Shown here: in pieces, positions 1 through 37,497 of the stretch
Layout of the letters: every line of letters begins with the position of its first letter
How positions within the stretch are numbered: position 1 is the stretch's first letter
Source of the DNA: a virus
Taxonomy: Duplodnaviria > Heunggongvirae > Uroviricota > Caudoviricetes
IMG/VR virus record: IMGVR_UViG_3300008107_000053
Direction: 5' to 3' (one strand)
Length of the DNA stretch: 37,497 bases
The notes under the pieces: generated by a model
What the model was told of the DNA's origin: nothing
What the model saw: the letters and a program-made list of their open reading frames with translations, nothing else
The model's database searches: none
Position numbers and translations under genes: made by a program

Positions 1-204
1 TTTAATTAGACTTAGCACTGCCGTTTTAATTCAACGGGACTCCTCCCTTAGCCTAATAACGACTTAAACCCCCACACACATTTATTCTCTTCATGTTTTA
101 ATAGGGTTAAAGACTTTGTAATCACTTTGTCCCAAAAATCGCCGCCGAAAAATTTTAACAGGTAGAGGGTTGCGACCCGATACCCTCTCTAGAAAAGGTT
201 TGTC

Positions 205-663
205 ATGTATCTAAGTAATCCACTGGAAACACTGCATCATAGTTTGTCTCATGCAGCGTATGAAGCATTCTCTCAATATCACTATAAAGATCGTGATTGG
301 GCTAAACACGATGCGTGGCGTAGCACTCTAACACGAGAACAGATGAAGACCGCGATAGCACCTGAAGACTGTTTTGTAGACAAGGTTCGAAAGCATACGC
401 CATCGGATGTCACTGTTATGGCTATGTTTCCTCAGACATGGGGCAGTACTGCTCTAGGGTTTGGTGGTATTGGTGGAGCAGCTATTTCTAGTGCATACGT
501 ATGTGTGTTGGAATCTAACCTAGTAGGTGAGGTAGCTGTGTACTTTGGTGGTCGATTAGCTTATGTAATTAAGCGACCCAATAATGAATTCTATGCGGAT
601 GTACGTAATACCAAGATGGTAGACGCTAAAGATGGAGTAGCGAAATATGAAAGAACGAATTAA
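205..663 (+). CDS. conserved phage hypothetical protein
   Basis: 152-aa ORF with AAAGG RBS; FPQTWGSTALGFGGIGG motif is familiar from phage hypotheticals; overlaps the next gene. Confidence 0.8.
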   Translation: MYLSNPLETLHHSLSHAAYEAFSQYHYKDRDWAKHDAWRSTLTREQMKTAIAPEDCFVDKVRKHTPSDVTVMAMFPQTWGSTALGFGGIGGAAISSAYVCVLESNLVGEVAVYFGGRLAYVIKRPNNEFYADVRNTKMVDAKDGVAKYERTN

Positions 664-862
664 AGAACTTGCTGAACAGGCTGGTTACACAAAAGGACAC
701 CATGATGAATATGGGCGTCTGACGGTCATGCCGGAATTTAACAAAGAAAAGTTCGCCGAGTTGATTGTTCGGGAATGTGCCAAACATGCAGAACATGCAA
801 AAGGCATGGATGTTGATTATCAAAAGTATTTCAAAGAACTTTTATTCGGGAGTGAACTATGA
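647..862 (+). CDS. small hypothetical protein, EKFAELIVREC family, copy 1
   Basis: GGAG RBS at about 633; MKERIKELA...EKFAELIVRECA; ATGA overlap with the next ORF. Confidence 0.85.
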   Translation: MKERIKELAEQAGYTKGHHDEYGRLTVMPEFNKEKFAELIVRECAKHAEHAKGMDVDYQKYFKELLFGSEL

Positions 863-1170
863 TAGATTACTTTGAAGCCCTGCGAGAAATGCACCAGGGT
901 AATGTGGTCAAGTATGTTGGCACAGTGAATGGCAATGTAATGAGCGACAAGGGTGCTAGTTTCTGTATGTGTCGCGGTTGTATCTTTCTATTCAATGATG
1001 GCGTAATTAAATGGAACAAGCTAGGATATATGGTTTATGATCCGGACTTTCGTTATGAGTTAACTGGTCAAACAGTTGATCCTAGGGCATGGAAACCAGA
1101 GAAAAACAGAGATCGTAAAGAAATTAAAAGCAAGTTAGGCTATAGTAGAATCGGAAGGAACAATGTATGA
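859..1170 (+). CDS. hypothetical protein
   Basis: 103-aa ORF coupled by ATGA overlaps at both ends. Confidence 0.75.
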   Translation: MIDYFEALREMHQGNVVKYVGTVNGNVMSDKGASFCMCRGCIFLFNDGVIKWNKLGYMVYDPDFRYELTGQTVDPRAWKPEKNRDRKEIKSKLGYSRIGRNNV

Positions 1171-1343
1171 AACTAGTTAGCAGACACATAAAAATGAATC
1201 CAGATACCTTTGCTCCAGAAATGGAAATTGTATTGAGATTACCCATGGAACTAGCAATGGATACTCTTGTTACAATGACTGAGGAAGAATTCACAAATAA
1301 ACTTGGAAAAGAGTTGTTTGAAATGTTGAGGTCAAAAGAATGA
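1167..1343 (+). CDS. small hypothetical protein, 58 aa (not in ORF track)
   Basis: Hand translation MKLVSRHIKMNPDTFAPEMEIV...LRSKE*; fills the gap with ATGA overlaps at both ends. Confidence 0.7.
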   Translation: MKLVSRHIKMNPDTFAPEMEIVLRLPMELAMDTLVTMTEEEFTNKLGKELFEMLRSKE

Positions 1344-1555
1344 ACCCACGTATTCAAGAACTTTGGGACGAGGCGGCTAAATCTACAACCACCTTTCCAA
1401 GCGGACAAAATAACTCTTGGGAAACTCAAGTGAATTTTATGGAAAAGTTCGCTGAGTTGATTGTCAGGGAATGTGCTGATATTGCCCGACTGAATACAAG
1501 AGTGGATAGCAAAGTGTATCTAATGATCCAAGAACATTTCGGAGTTGAAGAATGA
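1340..1555 (+). CDS. small hypothetical protein, EKFAELIVREC family, copy 2
   Basis: MNPRIQEL...EKFAELIVRECA...HFGVEE. Confidence 0.85.
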   Translation: MNPRIQELWDEAAKSTTTFPSGQNNSWETQVNFMEKFAELIVRECADIARLNTRVDSKVYLMIQEHFGVEE

Positions 1556-1722
1556 ACATACTGATTAGGATTCTACACATCTTACCATTTACTCACTTCT
1601 ATGGTAAATGGTCTGATACTGGGACTTGTTCTGGTTATGATGGTGAAGAACGCCAGCAAAGATTCTGTATCATCTGCAATAAGAAACAATATCGTACTAT
1701 AACCAATAGTCCCATAATCTGA
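1552..1722 (+). CDS. small CxxC-containing protein, 56 aa (not in ORF track)
   Basis: Hand translation MNILIRILHILPFTHFYGKW...QRFCIICNKKQYR...; GGAG RBS lies in the upstream gene's 3' end; ATGA overlap. Confidence 0.65.
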   Translation: MNILIRILHILPFTHFYGKWSDTGTCSGYDGEERQQRFCIICNKKQYRTITNSPII

Positions 1723-1725
1723 CAA

Positions 1726-1911
1726 ATGAACGAACGAATTAAACAACTTGCTCATGAGGCTGGATTGCCAACGTACAATCCAGAAGGTATTCCAACTAAA
1801 CTAGAAAAGTTCGCCGAGTTGATTGTTCGGGAATGTATTGATACGGCTAGGAATGCGAAGTCGCTAGAAGCAGCTGTTATGATTAAACAACATTTTGGAG
1901 TTAGTGAATGA
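1726..1911 (+). CDS. small hypothetical protein, EKFAELIVREC family, copy 3
   Basis: MNERIKQLA...EKFAELIVREC...HFGVSE. Confidence 0.85.
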   Translation: MNERIKQLAHEAGLPTYNPEGIPTKLEKFAELIVRECIDTARNAKSLEAAVMIKQHFGVSE

Positions 1912-2013
1912 GCAATTTTATTTTTTGTTTATGCCTGTTTATGTCTGGCTGTGTATCCGCACACTATTGTTGGCAATCCCAAGTATGCGTTCTAGCAAAG
2001 TAAGAGGTGAAGA

Positions 2014-2226
2014 ATGAACGACCTTGATATAATTCGATCCGCTGCTAGGGAGTCTAATCTAGATGTCTATGGACTAGGGCTAGATCGTGAAAAGTGGGAA
2101 GCTGCGTTGACTAGGTATACTAAGATTATTATACAGGATTGTGCTAATACTGCAGATGGATATGTGCGAGACGGTGAGATTGATATCGCCAGAATTATCC
2201 GTAGACGTTTTGGAGTTGAAGAATGA
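2014..2226 (+). CDS. small hypothetical protein, degenerate member of the same family, copy 4
   Basis: LTRYTKIIIQDCA aligns with EKFAELIVRECA; ends RFGVEE like copies 2 and 3; GAGG RBS. Confidence 0.75.
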   Translation: MNDLDIIRSAARESNLDVYGLGLDREKWEAALTRYTKIIIQDCANTADGYVRDGEIDIARIIRRRFGVEE

Positions 2227-2357
2227 TTGCTTTACTAATTATACTAATCATGGTAGCTATTGCCATAACAATCCTGCGCAGGTTACCAAAGGGTGACTGT
2301 ACGGGAGACTGTAATCAGGGAAGATCCTGTAATTGTAGGAATAAAGATGGGCTCTGA
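2223..2357 (+). CDS. small membrane-anchored Cys-rich peptide, 44 aa (not in ORF track)
   Basis: MIALLIILIMVAIAITILRRLPKGDCTGDCNQGRSCNCRNKDGL*; ATGA overlap and GGAG RBS. Confidence 0.7.
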   Translation: MIALLIILIMVAIAITILRRLPKGDCTGDCNQGRSCNCRNKDGL

Positions 2358-2451
2358 TAAAGCATTCTTTGCCACTATACTTGCAATGTTTGCATTCATC
2401 TGTGGTGCACCATACATTGCCCTGTTAATTTTTATTATTGGAGTACTATGA
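2347..2451 (+). CDS. small hydrophobic peptide, 34 aa (not in ORF track)
   Basis: MGSDKAFFATILAMFAFICGAPYIALLIFIIGVL*; ATGA overlap with the ORF at 2448. Confidence 0.55.
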   Translation: MGSDKAFFATILAMFAFICGAPYIALLIFIIGVL

Positions 2452-2690
2452 ATAAGTATAACATTGACTGGAGTAAAGTCCAGTATAAAACTATTACTAT
2501 CTCTACCAAGGATGGTTTCGCTCCGTTCCAGTGGACGCTTAATGTTCCCAATGCATGGGGTAGTGTACAGATGTCTCGCTTCGCTCGAATGGAACAGGAT
2601 GTAGATTCTGAGATGCGTGCGCTTGAGATGAAAGTGGATCAGAGTGGATTCTGTGACGCTAAGGAAGTTATTAGTAGGATCATGAAATGA
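2448..2690 (+). CDS. hypothetical protein
   Basis: 80-aa ORF, GGAG RBS, coupled to neighbours. Confidence 0.75.
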   Translation: MNKYNIDWSKVQYKTITISTKDGFAPFQWTLNVPNAWGSVQMSRFARMEQDVDSEMRALEMKVDQSGFCDAKEVISRIMK

Positions 2691-2857
2691 GGCTGATTGC
2701 AATTGTGTTTTTACTTAGTGGATGCACCACAAATACATTTGACTTTTCAGTGAAAGACTCGTATAATAGCTATGTGCCTGTAAAGGTTAAAGTACCTGTG
2801 CGGAATTGTGATAATCCGTACGTTAAATGTGGAGTAAATAATGGGATTGCAAAGTAA
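2687..2857 (+). CDS. putative small lipoprotein, 56 aa (not in ORF track)
   Basis: MRLIAIVFL-LSGC lipobox at residues 10-13; ATGA overlap with the upstream ORF. Confidence 0.55.
   Translation: MRLIAIVFLLSGCTTNTFDFSVKDSYNSYVPVKVKVPVRNCDNPYVKCGVNNGIAK
2739..2767 (+). promoter_or_regulatory. sigma70-type promoter
   Basis: TTGACT-17 nt-TATAAT. Confidence 0.75.
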
Positions 2858-3788
2858 CATCGGTGTTGGTGATCAGGTTAGTGTAAAGCTAACCAAGGGT
2901 CACGCAGCACGTATAGCCATTTGTTCAGACGTTCACTTGGAGTTTGGAACTATTGAGCTTAAGAATCCAGGCAATGTGGATATCCTAATCCTTGCTGGTG
3001 ACATTCTTGTTGCCAAGGATTTAAACGACTACGACTCTCTTAACCTTGTTGGTGAGAATAGTCGTTCTCAGCTATGGCATCGTTTCTTCCAGACTGCATC
3101 AGCAGAGTTCAAGCACGTTCTGTACGTAGCTGGTAATCATGAGCATTACCATGGAGATTTTCCCAAGACTATTCCTCGCTTGCGTGAAAAGCTAGGTTAC
3201 ATCGAGAACCTGCATATCATGGATCGCGATGTGTTTGAATTCAATGGCATTCGCTTTATTGGCAGTACTCTGTGGACTGACATGAACAAGCGTGATCCGT
3301 TGACCCTGTACCACATGAAGAGTTGCATGAACGATTTCCGCTGTGTTAGTAATAGCGACCGTGAAGTCTCTTACAAGACTTTTGAAGTTACAGAAGATGG
3401 TCGTCAGATTCCTACATTCCGCACTCGTCCTGCATTGTTTAGTGCAGAAGATGCAGTTGATGAACATGAAAAGGCACTTGGTTACATTAAGCAAGTCTAC
3501 GAAGATACGCCTCCATGGACCAGCATTGTAGTTATTGGTCACCACACACCTAGTCATCAAAGCTGCCATCCTCGCTACAAAGAAGATCAGCTGATGAATG
3601 GCGGATACCACTCGGACTTGGAAGAATTCATTTTGGATCGTCCAGGTATCAAGTTGTGGATTCACGGGCATACTCATGAACGTTACGACTACATGATTGG
3701 TGATACTCGCATTGTTTGCAACCCACGTGGTTACATCAAGTACGAAGAAATTGCCAATACTTTTGAACTAAAGGTTGTAGAGGTTTAA
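2841..3788 (+). CDS. calcineurin-like metallophosphoesterase
   Basis: SDVH, AGD, GNHEHY, GHH and HGHTH motifs. Confidence 0.92.
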   Translation: MGLQSNIGVGDQVSVKLTKGHAARIAICSDVHLEFGTIELKNPGNVDILILAGDILVAKDLNDYDSLNLVGENSRSQLWHRFFQTASAEFKHVLYVAGNHEHYHGDFPKTIPRLREKLGYIENLHIMDRDVFEFNGIRFIGSTLWTDMNKRDPLTLYHMKSCMNDFRCVSNSDREVSYKTFEVTEDGRQIPTFRTRPALFSAEDAVDEHEKALGYIKQVYEDTPPWTSIVVIGHHTPSHQSCHPRYKEDQLMNGGYHSDLEEFILDRPGIKLWIHGHTHERYDYMIGDTRIVCNPRGYIKYEEIANTFELKVVEV

Positions 3789-3789
3789 T

Positions 3790-4128
3790 ATGAGTGAGTA
3801 TATTCCTGACAAGTGGGTAGTTGTTAAAATTAGTGGATACAAAGATAACCCAATAGTCTATAAGGTATTTGCCTGTTGGTACGGTGGTTGGGCAGGTTCT
3901 GATGCATGGAAGCTAAACAGTGGCATTACCAAAGCAACTCTCGAAGGTTTCGTATATTCCTTTGAGGGTGCTTCTGGTTCTGTCTATGAGTGCCATAAAG
4001 ATTGTTATGGTACAAACATGTATGGGCATGGTGTTCTTAGTAGCATGATTACCAATTCTGAACCACATGGGATTGTTATTGAGATTATGCCTGAAGAAAC
4101 AAATTGGTTGGAGTTAAATTATGAGTGA
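3790..4128 (+). CDS. conserved phage hypothetical protein
   Basis: MSEYIPDKWVVVKI...YKVFACWYGG...WKLNSGI; 1-nt gap after the upstream stop. Confidence 0.8.
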   Translation: MSEYIPDKWVVVKISGYKDNPIVYKVFACWYGGWAGSDAWKLNSGITKATLEGFVYSFEGASGSVYECHKDCYGTNMYGHGVLSSMITNSEPHGIVIEIMPEETNWLELNYE

Positions 4129-4285
4129 AAGTTATATACTAGAAATTCAAGAAGATCCTGCGACTAAGGATCTTATACTAGAATTCCCTGATTCCTTGAT
4201 GGAGTCAGCTGGATGGAAGATTGGAGATACCATTGAATGGATCGACAATAATGATGGCTCTTGGACTTTACGAAAGAAAGAATGA
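4121..4285 (+). CDS. AbrB/SpoVT-like small protein, 54 aa (not in ORF track)
   Basis: Hand translation ...DLILEFPDSLMESAGWKIGDTIEW..., a swapped-hairpin-like signature; GGAG RBS. Confidence 0.75.
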   Translation: MSESYILEIQEDPATKDLILEFPDSLMESAGWKIGDTIEWIDNNDGSWTLRKKE

Positions 4286-4286
4286 A

Positions 4287-4547
4287 ATGAAATTTACACT
4301 TATTGCTGAACATGAAACTGGTGAGAAAATCACCTATGAGTTTGAGAACGATTATCTCTATAATGTTCTTGACAATGTAGACTTGTTCCTTCGTGGTGCA
4401 GGATTCGTACCAGAAGGTACGCTGGCGTATACCGAAGAAGAAACATATAAGTTTTCTGATCTCTCTGGTATGGATAATACCATGAACACTACTGCAGATA
4501 CAGTCCAACATTCTGATTGGTATTTTGATACAGGAAGAAACCGATGA
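4287..4547 (+). CDS. conserved hypothetical protein; start moved to MKFTL
   Basis: In frame with track ORF 4221..4547; VDLFLRGAGF motif; the upstream part overlaps the AbrB-like gene. Confidence 0.75.
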   Translation: MKFTLIAEHETGEKITYEFENDYLYNVLDNVDLFLRGAGFVPEGTLAYTEEETYKFSDLSGMDNTMNTTADTVQHSDWYFDTGRNR

Positions 4548-4924
4548 ATAAAGTTTTCACCGATGTAACTACATTTTTGAATGCGGCTGGTCAGACGTTT
4601 CCAAGTGAACCAGATGCTAATGTATCTGAATTGGCTCAGCTGTATAAAAAGCTAATTAAAGAAGAAGTAGAAGAATTCTGGGAAGCCGAAGCCGCATCAG
4701 ACGATGTAGAAGAATTGGACGCATGCTTTGATATGATGTGGGTTATTATTGGCTACATGAAAGCACGTGGCTGGGATTGCGAAGCTGCATGGGAAGAAGG
4801 TGCTCAGAGTAACCTATCTAAAATTGACCCTACAACTGGTAAGGTTATTCGTCGTGCAGACGGAAAGATCCTTAAACCAGAGGGCTGGCAGCCACCAGAT
4901 TTCACTAAATTTGTTGCAAAATAA
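4544..4924 (+). CDS. MazG-like/PRA-PH-like nucleoside triphosphate pyrophosphohydrolase
   Basis: EEVEEF...EELDACFD acidic helix motif, SNLSK, DGKILKPEGW. Confidence 0.85.
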   Translation: MNKVFTDVTTFLNAAGQTFPSEPDANVSELAQLYKKLIKEEVEEFWEAEAASDDVEELDACFDMMWVIIGYMKARGWDCEAAWEEGAQSNLSKIDPTTGKVIRRADGKILKPEGWQPPDFTKFVAK

Positions 4925-4927
4925 GTG

Positions 4928-4956
4928 TTTACTTTTAATCGACTTTGCGGTATAAT
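4928..4956 (+). promoter_or_regulatory. sigma70-type promoter, likely producing a leaderless mRNA
   Basis: TTTACT-17 nt-TATAAT; ATG at 4963. Confidence 0.7.
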
Positions 4957-4962
4957 AAGACT

Positions 4963-5451
4963 ATGATTACACTATACTTAGACATGGATGGAGTTATTGC
5001 AGACTTCAATAAAGAATACATGAAACTTGATCCCAACAAAACAGATCGTAAACGATTCCGTTCTGCTGTGATTGAAGATAAGATTTTTGAGAAACTGGAT
5101 TTCATGCCAGATGCCGCAGAGTTGCTTAACCACGTATCTCGTTTAAATGGAATTAATATCGAGATCCTTACCTCTATGGGCACTCATGATCCATTCCAAG
5201 GCAACTCAGCAAAGTATCAGAAATTAAACTGGCTGCAGGCTAAAAATATTCCATACAAAGCTAACTTCGTACACAGCAAAGTAGAAAAAGCTGCTTACGC
5301 AACTCCAACTTCTATTTTGATCGACGACTCTATTGGATGTATTACACCATTCAATGAAAAGGGTGGTCATGGTATCCTTCATACTAGTGCCTCTGAAACG
5401 AATAAAGTTCTTGACTCTATTCTACTTCAGCTAAAGGCAATTCATGCTTGA
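4963..5451 (+). CDS. HAD-family 5'(3')-deoxyribonucleotidase-like protein
   Basis: LYLDMDGVIADF motif I, LTS motif II, LIDD motif IV. Confidence 0.88.
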   Translation: MITLYLDMDGVIADFNKEYMKLDPNKTDRKRFRSAVIEDKIFEKLDFMPDAAELLNHVSRLNGINIEILTSMGTHDPFQGNSAKYQKLNWLQAKNIPYKANFVHSKVEKAAYATPTSILIDDSIGCITPFNEKGGHGILHTSASETNKVLDSILLQLKAIHA

Positions 5452-5728
5452 TTATATTAGACCTACACTAAATTGGATTCGCGATGACTGGCGTTCTAAT
5501 AGGATCCGTTTTATTGTTGAGTTGCTTGCTTGGGGTATTAGCATTGGCTGTGCAATTACTATGGCAGTCACTGTCCCTAATCCTCCACTTCTTATCTTAT
5601 ATCCTATTTGGATCACTGGCTGTGCTATGTATGCTTGGGCTGCTAGTACTAGGAAATCTTTCGGCATGTTGGCTAACTACCTATTGCTTGTAACTATTGA
5701 TATTGTTGGCTTGATTAGGATGCTATAA
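5444..5728 (+). CDS. small multi-pass membrane protein
   Basis: Three hydrophobic segments; coupled to neighbours. Confidence 0.8.
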   Translation: MLDYIRPTLNWIRDDWRSNRIRFIVELLAWGISIGCAITMAVTVPNPPLLILYPIWITGCAMYAWAASTRKSFGMLANYLLLVTIDIVGLIRML

Positions 5729-5976
5729 TGCAATTAACGAACAAGAAAATCTATCCACCCGCAGCGCAGATTCCTGCAATGCCTATTGATTTTGTTAAAC
5801 CAGTTTCCTACGAATTTCGTGTAGCTGAGACAGTTGATGACTCTGGCAAAATCACTAAAGTTTCTCTGCAGGTGCAAATTTGGGAGCATGATGAGTTTGG
5901 CAGCGGCACAGTAAAACATTATTGGCAAGATGTACCTCGTGCCAAGTTCAATAAAGACGGTGCGATTCTCACATGA
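5728..5976 (+). CDS. hypothetical protein
   Basis: TAATG overlap upstream, ATGA overlap downstream. Confidence 0.75.
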   Translation: MQLTNKKIYPPAAQIPAMPIDFVKPVSYEFRVAETVDDSGKITKVSLQVQIWEHDEFGSGTVKHYWQDVPRAKFNKDGAILT

Positions 5977-6524
5977 ACATTTTCTACGTACACGAAGACG
6001 CTAAGACTTGTGCTCAACAACACGTTGACAAGCACGTAGTCAAAATGATCCTAGAGTACGCACAACTTCTTTCCACTGCGCATCGTGTTCTAGACGGTCA
6101 AGAAACCGAAGGGTTGTCACCTTCTGGTCGCAAACAGAAAATCTGGAAATTGCCCGATGATCGTGATTCGACTTTATACAAAGCGACTCATATGAATCAT
6201 CCGTCTGCAAAGTGGGCTCGTCATAGCATTCACAACTATAAATTGTTATTCAATCTATGGATCGAACTTCAGCGTGAGTATAACTACCGCTATGGTAAGA
6301 TTCATTCATGTGCTCGCTTGATAAAATATCTTAAGAATCCACCTAATAACATTAGCATCACTGAGCCCTTCTCTGCACCGTGGCGGGCAATGCCAGATGA
6401 GTTCAAAGAATCTCGTGATGTTGAAAACTACACAGTCAAGTCTTATCGTAATTACTACAATGGCGCCAAAACTTCTATGTTTAATTGGAAGAAGCGCCAA
6501 ACTCCTGATTGGATTGAACTATGA
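5973..6524 (+). CDS. denV: pyrimidine-dimer DNA glycosylase/endonuclease V-like protein
   Basis: MNIF...DKHVVKMILEYAQLLSTAH...YKATHMNHPS family motifs. Confidence 0.78.
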   Translation: MNIFYVHEDAKTCAQQHVDKHVVKMILEYAQLLSTAHRVLDGQETEGLSPSGRKQKIWKLPDDRDSTLYKATHMNHPSAKWARHSIHNYKLLFNLWIELQREYNYRYGKIHSCARLIKYLKNPPNNISITEPFSAPWRAMPDEFKESRDVENYTVKSYRNYYNGAKTSMFNWKKRQTPDWIEL

Positions 6525-7105
6525 AGATAATCTCCTTTTATACAGGTCATTATGAATGGGATGCTGAACAACTAAAGAAATCCATGAACAAACTAGGCAT
6601 CATAAACTATGATGTAGAATATAGAGATGGTGTTGGTAGTTGGGAATCAAACACTCAAATGAAGTGTAACTTTATTTTAGAAAAATTAAAAGAAAACGAC
6701 TCTGTTGTTTGGACTGATGCCGACTCTAGAGTTAGAGAAATACCTTCATTTTTCGACACAATAGAAACTGATGTTGGATTTTATTTTTTACCAGCTGAGT
6801 GTGCTAATGATTTTAAGCTGCCAGATCACTCAATACTAAAATCGCCTATAAGCTATCTACAGTCTGGCACTATGTTTTTCAGAAACACTAAATCTACAAT
6901 AAACCTCTTACATAAATGGAATGAGTTAAACTCTTTAGATAATAGACAGTGGGATCAGTGGACATTACAAGTCGCTCTCGCACAATCAGATGTTACTATA
7001 ACAGAACTTCCAGAAAGTTATGTTTGGGTTGATGGCGTTAATTCTGGTTCACCAGTAATAGAACATTTACAGGCGAGCAGAAAATTTAAGGCTAAAATCC
7101 GCTAA
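6521..7105 (+). CDS. nucleotide-diphospho-sugar glycosyltransferase (GT-A, GT77-like)
   Basis: VVWTDADS (DxD), QSGTMFF, WDQWTLQ motifs. Confidence 0.8.
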   Translation: MKIISFYTGHYEWDAEQLKKSMNKLGIINYDVEYRDGVGSWESNTQMKCNFILEKLKENDSVVWTDADSRVREIPSFFDTIETDVGFYFLPAECANDFKLPDHSILKSPISYLQSGTMFFRNTKSTINLLHKWNELNSLDNRQWDQWTLQVALAQSDVTITELPESYVWVDGVNSGSPVIEHLQASRKFKAKIR

Positions 7106-7108
7106 ATA
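7102..7108 (+). promoter_or_regulatory. putative T4-type late promoter (CTAAATA)
   Basis: Variant of the T4 late consensus TATAAATA, directly upstream of the AAGGAG RBS; gp33 is present in the window. Confidence 0.55.
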
Positions 7109-7125
7109 AAGTATAAGGAGATATT

Positions 7126-7374
7126 ATGCCAACCTATGCATTTCGAGATAAAACAAGTGGTGACATTTTTGAGAAGTTTATGAGCATTTCTGCTCGAGAA
7201 GAATACCTAAAGTCCAACCCAAATATTGAATCTCAGCTAAACGGCTCACCTATGGTGTGCGATCCCGTTCGCGTTGGTGCACGTAAATTCGATTCTGGTT
7301 TCAAAGAAGTACTGCAGAAAATTCATTCACGTGCCCCTGGCAGTACATTAAACAGGGGATCTAGTCAACTTTAA
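7126..7374 (+). CDS. FmdB-like small regulatory protein (T4-like family)
   Basis: MPTYAFRDKTSGDIFEKFMSIS...NP; strong RBS; lies upstream of phoH. Confidence 0.7.
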   Translation: MPTYAFRDKTSGDIFEKFMSISAREEYLKSNPNIESQLNGSPMVCDPVRVGARKFDSGFKEVLQKIHSRAPGSTLNRGSSQL

Positions 7375-7385
7375 TAGGAATTTTA

Positions 7386-8144
7386 ATGGCTCGTACAGCA
7401 GCAAAAACAAAACCTACTGACAGCGTCCAAGTAGACGCTAAACCAAAAGTCAATAATACGTTACGCATTAGGTTGGATGATATGAAAACATTCCAACCGC
7501 TAACTGAAAATCAAAGACTATTTTTTGAGGCATATAAAAGAGGAGACTATTTTGTTGCACTGCATGGAGTTGCTGGAACAGGCAAAACTTTCTGTGCATT
7601 ATACAAAGCAATCGAAGAGGTATTAGAAAAGACAAACCCCTTTAACAAAATTATTGTAGTTCGTTCCGCTGTACAATCTAGGGAAATTGGACATCTGCCT
7701 GGAGATGTGAACGAAAAGATGGAAATTTATCAGCAGCCATATCGTCAAATTTGCGAAACCTTATTTGATCGTAAGGATGCTTGGGATCGTTTAGAAGAAC
7801 AACACCATATTGAGTTTATTTCTACATCATTCATTCGTGGTATGAGTTTTGACGATGCCATTATTATTGTTGATGAGATGCAGAACTTAACGTTCGAAGA
7901 GATTGATACCGTTATGACCCGTGTCGGTTATCGATCAAAGATTATTTGGTGTGGCGATTATCGTCAGACAGACTTGAATAAAAAGAAAAGCGATGTTACT
8001 GGAATCTTAAAATTCTTTGACATTGCGCACCACATGGGAGCATTTACTCGTATAGAGTTTACACCTGATGACATTGTGAGAAGTTCTTTGGTAAAAGACT
8101 ATATTTTGGCTAAACTTAAATATGAGGATTACGCAGAAAGATGA
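7386..8144 (+). CDS. phoH: PhoH-like ATPase
   Basis: GVAGTGKT Walker A, GHLPGD, FIRGMSF, IIVDEMQN, GDYRQTD, DIVRS. Confidence 0.96.
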   Translation: MARTAAKTKPTDSVQVDAKPKVNNTLRIRLDDMKTFQPLTENQRLFFEAYKRGDYFVALHGVAGTGKTFCALYKAIEEVLEKTNPFNKIIVVRSAVQSREIGHLPGDVNEKMEIYQQPYRQICETLFDRKDAWDRLEEQHHIEFISTSFIRGMSFDDAIIIVDEMQNLTFEEIDTVMTRVGYRSKIIWCGDYRQTDLNKKKSDVTGILKFFDIAHHMGAFTRIEFTPDDIVRSSLVKDYILAKLKYEDYAER

Positions 8145-8147
8145 CAC

Positions 8148-8768
8148 ATGCTAACATCAGAACAATTCCACCACCTATTTCCAAGAAATGGTGATCCAGA
8201 TGGATGGGTAGAATCTATGAATTCCACCTTTCCATTATACGAAATTAACACCCCTCAGAGAATTGCTGCTTTTCTAGCGCAATGCGGTCATGAATCTGGG
8301 GGTTTCACTGTATTTGAAGAAAACCTAAACTATTCTGCTCAGGGATTGTGCAACATCTTTAAGAAGTATTTCCCTACTCTTGACTCTGCACAGCCATATG
8401 CACGTAAGCCAGAGATGATTGCAAATAAGGTTTATGCTAATCGTATGGGTAATGGACCAGAGTCTTCTGGAGATGGTTATAAATATAGAGGTCGCGGACC
8501 AATTCAGCTAACTGGAAAGTCTAACTATACAGCATTTGCAAAAGAAATGTTTGATAATTGGCAAGAAGTCGTTGAAAACCCAGACTGGGTTACATGGGAT
8601 AAAGACTTTGCTCTTATGTCTGCTATTTGGTTCTGGAACAAAACTGGACTAAATAAAGAAGCCGATGCTGGAGACATTAAAACCATGACGCGAAAAATCA
8701 ATGGTGGATTTATTGGTCTAGAAGATCGTATTAAACACTATAACGAAGCCATACACTTATTAACATAA
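8148..8768 (+). CDS. GH19 chitinase-like endolysin
   Basis: AFLAQCGHESG, EENLNY, RGRGPIQLTGKSNY, SAIWFW, TRKINGG. Confidence 0.93.
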   Translation: MLTSEQFHHLFPRNGDPDGWVESMNSTFPLYEINTPQRIAAFLAQCGHESGGFTVFEENLNYSAQGLCNIFKKYFPTLDSAQPYARKPEMIANKVYANRMGNGPESSGDGYKYRGRGPIQLTGKSNYTAFAKEMFDNWQEVVENPDWVTWDKDFALMSAIWFWNKTGLNKEADAGDIKTMTRKINGGFIGLEDRIKHYNEAIHLLT

Positions 8769-8773
8769 TTTAA

Positions 8774-9400
8774 ATGACAATATCTAGCACTAATATTAAT
8801 ATCGATGGTTTAAGAACCGCATTTGGTGGAGGCACTGGTGCAGTCAGCTTGAGTGAATTCTACAGAGGTGGTTTTAGAGTTGAATCGATATCAACAATGA
8901 ACTCTAATATTCCTACTTCTGGTGAAATAGGAATGGGTAGTTTTGCTAATGCTAGATATAAACAGACTGAAAGTTATACTTTAACTGTCGGTTCCTACTC
9001 TGTTTCAGACGGACAAAAATCACCTACTAACTATACTTTTACAGGATTTAATTATACTGGTGGATCACCCGCTCCAATATCAGGACCAACTCCAGGACCT
9101 TTTGGTTCTGTGTCTACTAATCCCCCTACTTTGGGTACTTACTATGGTTCATACTCTCTTGTAACCATAGCAAGAGAAACTTATGGATCTGCAAATTATT
9201 TTTATATAAACTTGTACAATTCAGGATTAGCCGCACCCCCTAATAATGATGCTGTATTCACATATATAACTGCTCCAGGTGTTGGTACATTTTATAGATC
9301 TGCTGCGACATATCGTGTAGATGGGCTCAATGGCATGTGGTATTGGAGTTCTTCTGCATCTATAACCAATGGCACCACTGGCTATGAATTATACAAATAA
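8774..9400 (+). CDS. putative tail-fibre tip/adhesin-like virion protein
   Basis: N-terminal FGGG..VSLSEFYRGG...NIPTSGEI motif seen in small phage fibre-tip proteins; G/S/T/Y-rich beta-like C-terminus. Confidence 0.6.
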   Translation: MTISSTNINIDGLRTAFGGGTGAVSLSEFYRGGFRVESISTMNSNIPTSGEIGMGSFANARYKQTESYTLTVGSYSVSDGQKSPTNYTFTGFNYTGGSPAPISGPTPGPFGSVSTNPPTLGTYYGSYSLVTIARETYGSANYFYINLYNSGLAAPPNNDAVFTYITAPGVGTFYRSAATYRVDGLNGMWYWSSSASITNGTTGYELYK

Positions 9401-9408
9401 GGAATAAC

Positions 9409-9810
9409 ATGATAGCATTCAGCATAAAAATTTTAGAAAATTATGGAGATAAGTCTTTTTTGGTAGAATATAAACCAGCAGACGAATCCTTGACGACACA
9501 CACCAATAGAATATATTTGGATATTGATGCAACTGTGACTAAAGAACAAGTTATAGAAAAACTCAAAGCAGCAGCACCATCTGATTTATGGAAACAGGAA
9601 AGTGCAAATAATTCTATGGATTTATCTCACTTAAACGATCTTAAAGAATCTGTAGTTAATGTAGAGGAAACCCCAGAAGTTATCACTCCTATAGTAACAT
9701 CAAACGAAACTCACATTTCTACACCAGAGCAAATTCGTTTATATCAAGAAGTTCAAATGGAAGCTGCAGTTCAACGTGTTTTAGCTAGATTGGTTGGAGA
9801 AAGAATATGA
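9409..9810 (+). CDS. hypothetical protein, possible fibre assembly chaperone
   Basis: AAGGA RBS; VEY...AP..W pattern; lies directly after the fibre-like gene. Confidence 0.45.
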   Translation: MIAFSIKILENYGDKSFLVEYKPADESLTTHTNRIYLDIDATVTKEQVIEKLKAAAPSDLWKQESANNSMDLSHLNDLKESVVNVEETPEVITPIVTSNETHISTPEQIRLYQEVQMEAAVQRVLARLVGERI

Positions 9811-10319
9811 CTAGTACCCCGTTTGCAATGTTTGGTAGTATCGCTCTTTTGGTTCGTATGCAACCAAGTGAGATCCGTGAAGTTACTCTTGGTGATAATG
9901 GATTAGTTACTAGTGGATTATACTATTACACTGATGGTTGTGCTAAAGTTAAAGTGAAAGAAACTGGTGAAGTTTTACAAGATAGAACACCAGGATGGTT
10001 AAATGCTGAAAATGCAAACTCTGGTGCTTCTACTGGTGGTACACTTGAGCTGACTTTCCCAGTTGAAACTGAATGGTTATGTATCCCACATGAACACAAT
10101 CCTATTGGACTTCCAGATTGCAGCAGTATAATTTTAGCTCCTGGAGAAGTTGCTTCACTGCCTCAAAACGCAAATGTCTTTCTTGTGAGAGGAACTGCTC
10201 AAATTAATGGAAAGAGTTTTATTGGACCATGGCAAATTCGTGTTAGATCTGGAGATGTTGAACTGGAAAACAACTCCAATGAAACTATATACGCTTTAAG
10301 AGTTATTAGCCCTAGATGA
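9807..10319 (+). CDS. cupin-like beta-barrel protein
   Basis: Alternating beta pattern, FLVRGTAQING-type cupin strands; ATGA coupled. Confidence 0.5.
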   Translation: MTSTPFAMFGSIALLVRMQPSEIREVTLGDNGLVTSGLYYYTDGCAKVKVKETGEVLQDRTPGWLNAENANSGASTGGTLELTFPVETEWLCIPHEHNPIGLPDCSSIILAPGEVASLPQNANVFLVRGTAQINGKSFIGPWQIRVRSGDVELENNSNETIYALRVISPR

Positions 10320-11047
10320 AAACCAAGTCTATACATAGATCATTGGGAGCTTGGTTGCTCCCAATCTTTTTTGCATTATCTGTTTATTATGCTACCATTC
10401 CCTGGATTATTGTATCTTTGTTGTTATATTTTTGGATAGCCATAACTATTACTGCTGGTTATCATAGATACTTTACGCATAATATGTATTCTTGTTCTAG
10501 ATTTTGGGAATATGCATATTCAATCACTGGATGTATAAGTATTAACTCATCTCCAGTTGAGTGGTCTTCTGTTCACATTTTACATCACAAGCATTCAGAT
10601 ACAGATAATGATCCGTATGATTCTACATATAGACATTTTTTAAGATTTAAAGATAGGATAGATATAAAGTTATCTAAACATTCATTAAAGATGTTAAGGG
10701 ATCCTCGCCATAAGTTTTTCTTTGAGCATTCCTTTAGTCTAAGTGTAATTTACCTTGTACTTGTTTGTTTATTATTTGGTATCCCTGGTTTGGTTTTTCT
10801 CTATGGATTACCAATTAGTCTTTATCTTGTAACTAGCGGTATACACACAATTACAGCGCATAAAGATAAAACTCCTAGAAATTATTGGTTTTTAGAATTC
10901 GTAATCCCAATGGCTGGAGAGTGGATACATAAAGAACATCATAATGATCCAAGAATTGTTATATTCAATCATAGACCTGAGTTTTTTGATTTGGGTGGTT
11001 TTTTTATAAAGGTGATATCTCGTGCTAAATCAACTGAAAGATCTTGA
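10316..11047 (+). CDS. membrane fatty acid desaturase (delta-9/DesC-like)
   Basis: His boxes HRYFTH, HILHH, HKEHH, plus transmembrane segments. Confidence 0.9.
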   Translation: MKTKSIHRSLGAWLLPIFFALSVYYATIPWIIVSLLLYFWIAITITAGYHRYFTHNMYSCSRFWEYAYSITGCISINSSPVEWSSVHILHHKHSDTDNDPYDSTYRHFLRFKDRIDIKLSKHSLKMLRDPRHKFFFEHSFSLSVIYLVLVCLLFGIPGLVFLYGLPISLYLVTSGIHTITAHKDKTPRNYWFLEFVIPMAGEWIHKEHHNDPRIVIFNHRPEFFDLGGFFIKVISRAKSTERS

Positions 11048-11186
11048 AGAAATTGATAAAGAACACCATGTTTTAGCTGTTTATGATAATGAACCTGAAG
11101 ATTATAACTTAACATTTAGGTTTCCTGAACAAATGATGTATAGCGTAGATCAGTTAAAAGAAATGAACGTTTTTGGTATGTTATGA
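11022..11186 (+). CDS. small acidic peptide, 54 aa (not in ORF track)
   Basis: GTG start with AAGGTG RBS; MLNQLKDLEEIDKEHHVLAVYDNEPEDYNLTFRFPEQMMYSVDQLKEMNVFGML*; ATGA overlap with 11183. Confidence 0.6.
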   Translation: MLNQLKDLEEIDKEHHVLAVYDNEPEDYNLTFRFPEQMMYSVDQLKEMNVFGML

Positions 11187-12136
11187 AGTATTATTATCAT
11201 CAAACCATTGCTCCTTCTATGACTAGCCCAGAAAAAGCAATTTTTATTCTGGATAGATCTAAATCATTATTCACTTTTGATAATTTAGAAATTTTGACTC
11301 CAATTGGAGAATTATGTCAACCAAAATCAATTGATCAACTATGTTATGAGCGAGTTCATGAAATTCTTGACGCTGCACTTGGTAAAAAAATATCTATATT
11401 TTGGAGTGGTGGTATTGATTCTACACTAATTGTATGCGAATTTTTAAAATATTGCCCAACAGATAGAATACGAATAGTTTTAACAGAAAACTCTATAAAA
11501 GAATATCCTGAGTTTTATGCAAAATACATTCACCATAAACTTGAAACTGTAGAGTATAATTTTTATGAAGACTCTGTTATAAACCAGTGTCTAATTGATA
11601 GTGTTATCGTAACAGGACATTTAACTGATCCAATGTTTGGTAGTAACATTTATCACATAATGCCAGAGTTTAGATTGAGACAAACTATTCCAGAGTTTAT
11701 TGCGAATTTAACAGAAGAATCCCAACAATATTACACTAAACTAGCTGCAGCTTGTCCAAGAGAATTAGTAGATGTTAAGGATTTATTCTGGTGGATGAAT
11801 TACACATTAGAGTATCAGGGTGAACAGTTTTGGATTCTGCTTGATACAGAAAACCTTATCATAAATAAAAACGTTTTCCATTTCTGTGACAATAAATCAT
11901 GGAATGATTATGCCATAAGCACTAGCGCAGAAGAAAAATGGTCTGGATATAATTTTGTCGATTATAAGATGTGTTTGAAAAAACAGATACAGGATTTTAC
12001 AAATGATACATATTATACCGAAAACAAAATAAAGGTTGCTTCTTGGAGAAGGTATAGAAAATTGAAAGATAGAATTAAAATGCCTTTATTCATAGATACT
12101 GAATGGAAACGTGGTTGGCGTATTTTTAGAGGATAA
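11183..12136 (+). CDS. asparagine-synthetase C-domain-like adenylating enzyme (PP-loop ATPase) without a glutaminase domain
   Basis: WSGGIDST PP-loop, VTGHLTDPMFG, terminal YKxxLKxxI motif. Confidence 0.75.
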   Translation: MKYYYHQTIAPSMTSPEKAIFILDRSKSLFTFDNLEILTPIGELCQPKSIDQLCYERVHEILDAALGKKISIFWSGGIDSTLIVCEFLKYCPTDRIRIVLTENSIKEYPEFYAKYIHHKLETVEYNFYEDSVINQCLIDSVIVTGHLTDPMFGSNIYHIMPEFRLRQTIPEFIANLTEESQQYYTKLAAACPRELVDVKDLFWWMNYTLEYQGEQFWILLDTENLIINKNVFHFCDNKSWNDYAISTSAEEKWSGYNFVDYKMCLKKQIQDFTNDTYYTENKIKVASWRRYRKLKDRIKMPLFIDTEWKRGWRIFRG

Positions 12137-12139
12137 AAC

Positions 12140-12589
12140 ATGATAACATATCAACAAGAATCTCTTTTTGAGATTTTAGACGAGATGAAAGAAATTATAA
12201 AGTTAAACTATAGAGATTTAACTTTGAATAAAGATAAAGTTCTTCTTGATCCCATTTGGGAAAGATACGAAAACTTAGAATCTACTGGAAACTTTTTCTT
12301 ATTTACTGCTAGAGATGACTTAGCTTTAGTTGGTTATGGAGCATTCTTTTTAAATAACCATATTCATTACAGGGATCTTAATGTAGCCAGCAATGACGTT
12401 CTGTATTTAAAAGAAGAATATAGAAAAGGTATGACTGGAATCAAATTGTTAAAATTCTGCGAGAATAAAATGAAAGAACTGGGTGCTGATAAAATAACTT
12501 GGCATGTTAAAAATTCCATAGATTTCACACCAATTCTTTATAGATTGGGTTACCTTGAAGAAGACAAAATTATAGGTAAATTTCTATGA
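12140..12589 (+). CDS. GNAT-family acetyltransferase
   Basis: LVGY, DVLYLKEEYRKGMTGIKLL acetyl-CoA motif A, YRLGY. Confidence 0.85.
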   Translation: MITYQQESLFEILDEMKEIIKLNYRDLTLNKDKVLLDPIWERYENLESTGNFFLFTARDDLALVGYGAFFLNNHIHYRDLNVASNDVLYLKEEYRKGMTGIKLLKFCENKMKELGADKITWHVKNSIDFTPILYRLGYLEEDKIIGKFL

Positions 12590-13218
12590 GACCAGCTAGC
12601 GACTTTTTTCTAAAATTGAATTTCAATGAAACTCAATTAAATGCTATAGTTCAAATTTATCATAAGTATTTTTATCCACACATGCCTGAGAAATATGCAG
12701 GAACTGGTGTTATTGCTTTATGGAAAACAGGTTCTACATGGGAAACAGGAAAGGGTGCTGATATTGGACATGCTCACAAAGGAATTGTATCTGAGGAGTG
12801 TCAGAATGATCCTTTATGGCAAGAGTTCTCTGATATCTTACCTTTTATGGGGCAATCTGCCACAATAACCAAAATAACACCTGGTGCTGTTATGGTTCCT
12901 CATGTTGATAGAGCTTGGAGACCAAACGCGATTTATTTTCCTATTTCTGGATGTTCTGATAGGTGTATTTCTGAATATTATAATATACCAAAATTACCAA
13001 CTAAAAACAGTCAATCTATTCAAGTTTTTCCAAAAGCAGATTATTCATTTTCTGTCAATGAGAGTGCATATTTAAATAATGTGCATGAGTGGCATAGTGT
13101 TAGAAATACTTCTAATATAGAACGAACCGCATTCGGATGGAATTTTGCTTCCCCTAACTACTCATTTGATTACTGCAAAAATGTATTAACTAAAGCTGGA
13201 TATGTACAATCCGATTAG
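12586..13218 (+). CDS. 2OG-Fe(II)/Asp-Asn beta-hydroxylase-like oxygenase
   Basis: PHVD (HxD)...WHSV...ER facial-triad pattern. Confidence 0.7.
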   Translation: MRPASDFFLKLNFNETQLNAIVQIYHKYFYPHMPEKYAGTGVIALWKTGSTWETGKGADIGHAHKGIVSEECQNDPLWQEFSDILPFMGQSATITKITPGAVMVPHVDRAWRPNAIYFPISGCSDRCISEYYNIPKLPTKNSQSIQVFPKADYSFSVNESAYLNNVHEWHSVRNTSNIERTAFGWNFASPNYSFDYCKNVLTKAGYVQSD

Positions 13219-13810
13219 AACTAATTGGTTTTACAGTTATGTTGATGTTCCAAATTTGGACAGCATAACAACAGAACTTATTAAGTTGTCTGAAGATGTT
13301 GTGCATTTGAAGCGCAGAACTAATCCATTTTATGTTAATGTTTCTGCAGAAGATGGTATAGATGCCTGCCCTACATTAAAATGCTATTTACAAGAATGTG
13401 GTATTCTTACAAAATTGAATAGGTTTCTGTTTTCTTCGAATCAAGTAACATCATCTGTTATCCATGTAGATTCATATGATCCAGCATACACTCAGTGTTC
13501 TTTAAATTTTGCTTTAAAGCACTGTGAAAATTCTTACACTGCATTTTACAAAACAAATTTGACTACATTGATAGATTCAGGTAAAATGGGACTACATGCT
13601 CCTAGTAATTTTGCTTGGACTTATGCGGGCGCTGCTGAAGAAATTGCAAGAGTAGAAGTTATACGACCTATGGTTGTAAATACTACAATATTGCATAGAG
13701 GGATAACAGACAATCCATTTAGAAGCATCTGCGGCTTGAGGTTTATCCCTGAGCTAGATGAAGAAAATTTAAAACAAATGGGAATCAAAAACCCATTTAC
13801 TCAAGAATGA
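13202..13810 (+). CDS. 2OG-Fe(II)-like oxygenase
   Basis: IHVD (HxD), SLNF, PMVVNTTILH...R..LRF. Confidence 0.65.
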   Translation: MYNPIRTNWFYSYVDVPNLDSITTELIKLSEDVVHLKRRTNPFYVNVSAEDGIDACPTLKCYLQECGILTKLNRFLFSSNQVTSSVIHVDSYDPAYTQCSLNFALKHCENSYTAFYKTNLTTLIDSGKMGLHAPSNFAWTYAGAAEEIARVEVIRPMVVNTTILHRGITDNPFRSICGLRFIPELDEENLKQMGIKNPFTQE

Positions 13811-14460
13811 AAACCTTTATACACCATGATCTACCCAAACTTGAACGCACCACTGCACCAGATGGCACACGAGTTTATAAAACACCGTCGGGTAGAGCCT
13901 ATCCATCGGTCACCACCGTTACGTCCCTACATTCAGCAAAAGGAATTGCAGAGTGGCGTCGCAGGGTTGGTAATGAAGAAGCAAACAGGGTATCCGCAAG
14001 GGCATCTGCCAGAGGAACAAGAGTTCACACCCTCTGTGAACATTACCTGCTAGGTAACAATCCTGAGCCAGATATCTTTGACGCAGAGATCTTCAATTCA
14101 ATGAAACTCTGGTTGGATGACATCGATAACATCCACTGCTTAGAAACACCGCTGTACTCTGACTTCTTAGAAGTTGCAGGAACAGTAGATTGCATTGCTG
14201 AGTTTCAAGGTAAGCTATCAGTCATAGATTTCAAGACTGCAAATAAACCCAAAGATCGGGAAGATATATATAATTACTTCATGCAAACAGCTGCATACGC
14301 AGTTGCGTTTGAAGAACGCACAGGCATTCCAATTGGTAGGCTAGTAATTATCATGGGTGTGGAGAACGATGATCCACGACTGTTTATTGAGAAGCGTGAC
14401 AACTGGATCGGTGGATTCAGAAAATTGCGTTTAGACTACAAGAATGCCCATAATATTTGA
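13807..14460 (+). CDS. PD-(D/E)XK exonuclease (T4-like phage family)
   Basis: YPSVTTV, RGTRVH, E..L...VAGTVDC, VIDFKT, YFMQTAAY. Confidence 0.9.
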   Translation: MKTFIHHDLPKLERTTAPDGTRVYKTPSGRAYPSVTTVTSLHSAKGIAEWRRRVGNEEANRVSARASARGTRVHTLCEHYLLGNNPEPDIFDAEIFNSMKLWLDDIDNIHCLETPLYSDFLEVAGTVDCIAEFQGKLSVIDFKTANKPKDREDIYNYFMQTAAYAVAFEERTGIPIGRLVIIMGVENDDPRLFIEKRDNWIGGFRKLRLDYKNAHNI

Positions 14461-14485
14461 CTTGCAAATAATTAAGGGGTATAAT
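14457..14485 (+). promoter_or_regulatory. sigma70-type promoter, probably driving the tmRNA precursor
   Basis: TTGACT-17 nt-TATAAT; the ATG at 14487 is too close to be on this transcript. Confidence 0.7.
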
Positions 14486-14486
14486 C

Positions 14487-14696
14487 ATGTTATACATTGA
14501 TTACCATTTTGATCTTTCGGATGGATACATTCTGTTTGACGAAGAATTGCATCTTGCATCACAGGAAAAGAAACCTGACCAAGTTTGGGGAACTTTACCT
14601 AATGGATGGAAAGATGGCGATATGTTTAAATTACAGATCTCTGCAAACGGTAGAGTAATGCTTGTAAAAGCAACTCAACCAAACGGAGGTTTATAA
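14487..14696 (+). CDS. small hypothetical protein
   Basis: 69-aa ORF filling the gap between the exonuclease and the tmRNA. Confidence 0.65.
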   Translation: MLYIDYHFDLSDGYILFDEELHLASQEKKPDQVWGTLPNGWKDGDMFKLQISANGRVMLVKATQPNGGL

Positions 14697-15098
14697 GGAA
14701 TTGTTGTAATCCCTTCAAAGCGAAGGACTTCTGGACGTGGGTTCGACTCCCACCACCTCCACCAATAGGACTTTTATGGAACTTATCAAGTATAGAGATT
14801 CGGGGATGAATACTTATACCTACTTTTGGATAGATAGCAAAAAGCGTTGCATCTCTCCTTACTTTGATAGTTCAACAGATGCCACTGAATGGCTAAAGAG
14901 TTTTACTGATGGGGGTGCCTTGGTTTCGACAGAGGTAGATAGTAGAGACGGCAACACGGGAATGTGAAACCCGTAGGATTGGGGAAACTCGGTCGAAGAA
15001 GCAAAACAAAGTAAATGCAAACGACTCTGTCTACGCATTAGCAGCCTAAACGCTGCTTAGGGTTTCGGTTGGTTTCCTCGTAACAGAATAACCAACCA
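14697..15098 (+). ncRNA. ssrA: circularly permuted (two-piece) tmRNA: acceptor piece about 14697-14764, coding piece 14911 to about 15098
   Basis: T-arm GTGGG-TTCGACT-CCCAC and CACCTCC-A-CCA precede GGGGGTG...TTCGAC; the acceptor stem has a G3:U pair; tag ANDSVYALAA* at 15017-15049; AGAGGT/ACTTCT helix joins the two pieces. Confidence 0.92.
14776..14967 (+). CDS. 63-aa ORF starting in the tmRNA intervening segment
   Basis: AGGA RBS 5 nt before the ATG; reads through into the tmRNA 5' end. Confidence 0.55.
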   Translation: MELIKYRDSGMNTYTYFWIDSKKRCISPYFDSSTDATEWLKSFTDGGALVSTEVDSRDGNTGM

Positions 15099-15114
15099 CT
15101 AATAAGGAAGCTAG

Positions 15115-15612
15115 ATGTTAGGTATTGTTTTAGGTAATGGTCCAAGCAAAGCTGCTTACAATCGTTCTGGTGATATCATTATCGGTTGTAACTTTCCAGG
15201 TGACCAGTTTAGTGTTGATGCTACTGTAGTATGTGATGAAGAGATTGTTTATATTTTAAAGAACAATCCAGAAGCCATAACATGCCCAATGATTATTAGC
15301 ACTAAAGTTTTTTCGAAGATGAAAGAATACAAAATTGAAGACAAGTATACCATCTTAGCTGTTTTCAAACCACAGGATTGGTTTAATGCTGCTCACTATG
15401 CAGCAAATTATCTTCTAAGTATCGGTTGTACTCAGATAGATATATGGGGATGTGATTCTATTTTTGTAGATACTACAGAATCAACCACAGACGTTCTTGT
15501 ACCTAAAGAAGACAAGAATGATATGAGGTTTATCCGAAATTGGAGAAAAGTTTGGAATGAAATTTTTGACGATAATCCAATGACACCGTTCAATGTAATG
15601 AAATACCAATAG
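15115..15612 (+). CDS. GNGPS-motif protein (GT29/CstII/MAF_flag10-like nucleotide-sugar-utilising fold)
   Basis: VLGNGPS, GCN, IDIWGCD motifs. Confidence 0.6.
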   Translation: MLGIVLGNGPSKAAYNRSGDIIIGCNFPGDQFSVDATVVCDEEIVYILKNNPEAITCPMIISTKVFSKMKEYKIEDKYTILAVFKPQDWFNAAHYAANYLLSIGCTQIDIWGCDSIFVDTTESTTDVLVPKEDKNDMRFIRNWRKVWNEIFDDNPMTPFNVMKYQ

Positions 15613-15621
15613 GAGATTAAC

Positions 15622-15810
15622 ATGAAATTTTTAGTAGCAACAATGGCTTTAGTTTTCGCTAGCACTACCTTTGCAGCTGAACCTGCCAAAGCACCTGCAA
15701 AGAAACCTGTAGCAGAAAAGAAGTGCGATCCGCTGAAACAAAAAGACTGTAAAAAAGCAGAACCTTCTGCTAATAAGCCAGTTCCTAAAAAGAAGGCAGA
15801 GCCTAAATAA
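15622..15810 (+). CDS. small secreted Lys/Pro/Ala-rich protein
   Basis: AGGAG RBS; Sec signal MKFLVATMALVFASTTFA-A; PAK repeats. Confidence 0.8.
   Translation: MKFLVATMALVFASTTFAAEPAKAPAKKPVAEKKCDPLKQKDCKKAEPSANKPVPKKKAEPK
15803..15809 (+). promoter_or_regulatory. putative late promoter (CTAAATA)
   Basis: Late consensus variant ahead of a structured 150-nt leader. Confidence 0.45.
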
Positions 15811-15964
15811 TAGGAGGCTTGGTCAGAGCCTATAATCTGACCAGTCACCACCCTGCATCCCTTGATACTCTGTAAAGTATCATATCTTAATTTTAATACC
15901 CCAGACTATTGGCAAGTCTATCTGAAGCAGAAGTGGGAATAACTCACTTCAAAAGGAGAGATCT

Positions 15965-16534
15965 ATGCAAAAAGAAAAGAAGTATCTATTATTTCAAATT
16001 TTAGTTGCAGTGTTTAGTATTTGCGTTATGCTTTACACAGCTAAAACTATTGGTTCCTTAGAACCAAGATTGCTTAATGTTGATTACTCAGAATTAACAC
16101 CATCTGCCAAGAAGCAAATTGACTGTCTTGCAGATAACATATATTATGAATCGGCGTATGAACCACAATCGGGTCAAGTAGCTGTTGCTCTGGTAACGTT
16201 AAATAGAGTTAACCATCCTGCATTTCCAAAAGACGTGTGTGGAGTTGTCAAGCAGAAAACAAATTCTACTTGTCAATTTTCTTGGTTCTGTATGAACGTA
16301 CCACGTAAAAACAGTGCAGTATACGAAGAAGTTAGAAAAGTAGCTCTTCATGTCTACTCAAACTATGAAAACATAGTAGACATAACAAAGGGCTCTTTGT
16401 ACTACCATGCAGATTATGTAAACCCAGGATGGAAATTACATAAGACTGTTGTTATTGGACGCCATATATTTTATAAAGGTAATGAACATGATGCAAAAAC
16501 TCAATCTTCAACTAAAGGAAGAACAGAATTCTAA
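15965..16534 (+). CDS. SleB-like cell wall hydrolase (Hydrolase_2) with N-terminal anchor
   Basis: CLADNIYYES, VALVTLNRV, FPKDVCGVV, CQFSW, YYHADYVNPGW, IGRHIFY. Confidence 0.92.
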   Translation: MQKEKKYLLFQILVAVFSICVMLYTAKTIGSLEPRLLNVDYSELTPSAKKQIDCLADNIYYESAYEPQSGQVAVALVTLNRVNHPAFPKDVCGVVKQKTNSTCQFSWFCMNVPRKNSAVYEEVRKVALHVYSNYENIVDITKGSLYYHADYVNPGWKLHKTVVIGRHIFYKGNEHDAKTQSSTKGRTEF

Positions 16535-17048
16535 ACATTCTTTCTTCTTGTTAATGGAAGATATTACGTTAGAATCTTGTAAGAGTGCGGTTGAGTGGAT
16601 CTTCGAATGTAATTTTGGAGAACAACGACCTGATATGTTAAATTTGGTTATCTGCTCTCCAGGTGGAGATCTTAATGCTGCGTTTGCATTAGTTGATACT
16701 ATGCGTGGCTCTGCCATTCCTATTAGAACTATTGGTCTTGGACAAATTGCTTCTGCTGGATTGATGATTTTCATCTCTGGCGATAAGGGTCAACGAATTC
16801 TAACACCAAATACTTCTATTCTTTCTCATCAATACTCATGGGGTGCTTTTGGTAAGGAACATGAATTGTTTGCGCAGATTAAAGAATTTGACTTAACCAC
16901 TAAACGAATGATTTCTCACTACAAGAAATGTACGGGATTGACGGATGCTAAGATTAGAGAAGTTCTATTGCCTCCTCAAGATGTTTGGCTTAGTGCTATT
17001 GAAGCAAAGAAACTAGGATTATGCGATGATGTTAAAGAACTATCTTAA
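16488..17048 (+). CDS. clpP: ClpP-like serine protease
   Basis: CSPGG, IASAG (Ser), LSHQ (His), QDVWLSAIEA (Asp); start moved to the ATG behind the AAAGGT RBS. Confidence 0.9.
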   Translation: MMQKLNLQLKEEQNSKHSFFLLMEDITLESCKSAVEWIFECNFGEQRPDMLNLVICSPGGDLNAAFALVDTMRGSAIPIRTIGLGQIASAGLMIFISGDKGQRILTPNTSILSHQYSWGAFGKEHELFAQIKEFDLTTKRMISHYKKCTGLTDAKIREVLLPPQDVWLSAIEAKKLGLCDDVKELS

Positions 17049-17208
17049 GCATTCTGGAATATGGATTGGGCTTGTTGTTAACCCATTCCATTGGGAAGTT
17101 CGTTTTACTACGATACAACCCGATGACCTGAACCCAAAAGCACATGGGTTCTTTTTGTCTCTTGGTCCATTTTGGACAAGAGTTGTTATTGATGATGGAG
17201 AATGGTAA
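17026..17208 (+). CDS. small hypothetical protein
   Basis: Coupled 60-aa ORF, NPFHW motif. Confidence 0.65.
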   Translation: MMLKNYLKHSGIWIGLVVNPFHWEVRFTTIQPDDLNPKAHGFFLSLGPFWTRVVIDDGEW

Positions 17209-17423
17209 TTATGGAAAAAGATATGATCGCGTTTTGGCTTTGTTTGTGTTTGACAGTGATGACGTTAATTGGTTGCACTGCCTATTACAATTACAATCAG
17301 ACGCAAGCAATTAGGGCTAATATTGAGGTTGCTCTCGGGAAAGGAATCGATCCTCTTTCTGTTCGCTGCGCATACTCGAACAGCCAAGACACTGTTTGCA
17401 TAGCCTACGCTGCAAGAAAGTAA
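17202..17423 (+). CDS. small membrane protein
   Basis: GGAG RBS; one TM helix; GIDPLSVRCAY...C motif. Confidence 0.75.
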   Translation: MVIMEKDMIAFWLCLCLTVMTLIGCTAYYNYNQTQAIRANIEVALGKGIDPLSVRCAYSNSQDTVCIAYAARK

Positions 17424-17434
17424 TCCTTACGTAT

Positions 17435-17454
17435 ACCCCTACTGATGTAGGGGT
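17435..17454 (+). terminator. 8-bp hairpin, possible terminator or insulator ahead of the next promoter
   Basis: ACCCCTAC-TGAT-GTAGGGGT; only a weak U-tract follows. Confidence 0.5.
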
Positions 17455-17468
17455 CATTAATTTAGATG

Positions 17469-17497
17469 TTGACTTTTATTCCCTTTTAGGGTATAAT
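17469..17497 (+). promoter_or_regulatory. sigma70-type promoter, likely producing a leaderless mRNA
   Basis: TTGACT-17 nt-TATAAT; ATG at 17504. Confidence 0.8.
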
Positions 17498-17503
17498 AAG
17501 TTT

Positions 17504-17836
17504 ATGATGATCTTTACTACTCCAGGTAAGTCCAAGAAACGTAAACAAACAGCAAAGCAGCGTGAGTTGCAAGCTGAGTGGGATCGTATGCTTGATAAGT
17601 ATAAACCCAAGAAAGTTGTAGCACCTGCAACTGAGTATAAACAACCAAAACCTTACATCCGTGAAACAGCTAAGATTCCAAGTCTTAATTCTGTAGGCGG
17701 TAGTACTGCTCTAAAACCTTCTCCTGTTTACACTGGAGATAAACTCATGGGTATCGGGACTATGCACAAGTCCAATTCTGTACCAATTTTTTCAAACCAA
17801 GAAGCTAAGGAAATCGCTACAATGCGAAGAGGATAA
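17504..17836 (+). CDS. conserved T4-like basic hypothetical protein
   Basis: YTGDKLMGIGTMHKSNSVPIF motif; start moved downstream of the promoter. Confidence 0.8.
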   Translation: MMIFTTPGKSKKRKQTAKQRELQAEWDRMLDKYKPKKVVAPATEYKQPKPYIRETAKIPSLNSVGGSTALKPSPVYTGDKLMGIGTMHKSNSVPIFSNQEAKEIATMRRG

Positions 17837-17837
17837 A

Positions 17838-18104
17838 ATGCACACATCTTATAATGAACTTGTTAATGCATCGACTTATGGTGACACCAATAAACTTGTT
17901 AGTTTATATCAGTCACTTGTTGTTGATAAAATGCGGCTTGATAAATTCTTCAGTATGTTTTTGGATAAGTTTTCCGACAAGATGGATCCAAAGGTCACTA
18001 ACACCAACATCTGGAAACTTTACAATAAGAAAACCAAAGAGTATGCTGACTTGGAACAAGTCATTAAGGCAGCTGAGTATTACCTAAAGAAGAATCATGT
18101 TTAA
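17838..18104 (+). CDS. hypothetical protein
   Basis: GAGG RBS; overlaps the gp33 start. Confidence 0.75.
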   Translation: MHTSYNELVNASTYGDTNKLVSLYQSLVVDKMRLDKFFSMFLDKFSDKMDPKVTNTNIWKLYNKKTKEYADLEQVIKAAEYYLKKNHV

Positions 18105-18312
18105 AACATCCAACGAATTTTCTTTACACATTGAGCAGCTAGTTCAAGAACGCAGATTGAATCATATGGATGCTGTGTTGGAATATTGCAAAGATAACTA
18201 TCTTGAACCTGCTGATGTTTCCAAGTTGATCAATAAGTCTCTTAAAGATAAGATTGAGATGAATTTTCGAGAAATGAATTACTTACCTAAACAGGCACAA
18301 CTAGATGTCTAA
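18097..18312 (+). CDS. gp33: late promoter transcription co-activator
   Basis: FSLHIE...MDAVLEYC...KLINKSLKDKIE...NYLPK; adjacent to gp59 and gp32. Confidence 0.9.
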   Translation: MFKTSNEFSLHIEQLVQERRLNHMDAVLEYCKDNYLEPADVSKLINKSLKDKIEMNFREMNYLPKQAQLDV

Positions 18313-18493
18313 GTACTTTTGGTTATTTGCTCCAATTGTTTTGGGCGTCATTATGTATGGTGCTTTATTCTTCGTTATTATGAGCCAAGAAAATAGAACT
18401 GTTCGATATGATTGTTCAATTGCAGAATTTGCTCCTGATTTCCCACCACAAGTAAAAGAAGAATGTAGGAAGAAAAGAAGTGGACGGATTTAA
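18305..18493 (+). CDS. small membrane protein
   Basis: N-terminal TM helix; YDCSIAEFAPDFP...EC. Confidence 0.7.
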   Translation: MSKYFWLFAPIVLGVIMYGALFFVIMSQENRTVRYDCSIAEFAPDFPPQVKEECRKKRSGRI

Positions 18494-19094
18494 AGCATAC
18501 AAATATTACATTGCAATTAAGTTGCATTTCTCCAAGGATAACTTTGATGTTTTTAAAAATCGTGGGGCTGTTAAAGGTACTCGTGAAGCATTTAATGCTA
18601 GGAATGATAGATATATTTTCGAAAAGCTGGCTCGTAAATACCCAGTTGACAAAGACATTATCCAATACTTCGTCGCAAACTTTGCCTACGGTAGTGACTC
18701 TGTTGTCTATTCGCAAGATGATGCAGAATCAAACCTTATCGAATGGACACGCAGAAAAGAATCAATCACAAAGATATTCTCTGATGATTGCAGCACTATC
18801 CTTATGGATGCTTACAAGAAAAAGCTCAAAGAAAGTTCTGTGAAAAACTTTACTTTTAATCAATATCCAAGTATACTTACACTGTACCTCGGAAAACAGA
18901 TATCGTTAGAAACATTGAGAATCATAGATGACTTTGAACCTGTTATTGAAACGTGGAAGAGTAATTCTTCTATGATATTGTTATGGGAAAATGAGATCCG
19001 CAGAGTTGATAAATCTCGCGGTTTTGTAAAGTATGATTCGCAAAAAGTGCAATCAATCTATCAATCTTTTAAAGAGGAACTCGCAGAGTTGTAA
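18480..19094 (+). CDS. gp59: helicase loader
   Basis: YKYYIAIKLHF...FDVFK, RNDRYIFEKL; synteny with gp33 and gp32. Confidence 0.88.
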   Translation: MDGFKAYKYYIAIKLHFSKDNFDVFKNRGAVKGTREAFNARNDRYIFEKLARKYPVDKDIIQYFVANFAYGSDSVVYSQDDAESNLIEWTRRKESITKIFSDDCSTILMDAYKKKLKESSVKNFTFNQYPSILTLYLGKQISLETLRIIDDFEPVIETWKSNSSMILLWENEIRRVDKSRGFVKYDSQKVQSIYQSFKEELAEL

Positions 19095-19097
19095 TAT

Positions 19098-19310
19098 ATG
19101 GGCAAGACCTATAAAAAGAATCCGTCAGATGACTATTCTGGTGGTAATTCAGGAAAACCAAAGAAGCATGTCAGTGGTAAAAAAACTGGTGGTATGCGAA
19201 CGATAAATAGTTATGTTGAAGAAGATTATGATTTTGATGACGATAGCTTCAATGATGAGATCGAGATTCATGATGATATACAAATTCAACATACTAAAAA
19301 TACACGTTAA
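19098..19310 (+). CDS. small charged hypothetical protein
   Basis: Basic N-terminus and acidic C-terminus; fills the gap. Confidence 0.65.
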   Translation: MGKTYKKNPSDDYSGGNSGKPKKHVSGKKTGGMRTINSYVEEDYDFDDDSFNDEIEIHDDIQIQHTKNTR

Positions 19311-19336
19311 TACATTTAATACAAGGAAATACTAAA
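19278..19336 (+). promoter_or_regulatory. putative gp32 autogenous translational operator (ATAC repeats)
   Basis: Six ATAC/AATAC units in an unstructured A/T-rich leader. Confidence 0.45.
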
Positions 19337-20251
19337 ATGGATATTCAATCACTACGCAAAATGCGCAACTCTGACTTCGGTGCTATCACTAGCGCATTCG
19401 AAAAAGTTGCCAATCCCCAACAAGACTCTAAGTCTTATCAAGACAATCGTTTTTGGCGTCTCGAAGGCGACAAGGCAGGCAATGGTACTGCAACGATTCG
19501 TTTCCTCCCTCGAGTAGAAGGTGATGAACTCCCATGGGTTCGTATCTTCAGCCACGGATTCCAAGGTCCGACTGGCAAGTGGTATCTGGAAAACTCCCTG
19601 ACCACTCTTGGTGAGAATGATCCAGTTAGCGATCTAAACACCAAACTGTGGAACTCTGGTTCTGAAGCAAACAAAGAAATTGTACGTAAGCAAAAGCGCA
19701 AGCTGGGATTTACTGCAAACATCTTGGTTGTATCTGATCCAAAGCATCCAGAGAATGAAGGTAAGGTATTCTTGTTCCGTTTCGGCAAGAAAGTCTTTGA
19801 CAAGATCATGGACAAAGCACGTCCTACTTTCGAGGATGAAAAGCCTTTGAACGTATTTGATCTGTGGGAAGGTGCGAACTTCAAACTGCGTATGCGTAAG
19901 AAGGATGGCTACTCAAACTATGATGAGTCTGCATTCATGGAGCCATCTGCAGTATCTGATAATGAAGACACTCTGTTGAGCATCGTTAACTCTCAACACA
20001 AGTTGTCTGAGTTTCTTGATCGTAAAAACTTCAAGCCTTACGATGAACTTAAGAAGAAGTTGGATCAGGTATTGTCTGGAGATTCTTTCTCTGGAAAGTC
20101 CGCTGCAGAAATGGCAGAAGAAGAAGATCGTCCATCTGCGCCAGCGTTTGTACCAAAGGCATCAAAGCCTGCACCGCAAGCTAAGTCTGCTGATGCAGAC
20201 GATGATGAAGACGTTATGTCTTACTTCAAGAAAATTGCCGCTGAGCAATAA
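19337..20251 (+). CDS. gp32: single-stranded DNA-binding protein
   Basis: IRFLP, PWVRIFSHGFQGPTGKWYLENSLTTLG, FGKKVFDKI, GANFKL, acidic tail. Confidence 0.97.
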   Translation: MDIQSLRKMRNSDFGAITSAFEKVANPQQDSKSYQDNRFWRLEGDKAGNGTATIRFLPRVEGDELPWVRIFSHGFQGPTGKWYLENSLTTLGENDPVSDLNTKLWNSGSEANKEIVRKQKRKLGFTANILVVSDPKHPENEGKVFLFRFGKKVFDKIMDKARPTFEDEKPLNVFDLWEGANFKLRMRKKDGYSNYDESAFMEPSAVSDNEDTLLSIVNSQHKLSEFLDRKNFKPYDELKKKLDQVLSGDSFSGKSAAEMAEEEDRPSAPAFVPKASKPAPQAKSADADDDEDVMSYFKKIAAEQ

Positions 20252-20253
20252 AG

Positions 20254-20279
20254 AAAAGGGAGCTTCGGCTCCCTTTTTT
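20254..20279. terminator. bidirectional intrinsic terminator
   Basis: AAAA-GGGAGC-TTCG-GCTCCC-TTTTTT between convergent genes; C(UUCG)G tetraloop. Confidence 0.92.
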
Positions 20280-22455
20280 AATAAGCGTATCTAGAGTTTA
20301 CGTAGTTTGTTAAACTAGGATCCGTATTTCTAGTTGGCATTTTGGTCACTTGCGTAGTGTTGTTGTTAACGTTAGTGGTTGGAGCTACAACAGTATTAAC
20401 AGATCCACCAGCAGGTTTCTGTGCAGCGCCAGCATTGTCAGCAGACTTATTGTATACTGCACCGCCAGCTTTTGATGGTTCAACTGCAGCTAGTTCTGTA
20501 GCTTTGGCGAGACCAAAGTCTACCTTACGCTTGTCTAAGAAGCCAAGTTTCTGATATGCGTCATCTTCTTTAACGATCTCAGCAACTTTATCAGCAGACC
20601 CACCTTCTTTTGCATTAGCTTTAATTTTGTTAAATGCACGCTTTGAAATTTCTCTTTCACCATCTGCTCCAGCAGCATCTCCAGTGAGAAATGATTTTCC
20701 AGTCTTAGGATCAAATTGAGCAAAGTTATCTGTGAAGGTTGATTTACCGTTTACAGTTTTTTCACCCACAGATAAAACGTTGGTTTTATCTTCGCCGTAT
20801 CTAATACTACCATCTTTATTTTTGTAAGCAGTTTTACCACTTGTTACGATGTTTTGATTGAATGAATCTTTTTCACCACCAGCAGAAGATGATGATGACA
20901 TCTCTTTATTCGATGCTACACGGTTTGTTCCTTGTTCTGGTCTGAATGGATAGAACGGACCAATAGAAACTTTCTTATTGATAACTGGGATAGTGAAACC
21001 GATCTCAGGAATACCAAAGTCTTCTAAGAATCCAAATACCTGCTCTTTAATCTTCTTAAAGAAATCTGCTACTGGAGCAAAGAACTCTTTAACTGGATTG
21101 ATGATATACTCAGTGAACAGGTTACCGATATACTCAAAAGCACCAAGGATAGGTTCTTTGATGTACTTGTCGAATGACTCACCCAAGAATCCAATGAAAT
21201 TCTTTATTGGTTCGATAACATACTCATCTACGAATCCACTTACGGCACCTACTATGTTCTTGATGGTATCTGCATCAAACAAGCCAAATGATAAGAATTC
21301 AAGGACACCGCCTAATCCAGCAATGATAACATCAGAGAATGAGCCACCTTCTATAAATGCATTCCATCCATCCATGATGCCGTTGATGATACCACCAATT
21401 AGCATGGCAGGAGCTAAGAACTTAGTTAAGAACTTTAATAACACAGCTGGATTGAATAGTGCTTTAAATGCAGTCATTAGAGACTTACCCAGCATGCCCA
21501 TTATTCCACCTAGGAATCCTCCACCTGAACCTTCTTCCGCTCTTTTTTTCGTGGCAGCCAGGCTTTTGTCACGAGTATTTTCTTCAATACTACGCAGCAG
21601 TTCTGTTTGTTCGTTCATCAAACGAGAATTTTCAAGTTCGTTTTCAGATAAATCTGCTTCAGCGGCTAGCTTTTTAGTATTGGACTTGACTAGTGGACCT
21701 TCTTTTTCAGTTTCTTTACTAGGGCGAACTCGTGTATCTGATTTGATTAGTTGTTCAGCTAGTACACCACGTTCTTTGAATGCATCAGATCTTTTTATTT
21801 GAGTATCTTTGAATCCTAGCTCTTCATAACCTTTTATTACAGACTCATTCTTTCTCATCTTTCGTTGAGTATCCTGCTGCTCATCGAACTGACGTGCAAA
21901 AGTCTTTTCATCGCCAAAGGTAGTTCCCTTTGTTTCCATTCTCGCCTTGATATACTTTTGTTTTTCTTCACGACGATCTAGAGCATCAGAGAAAATCCCA
22001 CCAGTACCACGTTTAACGATTCCTGTTTTATCTAAGAATCCACGAACAGAGAAAAAGTCTTTTAGCTGATCCTTGACACCTTCTACACGTTCACCAACAC
22101 CACGGTATGTTCTTCTTCCCATTGCTTCACCAGTTATTGATTTAGCTTGATCTGCAGTCAATGCAGATTTTGGTGTTTTTGCCTTACCCGTTTCTGGTAG
22201 TGCTTTTGCTGTATTCTTTTTAATCCAGTCAGCCAGTTTGATAACGTTACTGTTTAGTTTACCTTTGTCCCCAAGAGTATCTTTTAAAGTTTTATCAATC
22301 TTTTTAAGATTGACATTCATCTCTTCATTCTGCTTGATCTCACTAGCAATAGAAGAATTGTTGCGGCTAGCATTTAATTTATATACATTATCTTGGTTGT
22401 TCAGCACCTCAAGTTTTTTTAAATGCTCTGCTTGCTTGACTGTTATGTTCTTCAT
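20278..22455 (-). CDS. tape measure/tail length determinator (gp29-like)
   Basis: 725 aa; helical charged regions flank a central Gly/hydrophobic segment; lies directly after gp26/gp51. Confidence 0.7.
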   Translation of the reverse strand: MKNITVKQAEHLKKLEVLNNQDNVYKLNASRNNSSIASEIKQNEEMNVNLKKIDKTLKDTLGDKGKLNSNVIKLADWIKKNTAKALPETGKAKTPKSALTADQAKSITGEAMGRRTYRGVGERVEGVKDQLKDFFSVRGFLDKTGIVKRGTGGIFSDALDRREEKQKYIKARMETKGTTFGDEKTFARQFDEQQDTQRKMRKNESVIKGYEELGFKDTQIKRSDAFKERGVLAEQLIKSDTRVRPSKETEKEGPLVKSNTKKLAAEADLSENELENSRLMNEQTELLRSIEENTRDKSLAATKKRAEEGSGGGFLGGIMGMLGKSLMTAFKALFNPAVLLKFLTKFLAPAMLIGGIINGIMDGWNAFIEGGSFSDVIIAGLGGVLEFLSFGLFDADTIKNIVGAVSGFVDEYVIEPIKNFIGFLGESFDKYIKEPILGAFEYIGNLFTEYIINPVKEFFAPVADFFKKIKEQVFGFLEDFGIPEIGFTIPVINKKVSIGPFYPFRPEQGTNRVASNKEMSSSSSAGGEKDSFNQNIVTSGKTAYKNKDGSIRYGEDKTNVLSVGEKTVNGKSTFTDNFAQFDPKTGKSFLTGDAAGADGEREISKRAFNKIKANAKEGGSADKVAEIVKEDDAYQKLGFLDKRKVDFGLAKATELAAVEPSKAGGAVYNKSADNAGAAQKPAGGSVNTVVAPTTNVNNNTTQVTKMPTRNTDPSLTNYVNSRYAY

Positions 22456-22637
22456 TAGGTTTTACTCTCTAATCTTTGTTTTTCTTCTTCTAGGAATTGG
22501 ATCAGCATAGCAATGTAAATTTCGCGCTCGAATGGCATCATGTCTTCGATATCAGCTAAAGAGTACTTGTGATATTGCATAAGTGCGAAATTTAGCTTGT
22601 AAAAATTATGAAGACTCTCGTGTCCGAGCGATATCAA
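22455..22637 (-). CDS. gp51: gp51-like baseplate hub assembly catalyst (small C-domain; may be expressed by -1 frameshift)
   Basis: YKLNFALMQYHKYSLADIEDMMPFEREIY motif; only a TTG start. Confidence 0.85.
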   Translation of the reverse strand: MISLGHESLHNFYKLNFALMQYHKYSLADIEDMMPFEREIYIAMLIQFLEEEKQRLESKT

Positions 22638-23365
22638 AAAAAACTTTCAAGCCCTTCCATTGAAACTTCATGATGCTTGCCACAAACTGGGCAATTATAT
22701 TCTACCATATGTGATAATTTCGGTAGCGTCTCAAAGAATGCTTGAACCCTTTTAAACTGTTCCGAAGATAGATTTTCAATAAAGTCTATCAACTCTTGTT
22801 TTGTTTGCTCTTTTGCATGGTACACTTCACTTGAATCGTAGATATAGTCAATGCATTCTAGCACAATGCTAAAGACAGATTCGACTTCTTGCTCTACGAT
22901 GGCATCAATTGATTCTAGTTTCTTTAGAATGTCAATTGACGGATACTTCATAACGATTCCAACATCATCAAACAATGGAATTTTATTTGTGTGATTTTCG
23001 TTTATCGTTACAGCTAACTTGGTTAAGTCCACGTTAACCTTTACTTTAGCCAACTTATCTTTTTCGCCGTGGTCTTCATCGCACGACATAATAAGTTCTA
23101 CGATTTCACCAACTGATCTTGCACGCAGCTGGGTAAAAATGTATTCAAGATCAAAGATAGCTAGTTTGTCTACTTCAATAGGATCCTTGACGCATGACTT
23201 GATTACAGACTTTAGCGTGTCTACCATTACCTTTGAATCTTCACTTTGTTGGGCAATCAGTAGTGCTTTTTCTTCCCTAACTACAAATGGTCTAAATCTA
23301 ACATTTTGATTCGTGGAAGGAATTGTAAGGTTGTAAATGGGTGTGTTGTTTAATGGTAATGCCAT
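22634..23365 (-). CDS. gp26: baseplate hub subunit/assembly chaperone
   Basis: MALP...RFRPFVVREEKALL, FDLEYIFTQLRARSVGE, MKYPS, CPVCG...LESFF. Confidence 0.9.
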   Translation of the reverse strand: MALPLNNTPIYNLTIPSTNQNVRFRPFVVREEKALLIAQQSEDSKVMVDTLKSVIKSCVKDPIEVDKLAIFDLEYIFTQLRARSVGEIVELIMSCDEDHGEKDKLAKVKVNVDLTKLAVTINENHTNKIPLFDDVGIVMKYPSIDILKKLESIDAIVEQEVESVFSIVLECIDYIYDSSEVYHAKEQTKQELIDFIENLSSEQFKRVQAFFETLPKLSHMVEYNCPVCGKHHEVSMEGLESFF

Positions 23366-23369
23366 AATG

Positions 23370-23783
23370 TTATTCTCCTTTAGCCATATTCTTGATCATT
23401 TTACTCAATTCAGATGTGCTACCTACAAAGATAGCGTTATTGTTTGTCACATTTTTTGCTGCTTCTGCCTTTGACGGAGCATCTAGCTTTTGTTTCTGCT
23501 GATGTATATCCAACAACTGCTGGTTGACATCAGCTAGTTGCTTCATCAAATTACCAACAACTTCAAATGCTCTTGGGTGCTCGCTTTGTTTAGCAACATC
23601 AAGAGCATAATTAAGAGCTTCTTGCCCCTTTATCAAAAGTTCATGTAGATTAGTTCTGGACTTATCATAATCAGATTCAATCTTGTCATTAACTTGCAAT
23701 GATGTAGTTGCATCAATAACTAATGGAACCGTAGTTGTAGGTTCCAAATCAAACACCTCAGATAATCTATCATCAATTTTCAT
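23370..23783 (-). CDS. gp16: terminase small subunit
   Basis: DYDKSR, EHPRAFEV, NNAIFVGSTSEL motifs. Confidence 0.88.
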   Translation of the reverse strand: MKIDDRLSEVFDLEPTTTVPLVIDATTSLQVNDKIESDYDKSRTNLHELLIKGQEALNYALDVAKQSEHPRAFEVVGNLMKQLADVNQQLLDIHQQKQKLDAPSKAEAAKNVTNNNAIFVGSTSELSKMIKNMAKGE

Positions 23784-23784
23784 G

Positions 23785-24246
23785 TCAATCGTTTCTTGTG
23801 TTTCTAACTTGTGGATCTCCAGGATCTAAGTCAAAGGTTGTAGTTGTGGTTTGTCTCATCATTGGCATTGGTCTTGGTGCCACTGCAGGAGTATTTAGCC
23901 CCATTGGTTGTGGACTTTGCATCGGGCTTCCCATTGGAGAACTAGGCATAGCACCTCCACCAACAGCTGCGCCAGCCATCTTTTCTTGTCCGCGAGACCA
24001 TGCGGCAATACCTAGAACTGCACCCATTGCCAAGTGGAATAATCCAGCACCTTGTAGTGTTAGTGGATTCCATTGGCTATTTACTTGACCAGAACTTAAT
24101 GCTTGTAGTAAACTCCATAAAACTGGGAATACTGCCATGTCTAAGATACAGATTACCATGTATGTCCAACCCATAGCTGGACGCCACTTTTTAACCATCC
24201 AATCTTCTTGGGCGATTTTTAGTTCTTCTTGTTTGTTATTTTCCAT
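23785..24246 (-). CDS. 3TM holin-like protein (GTA-holin family)
   Basis: WRPAMGW...MAVFP...LFHLAMGAVLG...RGQEK. Confidence 0.75.
   Translation of the reverse strand: MENNKQEELKIAQEDWMVKKWRPAMGWTYMVICILDMAVFPVLWSLLQALSSGQVNSQWNPLTLQGAGLFHLAMGAVLGIAAWSRGQEKMAGAAVGGGAMPSSPMGSPMQSPQPMGLNTPAVAPRPMPMMRQTTTTTFDLDPGDPQVRNTRND
23892..23898 (-). promoter_or_regulatory. putative late promoter (CTAAATA)
   Basis: About 110 nt upstream of the gp16 start on the minus strand. Confidence 0.35.
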
Positions 24247-24256
24247 TTTGTTTACC

Positions 24257-24994
24257 TTACCCGAAAAAGTCTTTTAATGAGCCCAAATTAGTATTTACAA
24301 AATTACCAAGACCTTGCAAATCTACTAATTGTTGGGAAATAAAGTCACCTGGATTCATAAATGTGTCCATATTAAATGGTATCTCCAACTCTGTTGTTAG
24401 TTGTGTGAATGGATCTGCTACACCTTGTAACGGACCTTCTTTTGTTAAATTTGCAGATGATACCAATTGAGACTGCCAATACTTGTAGTTCATAGAAACT
24501 TGAAGTTGCATAACTTCTTTTTGATCATACCCAATAGTTATTGGTGAGATTGTTTTTGGATATGCTTCAAATAACTTAACAATATACGTGGTGGTTTCAC
24601 TAACGTCTTGAATACGTATTTCAATATCTGTAGTGTACTGATCATAATATTCAAATGTTCTGGTAGTTGGATTTTGAATACCATCAACCCATGTATCAAA
24701 GAATTTCTTTATGTACATATCTCTGTCTACATAAAAAGAAAGGGATACGTTATCATATAGCTTATCGTATGGCATTTCTCTAGTTTCACCAAATGTTCTA
24801 GATTGAAATGTAGAAATGTTAATTCCAGGTAGCTGCGCTGAGTTACAATATAGCAGCAGTTTGCGCACCTGGTTGCTAGAGTTTAATGTAGTTCCAAAGA
24901 ATATATTAGGTGGTGTGAAATTTATGGAGTAATGGCTTGTCTTTGCCAGAGCTCCAGTTTTAACTTCTGATATAAATGATGATAGTGTTGTCAT
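24257..24994 (-). CDS. tail tube-like baseplate-tube initiator (gp54/gp19-fold)
   Basis: CNSAQLPG, REMPY, FFDTWVD, LFEAYPKTI, VSMNYKYW. Confidence 0.8.
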   Translation of the reverse strand: MTTLSSFISEVKTGALAKTSHYSINFTPPNIFFGTTLNSSNQVRKLLLYCNSAQLPGINISTFQSRTFGETREMPYDKLYDNVSLSFYVDRDMYIKKFFDTWVDGIQNPTTRTFEYYDQYTTDIEIRIQDVSETTTYIVKLFEAYPKTISPITIGYDQKEVMQLQVSMNYKYWQSQLVSSANLTKEGPLQGVADPFTQLTTELEIPFNMDTFMNPGDFISQQLVDLQGLGNFVNTNLGSLKDFFG

Positions 24995-25587
24995 ATTTTC
25001 CTACGTGAGTCTAACCATACTTGATCTTTTCCTGCCTTGACAAATCTCTCAACAGGCATCATCATAGCAGTTCCCCAATCATTTGCTTCGACTCGAACAA
25101 ACGGAGATTGAACATGAGAATACAGATATTGCTTCACGCACGGTTTTGCTAAACCAAACTTTGCTATACCATCAATTAGCTGCCAAGAATAACGAAGTTT
25201 TGTTGTTTGATCCATCTTATCGTTGTTTCTAAACACCAATAAATTGTCCATTAGCTTTACTCTAAGCTGATATGGAAGGTAATGCATATTCAATCCAATA
25301 AACCCATCTTTGTTGGCTTTCCATGGGAATACCATTGGAAACCTATCATAGTATGGTAACGTGTCTTTTGTTTTAGGATCGTAGTAATATAAATATAAGT
25401 TACCTGGCAGCACCTTTGTACCAAGGGAGCTTAAATTGTTTTGTAGAATTTTATTTGGAGTTATGCGTTTTCCAGCCATAAGTGCAACTTGCTGGTTGAA
25501 CCATGCAGAAGACTTACGGCGCATATTGTCCATGTCGTAATGGTGTTTTACGAACAGATCTTGTAGTGGTTTATTAGTGCTTGCCAT
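24991..25587 (-). CDS. gp2: DNA end protector protein
   Basis: YYYDPKTKDTLPYYDRFPMVF, FIGLNMHYLP, PCVKQYL, MPVERF. Confidence 0.92.
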   Translation of the reverse strand: MASTNKPLQDLFVKHHYDMDNMRRKSSAWFNQQVALMAGKRITPNKILQNNLSSLGTKVLPGNLYLYYYDPKTKDTLPYYDRFPMVFPWKANKDGFIGLNMHYLPYQLRVKLMDNLLVFRNNDKMDQTTKLRYSWQLIDGIAKFGLAKPCVKQYLYSHVQSPFVRVEANDWGTAMMMPVERFVKAGKDQVWLDSRRKI

Positions 25588-25591
25588 TGTT

Positions 25592-25598
25592 TATTTAT
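25592..25598 (-). promoter_or_regulatory. putative late promoter (ATAAATA)
   Basis: 4 nt upstream of the gp2 ATG. Confidence 0.55.
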
Positions 25599-26029
25599 TT
25601 GATACCTAAGTGGTGTTCTGTTAGGATTGTAAACCCATATCCTCGGTCTTTAGCCCAGTTTTTAGCAGCTTCCCATTTAGCTTGGTTCTTTATATACGTA
25701 GCACTTTCCATTAGATATCTTTTGGTCTTTTTACCTGGAACTGGAGGGCGAGTCTGAGCATCTGGCTTGATCTCTATCAAATAGGTTTTTAACACACCGT
25801 TTTTGTCTTTTATTTGAATTTGAAAGTCTACGAAATAACGATGTATTTTGTTATCTAAAGGACATCTGTATGGAACGATGGTTTCCTCAGATTTCCACTT
25901 TATTACACTAGGATTATGGTCGCACCATGAGGCGAACTTAGTCTCCCAAGACGAACGCATAATTATGTTCGTTGGGTCGCCGCTATACTTTTGTGCATTT
26001 ACAGGGATGTATCTTCTCTTGTGGAACAT
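25595..26029 (-). CDS. gp4: head completion nuclease
   Basis: KYSGDPTNIIMRSSWE, WKSEE, HRYFVDF, EIKP, NQAKWEAA, LTE; start moved to MFHKR. Confidence 0.92.
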   Translation of the reverse strand: MFHKRRYIPVNAQKYSGDPTNIIMRSSWETKFASWCDHNPSVIKWKSEETIVPYRCPLDNKIHRYFVDFQIQIKDKNGVLKTYLIEIKPDAQTRPPVPGKKTKRYLMESATYIKNQAKWEAAKNWAKDRGYGFTILTEHHLGIK

Positions 26030-26066
26030 AAATAATAGTGATTGCAATTTACCAATAACTATTTAG
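26028..26066. promoter_or_regulatory. face-to-face late promoter pair: ATAAATA (+, 26028-26034) and CTAAATA (-, 26060-26066)
   Basis: Both motifs lie in the 44-nt divergence between gp4 and gp48. Confidence 0.6.
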
Positions 26067-26073
26067 GGTTAAA

Positions 26074-27249
26074 ATGGATTTATTCTCCAATGCATTTGAA
26101 TCATTATCGCTAGACCAATTCGGCTCACTAGGTGATCTTTCATCCACTTCAATGATTGGTGGAACTGCTGCAGGTTCTAATCCCAATCAACAAGAAGGCA
26201 GATTTTCAAGTCCTGTAGATAAAAAGTACAGTATTGATCAACTAACGTATCCTGAAGACTTGTTTTCATCTCGACAAATTTATGGTGGCAACTACGTTGT
26301 ATTCTATGTAAACGTTCCTGAAGACTCGAAACTACTTAAAGATGAAAAACAAGAAACTGTAGATATTGGCGACTCTGAGCGTTTTCGAGCTAGAATAAAT
26401 CAAGAAGGCTATGGTACTGCTGCTGCGCTGGGTGGGGGTTTTGCTGTCGGTGCATTGGGTGGTACTATTTTAAGTAATTTGGGTGGTAGTGGCAGCTCTT
26501 CTTCCACTTTGAAAGATGCTTTAATTGCTGGTGGTATAGGTTCCGCTGCAGCTGGAGTTGTTTCTGGTCAAGTCGGTGGTAAGATGAGTCGCCAGCAAAA
26601 ACGTTTAAAGACTGCTATCGCCTTGCACGTACCAAACCAGTTAACGGCTAACTACAGTATGCAATGGGACGCTGAAGATACTGGATTATTTCAGGTTGGT
26701 GCTAAATTGGGTGAAGCTGGAGCCAAAGCTGTGGCAGAAATGTCTGTCAAACAACCCGCTAAAGATGCTGGTGGTGTAGTTGGAAGTGCACTAACAGGTG
26801 CTGCGCTTTCTTTACCTGGAGTTGGTGGCGCACTTTCTGCCATGTCTGGATTGGCATACAACCCAAAGAAAGAACAACTGTTTAAGGGTGTTGATTTTAG
26901 AACATTTACATTCGATTACCAATTTGCTCCACGTTCGTCAACCGAAGCTGCAAATATTATGCGAATTGTTGAGATGTTTAAGTTACACATGCATCCAGAA
27001 TTTAAAGACCAGGATAGCTTTATTTACATCTACCCGTCTGAGTTTGATATTCACTACTACCATTTGATGAATGAAAATAAAGCTATATTCAAGCATACGT
27101 CTTGCGTATTGACTAACCTTTCTGTTAACTATACCCCAAATGCTAATTTTGCTACATTTGCAGACGGTTCTCCTACTCAGATAAACATTCAAATGACCTT
27201 CAAGGAACTAGCTATCTTGACTAAGAGTGAAATCGCTAAGGGATATTAA
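26074..27249 (+). CDS. gp48: baseplate tail-tube cap
   Basis: IALHVP, NPKKEQLFKGVDFRTFTFDYQFAPRS, YPSEFDI, CVLTNLSVNYTP, FKEL. Confidence 0.9.
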   Translation: MDLFSNAFESLSLDQFGSLGDLSSTSMIGGTAAGSNPNQQEGRFSSPVDKKYSIDQLTYPEDLFSSRQIYGGNYVVFYVNVPEDSKLLKDEKQETVDIGDSERFRARINQEGYGTAAALGGGFAVGALGGTILSNLGGSGSSSSTLKDALIAGGIGSAAAGVVSGQVGGKMSRQQKRLKTAIALHVPNQLTANYSMQWDAEDTGLFQVGAKLGEAGAKAVAEMSVKQPAKDAGGVVGSALTGAALSLPGVGGALSAMSGLAYNPKKEQLFKGVDFRTFTFDYQFAPRSSTEAANIMRIVEMFKLHMHPEFKDQDSFIYIYPSEFDIHYYHLMNENKAIFKHTSCVLTNLSVNYTPNANFATFADGSPTQINIQMTFKELAILTKSEIAKGY

Positions 27250-27252
27250 TAT

Positions 27253-28035
27253 ATGTACTTCGAAGAATTTAATAAGATACCATACGATTTTCCAGCTAAA
27301 GTAGATGGAAGTAATGAGTTTATCTTTGTTAAAGACATAACAAAGAATGTTCGTTTTAGAAAAGACTTTTTACAGTCGCTATTGTTGTATGAAGACTATC
27401 GTATAATTGATGGAGAAACTCCAGAAATTATATCAGAAAAGCTATATGGAACTCCATACTACCATTGGGTTCTAATGCTTGCTAACTCTAAGTTTGATTA
27501 TATACAAGACTTTCCACTTTCTGTTAACAAGTTAGATATAATGATAGAATCTAAGTATGGTGATAGAAAGCATGACATAAGTTACTTCACTAACACCCAA
27601 AGAAATAGAATACAAGGTAATCAGTTTATACTTGCTGAAAATGTTTATTTGGAAGAAGAAGGGCAGTACTTGATCAATAAGATTAAAATTGGTACTGTCA
27701 TTAAAAAACAAACTAAAAATGGAATTTATACTGGCTATGTTAAAGAATTAGACGCAGAAAACTTAAGATTAGATGTTCTTTTGTCTACCAGTGGGTTTAA
27801 AACTGGTGAGTTAGTTCAAGCATATAATTATGTTGAAGATGCTGCAGGTGCTACTGTAGAAGAATATCTTGGAGAGTTTCGAGCAGAAGATGTACAATAT
27901 CCATTGGATGTTTTATCTGTAACTAACTACGAGTATGAGATTTTACAAAATGAAAAGAAACGCATCTTAAAAGTTATACCAAAGATATACTTAGATCAGA
28001 TAATTAGCGAATATTCAGACATGATGCAAATTTAA
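27253..28035 (+). CDS. gp53: baseplate wedge subunit
   Basis: MYFEEF, GETPEIISEKLYG..YHWVLMLAN, NYEYE..NEKKR. Confidence 0.9.
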   Translation: MYFEEFNKIPYDFPAKVDGSNEFIFVKDITKNVRFRKDFLQSLLLYEDYRIIDGETPEIISEKLYGTPYYHWVLMLANSKFDYIQDFPLSVNKLDIMIESKYGDRKHDISYFTNTQRNRIQGNQFILAENVYLEEEGQYLINKIKIGTVIKKQTKNGIYTGYVKELDAENLRLDVLLSTSGFKTGELVQAYNYVEDAAGATVEEYLGEFRAEDVQYPLDVLSVTNYEYEILQNEKKRILKVIPKIYLDQIISEYSDMMQI

Positions 28036-28036
28036 T

Positions 28037-29338
28037 ATGGCAGAAAATACACAAACATTAAGTTTTGCAGGTGATGTTACAGTTCAAAAATGTTCTGTTA
28101 TATCATCTGCTGGAGTAGAGTTCTCTGTTAAAGGACAACTGATAGGTCTACAGATTTTCGAAGATTTATATTCTCCATTTATTAGTGGTACTGTAATTTT
28201 CAGAGATTCCTTAGACTTTGTTAATGCTTTACCATTCGTCGGACAAGAAACTCTCAGCCTTATTGTATATACTCCATCATTAGAACGCAATGGTGGAAAA
28301 ATAGAAGGGCAATTTTATATTCATAAAATGAAGGATCGTGAATATGATGGTGACCGAAGTGTTGTATATGAAATGTCTTTTATATCCAAAGAATTCTTAA
28401 ATGATGTAAACGTTAAAATGAGCCGTGGATATCAGGGAAAGGTTTCTGAGATTGCACGAGAGGTATTGACGGATAAATCTGCAGCATTCGATACTGTTAA
28501 GAAATTAAACATTGAAGAGAGTAAAAATAGTATAAAGTATGTTTCTAATTATTGGTCACCTGTACGAAATATGAATTATCTTGCAGATAGAGCATTGAAT
28601 AAAACAGGATCTCCTTCTTATGTATTTTTTGAGAATCGCGATGGCTTTAACTTTGGTTCATTAGACTTATTGATGTCAAGTGATAATAAACCCGTTCAGA
28701 AATTTAATTATTCAAATTCAACTCGTAATATCTCTAATTCTGGTTCAGCCAATAGAGACTTCAATCATGATTATAAAAAGATATCTACATTTTCAGTCAC
28801 TGATGGCTTTAATACCATGGAACGTTTACGTAATGGTATGATTGCTTCTAGATTGCATTCGTATGATTTAACGAGTAAACAAATAGACATCAGAAACTTT
28901 GATATATTCAACAACTTCAAAGAAAAGAAACACTTGAACGCATTTCCAACTGTTTCTACTAACCTGCCTGCATACTATACATCAAAGATGTTGCTTGTTC
29001 CAAAAAGCACTATGCAATTTACAGGGTTTGATGACGTATCCAATATAAAGTTTTTACAAAGAAGAATATCTGAATTAAATCAAGCGAATGACTTCAAGCT
29101 AACTATAACAGTTCCTGGTCGACTGGATTATACTGTTGGTCAAACTGTAGTTATTCAATCTTTTCAAGTAGAGCCTATTAAAGACAGAGATACGTTATCA
29201 GAAATATCAGATAAGATTTTCTCTGGGCGTTATCTGGTCTCGGCAATCAATCACTTTATCACACAAAAGTCTCATGAATGCACAATTGAGCTTATAAAGG
29301 ATTCATATATTAAAGACGTTTTTAAGGGTGGTAACTAA
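28037..29338 (+). CDS. baseplate hub protein (gp27-like)
   Basis: IFEDLYSPFISG, FFENRDGFNF, VPGRLDYTVG, SGRYLVSAINH; lies between gp53 and gp5. Confidence 0.75.
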   Translation: MAENTQTLSFAGDVTVQKCSVISSAGVEFSVKGQLIGLQIFEDLYSPFISGTVIFRDSLDFVNALPFVGQETLSLIVYTPSLERNGGKIEGQFYIHKMKDREYDGDRSVVYEMSFISKEFLNDVNVKMSRGYQGKVSEIAREVLTDKSAAFDTVKKLNIEESKNSIKYVSNYWSPVRNMNYLADRALNKTGSPSYVFFENRDGFNFGSLDLLMSSDNKPVQKFNYSNSTRNISNSGSANRDFNHDYKKISTFSVTDGFNTMERLRNGMIASRLHSYDLTSKQIDIRNFDIFNNFKEKKHLNAFPTVSTNLPAYYTSKMLLVPKSTMQFTGFDDVSNIKFLQRRISELNQANDFKLTITVPGRLDYTVGQTVVIQSFQVEPIKDRDTLSEISDKIFSGRYLVSAINHFITQKSHECTIELIKDSYIKDVFKGGN

Positions 29339-32300
29339 TGTTATATACTGGTGTTGTTGAAAATAGAAATGATCCACTGAAACTTGGTCGTTGCCAAGTT
29401 AGAGTATTAGGTCTTCACACAGATGATAAAAGTATTCTTCCAACGGAAGATTTACCATGGGCGCACCCGTTACAACCTATCACTTCTGCTGCCATGAATG
29501 GTATTGGGCAATCTCCACTAGGAGTTGTTCCTGGTACTTGGGTTGTGGTTATGTTTAGTGATGGAGAAGATCAGCAACAGCCTATCATCTTAGGTTCTCT
29601 TGGCGGAATTTACTTAACTAAAAATGCTACAATTGACGGTGGTGGTGGTGATATTGTTGTAGATGAAACACCAAGTAATGCAGTTAAAGATAGTTCTGGT
29701 AATGTAGTGACTGATGGTAGCGGTAAACCTATCACAACAACACCTAATCCTGAACCACCAACTCCATCCAACCAACCAAAACAAGAGCCAGTAACTGCCC
29801 AAAACGTAAATAGTAATGATTCTATTCCTACAAAGCCACCTGCAAATTCAGTGGCAAAAGGTTCTGAAGGTAAAGCAGAACAAGGTATCAAAGCACTAAT
29901 CGCAGCATGTGATAAAGTAGGTTTATCTACGAGATATGCCAAAGCTGCATTGCTGGGTATTGCTGGTGGAGAATCTACTTGGATTCCTCAAAAGGAAATG
30001 TACAACTATTCTCCAGATAGATTACGTCAGATCTTCAAAAGCGTTACTGATGCTGATGTTGAAAAATATAGCTACGCTCAACGTAAAGGTATGACCAGAG
30101 AAGAATTCTTTAAGTTTTTCTATGGACCAACCTTTAGAGGTAAGGGATTCCTTGGTAATTTAACTGATGAAGACGGTGGTAAGTTTTACGGTCGAGGTTT
30201 TATTCAGTTGACTGGTCGTGGAAACTATGAGCAATACAAAAAGCTAACTGGTATTGATATTGTTGGTAATCCAGATTTACTTGATACTGATTTAACAGGC
30301 AGTGCTATAATTGCAGCTACCTATCTAACCCGTAGAGTAAACTCTTGGCAGAAATTGATGTACGAAGAAGGATTCTATGGCGCTGCTAAGTCTGCTGTTG
30401 GATTTAACTCACCAGACATTGCAGCCAAGAAAAAGGCATACTACGAATACTTCATGAATGGATTGAAGTCTGTAGACACGACAAATAAAGAGGCATCAGC
30501 TGGGGATGAACCACCATCTCAACAAGCCATCGAAGCGGCACCACCAGAAAAGCGTGCTGCACTTAAAGAAGATAGATCTCAAAATAAGGTTAAAGGATTT
30601 ACTGATCCTGATGGAAAGTATCCACTTAGAGACTATGCCAATGAAGCAGATACCAATAGACTATCACGTGGTGTTTTAGAAGGCACATGCTTTGAGTTTA
30701 AAGACCAAACTTTGATTAAGGACGTGCCATTAGCCAATGGCGGGACTTGGTCACAACCACAATCAGCTTACTCAGCAGTTTATCCATACAATAAAGTTAT
30801 GGAAACTGAGTCTGGTCATATCATGGAGTTTGATGACAGCCCTGCAGCTGAGCGCATTCATATGTACCATAGAAAGGGTACGTTCTTTGAGATTGATCCA
30901 AATGGTTCTCGTGTCACTCACATAGTAGGTGATGATTACCATATATGCGATCGTAACGGAAATATCTACTTTGGTGGTAACGTCAACATAACTGCTGGAA
31001 CTGGTGCTAAGATATTGGTTCGTGGTGATGCTGAGATACAAGTAGAAGGTAAGACAAATGCAGTATTTCAAAATGACGTAACTATTGGTGCTGCCAACGA
31101 TGTTAAAATTGCAGTGGCAAATGACTTGCAAATTAAAGTTGGCGGAGAATTTACATTAGATGTTGGAAAGAATGCATCTATTTTAACTGCCGCAGATCTA
31201 ACATTACAGACTGAAGGTGACACGAACATAGTTACTACTGGTGATAACTTATTTGCTTCTGAAGGAGACACTAATATTGCCGCATCTGGAGACGCTATTG
31301 TGTTTGCTGATGGAGATACTGGAATTGGTGCTTCTGGTGACATAACTATCAAAGCTGGTGGAGATGCTGGATTAGGTGGTGGTGGCAGCGTTGATGTTTC
31401 AGCTGGCGGTGTTGTTAGTATTGACGGTTCGTTAGTTGATCTAGGTAATGGAGCATCAGTTGGAGATGTCGAGAAAGCAGAATCACCAGAAGCAATTGAA
31501 GCATTAGAGTTGACTCCACCTGAAAAGGCAGAACCAGGTGGTAGTGCCATGGAAAACTTGGAACCGCCTGCGCGAGTTGGACAACCTTCTACAAAGTTTG
31601 AAACACCAGATGAATGGAACAGTGAAGAAGGTAAAGCGCAATCAGGTGATATCAGTTCAAATCCGCAAGCTGCAAACCCAGCAAATGCTCCATCTTCTAG
31701 CGCTAATGAAGAGTTGGCTCAACCAGCGCCAGGCAATAATGTACAGGGTACAGATGTTAATCGAGAAACTTATAAGAATGCTGACCCTAAAGCGTTCACT
31801 AGAGATTATAAACTGTCTAAGAACTTTACAATTGGTCACTTGATGAGTGCTCAAACTATCTTGCGTGATGCTGAATTGCCACCAGGTAAAGGTGACTCTT
31901 TCTCTGGTTATAAGCTGTTTACTCAAGCGGATCTTGTTGCGAACATGGCTGACTTGGCACAGAACATCTGTGAACCTATCTGGGATATTCTTGGACCACC
32001 AGCTGGTGTGCATAGAGTTTCTAGTAAAACTGGTCGTTGGGTTATCACATCAGGTTTGCGTAATGCAGGAAACGTTAAACAATCTGGCGATACTTCGGAT
32101 CATAACAAAGGTCGTGCGTTGGACTTCCAACTTTGGCCAGGTGGTCGTTACCTAGAAACATTGGATCTGGCAGCTCAGTTAGAAAAGATCTTGCCTTATC
32201 ATCAAATGATTCTAGAATACAGAGACCCATCCGCATCTAAGGGTGCATGGCAAAACTGGATTCACATTGCTTACAAGCAAGGCGGATTGAAACAGGCATT

Positions 32301-32385
32301 TACGATGTACAACGATAAGACTGTAAATGCGCAAGGAACACCTACTCCTGGAGCACGTGGATTCTTCTTATTTGGTCCTAAGTAA
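29338..32385 (+). CDS. gp5: central spike: OB-fold, GH19-like hydrolase, 8-residue beta-helix, C-terminal peptidase M15-like domain
   Basis: GVVENRNDPLKLGRCQVR; YGRGFIQLTGRGNY; YPYNKVMETESGH; xxGDxxIx repeats; LSKNFT...SGLR...SDHNKGRALD...WIHIAY. Confidence 0.92.
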   Translation: MLYTGVVENRNDPLKLGRCQVRVLGLHTDDKSILPTEDLPWAHPLQPITSAAMNGIGQSPLGVVPGTWVVVMFSDGEDQQQPIILGSLGGIYLTKNATIDGGGGDIVVDETPSNAVKDSSGNVVTDGSGKPITTTPNPEPPTPSNQPKQEPVTAQNVNSNDSIPTKPPANSVAKGSEGKAEQGIKALIAACDKVGLSTRYAKAALLGIAGGESTWIPQKEMYNYSPDRLRQIFKSVTDADVEKYSYAQRKGMTREEFFKFFYGPTFRGKGFLGNLTDEDGGKFYGRGFIQLTGRGNYEQYKKLTGIDIVGNPDLLDTDLTGSAIIAATYLTRRVNSWQKLMYEEGFYGAAKSAVGFNSPDIAAKKKAYYEYFMNGLKSVDTTNKEASAGDEPPSQQAIEAAPPEKRAALKEDRSQNKVKGFTDPDGKYPLRDYANEADTNRLSRGVLEGTCFEFKDQTLIKDVPLANGGTWSQPQSAYSAVYPYNKVMETESGHIMEFDDSPAAERIHMYHRKGTFFEIDPNGSRVTHIVGDDYHICDRNGNIYFGGNVNITAGTGAKILVRGDAEIQVEGKTNAVFQNDVTIGAANDVKIAVANDLQIKVGGEFTLDVGKNASILTAADLTLQTEGDTNIVTTGDNLFASEGDTNIAASGDAIVFADGDTGIGASGDITIKAGGDAGLGGGGSVDVSAGGVVSIDGSLVDLGNGASVGDVEKAESPEAIEALELTPPEKAEPGGSAMENLEPPARVGQPSTKFETPDEWNSEEGKAQSGDISSNPQAANPANAPSSSANEELAQPAPGNNVQGTDVNRETYKNADPKAFTRDYKLSKNFTIGHLMSAQTILRDAELPPGKGDSFSGYKLFTQADLVANMADLAQNICEPIWDILGPPAGVHRVSSKTGRWVITSGLRNAGNVKQSGDTSDHNKGRALDFQLWPGGRYLETLDLAAQLEKILPYHQMILEYRDPSASKGAWQNWIHIAYKQGGLKQAFTMYNDKTVNAQGTPTPGARGFFLFGPK

Positions 32386-33053
32386 TGACTGAACTTGTAT
32401 TTAATTCTAGCGTTGATATTTCTGATGGCGATGATATCGAATTACAAGTCCCTGACGTATCTAGTGGTGGACAAGTCAAAGTAACATACTCAGAACATGT
32501 TGGATTTCCAAGTGGAATTCCAGGAGATAGATATCTGACATTTTCTGAAGATGGTCTTTCATTGCCAGCTAATCTGATACCATCTGTATATCAGGGAACT
32601 ACATTTTCTATTAAGATAACATTTAGTGTTTTAGATGAGTTACTATCAACAGAAGAAGTTCCTGTATACATTTCTCCTACCTTAGTCACATGCACCACAA
32701 ATACACAAGCCTTTGGTATTATTGCTCAAAGCAGTTCAGTTAGTTCTATGGTTTTGTCTGGAACTGCAGTTCGTTTATTTGAAGATGAATTTTATACATA
32801 CTTAACTAGACCTAATGAAACTGTAACTTTATCTGCGATAAATAATACTGAAGTTGCAGAATTCTACTCAGTTGTTAACTATCAAGAACCTGCTTCAAAA
32901 GAAACATCTAGAACTTACAGTTTTAACGTTAATTATACAGATTCTTCTGGTATTCCAAAAACTGCAACTAAAAATATACAACAGTACTTCTACTGGAACT
33001 ACGCAATTTCAATGGCTAATTTCTCAGTCGAAGTAGATAAAGGGGTTAAATAA
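32385..33053 (+). CDS. hypothetical baseplate-associated protein
   Basis: TAATG-coupled to both gp5 and the PAAR gene. Confidence 0.75.
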   Translation: MTELVFNSSVDISDGDDIELQVPDVSSGGQVKVTYSEHVGFPSGIPGDRYLTFSEDGLSLPANLIPSVYQGTTFSIKITFSVLDELLSTEEVPVYISPTLVTCTTNTQAFGIIAQSSSVSSMVLSGTAVRLFEDEFYTYLTRPNETVTLSAINNTEVAEFYSVVNYQEPASKETSRTYSFNVNYTDSSGIPKTATKNIQQYFYWNYAISMANFSVEVDKGVK

Positions 33054-33367
33054 TGCCAGCAGTAGCAAGATCTAGTGGTAGTGATAAAGTTATGTCTCCA
33101 GACGGTACTGGTAAAAAATGTAGATTTCCTGTTAAAACATCAACAGGTGCACCAGGACAAAGTAAAGTTCGTGTGCAAGGCATATTTGTTGTAGTTAATG
33201 GAGATACTGTAGCACCACATTTGAAATCAGGATGTAGCCCTGATACATCTACTTTGGGTGGTGGCTCTTCTAAAGTTCATGCTAATGGAAGACCAGTAGC
33301 TAGAATTGGCGATAGTTATGGTGATAATATAATAACCTCAGGCAGCACTAAAGTAATGGCAGCATAA
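33053..33367 (+). CDS. PAAR-like spike tip (gp5.4-like)
   Basis: MPAVAR, GSSKVHANGRPVARIGD, GSTKV; Cys/His residues suitable as metal ligands. Confidence 0.9.
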   Translation: MPAVARSSGSDKVMSPDGTGKKCRFPVKTSTGAPGQSKVRVQGIFVVVNGDTVAPHLKSGCSPDTSTLGGGSSKVHANGRPVARIGDSYGDNIITSGSTKVMAA

Positions 33368-33759
33368 TGGCTACTAAACAAGCAATATTTTCAGATTTAG
33401 ATCTAAACTTCACGAGACATCCAATAACAGATGATGTCTCGAGAAAAACCGATGCCGCAGCAGTTAATCAGTCACTTAGAAATTTAATTCTTACTGCTAA
33501 TTATGAAAGACCGTTTAATAGTAATATTGGTTCTCCAATACGTGCTCTGATGTTCGAGCCATATTCACCTATGCTTAGAGTATTACTTAAGACTGTCGTT
33601 GAGCAAACTGTTGAAAACTTTGAACCAAGAATTTCTTTGCAGGATGTTATCATCTCCCCAAATGAAAGTAATAATTCCTTAGAGATAAACATCTATTACT
33701 ACATACTTAACTCAACGAGTCTACAGTCATTCCAGATGACACTAGAAAGAACACGATAA
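33367..33759 (+). CDS. gp25: baseplate wedge subunit
   Basis: FSDLDLNF..HP, ERPF..IGS, FEPRI. Confidence 0.93.
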   Translation: MATKQAIFSDLDLNFTRHPITDDVSRKTDAAAVNQSLRNLILTANYERPFNSNIGSPIRALMFEPYSPMLRVLLKTVVEQTVENFEPRISLQDVIISPNESNNSLEINIYYYILNSTSLQSFQMTLERTR

Positions 33760-35591
33760 TGGCAGAAACAAATAAAAAGATTAAGGTAGATGAATTAAGC
33801 TACGATGGTATAAGAACTAACCTTAAGAGTTTCTTGAGTGCTCAAGAAACATTCAAAGATTATAATTTTGACGGTTCTGGTCTTTCTGTTTTGGTTGATC
33901 TGTTAGCATATAACACGCATTACAATGCATTATATACTAACATGGCATTGAATGAGATGTTTTTAGATTCTGCCAGCAAAAGAGAAAGTATTCTATCAAT
34001 AGCTAAAATGCTAGGATATACTCCACGTTCTGCACGCAGTTCAAAGGCAAATGTTACATTGACAGTTTCTGGTTTAGTACTAGATCCGCAATTAGCAACA
34101 TTGCCAGCAAGAAGTGTATTTACAGCAAACGCAACTGATGGAAGTAGTTATTACTTTTCAAATAAAGACGAAATGACTGTACCATTGTCAAATGGTGTTT
34201 ATACATTTGATAGTTTTGACATTATGGAAGGTATATACCAAACTGAACAATACGTATATCAAGTCGGTACGAAATTCATCTTAAATAATTCGCCATGTGA
34301 TACATCTTCATTAGAAGTTTATGTTCACCCATCAATAGCTTCAGCTGAATCTTCTTTATATTCTCTGGCTGACGATGTTATTGCATTAACACCTGAGAGT
34401 AATGTATACTTCATAAAAGAAATTGAGGACGGAAATTACCAAATTGAATTTGGTGATGGTATTGTAGGTAAAGCATTAAGTGTTGGTAATTATGTGCGTA
34501 TTGTTTATAGAACATCTTCTGGTACTGATGCCAATGGTTCCAAGACATTTAAATTAGATGGTTCACTATTCTCTAATGGTACAGTAACTTTAACTACTAA
34601 TAGTATTGCTATGGGTGGTGAGGATGCAGAAGAATTACCTAGCATTAAATTTAATGCCCCTCGTCATTTTTCTACTCAGAATAGAGCAGTTACAGAAACT
34701 GATTATAAAAATCTTATCTTTAAGAATTTCGGTAACGTTAAATCTATACAAGTCTGGGGTGGAGAAGATAATGTACCACAACAGTATGGTAAAGTTTTTA
34801 TCTCAATCCAACCAAAGACTAAAGATTATCTAAATGACAATGAAAAAGATTTCATCAAGAATGTTATACTAAAGCCAAAGTCTATAGTAACAACATTTGC
34901 TGAGATTGTAGATCCAATATATTTGAACATTATACTTGAATCAACCGTTTATTATAATCCAAAATCTACTTCTAAGTCAGCATCTTCTATAAGTGGTTAT
35001 GTAGCAGAGGTTCTTAATAATTATAGCGAAACTGAGCTGATGAAGTTTGATAGTGTTTTCAGACACTCAAAGGTTGTTCGTTTGATAGATTCTGCAGATC
35101 AGTCTATACAAAATAACGTAACTAACGTTTCATTATCTAGAGAGCTGTATCCTAAATTTAATATAACAGCGCAATATAAAGTAGATATTGGTAATCCTAT
35201 TTACTATACTGGTGAAAAAGAATCTGCGTTTGTTTCTACTGGGTTTTATATCCAAGGTAGTGACTTAGTTCACTATCTGAAAGACAATGGCGATGGAATA
35301 GTTTACATGTATTATATTAGTTCTGGCGAAGAAATTATCGTAAAGTCTAATATAGGTACAGTTGACTATACCAAAGGCATAGTTTCTATAGAAGGGTTAA
35401 ATATAATAGCACTTGCTTCAGATAATTTTATGTTTTACTTTAAGCCATCTTCTTATGACGTTGTTGCGCTAAGAGATCAAGTTATTCGAATTCAACAAAG
35501 TGAGACGAAAATTATAACTGTTATCGATCCTATCTCTTCAGGTAGTGCTCGTGGTGGCTCTGCGTACGTATTTACTCCAAATAGAAAATGA
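33759..35591 (+). CDS. gp6: baseplate wedge subunit
   Basis: DYNFDGSGL, LAYNTHYN, EMFLDSA, LGYTPRS, FGDG, QNRAVTETDY, WGGEDN, YGKVFISI. Confidence 0.95.
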   Translation: MAETNKKIKVDELSYDGIRTNLKSFLSAQETFKDYNFDGSGLSVLVDLLAYNTHYNALYTNMALNEMFLDSASKRESILSIAKMLGYTPRSARSSKANVTLTVSGLVLDPQLATLPARSVFTANATDGSSYYFSNKDEMTVPLSNGVYTFDSFDIMEGIYQTEQYVYQVGTKFILNNSPCDTSSLEVYVHPSIASAESSLYSLADDVIALTPESNVYFIKEIEDGNYQIEFGDGIVGKALSVGNYVRIVYRTSSGTDANGSKTFKLDGSLFSNGTVTLTTNSIAMGGEDAEELPSIKFNAPRHFSTQNRAVTETDYKNLIFKNFGNVKSIQVWGGEDNVPQQYGKVFISIQPKTKDYLNDNEKDFIKNVILKPKSIVTTFAEIVDPIYLNIILESTVYYNPKSTSKSASSISGYVAEVLNNYSETELMKFDSVFRHSKVVRLIDSADQSIQNNVTNVSLSRELYPKFNITAQYKVDIGNPIYYTGEKESAFVSTGFYIQGSDLVHYLKDNGDGIVYMYYISSGEEIIVKSNIGTVDYTKGIVSIEGLNIIALASDNFMFYFKPSSYDVVALRDQVIRIQQSETKIITVIDPISSGSARGGSAYVFTPNRK

Positions 35592-37497
35592 TAAAGAATA
35601 AATTATCAGATCTTATCTCTACACAACTCCCTGATCATATCAGGGAGAGTTATCCAACATTTGTAGAATTCCTTAAAGCATACTATAAGTTTTTAGAAGA
35701 TGAACAAAAAGTTTATAGAAACTTAGAGAGTATTAGAGATGTTGATGATGATATACATAAAAGTTTAGATGTTTTTATAGATCGTCTAAAGAAAGAATTC
35801 GCAGTCGATTTTCCAGAATTTTCTAAAACTCCTCAGTTTTTAAAAAATACACCACACATTTCTGTTGCTCATGGAAGTGAAGAATCTTATAAATTTCTTT
35901 TTAGACAGATGTTCCAAAAAGAAGTTGATATTCGTTATCCAAGAGAACAACTATTAACTATCTCAGATTCTAAGTGGGTTCAAGATTTTTCCATTTTCGT
36001 CAAGCTAACTTCTGGTGATATAGCATCATTACAGAATAGTACAGTATTCTTAAACACTAAAGTTAATGGTATTTCAACTAAAAATAGAATCTATGTTAAA
36101 CGTGTAGAAAGTTCTTTAACATCTGAGTCCATCTATGAATTGTTTATCAATAAAGACGTTTATGGTAAAGTATTATTCGGCGATACCATAAATCAAGATG
36201 GTGTAGTTGCAAGCGTAGTAAATACTACAACTTCTATAAAAATTAAAAAAGCAGGGTTTGGTTTTAAAGTTGGTCAAGTTTTTAATATAGAATCAGATGT
36301 TGGTACTGGGTTAACTTTCAAAGTGACTGAAGTTACTGCCCTTGGTGGTATAAAAAGCACGCAGATTATAAATTATGGTATAAATTATAAGTCTACATTT
36401 TCCTTTGATTTGCCATCTACGTTTTTTGTAAATGACGTAGTAGAAACTACATTGGGCACACCAATAAAAATAAATGCATACTCTTCAGTACAACGTTACA
36501 TAGATTCTGGTATAGTATCAAAACAAAATTACTACACCAGCGATTACAGTACTGATTATGTTGGTGAAGTTATGACTTCCTTCAATTCGGTCACTGTGGC
36601 TGAAGAGATAACAGCAAACTCTGCGCAGTTAGAAGTTGTATTAGGAACTGTGGCAAAGTATCAAGGATACTACGAAAATTCAACAGGTTTAGTATCATCT
36701 CCAGATAGCGTTATTCAAGATAACAATTACTATCAAAAATACTCATATGTACTACGTATAGATGAAGCATTATCATCATACAGAGAAACTGTTATTTCTC
36801 TGTTGCATCCTATTGGAAGAAAGCTATTTGCTGAGTATGTTGTAGATAATATATTTGAATTGAACTACGAAGTCGTAGAACCAGTATTTAGAATTTTACT
36901 GCCGTTATTTGCAGGTGTTCCTACTGTTGTTAATATGTTGAGTGAGTTGAGTATGGTGATAGCCAAGCCCATATCTTCAGTTCAATTGGTTGAAGCAGAT
37001 TCTTTATACTTATTCCAAAAGCCTACTACTACAGTATTAACATCGTTTGATGATCCTACTTTACTAGATGTAATATCAGGTGCAGTAAAGGGTTCTGTTA
37101 AAACTTACCTATTTGATTCTGCTAAAGGATCTAGCGTTACTCCAGAATCTGATGAATATTGGTTATTTGAACAATCACTTTCATCATCTACTCCTCCTAC
37201 TACAGAGATAGTATTTTTAGTAGCAAAGGATTCTCAATCTGAGCAAGTTGTATCTTCTTCTAGCGTTTACTTATTTGATTCTCCTAAAGAATCTATTTTA
37301 AGTACTCCAGGATCTGACGACTATTGGTTGTTTGATTCTGCTAAAGGATCTAGCGTTACTCCAGAATCTGATGAATATTGGTTATTTGAACAATCACTGA
37401 GTTCATCCACTCCTCCTACTACACAGTTAGTGTTTTTAGCAGAAAATGTGCTAGAGTCATCGCAGAGTTTATCTTCTTCTAACGTTTACTTATTTGA
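35588..37497 (+). CDS. gp7: baseplate wedge initiator (gp7-like), truncated by the window end (not in ORF track)
   Basis: Most of the frame hand-translated without a stop; ATGA overlap with gp6; QLPDHIRESYPTFVEFLKAYY, IQDNNYYQKYSY, LHPIG. Confidence 0.85.
   Translation, partial: MIKNKLSDLISTQLPDHIRESYPTFVEFLKAYYKFLEDEQKVYRNLESIRDVDDDIHKSLDVFIDRLKKEFAVDFPEFSKTPQFLKNTPHISVAHGSEESYKFLFRQMFQKEVDIRYPREQLLTISDSKWVQDFSIFVKLTSGDIASLQNSTVFLNTKVNGISTKNRIYVKRVESSLTSESIYELFINKDVYGKVLFGDTINQDGVVASVVNTTTSIKIKKAGFGFKVGQVFNIESDVGTGLTFKVTEVTALGGIKSTQIINYGINYKSTFSFDLPSTFFVNDVVETTLGTPIKINAYSSVQRYIDSGIVSKQNYYTSDYSTDYVGEVMTSFNSVTVAEEITANSAQLEVVLGTVAKYQGYYENSTGLVSSPDSVIQDNNYYQKYSYVLRIDEALSSYRETVISLLHPIGRKLFAEYVVDNIFELNYEVVEPVFRILLPLFAGVPTVVNMLSELSMVIAKPISSVQLVEADSLYLFQKPTTTVLTSFDDPTLLDVISGAVKGSVKTYLFDSAKGSSVTPESDEYWLFEQSLSSSTPPTTEIVFLVAKDSQSEQVVSSSSVYLFDSPKESILSTPGSDDYWLFDSAKGSSVTPESDEYWLFEQSLSSSTPPTTQLVFLAENVLESSQSLSSSNVYLF
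37112..37398 (+). repeat. 68-nt exact direct repeat (37112-37179 and 37331-37398) inside an in-frame protein repeat array
   Basis: Offset of 219 nt = 73 codons; encodes FDSAKGSSVTPESDEYWLFEQSL twice. Confidence 0.9.

Follow-up and report, generated by a model that had tools for sequence, protein, structure and literature searches.

The genes at 8774-13810 of an uncultured freshwater T4-like phage form a well-supported, co-inherited accessory module of aquatic T4-like phages, in which a conserved set of predicted enzymes travels with a gene of the tail-fibre-tip (gp38-type) adhesin family; the target that these enzymes would modify is offered as a proposal. The block consists of nine ORFs on the + strand (A to I, Table 1), the sites of A and B in related loci being referred to as positions X and Y, and was analysed within a window comprising the whole stretch of 37,497 nucleotides. 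Searches returned neither a paper on this module nor a cultured phage carrying it.

Table 1. Position and assignment of the module genes and of flanking features
Feature	Position	Strand	Description
CTAAATA	7102-7108	+	late-promoter-like motif, 18 nt 5' of the start codon (ATG) of an 82-aa gene
GH19 endolysin	8148-8768		5' of the block
A (position X)	8774-9400	+	208 aa, gp38-type adhesin-associated family
B (position Y)	9409-9810	+	133 aa, small acidic protein
C	9807-10319	+	170 aa, compact bicupin
D	10316-11047	+	243 aa, truncated membrane di-iron desaturase, stearoyl-CoA (Delta-9) desaturase type
Hairpin	10342-10365		terminator-like, inside D
E	11022-11186	+	54 aa, pI 4.3, mini-protein; its gene overlaps the 3' end of D and the 5' end of F
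F	11183-12136	+	317 aa, stand-alone AsnB-type (PP-loop) synthetase domain
G	12140-12589	+	149 aa, small GNAT acetyltransferase
H	12586-13218	+	210 aa, Asp/Asn beta-hydroxylase-like cupin oxygenase
I	13202-13810	+	202 aa, second HxD...H oxygenase-like protein
PD-(D/E)XK exonuclease	13807-14460		3' of the block

An earlier note on this DNA had described nine tightly coupled, AT-rich genes between an endolysin and an exonuclease gene, and this description was confirmed. Every ORF is present on the + strand, with 4-nt overlaps of the ATGA type at five junctions (B/C, C/D, E/F, G/H and I/exonuclease), longer overlaps at D/E (26 nt) and H/I (17 nt) and gaps of 3-8 nt at the remaining ones; GC content is 0.30-0.34 over 10.5-13 kb compared to 0.37-0.42 in the flanks; and the block is preceded by PhoH and the GH19 endolysin and followed by the exonuclease. 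The putative late promoter at 7102 also holds as a motif. CTAAATA, which is the published late-promoter consensus in the T4-like phage Aeh1 (PMC1524935), precedes the 82-aa gene with which the PhoH - endolysin - module series opens, and its position is conserved in relatives: at the equivalent upstream position one locus (L011) has CTAAATA and another (L003) the canonical T4 late promoter TATAAATA, in lineage 2 CTAAATA lies approximately 22-35 nt 5' of the A-like gene in all seven distinct loci, and in lineage 1 the motif is found 5' of the operon head. Across the whole window CTAAATA is not enriched (6 found, 10.4 expected). Upstream of the module, CTAAATA or its T4 counterpart is a conserved putative late-promoter-type motif. 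Of the view that the adhesin-like gene is fused into an operon, co-inheritance stands, while co-transcription of the block is graded as probable. No terminator had been seen before; a terminator-like hairpin does occur inside D, from a scan in which such hairpins were not in excess (8 compared to 5.5 ± 2.1 in shuffles).

The order of the block is kept in about 33 further metagenomic phage contigs as X (A-like)-Y (B-like)-C-D-[E-F]-G-oxygenases, only E-F being separable. Wherever an F orthologue has at least 44 % identity and sufficient flanking sequence, it is part of C-D-(E)-F-G, and in most cases X-Y precede this run and H/I-type genes follow it. When C served as the anchor in an independent scan, the F-anchored contigs were recovered along with four others, of two phage types, in which X-Y-C-D-G-I occurs without E-F; E-F is missing from the otherwise complete modules L193-L196. 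Order and content persist at just 45-60 % protein identity and with different flanks. In a neighbourhood check on independent assortment, run in other phages, the genes did not assort independently, and the suggestion that the module is mobile is substantiated by its presence in at least three genomic contexts (PhoH-GH19...exonuclease, nrdB-glutaredoxin-CHAP and others). Optional insertions comprise a P-loop kinase, a TctC-like protein, c40 and a radical SAM enzyme, and in some phages radical-SAM/SPASM genes and a second GNAT join the module. What these arrangements have in common is X, which together with other enzyme sets is still accompanied by ligases and oxygenases: in L012 a 2OG oxygenase and an S74 fibre lie upstream of a GP38-type X that is grouped with a B-like protein and an F homologue, L198 combines X with c40, a TctC-like protein and an ATP-grasp ligase, and in L200 X is accompanied by an S74 fibre and a 2OG oxygenase.

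The naming of A as adhesin-like is backed by the domain architecture of its family. Its N-terminus is a conserved motif of about 70 aa (..SLSEFYRGG..IPTSG..), homologous to a PF05268 (GP38) protein (hhalign probability 97 %), and its C-terminal part is variable and Gly/Ser/Thr/Tyr-rich (A contains 13.5 % G, 13 % S, 12.5 % T and 9 % Y). A profile of the motif matches at least 945 protein clusters, with PF05268 in about 20 of the 120 listed, and many proteins with the motif share the domain of the T2/T6/S16-type gp38 tip adhesins. In two other phages (L199 and L200) family members are located directly 3' of Peptidase_S74 tail-fibre genes, matching the gp37-gp38 arrangement, and the L199 protein carries PF05268. 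A itself differs from gp38 in having no Pfam or PHROG match, hence no detectable GP38 domain, and no adjoining fibre gene in the window; we know of no tailoring enzymes that accompany gp38 in T-even coliphages. Among approximately 200 loci, the N-terminal motif of X was encountered only at position X and in one ORF 3' of the L193/L194 module. B invariably follows X; in alignment its N-terminal domain and C-terminal helix are conserved and the linker between them is variable. It is related to cluster c44 (hhalign 91 %, E 1e-6), a member of which is placed in L012 between the GP38-type X and the F homologue, and we infer that it might serve as a chaperone or adaptor.

Gene C lies directly 5' of D in every locus found. 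The cupin assignment stood for its fold, a compact bicupin (AF2 pLDDT 94.3; VIA-align Z 9.9 to pirin YhhW, 9.4 to ChrR and 9.1 to BacB), but not for a conserved His metal site, the invariant residues (including R60, E68, C92, N98, R145 and R147) containing no His. D proved to be a His-box desaturase, as had been proposed: its family profile matches SCD1 (4ymk) with E 1.8e-11 over residues 24-231, the four boxes HRYFTH (50), HILHH (87), HTITAH (177) and HKEHH (205) are invariant or nearly so, and two hydrophobic regions provide about four TM segments. The single sequence remains under the Pfam FA_desaturase cut-off (22.5 vs 29.7 bits); its best tblastn match is in Pelagibacter phage Mosig (25 %), with no match in cyanophages. 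G is a GNAT protein (PF00583, 31.3 bits with a cut-off of 20.7; phrog_1249, E 1.8e-14) of 45-61 % identity across 15 loci. Without any match to the long-chain N-acyltransferase family, it has the look of a small acetyltransferase, not of an enzyme that transfers long acyl chains. The HxD...H motifs attributed to H and I are invariant in both (H106-V-D108...H170 and R180 in H; H88-V-D90...H165 and R174/R180 in I). H has no Pfam match at the sequence level and, by its Atlas model, resembles the Asp/Asn beta-hydroxylases (TM 0.59-0.60 to PF05118 clusters). It is paralogous to cluster c10 (hhalign 92 %), I is related to c8 (90 %) and c8 to c10 (81 %), and relatives contain 1-6 of these paralogs per module.

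The 54-aa peptide E is a conserved gene, kept in position and sequence in 15 loci; it is conserved over its whole length, with N3, L8, D12 and an acidic motif LExEDK invariant, and looks like a small folded subunit. F had been called an Asn-synthetase-like ATPase, in agreement with its invariant PP-loop SGGIDS (residues 75-80) and a predicted fold (AF2 pLDDT 91.6) closest to AsnB-family synthetase domains. Its top matches by Foldseek and VIA-align are TsnB9, beta-lactam synthetase, AsnB, human ASNS and carbapenam synthetase (Z 12.5-13.7 with 210-243 residues aligned, compared to at most 10.8 for other PP-loop enzymes); D24, R25, S104, E107, K262, Y278 and K282 are likewise invariant, and Pfam Asn_synthase reaches only 11.6 bits. 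Modelling supports E as a predicted binding partner of F, with an ipSAE of 0.87 in each of three runs (best of three controls 0.01); 58 of 80 solved complexes, as against 2 of 110 mismatched pairs, attained that mark. At least 72 % of the contacts are common to the runs, the partner pLDDT is 62, and the modelled interface involves E residues 1-35, leaving the C-terminal third free. In 20 viral loci a distant F homologue neighbours a GP38-family protein, and 11 of the collected loci contain cluster c25 (Pfam Baseplate_J).

Among known systems, the host recognition cluster (HRC) of pelagimyophages and cyanomyophages (Zaragoza-Solas et al. 2020, PMC7029224) likewise belongs to aquatic T4-like phages and packs fibre or adhesin genes with seemingly unrelated tailoring enzymes; the same work counts Asp/Asn beta-hydroxylases among the core of pelagimyophages, notes that the freshwater group has a stearoyl-CoA desaturase, and does not describe the gene set of the module as a unit. 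Whereas the HRC is a non-syntenic, glycosyltransferase-rich island of 30-45 kb in the structural region, between VrlC and gp14, the module is a 5-kb syntenic block of fixed order without a glycosyltransferase, near PhoH and the endolysin or, in another lineage, nrdB/CHAP.

The explanation that we tentatively prefer, as a possible rather than a probable one, is that late-expressed enzymes would chemically mature the X protein, destined for the virion; this caution applies to the mechanism and not to the existence of the module. The module would be transcribed late, X would be hydroxylated by the oxygenases and acetylated by G, and F, either bound by E or working through it, would form amides or cross-links at carboxylates, while C and D, as a membrane-bound pair, may attach or alter a lipid-like group. 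The 70-residue N-terminus of X, together with Y, would be the handle recognised by the conserved enzymes, and the variable C-terminal part would evolve with the host receptor; the varying number of oxygenase paralogs would fit a variable protein substrate. Co-inheritance, X as common denominator, the joining of radical-SAM/SPASM genes and the conserved late-promoter motif count in favour of X maturation. Against it, the support consists of gene neighbourhood and folds, A lacks a detectable GP38 domain, and the block lies among PhoH, endolysin and exonuclease, more than 10 kb away from the baseplate genes and outside the tail-fibre cluster. Moreover, D as a clear membrane acyl-chain desaturase is awkward for a soluble fibre protein, lipid substrates are well known for PF05118 enzymes and SCD-type desaturases, and genes of the F family are also found, together with a cupin and a small protein, in chromosomes of bacteria (Aquimarina, Tenacibaculum, Lewinella) where no phage genes are obvious.

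In the main rival reading, rather unlikely in our judgement, the enzymes could instead remodel the host envelope or receptor (lipids, LPS): D would desaturate acyl chains, H and I would hydroxylate them like LpxO and OlsC, G would act as an acetylase and surface carboxylates would be amidated by F, either tuning membrane properties in infection or masking the receptor of the neighbouring adhesin, a link that would account for the joint inheritance of the enzymes and the adhesin gene. This is in line with the match of D to SCD1 with a complete di-iron ligand set and with the likeness of H to PF05118, the family to which LpxO and OlsC, hydroxylases of lipid A and ornithine lipids, belong. As modelled, H and LpxO/OlsC/AspH have the cupin oxygenase fold and HxD...H iron site in common (TM ~0.6 to PF05118 clusters), whereas H and I are short, soluble and present as up to six paralogs per module. 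Genes that block or modify receptors often adjoin receptor-binding-protein genes, as in T5 llp-oad and O-antigen modification near tailspikes. The cyanophage vFAD proteins are, like D, phage-encoded membrane desaturases of the Delta-9 type and desaturate C16 acyl chains (Roitman et al. 2017, PMC5776448), but D is shorter, very divergent and always paired with bicupin C in a larger module, and neighbours of that kind are not mentioned for vFAD. LPS-type genes by pelagimyophage tail fibres have also been read as host-surface modification (PMC7029224). However, the module contains no lipid- or sugar-nucleotide-synthesis genes, a late-type promoter is a poor fit to superinfection exclusion, G is a PF00583-type acetyltransferase of 149 aa and not an OlsB-type acyltransferase, and envelope remodelling leaves the modelled E-F complex, the strictly conserved N-terminus of X and Y without a role.

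We consider it improbable that E is the ribosomal scaffold or precursor of a peptide or small-molecule pathway, which F would adenylate (at D12/E9 or the C-terminus) and G, H, I and D would tailor to a RiPP-like or scaffold-built metabolite, let out at lysis. The modelled binding of the N-terminal 35 residues of E, its acidic motif, the clade of F (TsnB9, beta-lactam and carbapenam synthetases), the radical-SAM/SPASM genes with a second GNAT in some modules and the small ORF directly 5' of F in many lineages argue for such a pathway. Lasso-peptide cyclases are AsnB-family enzymes which make amides or lactams from adenylated carboxylates, and F has the PP-loop SGGxDS and synthetase-domain fold in common with AsnB, beta-lactam synthetase, carbapenam synthetase and TsnB9; it differs from these enzymes by the absence of an N-terminal glutaminase-type domain, by an identity of 10-16 % and by its predicted dedicated 54-aa partner. 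Unlike lasso systems, the module has no B-type protease and no RiPP recognition element, nor was any other protease or an exporter found, and the small proteins adjoining F in other lineages have no detectable homology. Furthermore, E is conserved like a folded subunit over its full length, and since E-F is missing from L193-L196 it cannot be the general substrate; its separability weakens a peptide or small molecule as the general purpose of the module.

We also give little credence to a hot spot of unrelated auxiliary genes that have no common target and are inherited together through linkage only, as might be suggested by the plastic regions of aquatic T4-like phages, full of 2OG oxygenases and other auxiliary genes (PMC7029224), the AT-richness of the block relative to the core genome and the optional insertions, because order and content are kept at such low identity in at least three unrelated contexts, translational coupling via overlaps is maintained and sub-sets recombine in a pattern around X.

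The window is part of a T4-like myophage genome, in which gp32, gp59, a DNA end protector, tail tube, baseplate hub and wedge proteins and a gp5-like spike are encoded. The baseplate wedge protein shares only 37-38 % identity with its counterparts in Methylophilales phage Melnitz and in Pelagibacter phages Mosig and HTVC008M, and the nearest relatives of the window are uncultured metagenome contigs. The nine ORFs of the block, here called A to I in their order, all lie on the + strand, just where the earlier note put them. Five 4-nt overlaps, two longer overlaps and gaps of 3-8 nt make up the block junctions, and the GC content is 0.30-0.34 inside the block compared to 0.37-0.42 outside. The block is flanked upstream by PhoH and a GH19 endolysin and downstream by a PD-(D/E)XK exonuclease. 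Just 3' of the exonuclease, ARAGORN detected a permuted (two-piece) tmRNA with tag peptide ANDSVYALAA; a two-piece tmRNA has also been reported for the related phage Melnitz (PMC9004378). A terminator-like hairpin (9-bp stem with 5 GC pairs, followed by CTTTTTTG) lies 26 nt inside D; the count of such terminator-like sites in the region is not above that in shuffled sequences.

Coordinates of the block genes and of other features discussed in the text (L-numbers are collected loci)
Feature	Source	Position	Strand	Description
A	window	8774-9400	+	X position
B	window	9409-9810	+	Y position
C	window	9807-10319	+	bicupin by fold model
D	window	10316-11047	+	predicted membrane desaturase
E	window	11022-11186	+	small acidic protein
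F	window	11183-12136	+	predicted AsnB-type ligase
G	window	12140-12589	+	small GNAT
H	window	12586-13218	+	putative oxygenase
I	window	13202-13810	+	putative oxygenase
Terminator-like hairpin	window	10342-10365	+	inside D
Two-piece tmRNA	window	14672-15140	+	3' of exonuclease
Motif protein and ATP-grasp ligase	L198	6001-10934		T4-like contig
Cupin_2-small protein-ligase trio	L095	6874-8921		Bacteroidota
Cupin_2-small protein-ligase trio	L102	5066-7147		Bacteroidota
Cupin_2-small protein-ligase trio	L136	1826-4085		Bacteroidota
Four F-family paralogs	L079	2494-8951		viral contig
Mosig tailoring block	L001 (MT647606.1)	51681-68334		cultured pelagimyophage
Second FA_desaturase gene	L013	13886-14590		3' of module
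Second FA_desaturase gene	L017	15110-15829		3' of module
Second FA_desaturase gene	L033	15134-15841		3' of module

The earlier note regarded the block as one mobile module and named independent assortment of its genes in other phages as an outcome that would speak against this. When this was checked on relatives, the module held together, with separability of E and F as the sole qualification. Scanning IMG/VR with an alignment of F yielded at least 547 relatives. Every F orthologue that is at least 44 % identical and has sufficient flanking sequence keeps the order C-D-(E)-F-G; in most of these loci A-like and B-like genes also precede C, and H/I-type genes follow G. When C served as the anchor of another scan, the same contigs came up again, along with new ones. 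Two new phage types (L193/L194 and L195/L196) carry X-Y-C-D-G-I(-D-H) without E-F, X and Y being the A-like and B-like positions that head the module; E-F is thus a separable sub-unit. The module occurs in at least three contexts, namely between PhoH/GH19 and the exonuclease (the window, L003 and L011; lineage 1), after nrdB-glutaredoxin-CHAP (L006, L013, L016-L022, L025, L029 and L033) and elsewhere (L028, L030, L194 and L195), and it optionally includes a second GNAT, a P-loop kinase, a TctC-like protein, a 385-aa protein of no known family or a radical-SAM/SPASM enzyme.

X is the element common to all module versions, whatever their enzyme set. A itself gave no PF05268 (GP38) match in Pfam at E up to 1 and no PHROG match, and its family gave no hhalign match to the GP38-like cluster c7. 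Over its first ~70 residues, A is homologous (hhalign 97 %) to the beginning of a PF05268 protein in L012, and a profile of this N-terminal motif covers at least 945 protein clusters of 146-478 aa. PF05268 is present on about 20 of the 120 motif-bearing clusters listed, others having beta-propeller or fn3 domains; long proteins with the N-terminus of A were missed by single-sequence search and found by the profile search. Three members of the motif family were located by exact sequence (L198, L199 and L200). In L199 and L200 the motif-bearing gene directly follows a Peptidase_S74 tail-fibre gene, which is the gp37-gp38 arrangement, and the L199 protein carries PF05268. By its predicted architecture, A is an adhesin-family protein. 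Across relatives the protein at the X position is A-like (186-244 aa), belongs to a cluster of 285-291 aa or is 384-406 aa long, and the N-terminal motif recurs in most of these. The Y position is taken by B or the related cluster c44 (hhalign 91 %); in the alignment, the N-terminal domain and the C-terminal helix of B are conserved and the linker between them varies.

The motif CTAAATA at 7102, noted earlier as a putative late promoter, is not enriched in the window, yet its position is kept in relatives: at the equivalent place before an 82-aa gene, L011 has CTAAATA and L003 a canonical T4 late promoter, TATAAATA. Moreover, in 7/7 distinct loci of lineage 2 (the lineage with the nrdB/CHAP context) CTAAATA lies ~22-35 nt 5' of the A-like gene in spacers that have otherwise diverged. 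In the T4-like phage Aeh1, CTAAATA is the published late-promoter consensus (PMC1524935).

F contains the PP-loop motif SGGxDS as SGGIDS (residues 75-80), invariant across 26 sequences, and its profile matches the PP-loops of LarE, GMP synthase and AsnB. Its AF2 model (pLDDT 91.6) is closest in VIA-align to the synthetase halves of TsnB9, beta-lactam synthetase, AsnB, human ASNS and carbapenam synthetase (CarA), with Z 12.5-13.7 over 210-243 residues, versus Z of at most 10.8 over ~140 residues for GMP synthase, NAD synthetase and LarE. Its PF00733 score of 11.6 bits is below the gathering threshold of 21. F, of 317 aa, has no N-terminal Ntn glutaminase domain and aligns from residue ~130-190 onward of the 490-576-aa enzymes, so that it would work like the synthetase half only; on this modelled fold, F is not a full asparagine synthetase. 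QueC, TilS, TtuA and LarE were dropped as identities for F, their fold ranking below the AsnB clade.

E is a real acidic protein of 54-69 aa, conserved in 15 loci, and complex modelling supports its binding to F. The E-F model reached an ipSAE of 0.87 in 3/3 runs versus 0.01 for the best of three controls, a mark that is reached by 58/80 solved complexes and 2/110 mismatched pairs. At least 72 % of contacts are common to the runs, with a partner pLDDT of 62. The modelled interface involves E residues 1-35, of which 29-33 touch F 11-16, and also meets F 106-110 and 277-292, segments that hold invariant residues. A ThiS/TtuB-type sulfur carrier was dropped for E, which is without a C-terminal Gly-Gly. 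A lasso-peptide or other RiPP gene cluster would comprise a precursor, an Asn-synthetase-like cyclase, a leader protease and a recognition element. E and F are present and modelled to bind, Pfam, PHROG and NCBIfam scans of the module detected neither a protease nor a PqqD-like element or an exporter, and some modules do without E-F.

C folds as two small double-stranded beta-helix barrels (170 residues, pLDDT 94), with Z 9.9 to the pirin YhhW, 9.1 to BacB and 8.7 to a Cupin_2 bicupin. No conserved His/Glu metal site was found in it, there being 0 His among the invariant or near-invariant residues of 19 sequences, and C may therefore be a non-metal cupin. It lies directly 5' of D in all loci found. 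The D profile matches SCD1 (4ymk) at E 1.8e-11, residues 24-231 aligning onto 67-298. Its His boxes HRYFTH (50), HILHH (87), HTITAH (177) and HKEHH (205) form the three-plus-one di-iron set; across 16 sequences H50, H55, H87, H90, H91, H182, H205, H208 and H209 are invariant and H177 nearly so. Hydrophobic regions at 10-50 and 134-176 correspond to about four membrane segments. There is no doubt in predicting D to be a membrane desaturase of the stearoyl-CoA/Delta-9 type. In lineage-2 phages, a second and more canonical FA_desaturase gene occurs a few kb 3' of the module.

G is a small GNAT (PF00583, 31.3 bits versus a cut-off of 20.7; phrog_1249, E 1.8e-14); an OlsB-type long-chain N-acyltransferase was dropped, the match being to PF00583 in a 149-aa protein. 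H and I, both without Pfam match, contain an invariant HxD/E...H facial triad (H106-x-D108...H170 in H and H88-x-D90...H165 in I). The Atlas model of H has a TM of 0.59-0.60 to PF05118 clusters, and I is tied to H solely via a paralog chain of pairwise profile matches through c8 and c10, clusters from relatives (H-c10, I-c8 and c8-c10). Searches of PDB profiles with H and I gave nothing useful. A-C, E, H and I had no match in Pfam or PHROGs, and NCBIfam returned solely sub-threshold matches, for D and G, when searched with A-D and G-I.

The enzyme set around X is variable. The ligase type can be swapped, being an AsnB-type F in most phages and an ATP-grasp enzyme in L198, oxygenase copies range from one to six, and some phages add SPASM radical-SAM genes. 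In the T4-like contig L198, a GP38-type motif protein near PhoH is followed by the ATP-grasp ligase, a TctC-like binding protein and c40, a family of ~385 aa (382 aa in L198) without known function; the TctC-like protein and c40 also adjoin F in L027 and L002, so that a different ligase type is found in the same company. Together, the constancy of X, the swap of the ligase, the variable number of oxygenases, the SPASM genes and the late-type motif favour enzymes that act on X or on the binding target of X. We tentatively prefer late maturation of the adhesin-family protein X by the module enzymes. That aquatic phages have a dedicated RiPP-like maturation pathway for a receptor-binding protein of the tail-fibre tip is conceivable, if doubtful. 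In this bolder reading, a hypervariable gp38-type adhesin and its small partner would, through the conserved N-terminal 'handle' of the adhesin, draw in hydroxylases, an acetyltransferase, the membrane desaturase/bicupin pair and an amide-forming ligase, which would be AsnB-type with a mini-protein subunit or, in other phages, the ATP-grasp enzyme; the infectious particle would bear a chemically edited, possibly lipid-bearing adhesin.

Alternatively, the enzymes might remodel the host envelope or receptor, a possibility to be taken seriously despite its being rather unlikely: D is of the acyl-chain desaturase type, PF05118 includes lipid hydroxylases and, in the window, the module is far from the tail genes. 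A peptide-scaffold product built on E is improbable; the modelled E-F complex would fit it, and it is weakened by E-F being dispensable in some modules. Mere linkage of unrelated genes has a similarly low probability.

For pelagimyophages and cyanomyophages, a host recognition cluster in which tail-fibre genes are packed with tailoring enzymes has been published (PMC7029224), and Delta-9 desaturases of phages count as membrane-fluidity genes (PMC5776448); the fixed module, the bicupin-desaturase and E-F pairs and the X motif are described in neither work. The best cultured relative of D is a protein of Pelagibacter phage Mosig (25 % identity), encoded amid other oxygenases, a GNAT and tail-fibre genes. 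In this larger Mosig block, which adjoins the tail-fibre genes, the FA_desaturase-domain relative of D is accompanied by two Asp_Arg_Hydrox proteins, several radical-SAM genes, a TauD-like dioxygenase, an FMN reductase, a peroxiredoxin, an aminotransferase, a methylase and a GNAT. Among analogues amenable to experiment, the Mosig block may be the closest. A literature search for an AsnB-like/PP-loop enzyme with cupin and tail fibre found no paper. Searching 50,697 phage records with the DNA of the whole block, or by tblastn with F, A and a 568-aa F homologue, gave no match, and a prophage F homologue matched solely one Pseudomonas phage gene annotated as MnmA; no cultured phage with the module is thus at hand. 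PADLOC returned nothing for the module, which gives no link to known defence systems.

Phage host range is usually ascribed to the sequence of the receptor-binding protein alone. With the module, enzymatic chemistry on either the adhesin or the receptor would become a further layer of host recognition in phages that infect very abundant bacteria of fresh and marine waters. Four orphan families common in viromes also gain a context from it, namely F as a stand-alone AsnB-type ligase (with at least 547 IMG/VR relatives and at least 92 in bacterial genomes), its putative mini-protein partner E, a compact bicupin invariably followed by a mini SCD-type desaturase, and the 70-residue X motif with its at least 945 protein clusters. 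Being small (5 kb), fixed in order and composed of proteins that are soluble except D, the module is directly testable.

Beyond the module, F homologues of less than 35 % identity occur without D, G, H and I. They adjoin a Cupin_2 protein in 67 loci and PF05268 GP38-family proteins in 20 viral loci, and some follow Baseplate_J and a tail-fibre-like gene in prophage-like regions of Xanthomonas, Undibacterium and Comamonas. In L012 an S74 fibre gene is followed, in this order, by a 2OG oxygenase, a GP38-type X, a B-like protein and an F homologue. C gave no hhalign link to c1, the Cupin_2 cluster that accompanies distant F homologues, nor did the small proteins adjoining F across lineages link to one another, and homology is therefore not claimed. 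On Bacteroidota chromosomes (Aquimarina, Tenacibaculum, Lewinella and others) a distant F homologue, a PP-loop ligase, forms a trio with a Cupin_2 protein and a 127-164-aa protein of no known family; no obvious phage genes are close by, and NCBIfam has no model for any of the three proteins. In one viral contig (L079), four F-family paralogs stand nearly in tandem, a Cupin_2 gene lying between them.

What the first reader, a model, noticed from the sequence alone, without database searches (positions are those of the whole stretch)
14697..15098. Phage-encoded circularly permuted (two-piece) tmRNA
Seen: the 3' tRNA half (T-arm, CACCTCC-A-CCA ending at 14764) lies upstream of the 5' half (GGGGGTG at 14911). 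The acceptor stem pairs 7/7 with the Ala identity G3:U wobble. AGAGGT (14931) pairs with ACTTCT. The tag is GCA-AAC-GAC...GCA-GCC-TAA (ANDSVYALAA) with the stop in a hairpin loop. GAAACTC (14984) and GGGTTTC (15060) can enclose the tag frame, and GGTTGGTT/AACCAACC closes the 3' end. Established: permuted ssrA is known from Alphaproteobacteria, marine picocyanobacteria and a betaproteobacterial lineage (Dechloromonas). Phage tmRNAs are uncommon, and standard annotators can miss permuted ones. Whether this is a host capture or an independent permutation is open.
Basis: partly seen in the sequence, partly recalled or inferred. Interest (0 to 1): 0.8.

Follow-up and report, generated by a model that had tools for sequence, protein, structure and literature searches.

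The report
Two-piece phage tmRNA with spacer gene
An uncultured T4-like water phage carries a real, intact two-piece ribosome-rescue RNA (tmRNA) gene, which is a known kind of phage gene, but the stretch cut out between its two pieces holds a genuine small protein gene, a layout I did not find in the papers I could search.

Summary
ARAGORN calls a permuted tmRNA with tag ANDSVYALAA. Rfam matches tmRNA_permuted (127 bits, cut-off 47) and beta_tmRNA (111 bits, cut-off 84). In 25 related phage genes the helices carry compensatory changes, and G3:U70 is invariant.

This is not a new kind. Phage two-piece tmRNAs were published for OM43 phage Melnitz and about 50 aquatic phages (PMC9004378). Melnitz carries its gene in the same genomic slot, after the PD-(D/E)XK nuclease. 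At least 64 IMG/VR contigs hold relatives. Complete 167-174 kb relatives encode no SmpB, so host factors are needed. Identity to bacterial beta-type genes is only 62-63%, which argues against a recent host capture.

The 146-nt intervening segment holds a 63-codon gene with a ribosome-binding site (14776-14967).
- Its family has 203 clusters.
- dN/dS is about 0.3.
- It has a weak YegP-like fold.
- It reads 57 nt into the mature tmRNA.

The closest relative (89-92.5% identical flanks) has an unrelated 52-aa gene in the same segment, and another relative has a 146-aa SNase gene. The segment therefore acts as a swappable gene slot.

This scan has reported spacer genes before on other DNA. I found no paper describing them.

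The parts
14457..14485 (+). Sigma-70-type promoter-like site TTGACT-17-TATAAT. It is the likely start of the transcript that carries the small upstream ORF and the tmRNA precursor.
   Evidence: 11 of 12 consensus matches. It is a consensus match only; function is inferred. Many relatives have a TATAAT 6-10 nt before the tmRNA 5' extension instead.
14487..14696 (+). Small upstream ORF of 69 aa. Its stop codon lies 5 nt before the tmRNA 5' extension.
   Evidence: Homologues sit in the same position in L001 (56%) and L077 (48%). No Pfam or PHROG match.
14700..14764 (+). Acceptor piece (3' tRNA-like half). It comprises the 5' extension 14701-14733, which pairs with the coding piece, the T-arm 14737-14753, the acceptor 3' strand 14754-14760, A14761 and an encoded CCA at 14762-14764.
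   Evidence: Compensatory changes in the 5'-extension helix, the T-arm and the acceptor stem. The exact 5' end is not determined.
14765..14910 (+). Intervening segment of 146 nt, removed on maturation. It is closed by a 10-bp stem (14766-14775 with 14896-14905) and ends in CUGAU before G1.
   Evidence: Fold. The stem is kept in L121 through a C-G to G-C exchange (sequences). In viral relatives the segment is 4-454 nt long; in Rhodocyclaceae it is 3-4 nt.
14776..14967 (+). Protein gene inside the intervening segment: 63 codons, AGGA ribosome-binding site at 14767-14770, conserved core at aa 1-42. Codons 46-63 and the TGA stop (14965-14967) overlap the mature tmRNA 5' region.
   Evidence: 92% identical protein P0001. 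Thirteen further viral loci carry homologues. 203 clusters in the profile search. dN/dS about 0.3 with saturated dS. AF2 model pLDDT 79, strand-strand-helix; the top PDB fold hits are all UPF0339/YegP but weak. No Pfam match.
14911..15098 (+). Coding piece (5' tRNA-like half plus mRNA-like part): acceptor 5' strand 14911-14917, GGTTTCGAC, helix strands 14930-14936 and 14951-14956, and the PK1 hairpin 14957-14973.
   Evidence: covariation. The exact 3' end is not determined.
15017..15049 (+). Tag reading frame GCA...TAA, encoding ANDSVYALAA. The stop codon lies in the loop of the 15040-15057 hairpin.
   Evidence: The same or a similar tag (AND....ALAA) occurs in relatives L021, L036, L076 and others.
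15067..15097 (+). 3' hairpin GGTTGGTT / AACCAACC with loop TCCTCGTAACAGAAT, a hallmark of the beta type.
   Evidence: model positions about 275-305. Every pair shows compensatory changes among the 25 relatives.
13807..14460 (+). Context: PD-(D/E)XK exonuclease gene, the conserved upstream neighbour of the tmRNA slot.
   Evidence: Pfam PF12705 and phrog_298. 37-89% identical homologues lie upstream of the tmRNA in about 30 viral loci. Melnitz has the same arrangement.
15965..17048 (+). Context: cell-wall hydrolase gene (15965-16534) and ClpP-like serine protease gene (16449-17048; the start is uncertain). Both are conserved downstream of the tmRNA in this clade.
   Evidence: Pfam Hydrolase_2 at 80 bits and CLP_protease at 97 bits. 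Ser, His and Asp align with the ClpP triad. Synteny holds in about 13-15 loci.

Best explanation
The locus is a working two-piece tmRNA (ssrA) gene of the beta structural type, inherited within a clade of aquatic T4-like myoviruses. It is probably transcribed with its neighbours from the sigma-70-type promoter at 14457-14485. Host RNase P would cut before G14911, and 3' processing would expose the encoded CCA at 14764. This releases an acceptor piece of about 65 nt and a coding piece of about 190 nt. The two stay together through the 7-bp acceptor stem and the long helix formed by the 5' extension. Host alanyl-tRNA synthetase would charge the RNA through G3:U70, and host SmpB would deliver it to stalled ribosomes. 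Translation would resume at GCA 15017 and add ANDSVYALAA, a ClpXP-type degron. The likely benefit is that ribosome rescue and clearance of truncated proteins continue once host RNA synthesis is shut off. The neighbouring ClpP-like protease may add degradation capacity. The 146-nt spacer that is cut out is also an expression slot. It carries a real 63-codon gene for a small YegP-like protein. Related phages exchange the content of this slot as a unit. Shown here: gene identity, structural conservation, selection on the spacer gene, and slot exchange. Inferred: processing, charging, tagging, timing, and any role of ClpP.
For: Identity: ARAGORN; Rfam RF04321 at 127 bits and RF01850 at 111 bits, both full length. 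Constraint: compensatory changes in the 5'-extension helix, T-arm, acceptor stem, PK1 hairpin and 3' hairpin, with G3:U70 in 25 of 25 relatives. Tags keep AND...ALAA while the middle codons vary. Phage origin: T4-like structural and replication genes; a conserved nuclease-tmRNA-hydrolase-ClpP module; three complete relatives of 167-174 kb, each with one permuted tmRNA and no SmpB. Same slot in Melnitz. Spacer gene: SD plus ATG; protein family; dN/dS about 0.3. L134/L135 are 89-92.5% identical in the flanks but hold an unrelated 52-aa ORF in the spacer. L101 holds a Pfam SNase gene there. 9 of 42 spacers of 50 nt or more hold an SD-led ORF, against 2.2 +/- 1.5 in shuffles. Published precedent for function: two-piece tmRNA works in Caulobacter (Keiler 2000, as cited in PMC9004378).
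Against: There are no expression or processing data for this phage or any relative. The host is unknown. The ribosome-binding site of the spacer gene lies inside the spacer's closing stem, which could limit translation. After RNase P cleavage the spacer gene would lack its stop codon, so how the protein is made is unclear. The link to ClpP is synteny within one clade only: Melnitz does not have it next to its tmRNA, and BUCT-ZZ01 has it about 41 kb away from its tmRNA.
Confidence: 0.85

Rival explanations
1. The RNA is a modulator or decoy rather than a rescue factor. The phage tmRNA would compete with the host tmRNA for SmpB and ribosomes, redirecting tagging (for example to mark host proteins for recycling) or damping host quality control.
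For: Phages with beta-type two-piece genes infect hosts expected, from established knowledge, to have one-piece tmRNA (Pseudomonas phage SM1, Synechococcus elongatus phage BUCT-ZZ01). The phage copy is therefore not simply a spare of the host gene. PMC9004378 proposes selective tagging to recycle amino acids. A phage tmRNA without a tag frame (DS6A) inhibits host tmRNA (PMC11915505).
Against: The tag frame is intact and conserved and carries a canonical ...YALAA degron. Every element needed for normal trans-translation is present. No known mechanism would aim tmRNA at particular proteins.
Confidence: 0.08
2. The gene is a recent capture from the current host, or an attachment-site remnant, with no long phage history.
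For: tmRNA genes are frequent prophage integration sites. The T-arm and acceptor sequence is identical to that of Rhodocyclaceae genes.
Against: The mature parts are only 62-63% identical to the sampled bacterial beta-type genes but 91-96% identical to phage relatives. The gene keeps a fixed position in the phage module across contigs whose neighbouring proteins have diverged to 37-89% identity, and in Melnitz. The phage copies form their own group in the tree (short alignment, weak). Both halves and the tag are complete, unlike an attachment-site fragment. Phage G+C is 38% against 61-63% in Rhodocyclaceae loci.
Confidence: 0.04
3. The ORF in the intervening segment is a chance or decaying reading frame. 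The spacer would be only a structured linker.
For: Most relatives have a 60-90 nt non-coding hairpin spacer. The ribosome-binding site is paired in the predicted fold. The frame runs past the RNase P site.
Against: The conserved core is shared with free-standing genes in many phage contigs and with 203 clusters in the protein library. dN 0.3-0.5 with saturated dS. The 63-aa length is the same in three diverged copies that sit in spacers. The AF2 model is confident over residues 1-45.
Confidence: 0.05

Closest known systems
Two-piece ssrA of Methylophilales (OM43) phage Melnitz and the pelagimyophages (Buchholz et al. 2022, PMC9004378)
   Same: A permuted tmRNA in an aquatic T4-like myovirus (Kyanoviridae-like). 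It occupies the same slot: PhoH ... PD-(D/E)XK nuclease, small ORFs, tmRNA ... gp32. Its spacer is also long (about 143 nt) and also seems to start with an SD-led ORF (read by eye, not tested).
   Different: The Melnitz gene scores as alpha type (RF01849, 106.7 bits) and is followed by a glutamine riboswitch. The window gene is beta type, has no riboswitch, and is followed by hydrolase and ClpP-like genes. The gp6 proteins are only about 38% identical. The paper does not mention genes inside the spacer, or ClpP.
Betaproteobacterial two-piece tmRNA (Rfam RF01850; Rhodocyclales such as Dechloromonas and Accumulibacter; Sharkady and Williams 2004, as cited in PMC9004378)
   Same: The same permutation point, the same 5'-extension helix, T-arm and acceptor sequence, a 10-residue AND...ALAA tag, and a 3' hairpin with a CCUNGUNAC..AA loop. 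The full-length model match is above the cut-off.
   Different: The bacterial spacer is 3-4 nt (30 nt in one low-G+C genome) against 146 nt here. The bacterial genes end in a terminator hairpin that the phage gene lacks. Identity is only 62-63%, and bacterial genes score 169-296 bits against 111 here.
Caulobacter two-piece tmRNA (Keiler, Shapiro and Williams 2000, as cited in PMC9004378)
   Same: The experimentally shown precedent: a permuted gene gives one precursor, which is cut into two base-paired pieces that tag proteins.
   Different: It is alpha type and cellular, with a short non-coding spacer. Nothing has been tested experimentally for the phage gene.
ORF-bearing intervening sequences in other stable RNA genes: the Coxiella 23S rRNA IVS with its S23p ORF (PMC4990558), and group I introns with homing endonuclease genes in tmRNA T-loops (PMC11915505)
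   Same: A protein-coding frame sits in a stretch that is removed from a stable RNA precursor.
   Different: Here no splicing or religation is needed, because the two RNA pieces stay separate. The cargo is varied small phage genes rather than one selfish element. PMC11915505 reports only a tRNA-Ala gene and a repeat element inside permuted-gene spacers.

Membership tests
Permuted (two-piece) tmRNA, Rfam RF04321 | The order of the tRNA-like halves is reversed: T-arm, acceptor 3' strand and CCA lie upstream of the acceptor 5' strand. | tested here: met
   CCA ends at 14764 and G1 is at 14911. ARAGORN calls it 'tmRNA*'.
Permuted (two-piece) tmRNA, Rfam RF04321 | The covariance-model score exceeds the curated cut-off over the full model. 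| tested here: met
   127 bits against 47, model positions 1-213.
Permuted (two-piece) tmRNA, Rfam RF04321 | Alanine identity: G3:U70 and discriminator A. | tested here: met
   G14913:T14758 and A14761. G:U is kept in 25 of 25 relatives.
Permuted (two-piece) tmRNA, Rfam RF04321 | A tag reading frame starts at a GCA resume codon and ends in a hydrophobic ...LAA degron plus a stop codon. | tested here: met
   15017-15049, ANDSVYALAA*. Conserved in relatives.
Permuted (two-piece) tmRNA, Rfam RF04321 | The precursor is cut into two pieces that accumulate and tag proteins, with SmpB. | not testable with these tools
   No expression data exist. No SmpB gene was found in three complete relatives, so host SmpB would be required.
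Beta-type two-piece tmRNA, Rfam RF01850 | The score exceeds the cut-off and beats the alpha and cyano models of the same clan. | tested here: met
   111 bits against 84, and kept as the best of clan CL00001. Relatives score 94-157 bits.
Beta-type two-piece tmRNA, Rfam RF01850 | The 5' extension of the acceptor piece pairs with the coding piece, and the 3' hairpin has the conserved loop. | tested here: met
   TGTTGT 14702-14707 pairs with GCAACA 14951-14956. 3' hairpin at 15067-15097. Both show compensatory changes.
Beta-type two-piece tmRNA, Rfam RF01850 | A terminal terminator hairpin and a very short spacer, as in the bacterial members. | tested here: not met
   The last model hairpin is deleted in the window. 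The spacer is 146 nt against 3-4 nt. These are features of the cellular genes, probably not of the RNA fold.
Alpha-type two-piece tmRNA, Rfam RF01849 | Best-scoring model of the clan. | tested here: not met
   Beaten by the beta model in the window. It does win for Melnitz.
YegP / UPF0339 (Pfam PF07411, DUF1508), considered for the spacer protein | A match to the family HMM. | tested here: not met
   No Pfam match for the window protein or for any of 10 family members, even at E 10. No PDB sequence match.
YegP / UPF0339 (Pfam PF07411, DUF1508), considered for the spacer protein | The strand-strand-helix fold of the domain. | tested here: inconclusive
   The AF2 model is strand-strand-helix. 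The top Foldseek hits 3bid, 6q2z, 2k7i and 2k49 are all UPF0339 proteins, but E is 0.05-1.4 and TM about 0.4. The Atlas structure hit to YegP has TM 0.61-0.65.
ClpP serine protease (Pfam PF00574), neighbouring gene | An HMM match and the Ser-His-Asp triad. | tested here: met
   97 bits against 20.2. Ser in GQIASAG, His in LSHQ and Asp in PQDVW align with the triad positions of ClpP 2f6i.

The most novel reading that the evidence does not exclude
The cut-out spacer of phage two-piece tmRNA genes is a dedicated, exchangeable expression slot for small phage genes. Here the cargo is a YegP-like 63-aa protein. Cargo output would be coupled to tmRNA maturation in two ways. First, the ribosome-binding site lies in the spacer's closing stem. 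Second, in this phage the frame crosses the RNase P site, so a processed spacer would be a non-stop message, which is itself a substrate of the tmRNA it came from.
Probability: 0.3. Interest if true: 0.7.

Novelty: new variant of a known kind. Interest (0 to 1): 0.5.

Why it matters
The tmRNA alone adds one more member to a published class. It mainly shows that annotation misses such genes: the records of Synechococcus phage BUCT-ZZ01 and Pseudomonas phage SM1 carry unannotated ones. The spacer gene is the useful part. It shows that a stable-RNA precursor in a phage can double as a messenger, and that the discarded segment of a permuted RNA gene is a tolerated insertion site where unrelated genes come and go between near-identical phages. 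That gives a simple, testable system for studying how RNA processing and translation compete on one transcript. It also explains why phage spacers are 15-100 times longer than the 3-4 nt bacterial ones. In addition, the same genomic slot holds an alpha-type gene in Melnitz and a beta-type gene here. This bears on the published argument that the tmRNA type records a phage's host history.

Tried and rejected
- Megablast of 14 kb of the window against cultured phages found nothing. The distant search found only the Pseudomonas phage acceptor pieces.
- No whole genome is held for the window.
- Host identification failed. 
- The midpoint-rooted FastTree of 94 tmRNAs groups this phage clade apart from the bacterial genes. 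It is too short and poorly supported to give a direction of transfer, so I make no donor claim.
An alternative perfect partner, GAAACCC 14966-14972, exists but was not tested.
- I did not resolve the PK1 pseudoknot pairing.
- Function of the spacer protein: Pfam, PHROGs, NCBIfam-style and PDB sequence searches gave nothing.
- An NCBIfam call failed because of a wrong coordinate and was not repeated.
- Two scripts returned nothing because my patterns were too strict; I then corrected them.
- Sharkady and Williams 2004 is not held, so statements about it rest on citations in PMC9004378.

Full report
**Observation.**
- A T-arm (GTGGG / TTCGACT / CCCAC, 14737-14753) is followed by CACCTCC-A-CCA, ending at 14764.
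- GGGGGTG lies 146 nt downstream, at 14911-14917. It pairs 7/7 with the 3' strand and gives G3:U70.
- The tag frame GCA...TAA (15017-15049) encodes ANDSVYALAA. Its stop codon lies in a hairpin loop.
- A closing hairpin, GGTTGGTT/AACCAACC, lies at 15067-15097.

ARAGORN calls a permuted tmRNA with this tag. Rfam matches tmRNA_permuted at 127 bits (cut-off 47) and beta_tmRNA at 111 bits (cut-off 84), both over the full model, with E-values of 1e-24 and 4e-33. No other Rfam family passes its cut-off in the window, so there is no glutamine riboswitch here.

**Is it a phage gene?** The window encodes T4-type baseplate hub and wedge proteins, gp32, PhoH and a tail tube cap. Its gp6 is about 38% identical to those of pelagimyophages, OM43 phage Melnitz and cyanomyoviruses. 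G+C is 33-42%. No cultured phage is close at the DNA level, and no whole genome is held.

A pattern taken from the T-arm and acceptor found at least 120 IMG/VR contigs. ARAGORN of these permuted, and three carry the identical tag. In about 30 of them the PD-(D/E)XK exonuclease gene lies upstream of the tmRNA. In about 25 a cell-wall hydrolase gene lies downstream, and in about 13-15 a ClpP-like gene does, as in the window.

The nearest relatives, L134 and L135, are 89-92.5% identical over window 13807-17965. Three relatives are complete genomes of 167-174 kb by CheckV, two of them with terminal repeats. Each has one permuted tmRNA and no SmpB. Contamination by host DNA is excluded.

**Is it under constraint?** I aligned the two mature parts of 25 relatives and counted pairs.
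- The helix between the 5' extension and the coding piece, the T-arm, the PK1 hairpin and the 3' hairpin all show repeated changes on both sides of a pair.
- The acceptor stem switches from C:G to U:A in two sequences.
- G3:U70 never varies.
- Tags keep AND...ALAA while the middle residues vary.

This is a maintained gene, not a relic.

**Which kind, and where from?** The beta model wins the clan competition in the window and in all relatives tested. Melnitz scores as alpha type and carries the published glutamine riboswitch. Yet the Melnitz gene lies in the same slot, after PhoH, the PDDEXK nuclease and small ORFs, and before gp32.

In bacterial genomes, the same T-arm and acceptor occurs in permuted genes of Rhodocyclaceae, with the tag ANDERFALAA. 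This is the known beta lineage. Only 4 of 151 sampled genomes of that order pass the cut-off.

The window's mature parts are 62-63% identical to these bacterial genes and 91-96% identical to those of phage relatives. The phage clade groups apart from the bacterial genes in a weak tree. The gene therefore shares the beta-type permutation and is not an independent event. It has a long history inside phages and is not a recent capture. The direction of the original transfer is open, and the host is unknown.

**Already known.** Buchholz et al. 2022 (PMC9004378) described the Melnitz two-piece ssrA. They counted 53 two-piece genes among 18,146 phage genomes, 50 of them aquatic, and found permuted tmRNA sequences in 17 of 47 Melnitz-like contigs. 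The 2025 tmRNA database paper lists 79 phage sequences (PMC11915505). The finding as written is therefore a new member of a known kind.

The 146-nt intervening segment is not empty. Right after the CCA come AGGA (14767-14770) and ATG (14776). They open a 63-codon frame that ends at TGA 14965-14967, which is 57 nt inside the mature coding piece.

The frame is a real gene:
- A 92% identical, 63-aa protein exists in public data.
- Thirteen further viral loci encode homologues with an invariant core (L3, Y6 R7 D8, G10 M11, T15 Y16 F17, P28, F30, A36, W39).
- A profile search finds 203 clusters at E up to 1e-3, 86 of them at 1e-10 or better.
- dN is 0.3-0.5 while dS is saturated, and the ratio is about 0.3 where it can be computed.

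In L121 and L122 the homologue again sits inside a tmRNA spacer and has the same 63-aa length. In L123-L133 my pattern search found no tmRNA next to it, so it appears free-standing there. In L077 it lies just upstream of the tmRNA.

The AF2 model is confident over residues 1-45 (pLDDT about 90) and has a strand-strand-helix topology. The best PDB fold matches are all UPF0339/YegP proteins, but they are weak. The Atlas structure search agrees, while the Pfam HMM does not match. I call it YegP-like in fold only. Its function is unknown.

**The spacer as a slot.**
- L134 and L135 are nearly identical in their flanks but hold an unrelated 52-aa frame in the spacer. It ends at the TGA of the conserved ...TGAT before G1.
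- Other relatives hold small hydrophobic frames with ribosome-binding sites (L044, L099, L143, L085).
- L101 holds a 146-aa staphylococcal-nuclease homologue (Pfam, 44.6 bits) in a 454-nt spacer.
- Of 42 distinct spacers of 50 nt or more, 9 hold an SD-led frame that fills at least 75% of the spacer. Shuffles give 2.2 +/- 1.5, with a maximum of 7 in 200.
- The remaining spacers are 60-90 nt hairpins.
- Bacterial Rhodocyclaceae spacers are 3-4 nt.

The window spacer folds with a 10-bp closing stem (14766-14775 with 14896-14905). L121 keeps this stem through a C-G to G-C exchange. The stem contains the ribosome-binding site.

**Literature and earlier notes.** I found no paper that describes protein genes in this spacer. 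PMC11915505 mentions only a tRNA-Ala gene and a repeat element in such spacers. Earlier notes of this scan report the same layout on other DNA. I saw the ORFs before reading those notes, and I tested the claim here independently.

**Mechanism.** The steps described under the best explanation follow from established knowledge of two-piece tmRNA (Caulobacter) and from the elements present here: a precursor, an RNase P cut before G1, exposure of the encoded CCA, two base-paired pieces, charging by host AlaRS, delivery by host SmpB, and tagging with a ClpXP-type degron. None of these steps has been shown for this phage.

The ClpP-like gene 1.4 kb downstream has the Ser-His-Asp triad. It could add proteolytic capacity, but the linkage is limited to this clade.

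How the spacer protein is made is unclear. The full frame exists only in the unprocessed precursor, because after the RNase P cut the spacer RNA would lack a stop codon.

Noticed in passing
window 13807-17836; loci L001, L021, L034, L036, L037, L044, L062, L076, L077, L093, L099: A conserved module runs PD-(D/E)XK exonuclease, small ORFs, permuted tmRNA, a variable ORF, SleB-type cell-wall hydrolase, ClpP-like protease, and an ORF of phrog_27048. The ClpP-like protein keeps the Ser-His-Asp triad and is 69-86% identical in most of the relatives that carry it (56% in L089). A protease gene next to a degron-encoding RNA suggests a functional link, but this is untested.
   Followed up: partly
L235 (Synechococcus phage BUCT-ZZ01, ON615601.1, 116952-117248, minus strand): This cultured freshwater cyanophage carries a beta-type permuted tmRNA (RF04321 112 bits, RF01850 94.5 bits). 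The record does not annotate it, and a hypothetical CDS (UTS52133.1) is drawn over its acceptor piece.
   Followed up: partly
L239 (Pseudomonas phage SM1, NC_041877.1, about 54020-54460); also UF_RH6, PA_L9, PaMx31, FBPa45: Pseudomonas aeruginosa siphoviruses of 93-95 kb match the window's acceptor piece at about 80%. SM1, the only one checked, carries an unannotated beta-type permuted tmRNA (RF01850 111 bits, tag ANDTSFDVRLAA) next to a tRNA-Arg. From general knowledge, its host has a one-piece tmRNA.
   Followed up: partly
L237 / L238 (Methylophilales phage Melnitz, MZ577097.1, 45984-46436): The published Melnitz ssrA lies in the same genomic slot as the window gene but is alpha type. Its spacer of about 143 nt also starts with GGAG plus ATG, opening a frame of about 55 codons that runs into the tmRNA. 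I read this by eye from the Rfam alignment. It is not annotated in the record and I did not test it.
   Followed up: no
L101:1581-2021 (minus strand): A 454-nt tmRNA spacer is filled by a 146-aa staphylococcal-nuclease homologue (Pfam PF00565, 44.6 bits). It has its own ribosome-binding site and ends 1 nt before G1.
   Followed up: yes
Its PK1 region (CGGTAGGCGAAGACCGTAAATC) closely resembles that of the phage family. It could be a link between the phage and bacterial lineages. The organism's name is not available.
   Followed up: no
P0092 (1133 aa): One large protein contains about 10 tandem copies of the small YRD-G-M-TYTYFW domain found in the spacer protein.
   Followed up: no
window 14457-14487: The near-consensus promoter-like site TTGACT-17-TATAAT ends 1 nt before the ATG of the 69-aa ORF. 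A transcript from it would start inside or just at that ORF. Either the ORF is read from an upstream transcript, or the promoter mainly serves the tmRNA precursor.
   Followed up: no

Follow-up and report, generated by a model that had tools for sequence, protein, structure and literature searches.

Can the spacer of a two-piece tmRNA precursor, usually treated as disposable, be a gene in its own right, and where would its translation end if the frame had no stop ahead of the processing site? The question is raised by a stretch of virus DNA of 37,497 nucleotides (IMG/VR record IMGVR_UViG_3300008107_000053, Caudoviricetes), hereafter the window, in which an open reading frame starts in such a spacer and runs into the mature RNA.

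A permuted tmRNA with a reading frame across its processing site

The window is part of a T4-like phage, with homologs of gp33, gp59, gp32 and gp5 and a ClpP-like gene close to the locus. ARAGORN reports a permuted tmRNA (tmRNA*) with the tag ANDSVYALAA, and Rfam scores it at 127 bits with RF04321 (gathering cut-off 47) and at 111 bits with the beta-type model RF01850 (cut-off 84). The order of a permuted two-piece tmRNA is present, an acceptor piece ending in CCA ahead of the coding piece, and the tag frame ends in a proteolysis signal. In its succession of acceptor piece, spacer and coding piece, and in a tag that ends in ALAA, the locus resembles the beta-type two-piece tmRNAs (RF01850, RF04321); its T4-like setting near gp33, gp59 and gp32 homologs is shared with the two-piece tmRNAs of aquatic T4-like phages such as Melnitz, where circularly permuted tmRNA is known (PMC9004378). 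It departs from the Rfam two-piece consensus in that the spacer is much longer, encodes a protein under selection and has the stop of that frame in the mature RNA. Cultured phages in INPHARED lack the locus and gave only short matches to the acceptor piece. RNase P is established as the nuclease that makes the tmRNA 5' end, and this role is described as probable for two-piece precursors (PMC3985003). The features are as follows.

14457..14485, + strand: sigma70-like promoter, TTGACT-17-TATAAT, 11 of 12 matches; probably drives the precursor
14702..14764, + strand: tmRNA acceptor piece with T arm, acceptor 3' strand and CCA end (ARAGORN, Rfam; 5' end approximate)
14765..14910, + strand: intervening segment (spacer), 146 nt, between the CCA end and G14911
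14766..14775, + strand: 5' arm of the closing stem, which prolongs the acceptor stem (computed structure, covariation)
14767..14770, + strand: Shine-Dalgarno-like AGGA, 5 nt ahead of the ATG, paired in the closing stem
14776..14898, + strand: conserved core of ~41 residues, common to hundreds of free-standing phage genes
14776..14967, + strand: 63-codon ORF, 45 codons in the spacer and 18 in the mature tmRNA
14896..14905, + strand: 3' arm of the closing stem, which is also ORF codons 41-44 (computed structure)
14907..14909, + strand: conserved TGA just 5' of the cut, out of frame here, the stop for most other spacer ORFs
14910..14911, + strand: putative RNase P cut at the coding piece 5' G, placed by homology (Rfam alignment; PMC3985003)
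14911..15100, + strand: tmRNA coding piece (ARAGORN, Rfam; 3' end approximate)
15017..15049, + strand: tag reading frame, ANDSVYALAA-stop (ARAGORN)

The ORF opens at ATG 14776 and reaches G14911 after 45 sense codons; another 18 lead across the acceptor strand, the D-loop and helix 2 to its first in-frame stop, TGA 14965-14967; the TGA at 14907-14909 overlaps the last spacer codon out of frame. All of these coordinates agree with the initial annotation (146-nt spacer, AGGA, ATG, 45 open codons, TGA), and so does the statement made there that the unprocessed precursor is able to encode a protein of 63 residues, from 45 plus 18 codons.

Some neighbouring elements deserve mention. A conserved 69-aa ORF (14487-14696) has its ATG 2 nt past the -10 hexamer of the 14457-14485 promoter; since this ATG lies upstream of the expected transcription start, the ORF as called is not on the transcript of that promoter. 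Sequences like the T4 late promoter, TATAAATA or near matches, are found 5' of the tmRNA, upstream of the acceptor piece, in L419, L421 and L422; the window has no such match at its tmRNA, only the sigma70-like site at 14457-14485. The ClpP-like protease gene of the window (16449-17048) lies ~1.5 kb downstream of the tmRNA, and relatives also have one near theirs (L038, 5879-6439; L163, 5228-5785). Since tmRNA-tagged proteins are degraded by ClpP proteases, the parts for tagging and for degradation may be co-located in the phage.

The spacer ORF is selected as a protein

When the spacer is shuffled by mononucleotides, 1.4% of the products have an ATG within the first 25 nt followed by a frame open to the spacer end, and 0.45% have it in the register seen here. 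Between the window and L038, both with the gene in the spacer, eight changes are synonymous and four non-synonymous (dN/dS 0.10; Fisher p 0.0003). For the window and L163 dN/dS is 0.22, and the values span 0.10-0.24 among the closest spacer-resident copies and reach about 0.5 for distant pairs. In these copies frame 0 has no stops and each other frame has 2-6. The substitution pattern, the low dN/dS and the stops in the other frames therefore indicate that the ORF has been selected as a protein while in the spacer. The residues that are invariant in its protein family are likewise retained. Judged from sequence, homologs and codon-level selection together identify the spacer ORF as a real protein gene and not a chance opening.

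A family of small phage proteins

The family comprises 556 clusters at 90% identity and 212 at 50%, built on a core of ~41 residues with nine invariant positions. The predicted fold of the core is two strands, a short strand and a helix (pLDDT 95), and the folded part terminates just ahead of the cut. No Pfam family was found (PF07411 matched 0 of 44 members), the PHROG search gave no convincing family, ESM Atlas features pointed to unnamed clusters at under 0.9, and no fold match passed Z 5 or E 0.001. A Lon-bound chain headed the VIA list (Z 4.8), within noise, and was set aside. The small strand-strand-strand-helix arrangement resembles that of the YegP-like/DUF1508 proteins (UPF0339; PDB 3bid, 6q2z, 2k7i), with a Foldseek probability of 0.91 (E 0.21), a VIA Z of 4.4 (rmsd 1.6 over 39 residues) and a TM of 0.65 between an Atlas DUF1508 cluster and the family core. 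Against this likeness stand an identity of 13%, the lack of a Pfam match and scores of the size that any common small fold may give; arm-DNA-binding and dsRBD-like domains reach similar values against the core. The predicted models thus point weakly to a YegP-like fold. No family or fold match to ribosome rescue factors appeared in the Pfam, PHROG and fold searches, although absence from these lists excludes nothing.

From its small fold and a conserved aromatic surface, the protein may be a module that binds a host protein or nucleic acid, and the tendency of the family to stay beside the tmRNA may point to joint expression early in infection. In GTDB genomes the only match was a partial one of 18 residues. 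Two divergent copies lie less than 1 kb apart in each of two genomes (L046, at 2647 and 3001; L070, at 1118 and 2069).

Most homologs are free-standing genes, some of them at a probable recombination hotspot

The initial annotation had raised the idea that homologs might always sit in permuted ssrA spacers. They do not: among ~147 distinct cores from the collected loci, 10 are in a spacer and ~93% are free-standing. The free-standing homologs have their own stop, after a tail that follows the conserved W for a median of 17 residues (range 3 to about 40) and is of eight residues or fewer in 28 of 253, or about one in ten. An acceptor piece lies within 400 nt downstream in eight of the 125 informative free-standing loci; more homologs are found upstream of a tmRNA in L054, L225, L422 and L426, and the frame reads into the acceptor piece in L109, L138 and L225. 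Overlap with tmRNA parts appears, from this frequent upstream siting and occasional read-in, to be a habit of the hotspot. Duplicated tmRNA 5' ends occur downstream of a family gene at L115, L197 and L198. Such arrangements mark the tmRNA neighbourhood as a probable recombination hotspot, in which the gene's expendable tail would take whatever follows.

A partial extra copy of the acceptor-piece 5' part, upstream of an intact tmRNA and separated from it by other genes, is present in L115, L197, L198, L173 and L183, and looks as if an insertion into the tmRNA 5' region had duplicated its target. A second small family, a Trp-rich membrane peptide, occurs both upstream of the tmRNA (L173, L181, L183, L197) and in spacers (L348, L359, L407), and genes therefore seem to shuttle between the two positions.

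The closing stem of the spacer is predicted to bury the ribosome binding site

In the computed structure the ends of the spacer pair with each other (14766-14775 with 14896-14905) and prolong the acceptor stem, the 5' arm containing the RBS and the 3' arm the final codons of the ORF. The pairing covaries: across ten family spacers, own arms average -12.6 kcal/mol and crossed arms -7.0, and 0 of 20,000 permutations were as low as the own pairs, the relatedness of the ten spacers being uncontrolled in this count. By computation, the start region can be opened for 3.0-3.9 kcal/mol as long as the nascent RNA is below about 38 codons; the cost is 6.7 when the RNA reaches the cut, rises to 11.8 once the precursor is complete, and is 7.5 for the spacer after excision. 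For 36 other start regions in the window it is 1.1-9.8, in every case below the precursor's value. Since the RBS is buried once the spacer closes, little non-stop translation is expected after the cut. Only the nascent precursor is likely to be translated, and little stop-less product is likely to be made. Initiation would take place mainly during transcription and end on closure of the stem, a closed state that would also be what RNase P needs. An early idea that the reading frame follows the type of closing stem was discarded, as L348, L359, L389 and L400 have the common stem yet read through.

Burial of this degree might also mean that the ORF is a silent or decaying passenger, locked in structure and untranslated in vivo. 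The precedent is the S23p ORF in the intervening sequence of Coxiella 23S rRNA, which is excised by RNase III, appears untranslated and is decaying (PMC4990558). In both cases a stem closes a segment that is cut out of the precursor of a stable RNA and contains a protein ORF; the start region of the precursor is costlier to open than any of the 36 others, and one family spacer (L417) has no Shine-Dalgarno sequence. S23p, however, lies wholly inside its segment, whereas the ORF of the window crosses the cut and is under purifying selection. The dN/dS values, a frame 0 without stops beside other frames that all contain several, and the retained invariant residues make a passenger very unlikely.

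Reading frames in other phage tmRNA spacers

A census was drawn up of 158 distinct phage spacers, in which targeted scans had enriched this family and AKAG-starting spacers. An ATG-led ORF that fills the spacer is present in 36, against about 1.9 expected after shuffling, and its ATG lies at +10 to +15 every time; the other 122 spacers have none. These ORFs form at least 17 unrelated families. Ten stop inside the spacer, mostly with a TGA or TAA one base ahead of the cut, and seven read through, six in frame 0 and one in frame 2; a single family has versions in both frames (L348/L359 in frame 0, L407 in frame 2). One family in three would be expected to stop, and stops are somewhat in excess of this (p 0.04); the surplus of frame 0 relative to frame 2 lacks significance (p 0.125-0.29). 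In the three scans that took no account of spacer content, eight families stop inside and four read through. With seven of 17 families in this class, read-through is therefore a frequent minority state and not peculiar to the gene of the window.

Several spacers stand out individually. A four-cysteine family of 41 codons (L251, L254, L258, L273, L276, L284) crosses the cut in frame 0 and shares its F-L-V-D junction with some proteins of the window ORF family. In L352 and L372 the frames opened in the spacer run into the tag frame and end in the tag (58 and 65 aa); they are probably due to chance and would encode pre-tagged peptides. The longest cargo is a 122-codon ORF in the L201 spacer of about 380 nt, which ends on the TGA ahead of the cut. 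The non-coding spacers of L011, L017 and L020 contain T-loop-like GGTTCGA motifs, which suggest tRNA-like fragments nested in the spacer.

The census bears on the possibility that what matters is ribosome traffic itself. Ribosomes passing through the RBS, the closing stem and the acceptor strand could compete with folding, so that tmRNA maturation would speed up whenever ribosomes are few or held up elsewhere, and the peptide would be secondary. This comes close to the loop of the initial annotation. The RBS and the closing stem are indeed mutually exclusive, and the ATG position is confined to +10 to +15 in all ORF-bearing spacers. RNA-library contigs are also compatible with this proposal. 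The RNA runs that contain the stretch are freshwater and river metatranscriptomes, represented by contigs only; contigs with two mismatches bridge 14852-15006 across the cut (X1 and X5, from two runs of one study), which fits an uncut precursor that may persist, or DNA. In two further contigs the sequence ends at 14764 and continues in adapter letters, a weak fit to a mature CCA end, possibly of relatives. The low contig coverage of 14762-14850 carries no weight as evidence. On the other hand, maturation does not need a spacer ORF, because 122 of the 158 related spacers, about three quarters, are without one, and in the window the protein sequence itself is under selection. Read-through would not be required for competition either, because a ribosome stopping one base before the cut would cover the acceptor strand too. 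By the same reasoning from ribosome footprint, the block to maturation that the initial annotation suggested for translation through the acceptor stem would apply equally to spacer ORFs that stop one base ahead of the cut. The self-regulating control of tmRNA output that it proposed is not supported. A switch of maturation by translation thus seems quite improbable as the role of the ORF.

All spacer-resident relatives cross the inferred cut in the same frame

Twelve spacer-resident proteins were compared (window, L023, L038, L067, L163, L166, L167, L417, L419, L421, P0006 and P0231, the last two assigned to spacers from their tmRNA-derived tails only). They are 31-93% identical to one another, have 44-48 codons ahead of the cut and reside on varied tmRNA backbones, as different as those of L419 and L421; six were retrieved by a profile of the core only, blind to the tail. 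All 12 cross the inferred RNase P site in frame 0, and none of about 290 family proteins has a frame-2 tail. Four candidate spacer members that stop before the cut (P0199, P0221, P0248, P0207) proved from their contigs to be free-standing, two of them directly upstream of a tmRNA. Past the cut the tails, 8-26 aa long, are dictated by the tmRNA sequence; their endings are varied, mostly polar or charged, with no conserved degron or common ending among them. The purine-rich leader is conserved as AGG or GAG in nine of ten sequenced family spacers, L417 having no Shine-Dalgarno sequence, and leaders have changed by single bases, which puts the ATG at +12 to +15. The frame and, with that one exception, the purine-rich leader are thus kept in related spacers, as the initial annotation would lead one to expect.

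How often the frame was chosen is a separate matter. On a 44-column tree the AU test rejects the 12 as a strict clade (p 0.001) but not a single entry with later exits (p 0.17, or 0.69 without L417); with 44 columns, independent insertions are not demonstrable from trees. Because one entry with exits is not rejected, the constant frame cannot be counted as a repeated independent choice. The missing stops are weak evidence, because a change of one base can create a stop only within the one to three codons that follow the W, at the price of a shorter helix. A one-base change of length after the core would put the neighbouring TGA in frame; it is never seen in the 12 proteins, whose 5' leader does shift, and this is suggestive, no more, of selection on the frame.

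Such selection would make the locus a designed source of non-stop message. Control by non-stop mRNA is established for arfA, through an RNase III cut, and for brfA, through a terminator (PMC8012679). By analogy, the stop of the spacer ORF would have its place past the cut for RNase P to turn the transcript into a non-stop message, the 45-aa protein would be tagged for ClpXP-type degradation and would accumulate only when maturation is slow or trans-translation saturated, and it would act as reporter or effector of tmRNA status. The shared element is a nuclease site ahead of the stop, which would hand the product to trans-translation; the nuclease would differ, being RNase P acting on the tmRNA precursor itself. 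Consistent with such a design are the frame 0 of all 12 members at 44-48 codons on very different backbones, the use of frame 0 by six unrelated families, the end of the folded core just ahead of the cut, and the ClpP-like gene 1.5 kb downstream and near L038 and L163.

A second precedent, together with arfA and brfA, is the overlap of smpB and ssrA in Carsonella ruddii, for which the passage of PMC4131195 that cites Mao et al. 2009 proposes a non-stop mRNA arising from tmRNA maturation. As that passage describes it, there too a coding frame on the same strand runs, without meeting a stop, over the site at which the tmRNA 5' end is processed, the expected non-stop mRNA is the tmRNA's own substrate and the tails are of apparently random sequence. 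The Carsonella gene, in that account, is an smpB upstream of a one-piece tmRNA gene in a reduced genome, whereas the window has an unrelated phage mini-protein in an excised spacer, its RBS being paired with the final codons of its own frame. It is not an smpB: the 45-aa core has no Pfam match and has a small strand-helix fold.

Several observations speak against an arfA-like design. The RBS is closed, by computation, in the cut or excised RNA; the full-length tails lack a conserved degron, and the family has neither rescue-factor features nor the hydrophobic, unstable tail of ArfA; the same protein is free-standing with a normal stop in most phages; and, as above, absent stops carry little weight and one origin is not rejected. 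I consider the design unlikely. The initial annotation was right that a cut at 14911 would leave a stop-less frame, in 12 of 12 spacer relatives, but with the RBS buried, translation of that message after the cut would be minor. It is doubtful that aquatic T4-like phages evolved spacer genes deliberately without a stop before the RNase P site, such that the precursor is an mRNA and, once matured, a source of non-stop messages for its own tmRNA, with the level of the small protein reading out tmRNA maturation and trans-translation capacity in the course of infection.

A proposed cargo gene expressed from the tmRNA precursor

The reading that I favour, with a probability of roughly 0.55, is that of a cargo gene for which the precursor serves as mRNA, which is switched off by folding and whose non-stop leftovers are cleared by the tmRNA. 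The spacer would be an exchangeable cargo slot, here holding a member of a mobile family of small phage proteins of the tmRNA neighbourhood, and the tmRNA precursor would double as mRNA of the spacer gene. Ribosomes would load on the AGGA and ATG while the spacer is still under transcription, run through the tRNA-like domain and release the 63-aa protein, its last 18 residues being filler dictated by the tmRNA. Once finished, the spacer 3' end would pair with the RBS, for which there is a computed structure with covariation; the pairing would shut off initiation and present the stem to RNase P, which would cut at 14911. Ribosomes in the loop at the time of the cut, or loading on trimmed leftovers, would end on stop-less RNA, and the tmRNA would rescue them and tag their products, which would then be degraded. 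This non-stop fraction would be minor, tolerated as a by-product and serving at the same time as clean-up. The constant frame would go back for the most part to a single insertion, after which the gene moved between the spacer and the site upstream.

The cargo reading draws on the mostly free-standing family, its variable tails, the overlaps at the hotspot, the varied cargo of other spacers, the one spacer family with both frame 0 and frame 2 versions, the single entry with later exits that the tree does not reject, the burial of the RBS with its covarying stem, and selection on the protein. Against it count the retention of frame 0 in 12 of 12 members over deep divergence, with strict monophyly rejected; the fact that about one in ten free-standing homologs end as early, and that the 5' leader shifts by single bases; and the count of zero frame-2 tails in about 290 proteins.

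Protein genes in tmRNA spacers found no mention in the Melnitz paper (PMC9004378) or in a 2025 tmRNA survey (PMC11915505), which does mention a tRNA gene and a repeat in spacers, and a literature search, with key older papers outside its coverage, found no report of them. The spacer of the window is a selected mRNA whose RBS appears to be shut by the stem that closes the spacer beside the RNase P site, and one transcript must therefore choose between translation and maturation. If the stop-less frame is selected, the locus would amount to an arfA-like circuit that is minimal and self-contained, and would offer a direct way into the question of why lytic phages have a tmRNA; if it is merely tolerated, phages that carry tmRNA can afford non-stop genes. 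In either case such ORFs are liable to be miscalled with tmRNA-derived heads and tails, as in P0002, P0003, P0005 and P0208.
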